From: a virus
Taxonomy: Duplodnaviria; Caudoviricetes
Virus record (IMG/VR): IMGVR_UViG_3300043409_001183
Span: 1 to 33,578 of that record
DNA: 33,578 nucleotides
Direction: 5' to 3' (one strand)
Shown: in pieces, positions 1 through 33,578 of the stretch
How the letters are laid out: each line of letters starts with the position of its first letter
How positions within the stretch are numbered: the stretch's first letter is position 1
Position numbers and translations under genes: made by a program
Notes under the pieces: generated by a model
What the model was told of the DNA's origin: nothing
The model's database searches: none
The model's input: the letters and a program-made list of their open reading frames with translations, nothing else

Positions 1-12
1 TATCTTTACAGC

Positions 13-107
13 CTTGAAAGCACATTTTTTTTTGTTAGTTTAAAAAAGTTTTTAATTTTTGATTGAAAGGAGGGAGGGCCCGCGTTGATTCGACGGACCC
101 TTTTTTC
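13..107 (+). ncRNA. Putative U-rich antisense small RNA (5' end approximate)
   Basis: Lies between a TATCTTTA -7-like box (1-8) and a GC hairpin plus T-tract. No ORF on +. Complementary to start regions at 9973-9996, 11660-11677 and 12555-12586. Confidence 0.5.
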
Positions 108-110
108 TTT
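76..110 (+). terminator. Intrinsic terminator
   Basis: GGGCCCG-loop-CGGACCC (one mismatch) followed by a T-run. Confidence 0.75.
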
Positions 111-140
111 TAAAAAACTTGCGTATTAAATAAAAAGGCT

Positions 141-148
141 TATATTTG
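141..148 (+). promoter_or_regulatory. Bacteroidota sigma-A -7 element upstream of the head operon
   Basis: TATATTTG matches TAnnTTTG; TTG at ~119 is placed for a -33 box. Confidence 0.7.
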
Positions 149-221
149 CCTTTAATTATTCTATCTTTTCAACTGTATGAAGCTATGCAGGACAACATCT
201 TACAACTCGAAGACCTAATTT

Positions 222-257
222 AAAAGCCTTGACTGCTTACGCGGTCGGGGCTTTTTT
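222..257 (+). terminator. Intrinsic terminator/attenuator ahead of the head genes
   Basis: AAAAGCCTTGACTGC-TTAC-GCGGTCGGGGCTTTT hairpin with G.U pairs, then a T-run. Confidence 0.75.
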
Positions 258-275
258 GTTTTAAATTATATCTAT

Positions 276-512
276 ATGCTGGACTTTTTACAAGCTTTAA
301 AAGCACACACAAAGGGGCAAATAGGCGAGGAGGAACAAAGGCGCGCGGCGATTTGCCAAACGTGCCCCGAGAAAGAGCAGCGCATCTACGCCGAGTTTTT
401 AGAATCAAAGATAGTTGAGATCAACGGCTTAGTTTGCACGAGGTGCAGATGCCCACTAGCAACAAAAATACACGCGAAAGAGGAAAAAAATATTTGCCTA
501 AAATGGAGATAG
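276..512 (+). CDS. Small Cys-rich putative zinc-binding protein
   Basis: CxxC...CxxCxC...C pattern in 78 aa; overlaps the start of the next gene. Confidence 0.7.
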   Translation: MLDFLQALKAHTKGQIGEEEQRRAAICQTCPEKEQRIYAEFLESKIVEINGLVCTRCRCPLATKIHAKEEKNICLKWR

Positions 513-1015
513 TAGAATTTCAAGTACATGAAGACTTCACACCGAAGCTGTTAGAAAGTTTTAACGCTTTTTGCGCTACACTTACACAGCCCTGCGCCGT
601 AGTTTTCGACATTGAAAGTCAAGGCGGGCATACCGAAGTAATAAAAGCAATGGAGGCGACAATCTCAGGGTTAAAAAAGAAAGGCTTTTTAATCATCACT
701 AACGTGGACGAGTGCGCCTATTCGGCGGGACTGTTTTTGTTTCTTTTAGGCGACATTAAAACGTGCAGCGATACAGCCCGTTTTATGTTCCACTCTTCGG
801 GTTTTACAGTTGCGGACAGGCTAGTCCTAGACGACGTTGAGCAGATGGCTGAAGTTTTGAGAGACCACGACGTTTTTGTCCGTAGGATAATGGAAGAAAA
901 CACCAGCATAGCGGACGGAATGTTTGAGATCCTGCGTAAAAATGATAATTTTTTAAGCCGTAAAGATTTAATCTACCTGGGCTTAATGCAAGAAGAGTAC
1001 GAACCAATTTTATAA
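503..1015 (+). CDS. ClpP-like prohead maturation protease
   Basis: SxGG, AYSAG (catalytic Ser) and FMFH (catalytic His) motifs; upstream of the capsid gene. Start moved to ATG 503. Confidence 0.85.
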   Translation: MEIVEFQVHEDFTPKLLESFNAFCATLTQPCAVVFDIESQGGHTEVIKAMEATISGLKKKGFLIITNVDECAYSAGLFLFLLGDIKTCSDTARFMFHSSGFTVADRLVLDDVEQMAEVLRDHDVFVRRIMEENTSIADGMFEILRKNDNFLSRKDLIYLGLMQEEYEPIL

Positions 1016-1020
1016 CCACA

Positions 1021-1602
1021 ATGAATAAACAAATTAGAAAAGGGGCTTTTTTCGCAAAAGCGGAGGGCGCGCCAAGCTGGCGAGATAGGCTCGCTAAAAT
1101 GAAAATAGTGAAAGCGCCTCGCATTGCAAAAGCTATTTTGGAGATTGACGACGCCAACGGCGAAACGCTTATTTTTCCAGAAATCGGGGACGCCTCAGAG
1201 ATCGCCGAAGACGTGGCAGTGACCGCAACAGACGGCGCGCACGTTATGACCGTAGACGGTCGCACGTTCACGGTAGACATTTTGAACGGTAAGGTCGTAG
1301 CAGTTACCGAAGACACGCCAGCAGCAGCCGAAGAGGAGGCAGACGCAGAAATGAACGCCGAGACGGCCGAGTTCGTGCAGGCAGTAGCCGAAGCGCTAGA
1401 GGAGGCAGCAGAGTTCAAGGCAACAGCCGAGGCAAAAATCGCAGAGCAGGCGGAAACGATCGCAACCATGCAAGAGGACTTTAAAAAGTTCAAAGCAACA
1501 ATGGGGCACAGCGACGACAAAGCACCAGCAGGCGACGACGACAAAAAACAAGTAGTAATCGGAAAGAAGAAAATCGACTTTTCAAAAATCAATTTAAAAT
1601 AA
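1021..1602 (+). CDS. Putative capsid scaffolding protein
   Basis: Acidic Ala/Glu-rich coiled coil with a basic C-terminus, between protease and capsid. Confidence 0.65.
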   Translation: MNKQIRKGAFFAKAEGAPSWRDRLAKMKIVKAPRIAKAILEIDDANGETLIFPEIGDASEIAEDVAVTATDGAHVMTVDGRTFTVDILNGKVVAVTEDTPAAAEEEADAEMNAETAEFVQAVAEALEEAAEFKATAEAKIAEQAETIATMQEDFKKFKATMGHSDDKAPAGDDDKKQVVIGKKKIDFSKINLK

Positions 1603-1603
1603 T

Positions 1604-2629
1604 ATGATTTCAGCTAATAACATGCAGCCAGTAGGCTTCTCGTTAGACGAGAGCCACTTCGAGCAAGCCCTTATCAGAGGCTTAGCCGAAACGACAAGAA
1701 AGTACGACACGAGCGTAACTTTAACGCCTAACATCTACACGCAAGCCCCGACGGTTATTACTGACGCAGTGATCGCGGCGAACTGCTCTGCGGGTACTGA
1801 GTGCGAGGTGCCAGAGGTTTTGACAAACACCACTATTCAAATGAACGCAGCTTGCAACATTTGTTTAACCGATTTGACAGACGGGCAGCGCGCAGTCTAC
1901 GGTATAGAGCTGGCAGACCCACAACCGACCGCGGCGTTAATCTCAGCGAAAGAGCGCGAGCAGGCGATCAAATTGACTTATTCAATGATGAAAACCTACT
2001 GGTTAGGGGATAAAGACTACGTTGCAGCTGACTTGCAAAACGCGGCATTACTGCCTGCGTACAAGAAAGATAATGGGCAGTGGAAAAAGATTCTATCTGA
2101 AAATCCTGCAACCGTTACAATCGCTCAAAACTCGGCTTTAACTCTTGCGGGTCAAATGGCTTTAACTTTCGAGCAGGTTATTGGGTACCTAAAACAAGTT
2201 TTAGACGCGCAAAGCACGTCTTTAAAAATGGTTTTAGCGTCTGAGAAAATCGGCTGGCTAACCGACGAAATGTTTAACATCGTTTTAGATGAAAAGGACG
2301 TTAACAACTTGCGTGGGATCGCTTTCACAACAATAGAAAACGAGTTTGGGCCGTTTCCAGCGTTTACTTTCAGAGGTTCTCTGTTCGTAAATTACGAGCA
2401 TTTCACGGCAGCGATAAAAGACTTGGCCAACCCAGCAGCGGACGCGTTAGAGCAGCCGCACCGTATTATCTACACGGTGGGTTTACCTATGATCTCTTTT
2501 CCAATTGGCGACGGTACGGCGTTCTCGACTGACTTCGTAGAGCCGACAAGAAAGTTCACGGCGGCAACGTTGGCGACTATCCAGCAGCCCGAAGCAGTAG
2601 CAGGCGACTATTATGTAGTAGCTTACTAA
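1604..2629 (+). CDS. Putative major capsid protein
   Basis: 341 aa, directly after protease and scaffold; C-terminal YYVVAY is typical of capsid proteins in this phage type (synteny-based). Confidence 0.7.
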   Translation: MISANNMQPVGFSLDESHFEQALIRGLAETTRKYDTSVTLTPNIYTQAPTVITDAVIAANCSAGTECEVPEVLTNTTIQMNAACNICLTDLTDGQRAVYGIELADPQPTAALISAKEREQAIKLTYSMMKTYWLGDKDYVAADLQNAALLPAYKKDNGQWKKILSENPATVTIAQNSALTLAGQMALTFEQVIGYLKQVLDAQSTSLKMVLASEKIGWLTDEMFNIVLDEKDVNNLRGIAFTTIENEFGPFPAFTFRGSLFVNYEHFTAAIKDLANPAADALEQPHRIIYTVGLPMISFPIGDGTAFSTDFVEPTRKFTAATLATIQQPEAVAGDYYVVAY

Positions 2630-2656
2630 TTTACTAATCTTTAAAAATCACATACT

Positions 2657-3271
2657 ATGGCATTTTGCGGAACGGTAAAAGATATAGACAAGGCCTGCGA
2701 CTCAGTAGCACTGAATTTAAAAGCCGAAATGTACGCGGTAAGGCTTGAAGCCTTAGCCGTTACGAAAGACACTGCGAACCCGTTTTTAATAACGGGTTTA
2801 GAAGTGATCGACCCAGCGACGGGAGCCTACCCGTTGGAGGCTTCGGCGTTTTACCCAGTTAAGATCCAATTCCTTAACAACTCAGTGAACCCGAACTATG
2901 AAGTCGTAGAGGGTGTAAGCGTTGCGGACTCGTTTACTCAGACAGTAGGGCCCGTTGTGGTTTCAGACTCCGAGACGGCAGTAGGCAAAGCGAACGTAAA
3001 AGCGCTTAATTCTAATTTATGGGCTATCGTTGCCCCGATGAAAGGCGTAATTAACGCCGAGGCGACATTCCATATTTTCGGAATTACTAACGGCCTTAAA
3101 TTCGTGCCAGCCGCTACGGCGGTAGAGTTCGGAAACCGCGTAACTGGTACTTTTACAAGTATCGCAGGCGGCGAAGAGGCTACACCTAACGGCGTGAACT
3201 GGTTAGACGGAACCTACGCGGCGACTTTAGCGCAGTTTAACAACAGGCTCGAAACCGTAGTTATACCATAA
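2657..3271 (+). CDS. Structural protein, probable major tail tube protein
   Basis: 204 aa, beta-rich, co-transcribed with the capsid gene before a strong terminator. Confidence 0.5.
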   Translation: MAFCGTVKDIDKACDSVALNLKAEMYAVRLEALAVTKDTANPFLITGLEVIDPATGAYPLEASAFYPVKIQFLNNSVNPNYEVVEGVSVADSFTQTVGPVVVSDSETAVGKANVKALNSNLWAIVAPMKGVINAEATFHIFGITNGLKFVPAATAVEFGNRVTGTFTSIAGGEEATPNGVNWLDGTYAATLAQFNNRLETVVIP

Positions 3272-3690
3272 TGACGACCGAAGAGTTCAACGCCCTGCCA
3301 TTAGAGGCTAGGCAGTACATAATTAATGCACAGGGCTGCGCGTCTTGCGGTAAAACGCAAGACCTCAGCACTTTGTATAAAAAATTCCTTATCATGCAAA
3401 AACAAAAATTTTTCACGTTGAGAATTGGAGCGGTAAGCTACAAGACCGAAGACGGACAAGGCGCGGTTTTATACCCGTTGCACCCGAAAGACTCAGAGTC
3501 TACTATTTTAGAAAAACTTAAAACCGCTTTGAAAGTTCACGAAGTAGCGCCGACGCGCTTCTCAGAGTTTAACAAGCGCGACATCGAGGACTTTTTAGCC
3601 GACGGCCAAGAGCCAGTTAGGCCGCTTTTCGGAGCTGCTAAAAAAGCCGCAGAGGCTAAGGCCGCGAAAGTAGCTAACGACTTAGACTAA
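3271..3690 (+). CDS. Hypothetical protein (CxxC; C-terminal DLD)
   Basis: TAATG coupling to the upstream gene; 139 aa ORF. Confidence 0.75.
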   Translation: MTTEEFNALPLEARQYIINAQGCASCGKTQDLSTLYKKFLIMQKQKFFTLRIGAVSYKTEDGQGAVLYPLHPKDSESTILEKLKTALKVHEVAPTRFSEFNKRDIEDFLADGQEPVRPLFGAAKKAAEAKAAKVANDLD

Positions 3691-3710
3691 TATAGTCAAC
3701 TAATAAATTA

Positions 3711-3744
3711 AATAAGCCTATCGATAAGTATAGGCTTATTTTTT
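3711..3744 (+). terminator. Intrinsic terminator (possibly bidirectional)
   Basis: AATAAGCCTAT-8 nt-ATAGGCTTATT perfect 11-bp stem plus T-run. Confidence 0.85.
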
Positions 3745-3760
3745 AAAAAGTCTTTTCACT

Positions 3761-4789
3761 ATGAAAATAAAAACTATAAGCAAACCGATAACGGAAAAAA
3801 CCGACTTTGTTCGACTTGTCGAAGAGGGCGACTATTTCCAGCAACTAGACGACGCGATCCGCGACAGCCCGACGGCCTCTATGGCGGTTTTGATGTTTAA
3901 AAAATACTGCGAACTGCCAAACCTAAAACAGAGCTTTACGCCTTACTGGGAGCGCATAAAAGACGAGAAAATAAAGTACGGCTTTTTTACTCTGTGGGTA
4001 GAGTATGACGGCGACTTAAACGTCAAGGCGGCGCACTTTCGCCCGTCTAAGTATTACAGAGCTAAGGAAATGGACGACACGGGCCGCGCCTCTCAGTATT
4101 ACAACGTTTTGACTAAAAAGACCTATCCTGCTTTTAATAGCGATAAAACGGTTTTAGCTGCACAGATAAAAGCTGCAGGAGGTTTTAAGAAGTTCGCGGG
4201 GCAGATATACCAGTATAATACGACCTCAGCGCCTTACGAGCTCTCAGTATTCGTGCCCGTTTTTAAGTGGCTTAAGATCGAAGCCGACGCGCCCGCCCAT
4301 ATTTCAGCCTCAGCGGATAATGCCCTTTTCGGTAATAACATTTTTATTATGAAAAAAGGCGCCGAAAGTTCAACGGAGGAAGACGAAAACGGCAACAAGC
4401 CCGTAAGCAATACGGACATGGTAATCGGGGCGCTCAGAAAGGCTAAGAGCGTTAAAAATAGCGGTACAAACCACGTAATAACCGTAAACACCGACGAAGA
4501 CATCTCTAAGATTTTCCAAAAAGTGGAGATCGGCAACAGCATAGACCTAGACAAGTTCAACGCCGTAGACGACAAGGCAGGAAAAAAGATTTGTACTGCG
4601 GCTTATTGCTTCCCTCAGATCTTAGCCAACCCGAGCGAGGGGCTTTTCGGTAACAGCGGCGAAGCGTACAAAGAAGCTATAAACCTTTGGGCTTCGACTT
4701 GCCAGTTCGAAGCGGCTAAGATCTTGGACGCTTTTAAAGAGATAGGGCTCGAAATCGAAGAGCCGACAACTAACATCGAAAATACTTAA
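3761..4789 (+). CDS. Putative portal protein
   Basis: N-terminal SPT helix motif and C-terminal 'I..AY..PQILA...GLFGNSGE' segment resemble Bacteroidota phage portals; followed by an adaptor-sized gene. Confidence 0.65.
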   Translation: MKIKTISKPITEKTDFVRLVEEGDYFQQLDDAIRDSPTASMAVLMFKKYCELPNLKQSFTPYWERIKDEKIKYGFFTLWVEYDGDLNVKAAHFRPSKYYRAKEMDDTGRASQYYNVLTKKTYPAFNSDKTVLAAQIKAAGGFKKFAGQIYQYNTTSAPYELSVFVPVFKWLKIEADAPAHISASADNALFGNNIFIMKKGAESSTEEDENGNKPVSNTDMVIGALRKAKSVKNSGTNHVITVNTDEDISKIFQKVEIGNSIDLDKFNAVDDKAGKKICTAAYCFPQILANPSEGLFGNSGEAYKEAINLWASTCQFEAAKILDAFKEIGLEIEEPTTNIENT

Positions 4790-4793
4790 AAAT

Positions 4794-5249
4794 ATGCCAG
4801 CTATTCAAAACATAAAACTAGCCGAAATACAAGAGTATTATCCAGTAAGCGAGTCGCTCAGCCAGTCGAAAATCGACGCGGTTATGAAGCACGTTAAAAA
4901 TGTTACTTTTTTAGAAATGTTCGGCTTTGACCTCAGCACTCGTATTTTTAGCGGGGAGATCGAAGACTCAGCGAGCGCAGAATTTATGGGCTTTAGAAAA
5001 TTTGTCGCTATGTGCATAGCACGCCAGCAGGTCGAGGAGACCTACGTACACACGACGGCGGGACTAAAAGCTATTAACCAGCCAAACTGGTCCAGCCCAA
5101 CGGCTCAAACTAAAAATAATACTTTGTTACAACTCAACAACGCCGTAGAGGCTCAGTTCGTAGAGGCCAAAAAAGTATTAAGGACTGACGGCGAGAAGCC
5201 CGCCAATAACTACGCGCCTTATTCATCATTTGAAATTCACAAAATATGA
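4794..5249 (+). CDS. Putative head-tail adaptor
   Basis: 151 aa helical protein directly after the portal. Confidence 0.5.
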   Translation: MPAIQNIKLAEIQEYYPVSESLSQSKIDAVMKHVKNVTFLEMFGFDLSTRIFSGEIEDSASAEFMGFRKFVAMCIARQQVEETYVHTTAGLKAINQPNWSSPTAQTKNNTLLQLNNAVEAQFVEAKKVLRTDGEKPANNYAPYSSFEIHKI

Positions 5250-5776
5250 TCGATAATTTTGAATTCATAGACAGAAACACGCAGGGCGAAAAAGAGCGCT
5301 ACCTTAACGGCGTGGTGCAACTCATTAACAAGCTGTCAGCCGAAGAGACAAACCTTATTCGCACGAAGCTAAACGAGATAATCGGGCAGGTTAACCTCAG
5401 CGCCGTACCTCTTTACAGCGTTTTTTCGCTTAAGTTCAAAGGCGAGGGCAACACGGACTTAAACGCGATCGAGGTCGGCGACATCGCCCAGCGCTACAAC
5501 CTAATAACGGGTATATGGGACAACGCCGTTTTTAATGGGGGTGACCCGCAGGACGCGGACGACTACACAAACATCGTTCCAGCCTATGAACCGCAGTATT
5601 TTGTCGCTACGGGTGCAAGTAATATTTTTGAGCTGCCCGTCGGGATGGTAGCACAAAATTTATTCCTGGATCGCGGGGTTCGATACAAGGGCTTAGAGTG
5701 GGAGCAAGTAGGCAGAGAGGTTGAGGTGCTCGGCTCGACACTAGCTGCAGGTCGAAAAATTTATATAACACAATAA
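5246..5776 (+). CDS. Hypothetical (probably structural) protein
   Basis: ATGA overlap with the previous gene; 176 aa. Confidence 0.7.
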   Translation: MIDNFEFIDRNTQGEKERYLNGVVQLINKLSAEETNLIRTKLNEIIGQVNLSAVPLYSVFSLKFKGEGNTDLNAIEVGDIAQRYNLITGIWDNAVFNGGDPQDADDYTNIVPAYEPQYFVATGASNIFELPVGMVAQNLFLDRGVRYKGLEWEQVGREVEVLGSTLAAGRKIYITQ

Positions 5777-5785
5777 TTTAAGAAC

Positions 5786-7507
5786 ATGAAAAAATTAATT
5801 TTATTTTTAGCCTTTATTTTTAGCCTTTCGAGCTACGCGCAAGCAGAATTCGAAAACGTTAAGTTAACCGAAAACACAACAGACAACAGCGCTACAAAAG
5901 TAGTTATGCAAAGTGCAAACAACGTACTTAACACTATCTCAAAAACAGATTTACAAGACGCTTTTTATTTTTCTACTGCAAGTGCATTGCCTGTTACGGG
6001 CCTCACAGACAAGCTATACATCACACGGGACGACAATAAACTATACAGATTTAACGGTACTATTTACGTGCTTATTTCTCAAACGATAACAGGTCTAACA
6101 ACTGATATTTTGCCATATTGGAACGGTTCAAAATTAGCAGATAGTAAAATAAAAAACATTCGTTTAAATTCAGATTTCCTAACAAATTTATTTTTAGGAG
6201 ACGGTGCAGGTCAAGACAACACCCCCCTAGCAACCACTATAGGAAGACAAAATACCTTTTTAGGCGTAAATGCGGGAAGATTCAACACCACAGGCTATGC
6301 ACGTACAGATATAGGTTACAATGCGGGATATTACAACACTACAGGCGACGGTAATTGTAATATAGGTTATCAATCTGGATTCTTGAATATTAGCGGAAAT
6401 TATAATACAAACGTTGGTACTGACGCAGGCGCTAGAAATAGAGGAAGCAGAAATTCTTTTTGGGGGTGGCACTCGGGGTTTGGGTTTTCAACCTTTGCAA
6501 CAGGAGAAGATAACCATATTTTAGGTTATGAAACCGCAATCAATCTATTGACAGGGTTTGGGAATAATGGTCACGGTGGTCGTGTGTTTTTCAATCTTAC
6601 AGACGGTTACAATAATACCGCTATGGGGGATTTGTCAGGTTTTAACTTGACTACAGGAAACAGTAATAGTTTATATGGTAGAGATAGTGGGTTTTCATTG
6701 GACGCACAAGTTTCTAATTCTATTTTCGGGAATAGGGCGGGTTATAACATTAAAGGTAATTTCAATACTATATTAGGAGAGTTTGCAGGTTTTGACTTAA
6801 CAAGCGGTAACGGTAACGTCTATATAGGTCAAGGCAGCGGAAATAATCCTTTGCAAAAAGTAGATGCTGGCGAGACTATAGTTATAGGTAGTTCAGCTTA
6901 TGCAACTAAAAATAATCAGGCTGTAATAGGTAGAAACGGTGGTATAACTGAAACTATTTTAAGAGGTAAGGTATTAATAGGTACTGAAACTAATAATAAT
7001 GTTGATGATTTACAAGTAAACGGCACTATTTCAGCAAGTCCAGCAACGCTATCAAATCAAGTAGTGGTTAAGTCGCAATTGGATGCCAATGATAGTGGAA
7101 ATGTTAAGACTACAGGTAATCAAACAGGTATCACAGGGACTAAGTCTTTTTCAAATAATACAAATACATCAACTTTAAACTTAAATTTATCCAATAACGC
7201 TCAAGGATTTGTTGCAAATAACGCGAATACTTCTATTGGTTTTGTTTCAAATAATATAGGTACAGGTCTTAGTTACGTAGGTCAAAACAACGGGACCAAT
7301 ACTTTTACCGTTGATAAATTTGGAGCAATCACATCAAATAGTTTAGCCGGCACAGGTACACGTCTTGTAAACGCAAGTCCTACGGGGCAATTAGGAGTAA
7401 TATCAACGCTACCTGTATTCGCAGACAATACCGCAGCTATTGCGGGCGGTTTAGGAATTGGAGCGTTGTATAGAACCGTTATAGGACTTTTAGCAATAGT
7501 ATTTTAA
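5786..7507 (+). CDS. Tail-fibre/adhesin-like beta-solenoid protein with an N-terminal Sec signal peptide
   Basis: Recurrent ~14-aa N-x-x-x-G-x-x-[AS]-G repeats (YadA-head-like); N-terminus MKKLILFLAFIFSLSSYA|Q. Confidence 0.65.
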   Translation: MKKLILFLAFIFSLSSYAQAEFENVKLTENTTDNSATKVVMQSANNVLNTISKTDLQDAFYFSTASALPVTGLTDKLYITRDDNKLYRFNGTIYVLISQTITGLTTDILPYWNGSKLADSKIKNIRLNSDFLTNLFLGDGAGQDNTPLATTIGRQNTFLGVNAGRFNTTGYARTDIGYNAGYYNTTGDGNCNIGYQSGFLNISGNYNTNVGTDAGARNRGSRNSFWGWHSGFGFSTFATGEDNHILGYETAINLLTGFGNNGHGGRVFFNLTDGYNNTAMGDLSGFNLTTGNSNSLYGRDSGFSLDAQVSNSIFGNRAGYNIKGNFNTILGEFAGFDLTSGNGNVYIGQGSGNNPLQKVDAGETIVIGSSAYATKNNQAVIGRNGGITETILRGKVLIGTETNNNVDDLQVNGTISASPATLSNQVVVKSQLDANDSGNVKTTGNQTGITGTKSFSNNTNTSTLNLNLSNNAQGFVANNANTSIGFVSNNIGTGLSYVGQNNGTNTFTVDKFGAITSNSLAGTGTRLVNASPTGQLGVISTLPVFADNTAAIAGGLGIGALYRTVIGLLAIVF

Positions 7508-7524
7508 TAATTAAATAAATAAAT

Positions 7525-7716
7525 ATGAAAAATTGGAAAACGAATTTAGCAGCATTATTCACTGCATTAGTAGGACTAGCAACATTACTTGGTTATATTA
7601 GCCAAGAAGTCGCAGAAGCCATTTTAGTAATAGGGGTTACGTTTGGATTTGCAGTAGCGCAAGATTCAAATAAGTTGATAGGTACAAGACCGCCAAAAAA
7701 GAACCCTAATGCGTAA
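7525..7716 (+). CDS. Putative holin
   Basis: 63 aa, two hydrophobic helices and a basic tail, in the lysis cluster. Confidence 0.6.
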   Translation: MKNWKTNLAALFTALVGLATLLGYISQEVAEAILVIGVTFGFAVAQDSNKLIGTRPPKKNPNA

Positions 7717-8005
7717 ATGGATATTGTACGTAGGATTATTTTTAAGTATTATTACTTATCTATGCTGGGAATTAATAGGGGATTGGTTCTTTTTCTTAGG
7801 TAACGCATTAACTATTCTAATCCTATGTACTTATCTATTTTACAATGATAAAAAAAGTTTTATTAAATTCTGTTTTTTTCAATTATCTTTGAGTAATTTA
7901 ATTCAAGAGATTTGTAACGTAAATACAAAGCTAGAATTTAGCGAAGTTTTATTAATTTTAATTGTGCCTTCTATATGGTACATTCGTAATGCATTAAGAA
8001 AATGA
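7709..8005 (+). CDS. Small multi-pass membrane protein
   Basis: 3-4 hydrophobic segments; overlaps both neighbours. Confidence 0.65.
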   Translation: MRKWILYVGLFLSIITYLCWELIGDWFFFLGNALTILILCTYLFYNDKKSFIKFCFFQLSLSNLIQEICNVNTKLEFSEVLLILIVPSIWYIRNALRK

Positions 8006-8319
8006 TTGAGTACGGGAAAGATATAGCCTATTTATTTGTTAGCTTAATTGCTTTTATAGTAGGGAACAAGACTAAGAAAATAGATGACTTAGCAAAGTAC
8101 CAAGCAATGTATAATACATTCGTTGAACAATACGAAAAGCAGTATAAATTACTTGAAAAAAAAGTAGACGACTTGCAAACAGATACGGCTAATTTAAATC
8201 TAAGAAACGCATTTATAATTGAAGAGGCTAAGACTTGGGAAAAAAAATTTATTGATTTGGAAAAGTTATATAATAAACTAAAAGCAGAGTTTGAAAACTA
8301 TAAAAAAGATCATCGATGA
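8002..8319 (+). CDS. Membrane-anchored coiled-coil protein (lysis-associated)
   Basis: N-terminal hydrophobic helix then a heptad-rich region; ATGA-coupled to the endolysin. Confidence 0.65.
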   Translation: MIEYGKDIAYLFVSLIAFIVGNKTKKIDDLAKYQAMYNTFVEQYEKQYKLLEKKVDDLQTDTANLNLRNAFIIEEAKTWEKKFIDLEKLYNKLKAEFENYKKDHR

Positions 8320-8801
8320 AAATATCTGAAAAAGGCTTAAATTTGATTAAGCACTTCGAGGGCCTGCACGACGGAGACTTGAAGACAATAGGCTTGCAGC
8401 CGAAGCGCTGCCCTGCTGGCATTTTTACAGAGGGGTACGGCCGAGCTATGCGCGACAAAAAAGGTAGGTTTATAAAAGATCAAAAAACCGCGCTCGCTAA
8501 CATATCTATAAGGACCGAAGCCGAAGCCGAGGCGGCCTTAGCTAGCGACGTTCGCGTCTTCGAGGACATCGTTAAAAGGCGCGTAAAAGTAAAACTTACT
8601 CAAAACCAGTTCGACGCCATTGTATCGCATACATACAACACGGGCGGCTCTCAAAGCTTGTTTAATGCGGTTAGCCGCAAAGCCCCAGCGGCTGAGATCC
8701 TAGGGCGTTTTAATAACCACTATATAACAGCTGGCGGCGTAATTCAAAGAGGTTTAATCGAGCGCCGACGTATGGAGGCGCAACTCTTTTTCAATGCGTA
8801 G
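8316..8801 (+). CDS. Endolysin, GH24 phage lysozyme
   Basis: IKHFEG...CPAGIFTEGYG, LTQNQFDAIVS..YNTG and GLIERRRMEAQLF motifs. Confidence 0.92.
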   Translation: MKISEKGLNLIKHFEGLHDGDLKTIGLQPKRCPAGIFTEGYGRAMRDKKGRFIKDQKTALANISIRTEAEAEAALASDVRVFEDIVKRRVKVKLTQNQFDAIVSHTYNTGGSQSLFNAVSRKAPAAEILGRFNNHYITAGGVIQRGLIERRRMEAQLFFNA

Positions 8802-9204
8802 GCTAGCGCTCGGAGCGTTCCTGCTGCTAACCTTAGCGGGCTGCGGCGGAACGCGCAACACCTCGAACGATCGCGGCGAGGCGTACAAGATTGAAAACAC
8901 CTACACAGAGGGCGGCAAAACAATACTTTTAAATGATCTAAGCTTCGAGCCGATCGACGCCCTTAAACCCTTTAAACTGGGCGGGCGAGAGTTCGAGAAC
9001 GTGAAGATTAGAAGTTCTAGCAAAGATATAGTAGAGAAGTGGCGAACAAAAACGGTCTATAGGACTAAAACTATTTACAGAACCAAGACAATAGCTCGAG
9101 AGAATAACAGCTATTTATGGATAGGGTTATTCGCTATTTTAGCCTTTTTCCTCTTTTTATGGATTTACCTGCCGAAGCTAAAAGCGCCAACCTTAAAAAT
9201 TTAA
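8794..9204 (+). CDS. Putative unimolecular spanin
   Basis: Lipobox LAG|C plus a C-terminal transmembrane helix, immediately after the endolysin (T1 gp11-type architecture). Confidence 0.7.
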   Translation: MRRLALGAFLLLTLAGCGGTRNTSNDRGEAYKIENTYTEGGKTILLNDLSFEPIDALKPFKLGGREFENVKIRSSSKDIVEKWRTKTVYRTKTIYRTKTIARENNSYLWIGLFAILAFFLFLWIYLPKLKAPTLKI

Positions 9205-9227
9205 CCGCCCGACAAGGCGGTTTTTTT
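9203..9227 (+). terminator. Intrinsic terminator ending the lysis operon
   Basis: AACCGCC-CGACAA-GGCGGTT plus T-run. Confidence 0.9.
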
Positions 9228-9232
9228 ACGCC

Positions 9233-9500
9233 CGTAAACAAGAAAACCTGAAAATAAACAAGGCTTGTTTATCGCTAGCCCCAACGGGCACAAGGGCGGA
9301 GAAACCTAGTAAACTAATAAACTATTTAATTAATAATATAATAAGAGTAATAAATATATAGTATATAGATTACAATATAATAGCGAAAACGCGTAAAACA
9401 CGTTATATACTTTAAGAAAAGGGGGTTTATTTTGTTTCTTGTTTATTTTAAAGCCTATAAGCCTTAAAATCAAAGATTTATAAAATATTTGCTTGTTTAC
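9233..9500. repeat. Origin-like element copy 1 (convergent AAACAA/TTGTTT iterons around an AT-rich core)
   Basis: First 38 nt match 23033.. at 37/38; collinear similarity continues through the element. Confidence 0.75.
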
Positions 9501-9511
9501 CCTAAAATTTT

Positions 9512-9554
9512 TTATAAAAAGCTATTGGAAATATAAAACAGTGTTGTATATTTG
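9512..9554 (+). promoter_or_regulatory. Early promoter (TATATTTG 9547-9554) with two tandem 21-bp palindromic operators
   Basis: TTATAAAAA-GCT-ATTGGAAAT (9512) and ATATAAAAC-AGT-GTTGTATAT (9531). Confidence 0.7.
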
Positions 9555-9575
9555 CCTAAGAAAAATACAAACACC

Positions 9576-9992
9576 ATGAGTAGAATTGATATAGCACGCC
9601 TAAGAAAACTGAGAGGCATTAAGGCTGCGGAATTAGCGAAAGCTTTATTCCCCGACCACAAACACCCGTACCATGCTTTGAATTTTGTCGAGAGAGGCAA
9701 AGCTTTTTTAAACTCCGAACAGATAGGCGTATTGGCTAAAATTATGGAGCTGCCTATCGGTATGGTTTTCGAAGACACTGACTGGCTTATGAGCTCTTCG
9801 AAAATAGGGCCCTCGATTATCGAGTTTAGGGTTTACGACTACGTCGCCCTTTACGACAGCAAGCGCCACACGACCAAGCTCTCAAACGCTAACGGCGTAA
9901 TGTACGAAGAGGTCGTCCACGATCACGGCATGGGTATCAGCGAATATGAGAAATTTTTAACCGATTTAATAATTAAACACAAACAAAAATGA
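9576..9992 (+). CDS. XRE-family HTH transcriptional regulator
   Basis: IARLRKLRGIKAAELAKAL...VERG...LAKIMELPI pattern; start moved to ATG 9576, downstream of the promoter. Confidence 0.75.
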   Translation: MSRIDIARLRKLRGIKAAELAKALFPDHKHPYHALNFVERGKAFLNSEQIGVLAKIMELPIGMVFEDTDWLMSSSKIGPSIIEFRVYDYVALYDSKRHTTKLSNANGVMYEEVVHDHGMGISEYEKFLTDLIIKHKQK

Positions 9993-10441
9993 GCTTAACA
10001 GAATTAAAAGTAGTTATCACGGATCAAAACGCGGCAATCGTTGCGGAATTTATCACGAAGTTACACGGTGCGTCAGCTATTGCAGCTAAGCCCGTAGAGT
10101 TTATCGAGGTAAACGACGCCGAGGAGGTAAAAGCCGAAGCCGTAGAGCCTAAAAAAGAGCCAGCAAAGCGTCCGTCAAGAGCTAAGAAGCCCGAGCCAGT
10201 AGCGGAGGAGGTCGAAGAGCAAGACGAGTCAGAAGCCGAAGAGGACAACGAACTGGAAGACGAGGGCAACGAGGCCGAAGCCGTAAGGGTTGACGACATT
10301 AGAGCGCTACAAGCTCAAAAAGTAACGGCGCACCGTGAGGCGATTATCGCGAAGTTTAAAACACTAGACGCGAAAGGCATCAGCTCGCTGGACGAGAAGC
10401 ACTACGCCGAGTACTACAACTTTTTAGCAGGTTTAAAGTAG
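9989..10441 (+). CDS. Acidic hypothetical protein preceding DUF2800
   Basis: ATGA-coupled; low-complexity Glu-rich linker and a small C-terminal helical domain. Confidence 0.8.
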   Translation: MSLTELKVVITDQNAAIVAEFITKLHGASAIAAKPVEFIEVNDAEEVKAEAVEPKKEPAKRPSRAKKPEPVAEEVEEQDESEAEEDNELEDEGNEAEAVRVDDIRALQAQKVTAHREAIIAKFKTLDAKGISSLDEKHYAEYYNFLAGLK

Positions 10442-10445
10442 TCGC

Positions 10446-11651
10446 ATGGCAGCAGTTAACCACACCGAAAGAGCGCACGCGCTGCTCAGCGCCTCGGGTT
10501 CCGAACGCTGGCTAAATTGCACCGCGTCGCCTAGACTAGAGGAGCAGTTCGCCGAAGAGCCAACAAGCAGCTACGCCGAGGAGGGCACACTAGCGCACGA
10601 GTTCGCCGAGCTAATGCTGAGACTGGATCTAAAATTTATATCCATGGCGAGCTATAAGCCGCAAGTCGAAGCCTTACGCAAACACCCGCTTTACTATCCG
10701 TCTATGGAAGACGAGGTTATGATCTACGTAAACTACTGCAAGGCTCAGTTCGCAGAGGCTAAACGCCTAGACAAGCACGCACGCATCTTAATTGAGGAGA
10801 AGTTAGACCTTACCGAGTGGATAGAGGAGGGTTTTGGGACAAGCGACTGCATAATAGTCTGCAATCTGGGCATAGAGGTCATAGACTTGAAGTTTGGCAA
10901 AGGTAAGCAGGTCTTCGCAAGTAGAAACAGCCAGTTAATGACTTACGGGCTGGGTGCCGAACGAATAGCCCGCAGGACTACCACTTTTGCAAAAGTGTCC
11001 TTAACGATCGTACAGCCTAGGCTCGATCACATTGACAGCTGGGGCTTATCAGTTAAGGAATTATACGACTGGGGGGCGCAGGTTTTAAAACCGAAAGCCG
11101 AGGAGGCGTTCGACGGACTAGGCGAGCAGGTCGCGGGCGATCACTGCCAATATTGCCGAGCAAAAGTAAAATGTAGGGCTCTTCACGAAATGGCTATGCA
11201 GACGGTAAAAGAGGACTTTAAAGATCCGCACCTAGTAAGCGACGAGGAGCTTTTAAAAGCCTACAACTCGGCGGGTTTTATCGCTAAGTACTTAGAGGCA
11301 GTTAAGGCGCACGTCTTAAAAGAGGCGCTCGACGGTAAGCAGTGGCAAGGTCTTAAGCTGGTAGAGGGCCGAAGCGTTCGCCAATGGTCCGACGAGGCAA
11401 AAGCCCGCGAGATCCTAGAAGAAAATCTCTACGGACCCGAGGAGTTTTTAAACCAAAAAATTAAAGGTCTGGGCGACTTGGAGAAGTTACTCAAAAAATC
11501 TAATTTTGAACGCCTGCTAGGACACCTAATAGTAAAACCCGCAGGAGCGCCTACTCTAGTCGACGAGAATGACAAACGCCCTTTGTACGGCGTAGCACAA
11601 TTACAAAAAGACTTCGCAGACATAAACGAGGGTGGCGAAGACCTCGACTAA
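10446..11651 (+). CDS. DUF2800 family PD-(D/E)xK (Cas4-like) exonuclease
   Basis: HALLSAS...WLNC, EGTLAH, FGTSD, IDLKFG, QLMTY and C..C motifs. Confidence 0.88.
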   Translation: MAAVNHTERAHALLSASGSERWLNCTASPRLEEQFAEEPTSSYAEEGTLAHEFAELMLRLDLKFISMASYKPQVEALRKHPLYYPSMEDEVMIYVNYCKAQFAEAKRLDKHARILIEEKLDLTEWIEEGFGTSDCIIVCNLGIEVIDLKFGKGKQVFASRNSQLMTYGLGAERIARRTTTFAKVSLTIVQPRLDHIDSWGLSVKELYDWGAQVLKPKAEEAFDGLGEQVAGDHCQYCRAKVKCRALHEMAMQTVKEDFKDPHLVSDEELLKAYNSAGFIAKYLEAVKAHVLKEALDGKQWQGLKLVEGRSVRQWSDEAKAREILEENLYGPEEFLNQKIKGLGDLEKLLKKSNFERLLGHLIVKPAGAPTLVDENDKRPLYGVAQLQKDFADINEGGEDLD

Positions 11652-11678
11652 ATTAAAAATCAATTAAAAATTAAGAAA

Positions 11679-12221
11679 ATGGCAGCTAAGAAAGAGTACA
11701 GAGTTACAACGGGTAAAATTTTAGTAAATTTCCCCGAGCTTTTCGAAACAACCTTAGGGTTAGGAACTACACCTCATTGGTCAGTACAAGTAATTGTAAA
11801 CAAAAAGGACAAGGCGACAGTATCGCTTATCGAGGCTAAAATCAAAGAGCTGGAAGATGACATAATTAAGTCTAAGTACGCAGGTAAAAAGCCTAAAAAA
11901 TGGGTAAGCCCATTACGTGACGGCGACGAGGAGAAAGAGAGCGAAGAGTACCAAAACGCCTATTTTTTAAACGCAAAAGCTTACAAGTATAAGCCGAAAG
12001 TAGTTAATAAAGATTTCAGTGATATTTTAGATCCCGAAGAGATCTACAGTGGTTGTTTTGGGAGAGCGGTATTAACTTTCTACCACTATGACAATAGTGG
12101 AAGCGTTGGGATTGCTTGCGGAATTTCAACTTTAATGAAGCTTTCAGACGGCGAGCCTTTAAGCGGCGGACGTGATGTAAGGGCTGATTTTGAAGACATG
12201 GACGACGAGGATCTAGACTAA
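11679..12221 (+). CDS. DUF2815 family single-stranded DNA-binding protein
   Basis: PLRDGD, YFLNA, IYSGC, DGEPL motifs and an acidic C-terminal tail. Confidence 0.88.
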   Translation: MAAKKEYRVTTGKILVNFPELFETTLGLGTTPHWSVQVIVNKKDKATVSLIEAKIKELEDDIIKSKYAGKKPKKWVSPLRDGDEEKESEEYQNAYFLNAKAYKYKPKVVNKDFSDILDPEEIYSGCFGRAVLTFYHYDNSGSVGIACGISTLMKLSDGEPLSGGRDVRADFEDMDDEDLD

Positions 12222-12232
12222 TTAAAAACGGC

Positions 12233-12289
12233 GGGTGCGCTAGGTGCATAATTACTAAAGTAAGCGGGTTCGACTCCCGCACACCCTCA
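12233..12289 (+). ncRNA. Minimal tRNA-like element (acceptor and T arm, no true anticodon arm)
   Basis: GCGGG-TTCGACT-CCCGC perfect T arm; GGGTG/CACCC acceptor-like stem; only ~25 nt between them. Confidence 0.55.
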
Positions 12290-12477
12290 AAGCCGAAAGG
12301 CTCAGCTATAAAAACTCGGGACAACAGACGGGAATTTTTAGCGACACGGACTACAGCGTGAGACTCGTAGCGGTGCATAAGCAAAGGCGTACAGGTAGGG
12401 ACCTCTTGCAATTATAAATATTTTGGTTTAAAATAGTTAAACTTAGACCCGTTAAGGCTCTCGCGTAAAGAGCCGCC

Positions 12478-12549
12478 GATACTTTAGCTCAGTTGGTAGA
12501 GCGGGGCAGATAGGGTCCCTCGTCGCAGGTTCGAGTCCTGCAAGTATCT
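12478..12549 (+). tRNA. tRNA-like gene with an aberrant anticodon loop (AGATAGG); identity undetermined
   Basis: Acceptor GATACTT/AAGTATC, D arm GCTC-AGTTGGTA-GAGC, T arm GCAGG-TTCGAGT-CCTGC. No N26, no U33, no encoded CCA. Confidence 0.75.
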
Positions 12550-12572
12550 CAAAACCTTTCAACTCAAAAATT

Positions 12573-14531
12573 ATGACTTTTAAACTGCACATTGACGTCG
12601 AGACTTATTCGAGCGTCGACATAGCGACCTGCGGCTCTTACGCTTACTTCGAGAGCCCCGACTTCGAGATCTTAATTTTGGCTTATAGCCTCGAGGGCGG
12701 AGACGCCAAGGTCCTAGACCTAGCGCAAGGCGATAAAATGGACAAGGGCTTTGTCGACTTACTGCATAACCCTAAAGTCGAGCTACACGCGCATAATGCA
12801 AACTTCGAAAGAAACGCCTTTAAAGCGATAGGCTACGACATACCAGTCGAGCGCTGGCACTGCTCAGCGGTTAAAGCTGGGTACTGCGGTCTACCTATGA
12901 GCCTAGACGGCGCAAGTAAGGCACTAGGCATCGAGCAGCTAAAAGCCGCAGAGGGTAAGGCTTTAATTAGATACTTCTCTTGCCCCGTTAAGCCTACCAA
13001 GACCAACGGCGGGCGAACCCGCAACCTACCACACCACAACCCCGAGAAATGGGAAGCATATAAAAACTACTGCGCGCAGGACGTACGTACAGAAATGGGC
13101 ATACTCGACGCGCTGGCAGGTTTCGAACTACCCGAGACGGAGCGCTTAAACTACTTTTTAGATCAAAAAATTAACGACCGAGGCGTTAACATCGACGTAA
13201 CGCTGGCGCGTAACGCTATCTTAATAGACGACCGCTTTAAGCTAGAAGTCACGGACGAACTGAAAAGAATTACAGGACTTTCCAACCCCAACAGCGTCGC
13301 TCAGCTCTCGCAATGGCTCACAACTGAGACGCGAAAAGAAGTAAAAACACTCGCAAAAGATAATGTTACGGCTTTAATTGACGAGCTTAAAAGCGGCGCT
13401 GCGGTTGAGGTCCTAAAGTTAAGACAGCTAGGCTCGAAGACTTCAACTAAAAAGTTTGAAGCGATGGTAAACTATGCACTAGACGATCACACGGCGCACG
13501 GCCTTTTATACTTTTACGGCGGTAGCAGGACGGGCCGCTGGGCTGGCCGAGCCGTCCAGCTTCAAAACTTACCCCGTAACAAAATGGAGCTTATCGACTG
13601 CGCCCGTCAACTGGTACGCGCTGGCGATTATGAAATGCTTAAGATCATGTTCGACAATATCCCGAGTGTACTATCTCAGTTGATCCGTACGGCCTTAATT
13701 GCTAAAGACGGTAATACCTTAGCCGTTGCCGATTATAGCGCGATAGAGGGCAGGATAACGGCTTGGCTAGCTGGCGAGCGCTGGCGCCTTGACGTATTTG
13801 CAGGAGACGGCAAGATCTACGAGGCGTCGGCGGCTATGATGTTTAACGTACCGATAGAGTCAATCGGTAAAGGCTCAGAGCTTCGAGACAAGGGCAAAAT
13901 TGCCGAGCTGGCTCTCGGCTTCGGCGGATCCGTCGGAGCGCTTAAAACTATGGGCGGCGAGTCTATGGGGCTAAGTGAGTCAGAGATGAAGTCGATCGTT
14001 GAGCGCTGGCGCAAAGCTTCGCCCGCTATTGTAAAAATGTGGTATGAGTTCGAGGCGTGCGCAATTGACGCACTTAAAACTAGACGTCCGATAAAGTCAA
14101 AACTAAAAGGCATCACGTTTAGATATCAGCATAAATGCCTAACTATCGAACTACCAAATAGCCGTAAACTTATCTATCGCGAACCCGTACTAACTTCAAA
14201 TAAGTGGGGCGGGGAGTCTATAAAATACAAAGGTAAAAATCAAATTACTGGACAATGGGGCTGGGTGGATACTTACGGCGGGAAGCTCTCGGAAAACATT
14301 ATACAGGCAATCGCTAGAGACTTACTAGCGGACGGTATGCGCAGGCTAGACGCCGCAGGCTTCGACATCGTTATGCACGTGCACGACGAAGTGGTCGCCG
14401 ACATACCCGACCTATCGACCGACTACGTAATCGGCGAAATGTGCAGGATTTTAGGCGAGGAGGTCGACTGGGCTCGAGGGCTCGGAACGCCCGCCGAGGG
14501 GTTCGTAACGCCGTACTATAAAAAAGACTAA
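12573..14531 (+). CDS. DNA polymerase, family A (3'-5' exonuclease plus polymerase)
   Basis: HIDVETYS (ExoI), HNANFE, TGRWAG..QLQNLPR, ADYSAIE (motif A), [12 protein letters not shown] (motif B), HVHDE (motif C). Confidence 0.95.
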
Positions 14532-14537
14532 AAAAAA

Positions 14538-14580
14538 ATATACAACGGTGTTGTATATATTAAATATAGTTATATATTTG
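14538..14580 (+). promoter_or_regulatory. Promoter (TATATTTG 14573-14580) with two tandem operators
   Basis: Perfect palindrome ATATACAAC-GGT-GTTGTATAT (14538-14558) and ATATTAAAT-ATA-GTTATATAT (14557-14577). Confidence 0.75.
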
Positions 14581-14604
14581 CTAAGACCTAAAACAGAAAA
14601 AAAA

Positions 14605-15327
14605 ATGATAAAGATGGAAATTAAATCGGTAGGGGGCGTAGTGCTTTTTTCGCACGAGGCAGAAAATAATACAATAAAAGAAACTCTGGAGCGTGCGGAT
14701 TTGAGCGGTGCGAATTTGAGAGGTGCGGGTTTGATGCGTGCGGATTTGAGAGGTGCGGATTTGAGCGGTGCGAATTTGAGCGGTGCGGATTTGAGCGGTG
14801 CGAATTTGAGAGGTGCGGATTTGATACGTGCGGATTTGAGAGGTGCGGATTTGAGCGGTGCGAATTTGAGAGGTGCGGATTTGAGCGGTGCGAATTTGAG
14901 CGGTGCGGATTTGAGCGGTGCGGATTTGATGCGTGCGGATTTGAGCGGTGCGGATTTGATGCGTGCGGATTTGAGCGGTACGGATTTGAGCGGTGCGAAT
15001 TTGATGCGTGCGAATTTGATCGGTGCGGATTTGAGAGGTGCGGATTTGAGCGGTGCGAATTTGAGAGGTGCGGATTTGAGCGGTGCGGATTTGAGCGGTG
15101 CGAATTTGAGCGGTGCGATACTCCCGCAATTTTGTAAATGGTCCCACGGAATCAAAGACGGTAAAATTAGAATAGGCTGTAAAGTTAAAACGATTGAAGA
15201 CTGGGACGCTTTTTTTAATTCAGAAGAAGAGTACGACACACCTAGAAGCTCCTCAGATTTTAAACAAATTAGGGCTATTTTTGAATCCTACAAAGCGTAT
15301 TTAAATGTTTTAAATTCAAAAGGATAA
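14605..15327 (+). CDS. Pentapeptide repeat protein
   Basis: 28 tandem A(D/N)L(S/R/M/I)(G/R) units; start moved to ATG 14605, downstream of the promoter. Confidence 0.93.
14695..15114 (+). repeat. 15-bp coding tandem repeat, 28 copies (consensus GCGGATTTGAGCGGT)
   Basis: Directly visible; 420 bp / 15. Confidence 0.95.
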
Positions 15328-17739
15328 GTGACACACGACGGGAAAATCAACATCGCTACGGGCTTAAACGTTCGCTCGACGGTATGGAAAAATAAGGCGG
15401 TTAAATGGTCGGACTTTGTCAAGACTATAAGCACGCCCTCAGTAATGGCGGTAAGCTACAAAGATTTTATTAACGCCAACAAAGAAGAGCAGACCTCGCT
15501 AAAAGGCGCGGCGGGTGGGTACGTCGGGGGCTACTTGCGTAACGGCAAGCGAAGCCCTAAAAACGTAATGCACCGCCAGCTCTTGACGCTAGACATCGAC
15601 TTCGCGCATTTTGAATTTTGGGAGGACTTTACTCTGCAGTACACTAACGCGGCGATCCTGCACGGAACGGCGAAGCACTCAAAGGCTATGCCAAGATACC
15701 GCCTTTTAATGCCGTTAGACCGAGAGTGTACGCCCGACGAGTACGTCGCAGTCGGCCGCTACGTGGCGGGCGAGCTAGGCGTCGAGCTTTTCGATAATAC
15801 TACTTTCGAGACTAACCGCCTAATGTTCTACCCAGTAGTCCCGAAAGACTCGGAGTATTATTGCGAGGTGCAGGACGGCGACTGGCTAAATGTCGACGAG
15901 ATCCTAGCCTCTTACATAGACTGGACGGATACAAGCCTCTGGCCCACCTCGGGGCGAATGCTGCGAGAGCTAGGCGACCGAGCCAAGAAGCAGGCAGACC
16001 CGAGAGAGAAGAGCGGGATCGTTGGGGCTTTTTGCCGTACCTACGGAATTGCTGAGGTTATAGAAAAGTACTTAACCGACGAGTACACGCCGACCGACAA
16101 AGAGGACCGCTACACCTATACGCAAGGCTCAACGGCTGGTGGGCTTATTGTCTACGAGGACACGTTCGCGTTTAGCCACCACGGGACAGACCCCTGCAGC
16201 GGCAAAACCTCAAACGCCTTTGACCTTGTAAGGCTGCATAAATTCGGCCACCTAGACGCTGAGGGGCAGGCCGCAGGCGTTAAGGCTAAGAGCTTCGCGG
16301 CTATGGAAGAGCTCGCGCTCAAAGATAAAGAAGTTAAGAAGCTAATCGCCGCCGAGAGCCTCGAGGCTATAAAGTACGACTTCGCCGAGCCGCTGGACGA
16401 CTACGACCTAGAGGACGAAGCCGTCGAGGGTTCAGCTACGGCCGACGCTACCGAGTGGCTCGCCGAGTTAGACATGGACAACCGCGGGAACTACCTCTCG
16501 AGCGCTCAAAACCTAAATTTAATATTCACGAACGACGCGCGCCTTAAAGATTGTTTTAAGCAAAACCAGTTCGATAATAAGCGCTACGCTTTTAAAACTT
16601 TGCCTTGGCGCCGAGTTACTAAACCCGAGCCGCTTCGCAATGTAGATTATAGCGGAATACGTAACTATATCGAAACGATCTACGGCATTACGGGCGTTCA
16701 GAAAATAGACGACGCTCTCGCTTTGGAGTTCGAAAGGCGATCCTTCCATCCGATTAAGGACTATCTTAACGGCTTGGCGTGGGACGGTCAAAAACGCATT
16801 GATTATTTATTAATTGACTACTTCGGGGCGCCCGACAACGCATACACCCGCGAGGCTATTCGAAAAACTTTAGTCGCTGCGGTTGCAAGAGTATTTAATT
16901 CGGGAGTGAAATTCGACTTGGTTTTAACGCTAATAGGCCCGCAGGGTACAAACAAAAGTACTTTTATCAATAAGCTAGGCGGCGAGTGGTACTCTGATAG
17001 TTTTATGACCGTAAGCGGGAACCAAGCCTTTGAGCAATTACAAGGCGCTTGGATAATGGAAATTGCAGAAATGGCAGGGTTTAGAAAGTCAGACGTCGAG
17101 GGAGTAAAGCACTACCTTACTAAGCAGATAGACACCTACCGCCCCGCCTATGGTAAAGTCGTCGAGTCGTACCCGCGCCAAAATATCTTTATAGCTACGA
17201 GCAACAAGCACCAGCTCTTCACGGACCCAAGCGGAAACCGTCGCTTTATGCCGATAGACGTGAAGCCCGAAGAGGTACTAAAAAGCGTATGGCACGACCT
17301 CGACGCTGAGGTCCCGCAAATATGGGCTGAGGCTAAATATCTTTTTGATAAAGGTGAGAGTTTGTTTTTAAGCGCAGAGGCCGCAGTAATTGCGGACAAA
17401 GAACAAAGAGAGCACTGTGACGTTGACGACCGTACGGGCATAGTAGAGGAGTACCTTAACGCTTTTCTGCCAGACAGCTGGGCTAAGCTAGACTTAGACC
17501 AAAGGCGAATGTACCTCAACGACCCCGAAGCCTCAGAGGCTAACAGTAACAAACGTGACAGGGTTTGCATCGCTGAGATATGGTGTGAGTGCCTCGGGAA
17601 GAACAAAGAGGACATGAGCCGCTACTTAACGGGCAGCATCAACGACATAATGAAGAGCCTCACAGATTGGGAGTATAAAGCCTCAACGGCTAACTTCGGG
17701 ATCTATGGCAAACAGAAATTTTATCAACGTAAAAAATAA
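15328..17739 (+). CDS. Primase plus VapE/VirE-family P-loop helicase
   Basis: N-terminal GGYVGG, LTLDID, H...PRYRL primase-like motifs; C-terminal Walker A GPQGTNKST, Walker B IMEIAE and D.SGNRRF. Confidence 0.9.
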   Translation: MTHDGKINIATGLNVRSTVWKNKAVKWSDFVKTISTPSVMAVSYKDFINANKEEQTSLKGAAGGYVGGYLRNGKRSPKNVMHRQLLTLDIDFAHFEFWEDFTLQYTNAAILHGTAKHSKAMPRYRLLMPLDRECTPDEYVAVGRYVAGELGVELFDNTTFETNRLMFYPVVPKDSEYYCEVQDGDWLNVDEILASYIDWTDTSLWPTSGRMLRELGDRAKKQADPREKSGIVGAFCRTYGIAEVIEKYLTDEYTPTDKEDRYTYTQGSTAGGLIVYEDTFAFSHHGTDPCSGKTSNAFDLVRLHKFGHLDAEGQAAGVKAKSFAAMEELALKDKEVKKLIAAESLEAIKYDFAEPLDDYDLEDEAVEGSATADATEWLAELDMDNRGNYLSSAQNLNLIFTNDARLKDCFKQNQFDNKRYAFKTLPWRRVTKPEPLRNVDYSGIRNYIETIYGITGVQKIDDALALEFERRSFHPIKDYLNGLAWDGQKRIDYLLIDYFGAPDNAYTREAIRKTLVAAVARVFNSGVKFDLVLTLIGPQGTNKSTFINKLGGEWYSDSFMTVSGNQAFEQLQGAWIMEIAEMAGFRKSDVEGVKHYLTKQIDTYRPAYGKVVESYPRQNIFIATSNKHQLFTDPSGNRRFMPIDVKPEEVLKSVWHDLDAEVPQIWAEAKYLFDKGESLFLSAEAAVIADKEQREHCDVDDRTGIVEEYLNAFLPDSWAKLDLDQRRMYLNDPEASEANSNKRDRVCIAEIWCECLGKNKEDMSRYLTGSINDIMKSLTDWEYKASTANFGIYGKQKFYQRKK

Positions 17740-17744
17740 AGATT

Positions 17745-17987
17745 ATGGAATTTTCAAAGAAAGATCAAGAGCTACACGATGAGATAGTTATTAAGCTGCA
17801 AGCCTTATCGAAAGATCTAAAAAGGGCGGGATTTGGCTACTGGCTGACCGTAGGCAGAAAAGGGCAAGCGGCCAACTATTGCGGAGGCCCCAAAGACGAT
17901 GTTGTAGGTGCTGTAGTTAATCTAGCGGAGCGAAACCCCGAACTAGCCCACGCCTTACAGTGCGCCCTAGACGAAAGCCTTATATAA
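17745..17987 (+). CDS. Hypothetical protein
   Basis: 80 aa, fills the gap; TAATG-coupled to the next gene. Confidence 0.7.
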   Translation: MEFSKKDQELHDEIVIKLQALSKDLKRAGFGYWLTVGRKGQAANYCGGPKDDVVGAVVNLAERNPELAHALQCALDESLI

Positions 17988-18268
17988 TGGCTAGCGAGAA
18001 GACTATCGAGCGCCACTTCGCTACGCAGGTTAAGCTCTTAGGCGGGCAGTCGTTCAAACTGCCTGCCGTCTACGTGGCAGGGCTGCCCGACCGCATGGCC
18101 TTACTACCTGGAGGCGTTGTGTTTTTCGCCGAGCTTAAAACGACGGGCAAAAAGCCCACACCGATACAAAAACTAATACATAAAAAACTGAGAGCGCTCG
18201 GCTTCGACGTCTATGTTATTGACTCGATCGAGTTATTAGAACAAACAATTAATAAATATAAAATATGA
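17987..18268 (+). CDS. VRR-NUC domain nuclease
   Basis: SEKTIE, GLPDR, FAELK and PIQ motifs; start at ATG 17987. Confidence 0.9.
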   Translation: MASEKTIERHFATQVKLLGGQSFKLPAVYVAGLPDRMALLPGGVVFFAELKTTGKKPTPIQKLIHKKLRALGFDVYVIDSIELLEQTINKYKI

Positions 18269-19593
18269 ATGTACTCTCACTATTTGACGGCATGAGCTGC
18301 GGGCGCGTAGCCTTAGAGCGTTGCGGCTTTAATATCAATAACTACTATGCTGCTGAGATTGACAAGTACGCTATTCAAGTAGCGCTCAACAACTACCCCG
18401 ATACTATACCGATAGGCGACGTCACTAAGGTTAAAGCCAAAGACCTAGGGCCTATCGACTTATTAATAGGCGGGTCGCCCTGCCAAGGTTTTAGCTTTGC
18501 GGGCAAGCAATTGAATTTTGGGGACCCTAGAAGTATGTTATTCTTTGAGTTCGTGCGCTTGCTTAAAGACTGCAAACCTAAATACTTTTTTCTTGAAAAT
18601 GTAGTAATGAAAAAAGAATACCAAGACGTAATCAGTAAATACTTAGGCGTTGAGCCTATAATGCTTAATAGCTCGCTCGTATCGGCGCAAAGCCGTAAGC
18701 GTTTATACTGGACTAATATACCGGGCTATACGCCGCCTGAGGATAAAGGTATCCTCTTGAAAAACATCGTGCACGAGAACTGCGAGACTTTTAAAGACAA
18801 GTCGCAAACACTATTAGCAACTATGTTTAAAGAAAACGCTAAGTCAATGGTTAAGAGAAACAAAGCAGGGCTTATAGTTAATTCGTTTAATATAAACCCA
18901 AGCGGTAAAGGCATGAACGGCTTAGTGCAGAGCACCCAAAAAGAAAAGCTTAATTGCCTTACAACTAATAAGGGGGAGGGGCAGAAGATAGGTACTGAAC
19001 TAAACAGCTATATAGTACCCTTCGATAAAACCCTGCAAATACTCGACAAAGAGGTTGCAAGGGGTAAAGTTGGATATTTTAGAAAAGACAGCCAAGCAAA
19101 TAGGGTTTATTATATTCACGATAAAGCCGTGACGTTATGCGGAGACGCAGGAGGCGGAGCGGCTAAGATGGGTCAGTATTTGTTTGGCGAGGTTATGAGT
19201 GTCAGGGATATATCCCGAGGGGATAAAATAGATGGGGGTGCACTTTTTAAAGATGACGACAAAAGTCACACGCTTACAACTCGCCCGGATCATATGGGTT
19301 TACTTTTCGGTTGCATAACGCCCGACCGAATAGACAAACGCCAAAACGGTCAACGTTTTAACGACGGAACAAAGTTCTACACCCTGACGGCGCAAGACCG
19401 CCACGGTATATTAATCGAGGGCTATATCCGTAAGCTCACACCTATTGAGTGCGAACGCTTGCAAACTTTGCCTGACAACTACACGGCGGGAGTCAGCAAC
19501 TCACAACGATATAAAATGTTAGGCAACGGCTGGACGGTCGACGCCGTTTGCGAGTTCTTTAAACACTTACCAAAAGACATGGATCTATTTTAA
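18265..19593 (+). CDS. DNA (cytosine-5)-methyltransferase with an expanded variable region
   Basis: LSLFDG (I), GGSPCQGFS (IV), LENV (VI), Q.RKRLYW (VIII), ECERLQ (IX), LGNGW (X). Confidence 0.93.
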   Translation: MNVLSLFDGMSCGRVALERCGFNINNYYAAEIDKYAIQVALNNYPDTIPIGDVTKVKAKDLGPIDLLIGGSPCQGFSFAGKQLNFGDPRSMLFFEFVRLLKDCKPKYFFLENVVMKKEYQDVISKYLGVEPIMLNSSLVSAQSRKRLYWTNIPGYTPPEDKGILLKNIVHENCETFKDKSQTLLATMFKENAKSMVKRNKAGLIVNSFNINPSGKGMNGLVQSTQKEKLNCLTTNKGEGQKIGTELNSYIVPFDKTLQILDKEVARGKVGYFRKDSQANRVYYIHDKAVTLCGDAGGGAAKMGQYLFGEVMSVRDISRGDKIDGGALFKDDDKSHTLTTRPDHMGLLFGCITPDRIDKRQNGQRFNDGTKFYTLTAQDRHGILIEGYIRKLTPIECERLQTLPDNYTAGVSNSQRYKMLGNGWTVDAVCEFFKHLPKDMDLF

Positions 19594-19595
19594 TT

Positions 19596-20975
19596 ATGGC
19601 AAACTTTAGACCGCATAACTACCAGCTTAAAACCGTTGAGTTTATTATCGACAACACGCACGCAGGCATCTTTGCTGAGATGGGGACGGGCAAGACCGTC
19701 TCTACTCTTACGGCTATCAATCAATTAATGTTCGAAGACTTCGAAATCAATAGCGTTTTAATCGTAGCGCCTAAGCGCGTCGCTGAGGTTGTCTGGTCCG
19801 ACGAGGTCGCCAAGTGGGCGCACCTTAAAAACTTAACTATCTCAAAGATAACGGGCACGGAGAAGCAACGCCGCGCAGCCTTAGCCGTTAAGGCCTCTAT
19901 CCACATAGTGAGCCGTGACTTAATCGCGTGGCTAGTCGGCGAGTTTGGGGGCTCAAAGCTCCCGTTCGATATGCTGGTAATCGACGAGAGTAGCTCTTTT
20001 AAAAATCATGCGTCAGTAAGGTTCAAAGCTCTTAAAGCAGTGCAGGCTTCATTCTCTCGCGTCGTCCTGCTGACGGGCACGCCAGCGCCTAATGGCCTTA
20101 TTGATTTGTGGCCGCAGATATGGCTGCTAGACCGAGGCGAGCGCCTAGGCAAAACGATAACGTTCTACCGTACAAACTACTTTTCGAAAAAGTATAGCGG
20201 CTTCGGCTATGAGCCCAACGCCGAGGCGGACGAACGGATCCACTCGAAAATAAAAGATATATGTATGAGCCTTAAGTCCGAAGACTATCTCGAGCTACCC
20301 GAGCGTATCGACACTTTTATTAATGTAGTCCTACCACCAGCGATCAAAGAAAAGTACGACGACTTTGAACGCGATAGGGTTCTCGAGCTGCTAGCCTCTG
20401 AGGGCGAAGAGATCGCGGCGATGAACGCGGCGGCGCTCAGTAATAAGCTGCTACAATTCGCAGGCGGTGCGGTTTACGACGAGGAGCGCAACGTCCACGA
20501 GGTGCACGCCTGCAAGCTGGACGCCTGCGAGGAGTTCATCGAGGAGGCGAACGGTAAGCCCGTATTCATTGCGTACAGCTACAAGCACGAGCTCGAGCGC
20601 TTGCTCGTTAAGCTTAAGAAGTACAAACCCGTAAAGCTCGAGACTCAGCAGCATATAAAGGACTGGAACGCTGGTAAGATCCAAGTAATGCTCGCACACC
20701 CTGCCAGCGCCTCACACGGGCTTAACTTGCAGGAGGGGCACACGCTGGCGTTATGGTTTAGCCTTAACTGGTCGCTCGAGCTATACCAGCAATTTAATAA
20801 AAGACTTCACAGACAAGGCCGAAAATACCCCGTAGTTATAGGCCACTTAATCGCGCAGGGCACAGAGGACGAGACGGTTAAAAAAGCGCTCGACCGCAAA
20901 GGCGACACGCAAAATATTTTAATGGAGGCAGTCAAAGCGAAAGTCGATAAATACAAAAAAAATTTTAAACCCTAA
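19596..20975 (+). CDS. SNF2-family helicase
   Basis: MGTGKT, VIDESS, LTGTP, HGLNLQ and Q...RLHRQG motifs. Confidence 0.93.
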   Translation: MANFRPHNYQLKTVEFIIDNTHAGIFAEMGTGKTVSTLTAINQLMFEDFEINSVLIVAPKRVAEVVWSDEVAKWAHLKNLTISKITGTEKQRRAALAVKASIHIVSRDLIAWLVGEFGGSKLPFDMLVIDESSSFKNHASVRFKALKAVQASFSRVVLLTGTPAPNGLIDLWPQIWLLDRGERLGKTITFYRTNYFSKKYSGFGYEPNAEADERIHSKIKDICMSLKSEDYLELPERIDTFINVVLPPAIKEKYDDFERDRVLELLASEGEEIAAMNAAALSNKLLQFAGGAVYDEERNVHEVHACKLDACEEFIEEANGKPVFIAYSYKHELERLLVKLKKYKPVKLETQQHIKDWNAGKIQVMLAHPASASHGLNLQEGHTLALWFSLNWSLELYQQFNKRLHRQGRKYPVVIGHLIAQGTEDETVKKALDRKGDTQNILMEAVKAKVDKYKKNFKP

Positions 20976-21043
20976 GACTATGAAGTAGACAGACCAAAAA
21001 ACAACAAAGCTAAAATTATTGATCTGGGGAGGTCAGCTTTTTA

Positions 21044-21083
21044 AACCAACGTAAGAATAACAGTACTACGTTGGTTATTTTTA
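21044..21083 (+). terminator. Intrinsic terminator ending the replication operon
   Basis: AACCAACGTA...TACGTTGGTT stem followed by ATTTTT. Confidence 0.7.
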
Positions 21084-21100
21084 TGTTTATTTGCAAAAAA

Positions 21101-21143
21101 GTATAAAAATGTATTGTATATATCAAATTAAGTTTTATATTTG
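21101..21143 (+). promoter_or_regulatory. Promoter (TATATTTG 21136-21143) with two tandem operators
   Basis: GTATAAAAA-TGT-ATTGTATAT (21101) and ATATCAAAT-TAA-GTTTTATAT (21120). Confidence 0.7.
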
Positions 21144-21176
21144 TACTCAGATAACAACAAACAAAATATAGAACTT

Positions 21177-21389
21177 ATGACACTTACTCAAGTAATTAGC
21201 AAAGCGGAAAAAGGAAATGTTTTAGTAGCAGAATCTTTAAACGGTCAGTACTTATTCAGCAAAAATGGTAAAAAGGGTTCAGCTTGGTTAGATAATGGCG
21301 TTTTTGATCTAGCTCAAAAAATACATTCTGACGAGGATAGCTCTTGGGCAAAAAATATGAACGATTTGTTTAAATACCTTTCAAAATAA
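21177..21389 (+). CDS. Hypothetical protein
   Basis: ATG 21177 in an A-rich context after the promoter. Confidence 0.75.
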   Translation: MTLTQVISKAEKGNVLVAESLNGQYLFSKNGKKGSAWLDNGVFDLAQKIHSDEDSSWAKNMNDLFKYLSK

Positions 21390-21442
21390 TGAGAGTGGAG
21401 TTTACAGCAGTTACTCGATTAGGCGAAAAAATAACGAGTAAC

Positions 21443-21910
21443 GTCCTGCGGCTATGCGATGGTCGGGAAAAATAAAAAACCGAACTTCAAATTTAGCCAA
21501 TTAATAACAAATACAAACTATTAATTAAATTAAAAACCGAAACCCGACTATTGTATAACCGCTGTTATGGTGCGTTGTGGGTCGTTAAACGAAAAACGCG
21601 TTATGAAAACAAATTTTTGCATTAAAAAAGAAAGAGCTGTAGTAGACTATATAGTATTTACAGAAGAAGAGTTTAAAAAAGCATTATTGGTAAATAGACC
21701 GAAAAACATTTTTAATACTCTTTATTCAACTAAAAAACCTTGCTGGATTATTACTGAATATTTAGAAAACGAAAGGGTTAAATATTATGCTAACGGATGG
21801 GCGCACAAAGAACCTGTTGAGGAAAAAATATCAAACATATATGTTAGTTGGAAAAATCAAGGTCTAAGAGAATGTTATTTTGAAAACGGAGATTAATAAT
21901 GCACCATAAC
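21443..21910. mobile_element. Integron gene-cassette-like element (attC-like site plus one ORF)
   Basis: TAAC at both junctions. Arms 21448-21467 and 21543-21562 are inverted (16/20, 3 of the 4 differences G.T). Core GTTATGGTGC (21564-21573) is the exact reverse complement of GCACCATAAC (21901-21910). Confidence 0.8.
21603..21896 (+). CDS. Cassette-borne hypothetical protein (AT-rich)
   Basis: 97 aa from ATG 21603; stop 4 nt before the inverse core site. Confidence 0.75.
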   Translation: MKTNFCIKKERAVVDYIVFTEEEFKKALLVNRPKNIFNTLYSTKKPCWIITEYLENERVKYYANGWAHKEPVEEKISNIYVSWKNQGLRECYFENGD

Positions 21911-22011
21911 TGCATTATTCAAAAAGAAATAAATAACGATCTTTTAATCTACCTAAACGTAAAAGGCTACTGGAAGTTAGTAAAAAACGAAACTTTAGAA
22001 ATCAAAACACT

Positions 22012-22098
22012 ATGAAAAAATCAGAAAAGTATCTACTATTATGTATCGCGGTCGCGGCGGCAGTTGTCGCGGCATTATTAACCAATTATCAACACTAA
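22012..22098 (+). CDS. 28-aa single-helix membrane peptide (MKKSEKYLLLCIAVAAAVVAALLTNYQH)
   Basis: Read manually; fills the gap between the interrupted gene and 22103. Confidence 0.6.
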   Translation: MKKSEKYLLLCIAVAAAVVAALLTNYQH

Positions 22099-22102
22099 GA
22101 CC

Positions 22103-22525
22103 ATGAGCTCAGAAAACACGCAGGAGATAAACGCGCAGTGCCCTAAATGCTTCACGATGTGCAACGAAAAGGATGTCGACTATGACAGCAAGCACTGCAA
22201 AATCTGCAAGCCTAAAACGGCGACGGATCGCCTAGCCGAAGAACTAGAAAAGTTCGAGAACGGCGCACAGCGCTACGACTCGCAAGCCTCGTTCGCTGCA
22301 GCTCTTAACTCGTTATCTCACGGCCTCGGGGTTTACGCCGTACTAGATAACACGCTGCGCCGAGTAGCCCTGCTGAACCAGGCAAACCAAGAGCTCGCAA
22401 AGAAGCTAAAAGGGGTGCGCAGCTTTTACGGGGGCCTGCTTGGAGATCTACAAGAAACCCGCCGAGCGCTGCAAGCCGAAAAAGCAATATTAATCGAAAA
22501 ACTTAAAAAACATGAACATATTTAA
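22103..22525 (+). CDS. Hypothetical protein with an N-terminal Zn ribbon and coiled coil
   Basis: CPKC...CKIC. Confidence 0.75.
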   Translation: MSSENTQEINAQCPKCFTMCNEKDVDYDSKHCKICKPKTATDRLAEELEKFENGAQRYDSQASFAAALNSLSHGLGVYAVLDNTLRRVALLNQANQELAKKLKGVRSFYGGLLGDLQETRRALQAEKAILIEKLKKHEHI

Positions 22526-22730
22526 AAGAAAAAGCCGCGCCGAGATCCTAGACGCGATTATAGACGACACGCTTAAAAACCTGCTAATTTTAGACCTAAC
22601 TAACGCCGAACTGGCGACGGTTATTAACAGCCTGCATGATCAAGGGCTGGACGTCTTAGAGAGAAGAGCCGAGGAGCTCGAGAACGAACTAAACCAAACC
22701 GTCGCGGCCATCGCGTCGTTTAATCAATAA
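22512..22730 (+). CDS. Hypothetical protein
   Basis: 72 aa helical ORF overlapping the previous gene. Confidence 0.7.
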   Translation: MNIFKRKSRAEILDAIIDDTLKNLLILDLTNAELATVINSLHDQGLDVLERRAEELENELNQTVAAIASFNQ

Positions 22731-22734
22731 AGTT

Positions 22735-22956
22735 ATGCAGTATCTACACGCGGCCCACGGGCAAGGAGTTTGGAGGCTTAAAAAAGCAAAACCCCAGCCG
22801 ACTAAAGAGGAGCTAACTATAAGCATTAACGCAAAAATTAAGACTAGCAGGTCCGCCATGGTGGCCAAATTAAGAAGCCTAGGGGCTACCCGAGTTAAGG
22901 AACTGGACGTAAAACATTATTACGAATTTAAGAAATATATTGACTCTTTGCCCTAA
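22735..22956 (+). CDS. Hypothetical protein, C-terminus similar to the ORF at 9989
   Basis: RSAMVAKLRSLGATRVKELDVKHYYEFKKYIDSL vs REAIIAKFKTLDAKGISSLDEKHYAEYYNFLAGL. Confidence 0.75.
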   Translation: MQYLHAAHGQGVWRLKKAKPQPTKEELTISINAKIKTSRSAMVAKLRSLGATRVKELDVKHYYEFKKYIDSLP

Positions 22957-22983
22957 AGTAAGAAAACTCCACACCTAAAAATG

Positions 22984-23006
22984 AACCGCCCTCGAGGCGG
23001 TTTTTT
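22984..23006 (+). terminator. Intrinsic terminator
   Basis: AACCGCC-CTCGA-GGCGGTT plus T-run; same stem as at 9203. Confidence 0.9.
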
Positions 23007-23032
23007 ATCTTTAAGGCAGATCGTAGACAAAA

Positions 23033-23349
23033 CGTAAACAAGAAAACCCGAAAATAAACAAGGCTTGTTTCTTGCCGAGCCCAACGAACGCAAGGGCTGC
23101 AAGGGTTATAAACTAATAAACAATATAATTAATAAGATAATAAGAATAATAAATATATAGTAATAGTATTACATAAGTATATAATATATACACATAAAAC
23201 GCATACACCGCACAAAACGCGTTATAACCTTTAGAAAACGCTGTTTTTATTGTTTCTTTGTTTCTACTAGCCCTAAAAGCCTAAAAATCAATTAATTACA
23301 ATTTATTTCAATTTTAATCTTGTTTCTGTATTGTTTCTGTATTGTTTAT
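23033..23349. repeat. Origin-like element copy 2
   Basis: Homologous to 9233-9500; ends in a triple TTGTTT(C/A) repeat. Confidence 0.75.
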
Positions 23350-23363
23350 AGGCCCCACCTCCG

Positions 23364-23371
23364 TATATTTG
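23364..23371 (+). promoter_or_regulatory. TAnnTTTG -7 element
   Basis: TATATTTG 20 nt before ATG 23392. Confidence 0.6.
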
Positions 23372-23391
23372 CTGAAATATATAGTAATTTT

Positions 23392-23742
23392 ATGAAGACT
23401 TATACAGCAAGAGAGGCAACCGAGATTACAGGCGTTAAGGCTATGCGTTTTTTAGATTTCCAAGATAGGGGGCTGATCACGCCCGTAATTGAAAACGGGA
23501 CGGCCTGCTATACCCTAGAGGGGCTCAGAAAATTAGCAGAGTTAAAACAGCTGGCTCTATCCCCTAGGCCTGTCTATCCTTCGGCTGAGTACGTGAGGGC
23601 CTCAGAGGCTATGGATATTTTAGACGTGAGCCGTAGGACTTTTTACAAAAGGGTTAATTTAGGGCAAATAGAGCTGCACAAAAAAGGCAGGTTGTCCTAT
23701 GTAAAAAAAGCCGATTTATACGCTAGCGATGAGTTATTTTAA
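23392..23742 (+). CDS. Double winged-HTH protein (MerR-like plus excisionase-like HTH)
   Basis: YTAREATEITGV...RGLITP and EAMDILDVSRRTFYKRV..G.I patterns. Confidence 0.75.
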   Translation: MKTYTAREATEITGVKAMRFLDFQDRGLITPVIENGTACYTLEGLRKLAELKQLALSPRPVYPSAEYVRASEAMDILDVSRRTFYKRVNLGQIELHKKGRLSYVKKADLYASDELF

Positions 23743-23754
23743 TATCTTTGCGGT

Positions 23755-24246
23755 ATGAAGTACACACCAGCCGAAAAACTAGCAGGATTTAAAAAGGTTC
23801 TCAAAGCCGTTGAGGACGGAGAGCCGCTGCGTAATGTTTTGATGAGAGGCGACGCGATAGGTAAGCGGGTTTTTTACGACATGATCCGAGAGAGCGAGGA
23901 GCTTCGCGCACAATACGCGCACGCGAAAGAGATCGCCGCCGAAATGCTTTTCGACCGCATGCTCGAGATAGCAGAGAATCCCCAAGAGGGGCAAACGATA
24001 CAAGACGGGCCCAACGGCGTGACTATTACCTCGGCGGATATGCTCGGGCACCGCAGGCTCTTAATTGATACGATTAAGTGGCGGCTATCCAAAGAAGCGC
24101 CGAAAAAATACGGAGACAAGCTCGACCTCACTAGCGGCGACAAGCCCCTGCTGGCGCCAGTTATCGGCATGATTATAAAAAACGAACTACCGGAGGCCGA
24201 AGAGACTCAAAACTTGCAAGACGATGAGTTCGGCGATCTCGATTGA
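23755..24246 (+). CDS. terS: Terminase small subunit
   Basis: YAHAKE...LEIAE...HRRLLIDTIKWRLSKEAPKKYGDK is typical of Sf6-like TerS; overlaps terL. Confidence 0.88.
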   Translation: MKYTPAEKLAGFKKVLKAVEDGEPLRNVLMRGDAIGKRVFYDMIRESEELRAQYAHAKEIAAEMLFDRMLEIAENPQEGQTIQDGPNGVTITSADMLGHRRLLIDTIKWRLSKEAPKKYGDKLDLTSGDKPLLAPVIGMIIKNELPEAEETQNLQDDEFGDLD

Positions 24247-25564
24247 ATTTAACACCCGAGGCAACGACAAGCAGCTCGAGGTCGCTAGACACTGGCTGGA
24301 CCCCGAAGTCTCAGACATCGCCTACGGCGGATCCAAGGGCTCGGGCAAGTCCTACCTCGGGGCCTCTTTGATTTTAGGAGACGCGCTGATCTACGCAGGG
24401 ACTCACTACTTTATCGCCCGTAAAAAGCTCAACGATTTACGAAAATACACCCAGCCTACAATCGTTGAGGTTTTAACCGACTGGGGGCTCGACGAGCGCT
24501 ACTACTCGTTTAACGGACAAGATAACTACTACACACTTTACAACGGCTCAAAGGTCTTTTTACTCGAAGCCGCATACTTACCAACCGACCCCGACTTCGA
24601 GCGCTTCGGATCTATTCAGATGACGCGGGGCTGGATCGAAGAGGCGGGAGAGCTGCACCCAAAGGCTAAGGCAATGCTCCAAGGAACGATCGGACGCTGG
24701 AAAAATGATTTTTATAATTTACCGGGTAAATTGCTCGTAACCCTCAACCCCTCAAAGAATTTTGTCTATGAGGACTACTACCTCGCCAACAAAGAGGGTC
24801 GACTGCCTCACTATCGTAAGTTCGTCCAGGCGTTGCCGACTGATAACAAAATGCTACCTAAAAACTACATTCGTGACTTAATGCGAGCCCTTAAAGGCGA
24901 CGAAAAGTCGATTAAGCGTTTAGTTTATGGCGACTGGGAGTTCGACGACAACCCCTATTCGATGTACGAGTACGACCACATTTGCAACTTGTTTACAAAT
25001 AGTTTTGTTAAGGCGCAGGGCTCTAAGTACATGACGGCCGACATCGCCTACATGGGCGCCGACATTTTTACGGTTTTTATCTGGCACGGTTTTAGGGTCG
25101 TGAAGACGTACGGCATTGACAAAATAGACGAGACGGCGATAGGTACCGAGCTAAAAGAGCTCGCCGAAGAGCACCGCGTGCCCTTTTCGAATATCGCCTA
25201 CGACGCCGACGGCTTGCGAAAGTTCACGGCGAACAGCCTTAGCAAGCTAACAGCCGCAAAGCCGTTTATCAATAACGCCGCCGCGATCAAAGACAAGCAG
25301 TACAAAAATCTCAAAACCGAGTGCGCCTTTATGCTTAAAGAATACCTCGAGAAAGGTTTAATTTTTATCGAGGACCTCAGCTTCAAACGTCAAATTATGA
25401 GCGATCTCGAGCAAATTTGCCGAGAGCCAACCGACGACGAGGGCAAGATCAAACTAGAGAGCAAAAAAGAGCTTAAGAAACGCACGGGGCGCTCGCCCGA
25501 TTGGTTCGACGCCTTGATAATGCGTTTTATTTTTGAACTAAAAACCGCGCCAAAATGGGACTAA
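24224..25564 (+). CDS. terL: Terminase large subunit
   Basis: YGGSKGSGKS (Walker A), WIEEAGE (Walker B), TLNP, DIA nuclease Asp, SPDWFDAL. Confidence 0.93.
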   Translation: MSSAISIEFNTRGNDKQLEVARHWLDPEVSDIAYGGSKGSGKSYLGASLILGDALIYAGTHYFIARKKLNDLRKYTQPTIVEVLTDWGLDERYYSFNGQDNYYTLYNGSKVFLLEAAYLPTDPDFERFGSIQMTRGWIEEAGELHPKAKAMLQGTIGRWKNDFYNLPGKLLVTLNPSKNFVYEDYYLANKEGRLPHYRKFVQALPTDNKMLPKNYIRDLMRALKGDEKSIKRLVYGDWEFDDNPYSMYEYDHICNLFTNSFVKAQGSKYMTADIAYMGADIFTVFIWHGFRVVKTYGIDKIDETAIGTELKELAEEHRVPFSNIAYDADGLRKFTANSLSKLTAAKPFINNAAAIKDKQYKNLKTECAFMLKEYLEKGLIFIEDLSFKRQIMSDLEQICREPTDDEGKIKLESKKELKKRTGRSPDWFDALIMRFIFELKTAPKWD

Positions 25565-26106
25565 AAACAAAGATCCGCAACGCCTTAAAACGCCCGACGA
25601 AAAAAGAGGCGGCTATAATCCGCCACGACGACGCGCTGGCTAAATTCCTGCAGCTCGGTATCACACCCGAGCAAATAGTCGACAAGATCAACGCTTTTGA
25701 CTGGCTGGACCTGCAAGAAGCCAAGAGCGAAAACGAGCTCGCAGCTATAACGCTACGCTTTTACGAGAGCTTTAGCATCGAGAGCCCGCCAGCTTTTCGG
25801 GGCATAATCTTAAAAGCTTTTACACATAAATTCGTCGAGGCGATAAAGTACGTCCGTGAAGCAATCGAGCACGTGAACGCCTCTTATAACATCGAGGGCA
25901 GCTCTAAGGGCTTCCAGAATGACGTCGTTAATAAATTTTATTATATAAGCTACTGGGCGGATAAAAAGGCTATCCCCGTAAACTTCAACGAGAAGCGACA
26001 AGAAAAAAGAGAGCTTTTTAACCTCGATACAATTATTTTATCTATCTTAGCCGATAAATTAAACGCGTTCAACGAGTACGAGCGCAACAAACCGAAAAAA
26101 AAATAG
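25555..26106 (+). CDS. Hypothetical protein (possible tail assembly chaperone)
   Basis: Position at the head of the neck/tail genes; ends on an A9 run. Confidence 0.6.
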   Translation: MGLKTKIRNALKRPTKKEAAIIRHDDALAKFLQLGITPEQIVDKINAFDWLDLQEAKSENELAAITLRFYESFSIESPPAFRGIILKAFTHKFVEAIKYVREAIEHVNASYNIEGSSKGFQNDVVNKFYYISYWADKKAIPVNFNEKRQEKRELFNLDTIILSILADKLNAFNEYERNKPKKK

Positions 26107-26108
26107 CT

Positions 26109-26327
26109 ATGTGCAGATATTTTATAGTTTTTTACGACGCTCGAAACAGTAAAAACCAATCAGCAGGTAACTGCTGGGTCCAAAACGAAGAAGGGGCTTT
26201 CGTTAATAACGCTGCGACGGTTAAAAATATAGCGTTAGCAAACCCGCAATTTGCCGAAAACGATATAGTTATCACAAATATACTAGAGCTTAGCGCAAAA
26301 GACTTTAACGATTTTCTAAAACAATGA
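26109..26327 (+). CDS. Hypothetical protein
   Basis: 72 aa, ATGA-coupled to the next gene. Confidence 0.7.
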   Translation: MCRYFIVFYDARNSKNQSAGNCWVQNEEGAFVNNAATVKNIALANPQFAENDIVITNILELSAKDFNDFLKQ

Positions 26328-26788
26328 GCATCTTAAAACCAAAAGACGGGACTTACCAACTGCCAGCCGTGGCGGACCCTAGCGACGTTTTTAGATATAT
26401 CGCAGAGTTTAACGGCTTTCAGTACTTTGATACCGACCCGACGGGCGTGACTCACAACGAGATCGCGCACAATTGGTTTTTTATCAATAGGGCCGACGTA
26501 GGCACACCCGAAGCGGGCGGCGCGCGCATGAGGTTTGACGGCGTACTTTTTGTAGGCCAGCCGTCCGACATTGGCACTGAAACAAGCGCCTCAACTTCAA
26601 ACGCGGGGCAGTTCGTCGACATCGTTAAGCCGCTTTTAAACTTACAATTTGCAAACGCGCTGCGGTTTTACGCCGCTTGCGACGTTGAGATAAATATCAA
26701 TAATTTGCGACCGCTTTACAATTCAGTAAAGTACACCAAAGCGGGCAGCTGCACGGGCGTAGAAGTGGCTTATACAATTTTAATGTAA
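26324..26788 (+). CDS. Putative tail terminator/neck protein
   Basis: 154 aa, C-terminal G-V-x-V-x-Y strand; synteny. Confidence 0.45.
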   Translation: MSILKPKDGTYQLPAVADPSDVFRYIAEFNGFQYFDTDPTGVTHNEIAHNWFFINRADVGTPEAGGARMRFDGVLFVGQPSDIGTETSASTSNAGQFVDIVKPLLNLQFANALRFYAACDVEININNLRPLYNSVKYTKAGSCTGVEVAYTILM

Positions 26789-26790
26789 CA

Positions 26791-26877
26791 TAGGGCGAAC
26801 CAAGTCGGTGAGCGGGCGGAGACGCCTCGCCGTAAGTCCGTGACGATAGCGTCTCGAATGGGAGGCGGGCAACCCTT
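26791..26877 (+). ncRNA. GC-rich structured intergenic RNA element
   Basis: Multiple stems with GNRA loops in an otherwise gap-free operon. Confidence 0.45.
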
Positions 26878-26890
26878 AAGAAGTAATACT

Positions 26891-27322
26891 ATGAACTTAG
26901 AGGCATTAGTTGACGACGAACTTATACAGCCACTCAGAGGCGCAATAGTCGCCGAAGACATGGTAGCTACTCGGCAATTAATCGAGAGCATAAGCACGCA
27001 AACAACTAAGACCGAGACGATAGACGAAGTGAGAGTCTACGCCGAAGATTATATTTTGCAACTTAGAGACGGGACGCAATTCGAAAACCCTCCAAGCCTT
27101 GAAGATATTGAAACGTGGATAGAGGCGAAAGGCTTAGCAGGAACGTTAGACCCTTACGCTGTACTAGCTTCGATACTCTCAGAGGGAACAAGCTGGGATC
27201 GTCAAGGCGGATCTACTAAATTGCAAGAGGTTTTGAGCCCCGAGAACGTGCAGCGCATTATGAATATTGCAATAGAAGAGAATAAAAACGAAATACTTAA
27301 GACTTCATGGCTATTACGTTAA
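26891..27322 (+). CDS. Putative neck/tail-completion protein
   Basis: ATRQLIESI...PPS...IETWIEAKG...I..EGT pattern; start at ATG 26891. Confidence 0.55.
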   Translation: MNLEALVDDELIQPLRGAIVAEDMVATRQLIESISTQTTKTETIDEVRVYAEDYILQLRDGTQFENPPSLEDIETWIEAKGLAGTLDPYAVLASILSEGTSWDRQGGSTKLQEVLSPENVQRIMNIAIEENKNEILKTSWLLR

Positions 27323-28425
27323 TCAAACAACCTGCACAGTTTTTCAACTGCACAAGCCCCGTAATTTTTGAATTTACAACAGATTCAGAGGTCGGCAATT
27401 TTGACGACTATGTTTGCGACGTGGTTATCCGTTCAGAGTGGGCCAACAAAACGGCAGTAATAAGAAACATTTTCCCTAACACACAGACGAAAGTCTTTAC
27501 CGTTGACGCCTCAGAGTTTTTCAAGGCGTTGCAGCTGCACGGCTTCGAGTTTGACTTCAATGGCTCAAAAAACTTAGCCGTTGAAAAGTTTACGACCAGC
27601 TTAAAAATTCGAGACGGCTCGCTGCCAAGCGACGACGCGTTTCGCTTTGATAATTATATTTTCGATAATTTTGTATTTACTGACGGCATAGGAGCGATTG
27701 ACGACCTCGACGGCGTATACTTCTCGATTTTAGGCGAGCGCCTTTTATTCGACAAGATAGGCAGCCCATTAGTGGCGGACAAGTTGACGTTCCTAACGCC
27801 CGAAGTAATAGAAGTCTGTGAGGGCTTCGATAATTACGTTTCGATATTCCAAAACGAGCTAACGGGCAACAGCCTAACGGTCGGGGGCATAACTTCGGCA
27901 ATCCTGCCAGTTGACGGCGTGGCGACTTACAAGCTAACAGCGCCGCAGGTCTCAGCCGTTAAGTCTTTGATCTCGGTAACGAGCACCAACCAAAACCCCG
28001 CAAAAACATTGCAGGCGTTTAACTATCGCGATGAGGCTGACAACACCGTACAATTTAGATTTATAAACAACAAAGGCGGGTTCTCGTACTTTTACGCGCC
28101 TATTGACACCAATAACGCCGACCGATCAAAAGTAACGTTTTACGACCGTAATTTTTTCAACGAAAACGAGAACAAGTCGCCGAGCGTGCAGTCTGGTGGC
28201 GACTATAAAAACGAAATAACTTTTAAGGGCTCAAAAATTATACAATTACATGAGCTTTTCGACATGTTGCTGAGGTCGCCTAAAATCGAAATGAACTTAA
28301 AACAGATCAACGGTAATGACTTTTTTATCGAGTGTGAAGTGACGGGCACGGCGGCGAAGCAATCTCGAAACTTTGACTTTCAGATAAAAGCCAAAATTAC
28401 GAACTCGGGTAACTTTAAGCTATGA
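27307..28425 (+). CDS. Minor tail (distal-tail-like) protein
   Basis: 372 aa beta-rich; F.NNKGG and LLRSPK motifs; synteny. Confidence 0.55.
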   Translation: MAITLIKQPAQFFNCTSPVIFEFTTDSEVGNFDDYVCDVVIRSEWANKTAVIRNIFPNTQTKVFTVDASEFFKALQLHGFEFDFNGSKNLAVEKFTTSLKIRDGSLPSDDAFRFDNYIFDNFVFTDGIGAIDDLDGVYFSILGERLLFDKIGSPLVADKLTFLTPEVIEVCEGFDNYVSIFQNELTGNSLTVGGITSAILPVDGVATYKLTAPQVSAVKSLISVTSTNQNPAKTLQAFNYRDEADNTVQFRFINNKGGFSYFYAPIDTNNADRSKVTFYDRNFFNENENKSPSVQSGGDYKNEITFKGSKIIQLHELFDMLLRSPKIEMNLKQINGNDFFIECEVTGTAAKQSRNFDFQIKAKITNSGNFKL

Positions 28426-30704
28426 TCCAAACATTCATAAATAACGAGCAGTTAGACCTTGACGCCGAGAGCCTAGTCACTTTTAAAAAGTCACAGCAGC
28501 TTAACGGCATACAAGAGCAGTTCTCGTATTCAAATAACTTCACGCTAAAAAATAGCTCTAAAAATAGACGGCTTTTAGGTATTAACTACTTGCCGAACTC
28601 AAAGGCTAAAAGCATGACGGCGGGCTACTCGGTCGACGTAGTACTAAACGGCTGCATATTTTTGAAGCGTCAGACGCTCAAAGTACAAAAAGAGAATGCC
28701 GAGACAATCCCCGTATACTTGATATTTACGGATAGCCTTTTTGTGGCTAAGGCGAAAACGGTATTAATGCAACAGATTAACACCGAGGTCGACTATCCGA
28801 AGAGCCTATTTACTTTTAAATTTTTTAACACCTCGTCAAACATAGCAGCCCGAACCGCGCCAATATCTGCGCAGGACTCGAGCGGCTTTATAGTCGTAGA
28901 GGAGAGCGTTATTTTGCTAAACCTTAAAAATTTAATGCTGCAAGTCTTCACACAGATAGGCTACGCCGTTACTGGCGATATAATGACTGACGAAGACCTA
29001 CCCCCCTATTACGTTAGCTCGAATGTAGGCTGGTATGGTACGGACGGAACGCCGCAGTTCGGCGACACGCTGACCGTTTTCGAGTTTGTGACGTCTTTTT
29101 TAAAAACTTTTAACGGGTTTATAGAGGTTTCAGACTCTTCGAAAACGGTGGGGGTTTATTTCTGGAAAAACATAGAGAGCCGAAAGGCCCAGTTTGTCGA
29201 CTATTCCAGTAAGTTCGTAGGCTTCACGGAGTACGCCTTTAACGGCGGTTTAGCGAAAAAGAATACTTTGTCCTATTCTGAGAGCCCAGACTTTTTTAAC
29301 GGCTTTTTCGACAATAATAAGAGCATAGTCGAAACGTTCAACTATTTGAGTAGTGACTTCGGCGCTGGAAATTTACGCCTATTTGGCGACCAAGACCTCG
29401 AAGACGACGGCAGCCTGCCGCCTCGTACGATCGGCGAACTAACCGAGCCGCAAACCTTAAATATTTTTAGATTTGAGGACACGCTTACAAATGTACCGAT
29501 ATACTATAACGGGGCTAGAAGCTTCGAAAATATGTACAAGGCCGTTTCGCCTAACATTTTGGAAATTTGGCAGCTCTTCCACCAGCCTTATACTAAAAAT
29601 ATAGCCTTGCCGACCGTGGCGCAGTTGAGATTTAGGTATGACGCGATAATGTTGTCCGAGTTTAAAATGCAAGAAGTGTTTTTTATTAAGCAGCTGGCGA
29701 CTTACTGGCTGCCGCTGGAGCTAAATTTTACAACTAAAAAGGACGAGGTCCGCGTTAAGGCCTTAATGATCGAGAGAACGCCCGCCGACGTGCCTATCGT
29801 ATTCGATCAAAACCTCAGCGTCGACTTTTACGGCGATGTATTTATTTTAGACGTGGCCGTGCTATATGCAGCCTATAACGAGAGCCCCGCGCAAACGATC
29901 GTAATAAGATCCGCAGACCTTACGAAAAATAGTATTTTTGTCAATGGGGCGCAGGTTCTCTCGTTTCCTGCATCATTCGACGTGAGCGCAGGCTTTGAGC
30001 TTAAGGTCTCAAACATTGAAGCGGAGAACGTTAAAAGCAACTCGGATATACTTTTCGAGTTCGTATCAGCTGAGGGCGGGACAAGCCGCACGGCAAAAAT
30101 AAACGTAGCCCACAACGGCCGCGCGAACTTTTTGTCTGAGTTTAGAAGCGAGGCGGGCACGGTCTACCGTTACGCCGTAAGCGATACAAACGGGACCCGA
30201 CGCCGACTAAACTATGCGGCTAGAATTACGACGCCTTTAAACATAGCCGACACGTTTGCCCCCATGATTGGGGATCTACCTGCAAGGGGCCCCTTGCCGT
30301 CTTTCGCCACGCTACCGCCTACGGCGTTTAAAGTTTTGCAGTTCGACCGAGCCTCGAGTGTCAGCGTTGAGCTTACTATCGGACGCCTATTTTTAGATTG
30401 CTCAAATAGAGGTGGGGGCGCAGAGGCTAGAACAAAAGTGTCATACAACGTTTGGAAAAACGGCGCTTTTCTTCTAACCGTCTACTCTAACGGCGCAATC
30501 GATCGATTTAGGGATGGGGGGCGCTCAATTGAATTACTAAACGTGACGGCCTCGAAAACTTTTAGTGTAGCCGCTGGAGATAGTATCCTGATAGAGGCTT
30601 ACGCGGATCTATCCGAGGAGGACAGGGCAGGCTCGGGTACAATGGACGGCGCAATCGAGCAAACAAATGTAATTTGGAAATTCCGCGTAAGCGAACAACT
30701 TTAA
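28422..30704 (+). CDS. Tail tip/hub protein
   Basis: 760 aa; N-terminal LDL...SYSNNFTL..S.KN pattern; adjacent to the tape measure gene. Confidence 0.6.
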   Translation: MIQTFINNEQLDLDAESLVTFKKSQQLNGIQEQFSYSNNFTLKNSSKNRRLLGINYLPNSKAKSMTAGYSVDVVLNGCIFLKRQTLKVQKENAETIPVYLIFTDSLFVAKAKTVLMQQINTEVDYPKSLFTFKFFNTSSNIAARTAPISAQDSSGFIVVEESVILLNLKNLMLQVFTQIGYAVTGDIMTDEDLPPYYVSSNVGWYGTDGTPQFGDTLTVFEFVTSFLKTFNGFIEVSDSSKTVGVYFWKNIESRKAQFVDYSSKFVGFTEYAFNGGLAKKNTLSYSESPDFFNGFFDNNKSIVETFNYLSSDFGAGNLRLFGDQDLEDDGSLPPRTIGELTEPQTLNIFRFEDTLTNVPIYYNGARSFENMYKAVSPNILEIWQLFHQPYTKNIALPTVAQLRFRYDAIMLSEFKMQEVFFIKQLATYWLPLELNFTTKKDEVRVKALMIERTPADVPIVFDQNLSVDFYGDVFILDVAVLYAAYNESPAQTIVIRSADLTKNSIFVNGAQVLSFPASFDVSAGFELKVSNIEAENVKSNSDILFEFVSAEGGTSRTAKINVAHNGRANFLSEFRSEAGTVYRYAVSDTNGTRRRLNYAARITTPLNIADTFAPMIGDLPARGPLPSFATLPPTAFKVLQFDRASSVSVELTIGRLFLDCSNRGGGAEARTKVSYNVWKNGAFLLTVYSNGAIDRFRDGGRSIELLNVTASKTFSVAAGDSILIEAYADLSEEDRAGSGTMDGAIEQTNVIWKFRVSEQL

Positions 30705-30708
30705 AAAT

Positions 30709-33336
30709 ATGGAATCGAACATCATAAACATTGCAACTCTAACGATAGACCGAACCGAAGCGGCCGACTCTATCGTTAAGACTAAGCAAGAAATTTTCGA
30801 GCTGCAAAAGGCAAACGCCGAACTTCGAAAAGACATTTTAAAGAACGGCGACGCGACGGGCGAACAGACCAAGCAGTTCGTCGAAAACGAGGCCGAGCTT
30901 AAAAAGCTTACGGCGCAATATCGAACGCAGCAAAACGCAATTAACGACGTGACGCTGGCCGAGATCAAAAATAGTGCGGCGTTAACGCAAAACGCGAAGA
31001 CTATCGACCAAGCCAACGCGCAAAACAAAGAGCTGTTAAAAACGCGTAACCAGATAGACGCCTCAACAACTGAGGGCGCCGAGGCTATCACATTGCTAAA
31101 CGCCAAACTAGATCAAAACAAAGAATTTATAGTTGCTAACGGCAACGCTAGCGAAAAAGCGGCAAATATTACAGGCAACTATAGGCAAAAAATATTCGAG
31201 CTTAGTAGCTCGTTAGACAATTCAATACCAGGCTTCCAGCAAGCGCGTACAGTAGTAGCGGGCTTCGCGTCTATAGTAGGCGAGTCGGCCGACGCCGTGA
31301 CAAATTACACTAATAGCGCGATACAATCGACACGCGCGACACTAGGTTTTAAAACGGCAAGCCAGACAGCAGCTCAGACGACCGCAGTACAAACGACGGC
31401 GACCGAGGCTCAAGCCGTGGCCCAAACGCAAGTAACCGTCGCGACTGCTGGAACAACCGTAGGGATGAAGCTTTTAAAAGCGGCGATAATCTCGACGGGT
31501 ATAGGGGCACTGGTCATTCTTTTAGTCTCAGTCTTCACGGCGTTAAGCCAAAGCGAGACGGCATCGAACAAGTTTAGCAGAGCACTGGCAGGGTTCAAAG
31601 GGATTTTAAACGCCGTCTTTGCAGTATTAAAACCGCTAGGCGAGTTCTTAATCGACAAGATAGTCGCAGCGTTCGAGCTTGCGGGCGAAGTGGCCGAAAA
31701 GACTCTCGGGCTAATATCAAAAGGGCTTAATGCTATCGGCTTTACCAACGCCGCGAAGTCGGTCGACAATTTTACTAAAAGCGTTAAGGGTTCGATCCAA
31801 GCCACGCAACAGCTGGCAGACGCGGAGGCTGAGTTCAACGCCGCACAGCGACAATCGCAAAAAATACAGCTCGACTTCCAGCGTCAAGCTGAGAAGCTAA
31901 GGCAGTTAAGAGACGACGAGAGTAAGAGCATACCCGAGCGAATAAAAGCCAATAACGCGCTAGGCGCTACGCTTAAACAGCAAGCCTCCGACGAGCTACG
32001 TATCGCAAACCAAGGCGTCGCAATCGCAAACCTGCGCATAAAATTAACAGGTCGGAGCAAGGACAACCTCGACGAGCTGGCGCAAGCCGAGACGAAAGTC
32101 TCAGACATTCGGGAGCGTATAAGCGGGCAAGAGTCGGAGCAGCTAACAAACCTAAACTCACTAAGAAAAGAGGCTGCAGACAAAGCAAAAGAGCAGGCAG
32201 CCGCCGAGCGTGAGCGCAAGCTTAAAGCGCTTAACGACACCGTTATAGTTTTTGAGGGCGAACGCCGAAGCGCCGACGATCAACTGGCTTTTTATCAAAA
32301 TTACTACGCCCAACTCGACAAGCTGCAGAACGGATCCGAGAGAATAAAAAACGCGGCGGACTTTTCAGCGAAAGTTCTCGAGATCACAAATAAAACGATA
32401 GCCGACGAGCTGGCGGCCCAGACAAAGGCTATTGAGGATAAAAAGGCGTTAAGCCTGCAAGAGCGCGACGAGCTAATCGCAAACGCCGACTTTTTGAAAA
32501 AAGTAGAGACTGAGCGCGTAAAGTCGCAGCTACTTACTGAGGTCGACAAAGCAAAGGCGCTCGAGGAAATACAAAAGGGTTACCTCGCCAACGTTGCCGC
32601 CATTAACCAGACTTTCGAAGAGTCCGAAAAAATGCGCAAGCAGGAGCAAGAGGCGCTCGACGCGATAGCGTTCGAGACTAGGCTCTTAACGATCCAAGAG
32701 CAAGGCATCACCGAGAGCGAGATCCGCCGCCAAATTTTACTCGCTGAGTACGAAGAGAAACAGAGACTTGTCGCGCTGGACCTAGAAAACGAAAAGATCA
32801 CAGCGAAAGAGGCAACCGCTATCCGACTACTCGAGGAGAGGCGCTACGCCCAAGCGACAAAGGCTATCGACAAAGAAGTTGCCAAGACTAAGCGCGACGC
32901 CCAGTTCGGTATCGCTCAGCAGGCAATCGCCGCGGCTCAGTTAATTTTTGGCGAGAGCAAGGCCTTATCGGTTGCCTCAGCGCTTATAAACACGTACCAA
33001 GGTATAACGGCAGAGCTATCGACTAAGGCCGTGACGCCTTACGAAATAGGGCTAAAAGTGGCAAACGTTGCATTTGTTGCGGCTTCGGGATTTGCGGCCG
33101 TTAGAAACATACTAAAAACAGACAAGGGCTCGAGCGCTGGAGGTAGTAGCGGGGCTGGAGGAGGCACGACCTCAACGCCTGCGGCCGTATTCGAAAACCC
33201 AGCAAGGACCGCGACCGTTGCGACGGTAGACGCCGCGCCAAACCAAGAAAACCCGCAGGCCGTTCAGACGGTTCTTGTACTTGAAACGCTGGACGAGGCA
33301 AAAAACCAGCAACAAATTAAAATAAAATCGACTTAA
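30709..33336 (+). CDS. Tail tape measure protein
   Basis: 875 aa Ala/Glu/Lys coiled coil with hydrophobic STGIGALVILL segment. Confidence 0.88.
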   Translation: MESNIINIATLTIDRTEAADSIVKTKQEIFELQKANAELRKDILKNGDATGEQTKQFVENEAELKKLTAQYRTQQNAINDVTLAEIKNSAALTQNAKTIDQANAQNKELLKTRNQIDASTTEGAEAITLLNAKLDQNKEFIVANGNASEKAANITGNYRQKIFELSSSLDNSIPGFQQARTVVAGFASIVGESADAVTNYTNSAIQSTRATLGFKTASQTAAQTTAVQTTATEAQAVAQTQVTVATAGTTVGMKLLKAAIISTGIGALVILLVSVFTALSQSETASNKFSRALAGFKGILNAVFAVLKPLGEFLIDKIVAAFELAGEVAEKTLGLISKGLNAIGFTNAAKSVDNFTKSVKGSIQATQQLADAEAEFNAAQRQSQKIQLDFQRQAEKLRQLRDDESKSIPERIKANNALGATLKQQASDELRIANQGVAIANLRIKLTGRSKDNLDELAQAETKVSDIRERISGQESEQLTNLNSLRKEAADKAKEQAAAERERKLKALNDTVIVFEGERRSADDQLAFYQNYYAQLDKLQNGSERIKNAADFSAKVLEITNKTIADELAAQTKAIEDKKALSLQERDELIANADFLKKVETERVKSQLLTEVDKAKALEEIQKGYLANVAAINQTFEESEKMRKQEQEALDAIAFETRLLTIQEQGITESEIRRQILLAEYEEKQRLVALDLENEKITAKEATAIRLLEERRYAQATKAIDKEVAKTKRDAQFGIAQQAIAAAQLIFGESKALSVASALINTYQGITAELSTKAVTPYEIGLKVANVAFVAASGFAAVRNILKTDKGSSAGGSSGAGGGTTSTPAAVFENPARTATVATVDAAPNQENPQAVQTVLVLETLDEAKNQQQIKIKST

Positions 33337-33350
33337 TTAAAATTAATTAC

Positions 33351-33578
33351 TATCTTTACAGCCTTGAAAGCACATTTTTTTTTGTTAGTTTAAAAAAGTT
33401 TTTAATTTTTGATTGAAAGGAGGGAGGGCCCGCGTTGATTCGACGGACCCTTTTTTTCTTTTAAAAAACTTGCGTATTAAATAAAAAGGCTTATATTTGC
33501 CTTTAATTATTCTATCTTTTCAACTGTATGAAGCTATGCAGGACAACATCTTACAACTCGAAGACCTAATTTAAAAGC
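33351..33578 (+). repeat. Terminal direct repeat, right copy
   Basis: Matches 1..227 with one extra T. Confidence 0.95.

Follow-up and report, generated by a model that had tools for sequence, protein, structure and literature searches.

Genome setting and layout of the locus

The window analysed here is an entire viral record of 33,578 bases, whose last 229 bases (33350-33578) are a copy of the first 228 plus one extra T, a repeat read as an assembly overlap. Since a contig from sequencing run X1 passes through position 1 and has the same extra T, the genome is taken to be a circle of 33,349 bases, and a genome end at position 1 is ruled out. All long genes lie on the + strand, with capsid and lysis genes followed by a replication block and then by terminases, tail genes and a tape-measure-like gene. 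The replication block (9576 to 20975) opens with an HTH-like ORF, ORF 9989, a DUF2800 nuclease, SSB, a family A DNA polymerase (Pol) and a pentapeptide protein, and continues with a primase-helicase, a VRR-type nuclease, a methylase and SNF2. The phage promoters are of the Bacteroidota type, with TTG about 20 bases before TAnnTTTG. The nearest annotated Pol is that of Croceibacter phage P2559Y (53%), and the nine terminase relatives found in species genomes, at 43-54%, all belong to Bacteroidota. Polymerase and terminase relatives together with promoter type point to a host that is probably a member of the Bacteroidota, and within them probably of the Flavobacteriales. The phage-bearing sources were freshwater metagenomes. 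Among annotated phages there was no real DNA match to positions 1-500 (four short matches) and no match to the capsid protein; among species genomes no close prophage was found, the single weak match being to a 78-aa protein.

The sequence of interest begins 13 bases 3' of the tape-measure-like gene stop. The features of this locus are as follows.

30709-33336, + strand: tape-measure-like gene of 875 codons, named by length, position and make-up (PHROGs 'virion structural protein'; nothing in Pfam)
1-8, + strand: -7-type promoter box TATCTTTA, with no TTG at -33; second copy at 33350-33357
13-106, + strand: predicted small RNA of about 94 nt, its ends placed from the box and the terminator; second copy at 33362-33456
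18-43, + strand: 5' arm with an anti-AUG (CAU), able to span the start of ORF 9989 by pairing
33-70, + strand: main arm, with complementarity to the Pol start from -18 to +18; 49-66 is also complementary to the SSB leader
65-73, + strand: purine stretch GAAAGGAGG, Shine-Dalgarno-like, the first six bases of which pair with the Pol leader
76-106, + strand: intrinsic terminator identified by folding, a G+C hairpin (76-100) and a U run (101-106)
119-262, + strand: second non-coding unit (unit 2), with TTG at 119-121, TATATTTG at 141-148, a hairpin, a linker and a strong terminator at 222-260
276-512, + strand: gene of the 78-aa protein, always first in the capsid operon

The initial annotation had described an ORF-less unit of about 95 nt behind the tape-measure gene, with a -7-like box and a terminator of its own. 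This description holds, and the unit (unit 1) is kept in eight phages; a second copy at 33350-33457 exists because 33350-33578 duplicates 1-228. The box corresponds to the Bacteroidota promoter element that lies at -12 to -5 (PMC9723704), the U-rich core can be read directly at 13-64, and the hairpin is the first terminator after the terminase, tail and tape-measure genes. Because of that hairpin the fold of the full unit beats 200 of 200 shuffles (z -2.9), while the core at 13-75 is open, with a centroid that has no pairs (z +1.5). There is no ATG on the + strand of 13-106, and a small protein on the - strand (10 codons, A-rich leader) was rejected, its frame being lost in relatives. None of the four Rfam matches in the window at E<=1 overlaps 1-110, and no match at the gathering score was found over the homologous unit in locus L024. 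Of the 24 sequencing runs listed, X18 is the sole RNA run; its 17 short contigs leave 1-534 uncovered, and their share of this phage is too small for a judgement. Runs of small word shares were left aside. The 78-aa protein downstream has six cysteines that are invariant across seven aligned homologues, and belongs to no Pfam or PHROGs family.

Five proteins served as queries to gather relatives: those of capsid, terminase and tape measure, the polymerase and the 78-aa protein. The layout of the window, in which the tape-measure stop is followed by the box, U-rich core, purine run, hairpin, unit 2 and 78-aa gene, recurs in G001, G002, G005, G013, G014, G015 and G018. Across the eight close phages the -7 box lies 13-24 nt 3' of the tape-measure stop; it reads TAnnTTTG in three and TAnnTTTA in five, so that five of eight are off-consensus, and seven of eight are without TTG. 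Terminator stems differ in sequence in all relatives, and every one folds. Farther out, a box, U-rich stretch and terminator of different sequence stand there in G009, G010, G017, G019, G023, G025 and L062; L005, G008, G016, G020 and L067 have no insert, the tape-measure stop being followed by the promoter of the 78-aa gene; and G011, G021, L061 and L068 have a different insert. Run against 60 sources, a sequence model built from the eight units recovered a single copy per genome, with no further match below E 0.002; its five weak matches include the reverse strand of the Pol start of G013. A DNA pattern scan of viral contigs returned 79 matches, of which the three with both box and U run were all previously known, and RNAalifold on an automatic alignment gave no shared pairs. 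The 5' anti-AUG arm is similar in G013, G015 and G018 and absent from G002, G005 and G014. In all eight close phages the promoter and intrinsic terminator expected of a trans-encoded sRNA are present without a conserved ORF. The unit is thus real, conserved, single-copy and non-coding.

A strain contig from run X5, covering window positions 1-419, retains unit 1, while 152-246, in the middle of unit 2, is swapped for 73 other letters. Its unit 1 differs at 35, 44, 45, 97 and 99 and by three gap letters, with 46-96 unchanged, and 26 substitutions fall in 247-419. The changes A97G and C99T both preserve the terminator stem.

Predicted pairing with replication-gene starts in the window phage and its clade

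The partners proposed for the RNA lie about 10 to 12.5 kb away on the same strand.

12555-12591, + strand: main target, the start of the family A DNA polymerase gene (ATG 12573), 5 nt 3' of a tRNA-like element
11660-11677, + strand: second target, the SSB leader (ATG 11679), from the pairing scan
9973-9996, + strand: third, weaker target, the start of ORF 9989 (150 aa, no assigned function, gene 2 of the replication block)
12478-12550 and 12230-12290, + strand: tRNA-like elements before Pol, one with an odd anticodon arm and one a T-arm remnant

The pairings described from the letters alone were recovered: the 29 Watson-Crick pairs between 37-70 and 12555-12586 fall into runs of 8+10+6+5, the 18-bp duplex at 11660-11677 is unbroken with two G.U pairs, and the 5' arm pairs with 9973-9996 around one A.A mismatch and one internal loop. 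Long G.U-rich hybrids dominated the plain RNAduplex scans of relatives; an IntaRNA-like script was therefore written that uses ViennaRNA Turner loop energies, allows loops up to 4, omits dangles and includes the opening energies of both RNAs. Start regions came from a simple ATG caller, which missed the exonuclease start and the GTG-started primase of the window phage (G000), and the scans cover phage starts. By RNAduplex over both strands, the Pol start is the best non-self site (-29.4, the next being -24.9). With accessibility, the three best sites of the whole + strand are the starts of Pol (-19.1), SSB (-12.6) and ORF 9989 (-9.8), and the best non-self site on the - strand reaches -10.3. 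The value for Pol was reached genome-wide by none of 40 dinucleotide-shuffled cores (mean -11.7, sd 1.9), and by none of 300 shuffles either at the Pol start or at any of 41 starts. For SSB, shuffles matched the real energy at its own start in 0/300 cases and at any start in 10/300; for ORF 9989 the corresponding counts are 1/300 and 64/300. Pol, SSB and ORF 9989 thus take ranks 1, 2 and 3, the outcome that the test in the initial annotation had called for. The pentapeptide gene, also put forward as a target, is rejected: a match exists at its start, yet it ranks 8/41 (-4.5) and is reached by 40 of 120 shuffles, which is chance level. In G000 the predicted RNA would likely pair with the SSB and ORF 9989 starts as well as with that of Pol, and is predicted to stop translation at all three.

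Conservation was assessed in the six records that have both the unit and a Pol start (G000, G002, G005, G013, G014, G015), leaving out G001 and G018, which have the unit and no Pol start, and G028, G029 and G031, whose stretches include Pol and stop short of the unit. The six genomes and two fragments form one clade, with Pol 66-88% and RNA cores 62-88% identical, so the six are not independent draws. In the order given, the Pol start ranks 1/41, 1/40, 1/48, 1/41, 1/45 and 4/43 among called starts, the last value being that of G015. These ranks are steady for seeds 5, 7 and 8, and likewise without accessibility (1, 1, 3, 1, 1 and 2). Out of 300 shuffles, 0, 0, 1, 3, 0 and 9 matched the real energy at the Pol start, and 0, 52, 145, 7, 2 and 115 did so at any start. 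Genome-wide, the Pol site leads in G000, G013 and G014, takes second place in G002 and eighth in G005, and falls below the top ten in G015; the best site was equalled by 0 of 40 shuffles in G000, 1 in G014 and 3 in G013 (nearly separated), and is no better than shuffles in G002 (26), G005 (36) and G015 (27). In all six genomes the duplex covers the AUG or the bases directly 5' of it; it reaches at least -9 of Pol in each, and spans -18..+18 in G000.

The other starts behave differently. SSB ranks 2, 7, 16, 4 and 32 in the five genomes in which its start was called (it was uncalled in G014), and ORF 9989 ranks 3, 17, 23, 2, 12 and 1; as a group, replication-block starts are enriched in two of six genomes at p<0.05. 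Set against the Pol ranks, this variation indicates that Pol is the family target whereas the others come and go, and the multi-target sRNA first proposed stands family-wide for Pol, while SSB and ORF 9989 are lineage-dependent side targets and the pentapeptide gene drops out. Imperfect complementarity to a distant mRNA, conserved and above chance, is accordingly found for Pol and in part for SSB and ORF 9989. In three distant phages the look-alike units show no preference for Pol, which ranks 14/50, 2/32 and 27/51. Distant units (L027:12665-12745, L028:12665-12735 and L058) contain UUUCAU and GGAUUU, and three of the top five starts for the G009 unit lie just 3' of the primase gene (-13.8 to -11.3), not at Pol.

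Compensatory changes between the RNA and the Pol leader, which the initial annotation had suggested looking for, were found. Within the clade, an A run follows CTTTCA in the Pol leaders, and the complement of this stretch lies right before the purine run in the RNAs. An extra C in the leader, unique to G000, is matched by a G in the G000 RNA; the N-terminus MTFKL is likewise unique to the G000 Pol (MAIEL or MAVKL in relatives), and the G000 RNA alone has an arm that fits MTFKL codons 2-5. In G014 an A-to-T change in the leader is answered by U-to-A in the RNA; in G002 a G after the A run gives a perfect 15-base match, the longest of the RNA in that genome; and in G013 a G at -2 of ORF 9989 (A in G000 and G015) faces a C in the RNA where theirs has U. 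For the G000 RNA, the energy is -19.1 at the Pol start of G000 and between -1.9 and -7.5 at those of the five relatives, whose RNAs in turn give -4.0 to -9.2 on the G000 start. The sum of own-pair energies for Pol was matched by 22 of 720 pairings, the preference being weak for SSB (10/120) and ORF 9989 (51/720), and the Pol starts of seven phages outside the clade give 0 to -8.0 with the six RNAs. Clade members other than G000 and G014 share the ancestral motif and cross-react, so the covariation signal comes mainly from these two genomes; G013, G014 and G015 each retain a mismatch or wobble in the motif, and for the RNAs of G005, G013 and G015 the Pol of another phage gives a better score than that of the same genome. 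Unit 2, which is unfit for Pol and therefore a fair control, ranks Pol 31, 19, 9, 23, 28 and 26 and has no own-pair preference (670/720).

Proposed action, timing and competing explanations

Altogether, these results argue that unit 1 probably encodes a trans-acting antisense RNA that would repress Pol translation. The host sigma-A polymerase would make an RNA of about 94 nt from the box at 1-8, or, alternatively, read-through from the terminase-tail genes would yield a transcript that ends in the unit sequence. The single-stranded core would then cover -18..+18 of the Pol start, including the adenines at -3, -6, -12 and -13, and a start covered in this manner would be blocked for initiation. 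Flavobacterium johnsoniae initiates without Shine-Dalgarno pairing (PMC6847099); instead, Flavobacterium ribosomes use the adenines at -3, -6, -12 and -13 (PMC13000457). In addition, FopS-10 pairs beside a start codon and blocks initiation (PMC11697453). Adenine use and the FopS-10 precedent make an initiation block the likeliest effect.

The least certain step is the timing, in which the RNA would accumulate with the morphogenesis genes and lower replication as packaging starts. The unit promoter occupies the place that the capsid-operon promoter has in unit-less relatives. Moreover, in counts that include kin phages sharing labels, TTG at -33 occurs in 3/14 unit promoters, 5/13 terS promoters and 3/10 capsid-operon promoters, and in 11/13 replication-operon and 8/8 unit 2 promoters. 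Two observations, position and promoter type, thus fit the late expression that had been proposed, and we regard it as about evenly balanced. The accompanying suggestion of a carrier state is unsupported, as is lysogeny: the tyrosine integrase PF00589 was found in 0/5 records (control 14/14), and no close prophage was found among the species genomes.

A possible but distinctly less probable reading is that the RNA is made early or constantly, acting as a polymerase ceiling (copy control) or excluding co-infecting relatives as immunity groups do, in the manner of c4 of P1/P7. The unit box is of the host sigma-A type, three of the 14 unit promoters do have TTG, c4 heteroimmunity offers a precedent (PMC12197685), and the specificities look like groups: the RNAs of G002, G005, G013, G014 and G015 bind one another's Pol starts well, while the G000 start escapes all of them and the G000 RNA ignores theirs. 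Against this, the unit closes the terminase-tail operon and its promoter is TTG-poor like those of terS and the capsid operon, unlike that of the replication operon; and with no integrase in the five records there would be no lysogen to keep immune. It is improbable, and already a strained view, that the unit is a mere late-operon terminator whose U-rich spacer fits A-rich leaders by chance. The low complexity of the sequence, the three genomes in which the best genome-wide site does not exceed shuffles, and the lack of a consensus fold besides the hairpin in the automatic alignment would all suit such an account, yet shuffles that keep the composition fall short of the Pol energy, Pol comes first in five of six diverged genomes with matched changes on both sides, and the -7 box is kept in 8/8.

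That pairing instead activates or processes the Pol leader, as lambda PreS does dnaN, appears very improbable. It would make sense of a pairing site that starts 5 nt 3' of a tRNA-like element, and of a T-arm-like motif that ends 25-41 nt 5' of the Pol ATG in 9/15 phages; but the duplex lies on the AUG or immediately before it in every one of the six genomes, the leader is already open (structure cost about 4 kcal/mol or less in G013, and 8 in G000 with partners combined), and phages with an unmatched Pol leader have the tRNA-like element too. The element with the odd anticodon arm scores 49.5 bits as an Rfam tRNA and is called Tyr-ATA by ARAGORN, and the T-arm-like motif varies in sequence across the phages that have it. 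The tRNA-like elements before Pol could be processing sites.

The purine stretch raises a further explanation, namely that the RNA also or mainly binds the 16S rRNA tail via GAAAGGAGG, either as a decoy for bS21-less ribosomes or with the tails titrating the RNA off the Pol leader. With the tail assumed to be as in F. johnsoniae (oligo in PMC13000453), positions 65-73 form nine contiguous pairs with the 16S 3' end, and a scan for the tail found it widespread. The unit site is the strongest of the whole + strand in six of eight close phages, and is weaker in G001 and G002, where nine and five sites are equally strong. In Flavobacteriales, strong sites are nearly confined to rpsU, with 9-13 pairs (PMC9976891), so that the nine pairs here equal the low end of the rpsU range (PMC9976891; PMC13000453); a start codon at working distance, as an rpsU-type extended site would have, is absent, the terminator hairpin following with no conserved start. 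Pol pairing gains nothing from the bases past GAAAGG, yet two G residues are the same in 8/8, and the motif persists in G019 and G025, the former having a unit that does not fit its Pol. However, pairing with the Pol leader accounts for six of the nine bases, the remainder can base-pair with the U run of the terminator (unpaired probability near 0 at 69-75), a single ancestral event explains every copy, normal ribosomes of the host phylum conceal the tail, and the motif is absent in G009, G010 and G017. Since Pol uses six bases and the U run can take the others, ribosome binding is a minority reading, and we consider it unlikely.

Relation to known RNAs and the neighbouring unit 2

Unit 1 would work like FopS/GibS and c4 but fails their defining features. 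With the FopS/GibS RNAs of Bacteroides thetaiotaomicron it shares trans-encoding, several targets, pairing at start codons and, as predicted here, an initiation block, as well as the Bacteroidota sigma-A promoter of FopS and the two seed regions of GibS (PMC11697453). Those RNAs are host-encoded, RbpB-bound and present as 14 paralogues that target glycan-uptake operons (PMC11697453), whereas unit 1 is phage-encoded and single-copy, with the phage's own polymerase as predicted target. Their family sequence or fold gave no Rfam match at 1-110 (E<=1) or over the L024 homologue (gathering score), and no multicopy paralogues were found among its eight members in 60 sources. The c4 RNA, encoded by phages P1/P7, likewise stops a phage gene from being translated by pairing at the ribosome-binding region, with a sequence specificity that separates relatives (PMC12197685). 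That RNA is folded so that loops present its pairing segments, acts on an antirepressor mRNA and has its role in lysogeny (PMC12197685); unit 1 has an open core, a Pol target about 12.5 kb away and no integrase that could be found. For the c4/CI RNAs of P1, P7 and P4, the conserved fold has no Rfam match here and the core at 13-75 is unfolded, and in place of an adjacent antirepressor target in a temperate phage the best target is Pol, with integrase in 0/5 records.

Lambda PreS (LPR1) is likewise a trans-acting phage sRNA that tunes lytic DNA replication; it is Hfq-dependent and raises translation of the host gene dnaN (bioRxiv 10.1101/2024.10.31.621285), in contrast to the repression of the phage's own genes predicted for unit 1. 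Sar of P22, OOP and aQ of lambda, and PAK_P4as15 are also phage antisense RNAs against phage genes, encoded opposite their lysis-lysogeny or lysis targets (PMC12197685), whereas unit 1 pairs imperfectly from a distant locus. The phage sRNAs in the available parts of that review act on lysogeny, lysis, exclusion or host genes, and the words polymerase, Bacteroid- and Flavobacter- never occur in it (PMC12197685). In the mainly open-access literature covered, no phage RNA that targets its own polymerase start in trans was found, and none from a Flavobacterium phage. How small lytic phages with only host-type promoters turn down their replication genes is poorly known. G000 and G014 supply natural orthogonal RNA-target pairs for a direct reporter test in Flavobacterium, and the pairing of unit 1 would offer a design rule for silencing starts that are free of Shine-Dalgarno sequences. 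Furthermore, the Shine-Dalgarno-like stretch opens a way to test whether the concealed anti-Shine-Dalgarno tail of Bacteroidota ribosomes is put to use by phages.

In all eight close phages the promoter of unit 2 fits the consensus. Its hairpin is paired in 43/48 cells, with six double changes and none of 500 shuffles as good, in a register chosen after a first one gave 47.9% paired. The unit 2 terminator lies directly 5' of the 78-aa gene, the first of the capsid operon; this gene has its own box in 0/8 close phages versus 10/10 others. Unit 2 may be an attenuator of the capsid operon, an arrangement for which lambda pR'-tR' is a comparison; it is a separate unit and possibly a partner RNA. 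As a sponge for unit 1 it was rejected, 21 to 100 of 100 shuffles equalling it across eight genomes. After the fact, it was observed that the unit 2 linker of G005 ranks SSB first and ORF 9989 second (0 and 1 of 200 shuffles), and that of G002 ranks them fifth and fourth (9 and 6 of 200), a pairing not seen in G000, G013, G014 and G015. G002 and G005 are two of the three genomes whose unit 1 is without the 5' anti-AUG arm, and in them unit 2 would possibly be a second antisense RNA against the SSB and ORF 9989 starts. A wider reading, which we hold to be rather improbable, is that the switch from replication to assembly is controlled by RNA alone, from a cassette of two RNAs located between the tail and capsid operons, with unit 1 silencing the polymerase, units 1 and 2 splitting SSB and ORF 9989 by lineage, and the Shine-Dalgarno-like stretch of unit 1 allowing the 16S tails of bS21-less ribosomes to compete with the Pol leader. 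If true, phage replication would be tied to the ribosome state of the host, or bS21 autoregulation would be choked.

Several minor observations concern other parts of the genome. The -7 box stands just 4-5 bases 5' of the ATG of terS here (23743-23757) and in G001, and at the same distance from the 78-aa gene ATG in 10/10 phages outside the clade (L005, L026, L056 and L066 among the loci); such genes likely have leaderless mRNAs for morphogenesis. CTAAGAC(C/T) occurs in three leaders (14581, 20972 and 22095), located after a consensus promoter or at the start of a gene, and also in unit 2 of G002 and G005, and is not general among relatives. In the L008 (G003) fragment the Pol gene is inverted relative to the primase gene, which would reflect either an inversion or a misassembly. 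Finally, a 280-base repeat is present in two + strand copies (9233-9490 and 23032-23307) that are 74% identical, each with a similar terminator before it and a consensus promoter after it; the copies are candidates for origins or protein-binding arrays.

Follow-up and report, generated by a model that had tools for sequence, protein, structure and literature searches.

A hairpin-headed, integron-like cassette within a small gene of a freshwater phage, probably inserted by a recombinase acting in trans

The window analysed here (33,578 nt; IMG/VR record IMGVR_UViG_3300043409_001183) is the whole circular genome of a freshwater phage, ~33.35 kb in size, with its first 227 nt repeated at the end. 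In one of its operons a gene of 52 codons is interrupted by a 468-bp unit which consists, in this order, of a hairpin, a core, a 97-aa cargo gene and an inverse core. The locus comprises the following features.

21114..21143, plus strand: promoter-like box (TTG, 19 nt, TATATTTG) 5' of the operon; repeat family D5
21389..21442, plus strand: 5' part of the interrupted gene, 18 codons, aligning with the N-terminal part of database proteins P0004–P0007
21443..21447, plus strand: 5-nt unpaired spacer at the start of the unit; 5/1 spacers occur in 102 of 150 family sites
21448..21467, plus strand: left arm of the attC-like hairpin, identified by folding and family covariation
21468..21542, plus strand: 75-nt A-rich loop, 63% purine; the hairpin body measures 117–119 nt in 93 of 150 family sites
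21543..21563, plus strand: right arm (21543–21562), pairing with the left arm with three G-T wobbles, and 1-nt spacer
21564..21602, plus strand: core GTTATGGTGC and leader, common to cassettes with other genes (L081, L365)
21603..21896, plus strand: cargo gene, 97 aa, of no known family
21899..21910, plus strand: inverse core, with GCACCATAAC at 21901, ending in the right TAAC (21907–21910)
21911..22015, plus strand: 3' part of the interrupted gene, 34 codons and stop, 71% identical to residues 19–49 of P0005

Genes for a terminase, a polymerase, a helicase and an endolysin were recognised in the window, and integrase was absent among the 43 proteins scanned. A six-frame search with PF00589 gave no matches in the window and was positive in 14 of 14 control genomes, in agreement with an earlier note on this DNA which had described the genome as integrase-free; neither method detected a tyrosine recombinase. 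BLASTn against cultured phages produced a sole match, in the promoter region (Flavobacterium phage 11b), and this match together with the site family described below suggests a host within Bacteroidota. The box 5' of the interrupted operon is one of five copies in the window (at 119, 9525, 14551, 21114 and 23342) of a TTG-19 nt-TATATTTG motif which we take to be promoter-like and which presumably acts as a promoter; the copy at this operon may be an early promoter, as it had been labelled. A scan for sigma-70 promoters and terminators returned nothing exceeding shuffled sequences. Directly 3' of another copy lies an ORF (14548–15327) made up of a tandem repeat of 15 nt (5 aa) in ~27 overlapping registers, with PHROG matches of unknown function. 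The window also contains a duplicated AT-rich non-coding module of ~260 nt (9233–9490 and 23033–23308, with blocks 71–86% identical), part of which is kept in related phages L001, L006, L014, L016, L018 and L019.

The inserted unit (21443–21910) has TAAC at both ends (21439 and 21907), the left one (21439–21442) being the final four bases of the 5' part of the interrupted gene, and minus-strand GTT is found at both junctions (21440–21442 and 21908–21910). Positions proposed earlier for the TAAC bounds, arms, loop, cores and 5/1 spacers were all reproduced on recomputation, and the supposed complementarity of core and inverse core proved to be a perfect 10-nt match. Taken singly these features are weak, since the window has 46 perfect 10-nt inverted repeats with arms this far apart and the hairpin by itself is only modestly better in folding than shuffled sequences (z = −1.77, 9 of 200 equally good), so that the case depends on relatives and on the wider family. 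The difference in folding between the two strands is also small at this site (−12.2 vs −11.4 kcal/mol). One antisense match to the promoter box lies in the loop, at 21516; as a trait of the family, however, a promoter in the loop was dismissed, since the box is present in only 23 of the 103 viral sites and 39 of the 187 bacterial ones, at scattered positions.

The cargo gene may begin further upstream, as an in-frame ATG within the core (21567) would lengthen its product to 109 aa, and homologue P0001 starts with identical core-encoded residues. The 97-aa protein had no match in PHROG, Pfam or Atlas, and no relatives were found in viral contigs. A structure model built from six sequences reached a pLDDT of 73; fold searching returned one viral match (an uncharacterised protein of Tenacibaculum phage PTm1, E = 4e-4), while the best Z against PDB was 6.0, under the significance level, and neither family nor fold could be assigned. 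Forty-five columns are invariant across the alignment of six sequences, some of them closely related, which makes a small accessory protein, maintained by selection, the likeliest reading of the cargo.

Once the 468-bp unit is taken out by its coordinates, 52 codons and a stop codon read through as a single frame. At 21389 this frame shares bases with the end of the preceding ORF, and at 22012 with the beginning of the following one, so that the rejoined frame would be coupled to both neighbours, as had been claimed. When the 3' part alone (34 codons, 21911–22012) was searched against 1.84 billion proteins, six matches were obtained, and four of them were proteins of 52–65 aa which also contain the 5' part. 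The match to the 52-aa protein P0005 begins at residue 19, directly after the 18 residues that correspond to the 5' part. The two others, repeat proteins P0008 and P0009, were discarded as low-complexity chance matches. Two metagenome contigs (L360 and L361) carry the gene uninterrupted among close-packed neighbouring genes, with the hairpin absent there; their product is only 50–54% identical to P0005, and CAAT stands in place of TAAC at the site. The expected intact alleles are thus present in four database proteins and two contigs, and contiguous homologues of the joined 52-aa protein span the junction. An empty allele in close relatives was sought in 80 helicase-anchored viral loci and in L081, where neither gene part was matched. 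No joint bypassing the unit was present in contigs of sequencing runs X1–X5, which drop rare variants, and the same contigs gave no sign of recombination, of a circle or of an empty allele of this very phage. Run X5 yielded no contig on the window, runs X5–X8 contributed small shares and were set aside, and no RNA data set was listed as containing the sequence.

Relative to the intact homologues the junctions show no bases lost or gained. Only TAAC is common to both, which confines the crossover to those four bases; a solo insertion of this kind pins the crossover to TAAC and fixes the polarity as well, which arrays alone cannot do. An ATG within the inverse core, at 21899, shares its reading frame with the 3' gene part and could start a 38-aa product and keep the downstream gene coupled.

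Related sites were collected by a pattern scan, which identified 66 viral loci as well as 126 bacterial loci in 6 of the 64 parts of GTDB (~1300 stretches estimated). Among the bacterial loci listed, 77 of 79 belonged by title to Bacteroidota or Ignavibacteria, and the site family is abundant in Bacteroidota chromosomes, where the earlier note had expected attC-like arms. A TAAC-stem-GTTA detector recognised one site in the window and 150 sites in the 66 viral loci, compared with a single site in 1.32 Mb of control sequence (both strands, 80 loci). At most loci a cassette-specific inverse core of 8–10 nt was found downstream. Covariation was assessed in an alignment of 91 sites (the window site and random draws of 45 from 103 viral and 45 from 187 bacterial sites), in which 93.2% of stem cells pair, against 30–52% in slid controls, and double changes occur in 18 of 24 stem pairs; the search pattern fixes some end columns of this alignment, and does not fix the varying middle ones. 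AAC and GTT are invariant in 91 of 91 aligned sites, partly forced by the pattern. The consensus stem pairs in register without a bulge; in place of one it has mismatches at two positions as well as unequal spacers of 5 and 1 nt. Viral and bacterial consensus hairpins are nearly identical, and the nearest relatives of the window hairpin are all viral. The strand reading TAAC-5 nt-stem is enriched in G-T over A-C pairs (265 vs 50 in viral sites, 291 vs 71 in bacterial sites) and is the energetically better-folding strand in 90 of the 103 viral sites and in 143 of the 187 bacterial ones.

Cargo polarity was scored relative to this strand with an ORF cut-off of 50 aa. Among 145 distinct viral sites the cargo lay on the same strand in 65 and on the opposite strand in seven, with 42 ORF-less units and 31 sites without a reachable inverse core; the corresponding numbers for 169 bacterial sites were two, 92, 25 and 50 (p = 2e-35 for 65:7 vs 2:92). 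Bacteria therefore carry classical cassettes, and phages carry the gene inverted. Cargo is also shorter in phages (median 93 vs 188 aa in bacteria), and 179 viral and 158 bacterial cargo proteins have only DNA methyltransferases in common; the longest cargoes include DNA methyltransferases and PAPS-reductase-like proteins. Two binned contigs, L161 and L166, have phage-type polarity and methyltransferase cargo; L161, which accounts for one of the two same-strand bacterial sites, resembles a phage contig that ended up in a bin. Many near-empty cassettes of 110–250 nt were seen in viral loci L083–L147, and the 42 ORF-less viral sites mentioned above head closed units.

The earlier note had left two options for the position of the hairpin before the gene, namely an inverted ORF or recombination of the other strand. 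Insertion through the top strand would leave 1/5 spacers on the gene strand; the observed order is 5/1, with the 5-nt spacer directly after TAAC, so the inverted ORF stands and the other-strand option falls. The same observations bear on the possibility that the unit was a classical bacterial cassette which entered through an uncommon recombination of its top strand, an event that would likewise leave the hairpin ahead of the gene. Such recombination of attC top strands does occur, at low frequency (PMC5027507, accessible text), and the same site family is plentiful in bacterial genomes. However, the gene strand of a bacterial cassette has 1 nt after TAAC and 5 nt before GTTA, which is reversed here, and phages as a rule show this reversed arrangement (65:7 above, and 82:4 among the best 80 of 392 viral loci described below). 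Given also the exclusively viral nearest relatives of the hairpin and the narrow overlap in cargo, this explanation seems extremely improbable. A phage-type pool, and not a bacterial array, is the most likely source of the cassette, since its polarity, hairpin and leader agree with those of other phages.

Polarity also bears on a reading of the hairpin as mainly an RNA leader or processing signal of early phage transcripts, with an incidental likeness to attC. The better-folding, G-T-rich strand is the transcribed strand in phages, as this reading would have it; its bacterial counterpart, however, is antisense to the genes, there were no Rfam matches at gathering score, and the pairing of core and inverse core, specific to each cassette and hundreds of bases apart, would be left unaccounted for. 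We regard it as very improbable.

Reuse of the same hairpin with different genes could be observed directly. In L081 the same hairpin, core and leader (88% identity over 170 nt) precede a nucleotidyltransferase-like gene, this copy of the chassis being the third unit of an array, and in L365 they precede two other genes, with an identical inverse core closing the unit. One hairpin-core-leader chassis thus bears three different cargoes (window, L081 and L365), and the proposed test of finding the same arms with other cargo turned out positive in both contigs. A further instance comes from run X1, which is the probable source of the window and therefore not independent of it. Contig depth in this run was 14.6 on the left flank, 7.5 over the cargo and 17.6 on the right flank; the assembly graph forks at 21554 into a contig of depth 6.9 which continues to an L081-like cargo, and the right contig starts at 21901, exactly where the inverse core begins. 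The simplest reading suggests two cargo alleles at one site, at about half each; as no contig of the run bridges the site, a second phage sharing 30 identical bases is the alternative. The same run contains a 381-nt contig of depth 29.9 which starts precisely at TAAC (window 21439–21568) and appears to be a family cassette with a different core; its start would fit several differing left contexts.

Clustering of the 407 ORFs of at least 150 aa in 79 long bacterial loci produced a sole large recurrent protein cluster, a tyrosine recombinase with 12 ORFs in 11 places. The recombinase is directed toward the array in 11 of the 12 ORFs, a single one (L199) being directed away. The final unit of the array is closed in four bacterial loci by a TAAC without a hairpin, 84–101 nt away from the 3' end of the recombinase gene. 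All five array-bearing flavobacterial genomes carry one copy of the enzyme, which is present in 49 of 81 Flavobacterium genomes, and its association with the narrow site pattern in these genomes was weak (13/16 vs 36/65, p = 0.086).

In the same clustering no transposase family exceeded clusters of two, and no recurrent HUH family was seen among the 407 clustered ORFs. The first of these results argues against movement of the unit by another single-strand enzyme (HUH, IS91-type or REP-like); the related alternative is illegitimate recombination from a phage array. HUH enzymes also act on imperfect strand-specific hairpins, phage genomes are mosaic, and the target resembles the attI-like consensus poorly (see below), all of which would suit such a route. 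The junctions, however, lie exactly at the TAAC that bounds every array unit, with 4 nt shared and no loss or gain against the intact homologues, and we consider this route quite unlikely.

The family recombinase has PF00589 and PF13495 domains and scores near XerA. All 15 array-adjacent recombinases fell below the TIGR02249 integron-integrase cut-off (116–212 vs 265 bits), and the one enzyme aligned to VchIntIA (PDB 2A3V) is without ~43 residues at the position of the IntI insertion, its residues 176–195 covering residues 179–241 of 2A3V. Of the IntI-like gene that had been expected near the arms, an IntI-related recombinase was thus found and a true IntI, with its insertion, was not. These values also weigh against insertion of the unit by a canonical IntI from host or plasmid, as in SALINs at GWT sites. 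IntI1–3 do place cassettes at GWT sites genome-wide (accessible text of bioRxiv 10.1101/2022.09.11.507474), and the target here carries a minus-strand GTT; against this, besides the missing insertion, the published site P12002L_attC1 gave no verified junction with IntI1 in the text available of PMC9892861, where the delivered strand may have been the wrong one. Insertion by a canonical IntI appears decidedly unlikely.

A short form of the recombinase (265–287 aa) was found in phages. It directly follows an array in four of the 50 viral records searched (of 66) and in one of 22 near-complete viral records, so that most cassette-bearing phages are without a recombinase, like the phage of the window. 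The short form was surveyed in the best 80 of 392 viral loci, not dereplicated. Fifty-six of these best-80 loci include 1 kb or more of upstream sequence, in which sites are present in 49, and across the best 80 there were 135 sites upstream and two downstream of the recombinase; their cargo was on the same strand in 82 units and on the opposite strand in four, with 34 ORF-less. Many of the arrays in this best-80 set end at a conserved, attI-like TAAC 36–52 nt before the start codon, for which a consensus was built on 27 distinct flanks in relatives. As a dedicated attI the insertion target in the window was rejected, for its likeness to this consensus is weak (rank 41 of 305 TAAC sites), and the window has none of these terminal sites. 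In a recombinase tree 14 of 15 phage enzymes group (96/86); nine of these had been selected as similar to a single phage enzyme and the outgroup branches are long, and no origin is claimed from this tree.

The platform also exists in a cultured phage, Polaribacter phage Leef_1 (L362:3849–6864), whose array ends at an attI-like TAAC 54 nt before the recombinase gene gp38. The authors who described this phage saw in the integrase an indication of temperate potential, and their available text (PMC8776804) does not use the term integron; the 'integrase' of Leef_1 may not signal lysogeny, and with the whole platform in culture this phage is a ready test system. Two separate recombinase-plus-array platforms (L274 and L279) were noticed in one viral record (G025), and the platform occurs also on very large viral contigs of 208–362 kb (L339, L342, L347 and L350).

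Collectively, the unit is probably a cassette of an integron-like family within a gene that is intact in relatives, inserted by an IntI-related recombinase that a co-infecting phage or the host supplied. By analogy with integrons, excision would yield a circle with core and inverse core paired to each other; the strand TAAC-5 nt-stem-1 nt-GTTA would fold, be cut within TAAC (AA|C, by the same analogy) and be joined to a double-stranded target with GTT on its opposite strand, the recombinase presumably acting in trans. In bacteria the folding strand would be the non-coding one, as with attC bottom strands; in phages the gene is on the folding strand, which places each gene 3' of its hairpin, where it would be expressed from the phage's own upstream promoter. 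It is likely, then, that an excised inverted cassette folded on its gene strand, was joined in trans to a secondary TAAC/GTTA and is read from a phage promoter. The target would be such a secondary site and not the attI-like site of the family, and its weak likeness to the consensus fits the GWT-site insertion described in the accessible text of bioRxiv 10.1101/2022.09.11.507474. A puzzle remains with this mechanism, as the IntI insertion has been called essential for integron function (PMC8138268, accessible text), and the family enzyme, which would have to handle a folded single strand, is without it.

A broader proposal, to which we give about an even chance, is that Bacteroidota phages run a mirror-image integron of their own, in which the recombinase is short and has no IntI domain, the attI-like site lies immediately in front of its start codon, and inverted cassettes on reusable hairpin-core-leader chassis form a pool. 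Phages that have no such enzyme, the one studied here among them, would draw on this pool in trans and exchange cargo within a population. If true, this would be an undescribed single-strand recombination system and a living model of a pre-IntI step, as well as a handle on the making of new cassettes. The origin of cassettes becomes testable because one chassis bears three unrelated cargoes, and so does the question of whether hairpin recombination needs the IntI insertion. The family also offers a traffic route for phage accessory genes.

As a whole, the unit resembles in its workings an integron cassette placed at a secondary GTT, without being a canonical integron: complementary R boxes with an AAC/GTT crossover and one strand that folds better are present, while the IntI-specific domain, extrahelical L-box bases and the classical gene polarity are not. 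The order of gene before attC is found in 92 of 94 bacterial units and is absent in the window and in 65 of 72 scored viral units. The following comparisons rest on the accessible text of the cited sources. With integrons (VchIntIA, PDB 2A3V; PMC5027507) the family shares a core and inverse core that are complementary within each cassette and surround AAC/GTT, a hairpin with imperfect pairing of which one strand folds better through G-T pairs, as reported for attC bottom strands (PMC5027507), and arrays whose last site, next to a tyrosine recombinase, forms no hairpin. Unlike integrons, it has a consensus stem without bulged extrahelical bases, a bacterial recombinase that mostly faces the array and lacks the additional domain by which IntI is defined (bioRxiv 10.1101/2022.02.06.479319; PMC8138268), and, in phages, inverted genes together with the short enzyme. 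SALINs (bioRxiv 10.1101/2022.09.11.507474) are similar in being lone cassettes with one attC-like site at a GTT within a gene and no nearby integrase, and the window likewise has a single detector site, one gene, a GTT target and no recombinase; it differs from SALINs in lying in a phage and in its inverted gene, 5/1 spacers, unbroken 20-bp stem and non-IntI partner.

A literature search, whose coverage excluded subscription papers and bioRxiv supplements, returned no description of this system. Standard integron screens would miss it, because the enzyme is without the domain they require; a single complete integron is named in Bacteroidetes proper in the accessible text on IntegronFinder 2.0 (PMC9024848), in contrast with the common cassette-shuffling system to which this family points. 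Among the closest known systems are XerA and the 'Integron-like' tyrosine recombinase subgroup of Smyshlyaev et al. 2021 (PMC8138268), whose members without the insertion are ascribed no cassette system in the text available. The CALINs of phages (Qi et al. 2023, PMC9892861) are likewise clusters of attC-like sites in virulent phages without integrase, and P12002L_attC1, between methyltransferase genes, is a short site of the form seen in the window; according to the accessible text it is the only one of six sites without a verified IntI1 junction. The published P12002L attC2 corresponds, judging from the forward oligos, to the terminal end of the array read backwards. At a loose threshold, ~ten family-like sites were seen around methyltransferase genes at 29–41 kb of Polaribacter phage P12002L (L363). 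In the accessible text of PMC9892861 the CALIN sites are handled as ordinary attC sites for IntI1, with inverted polarity, empty allele and dedicated recombinase undescribed.
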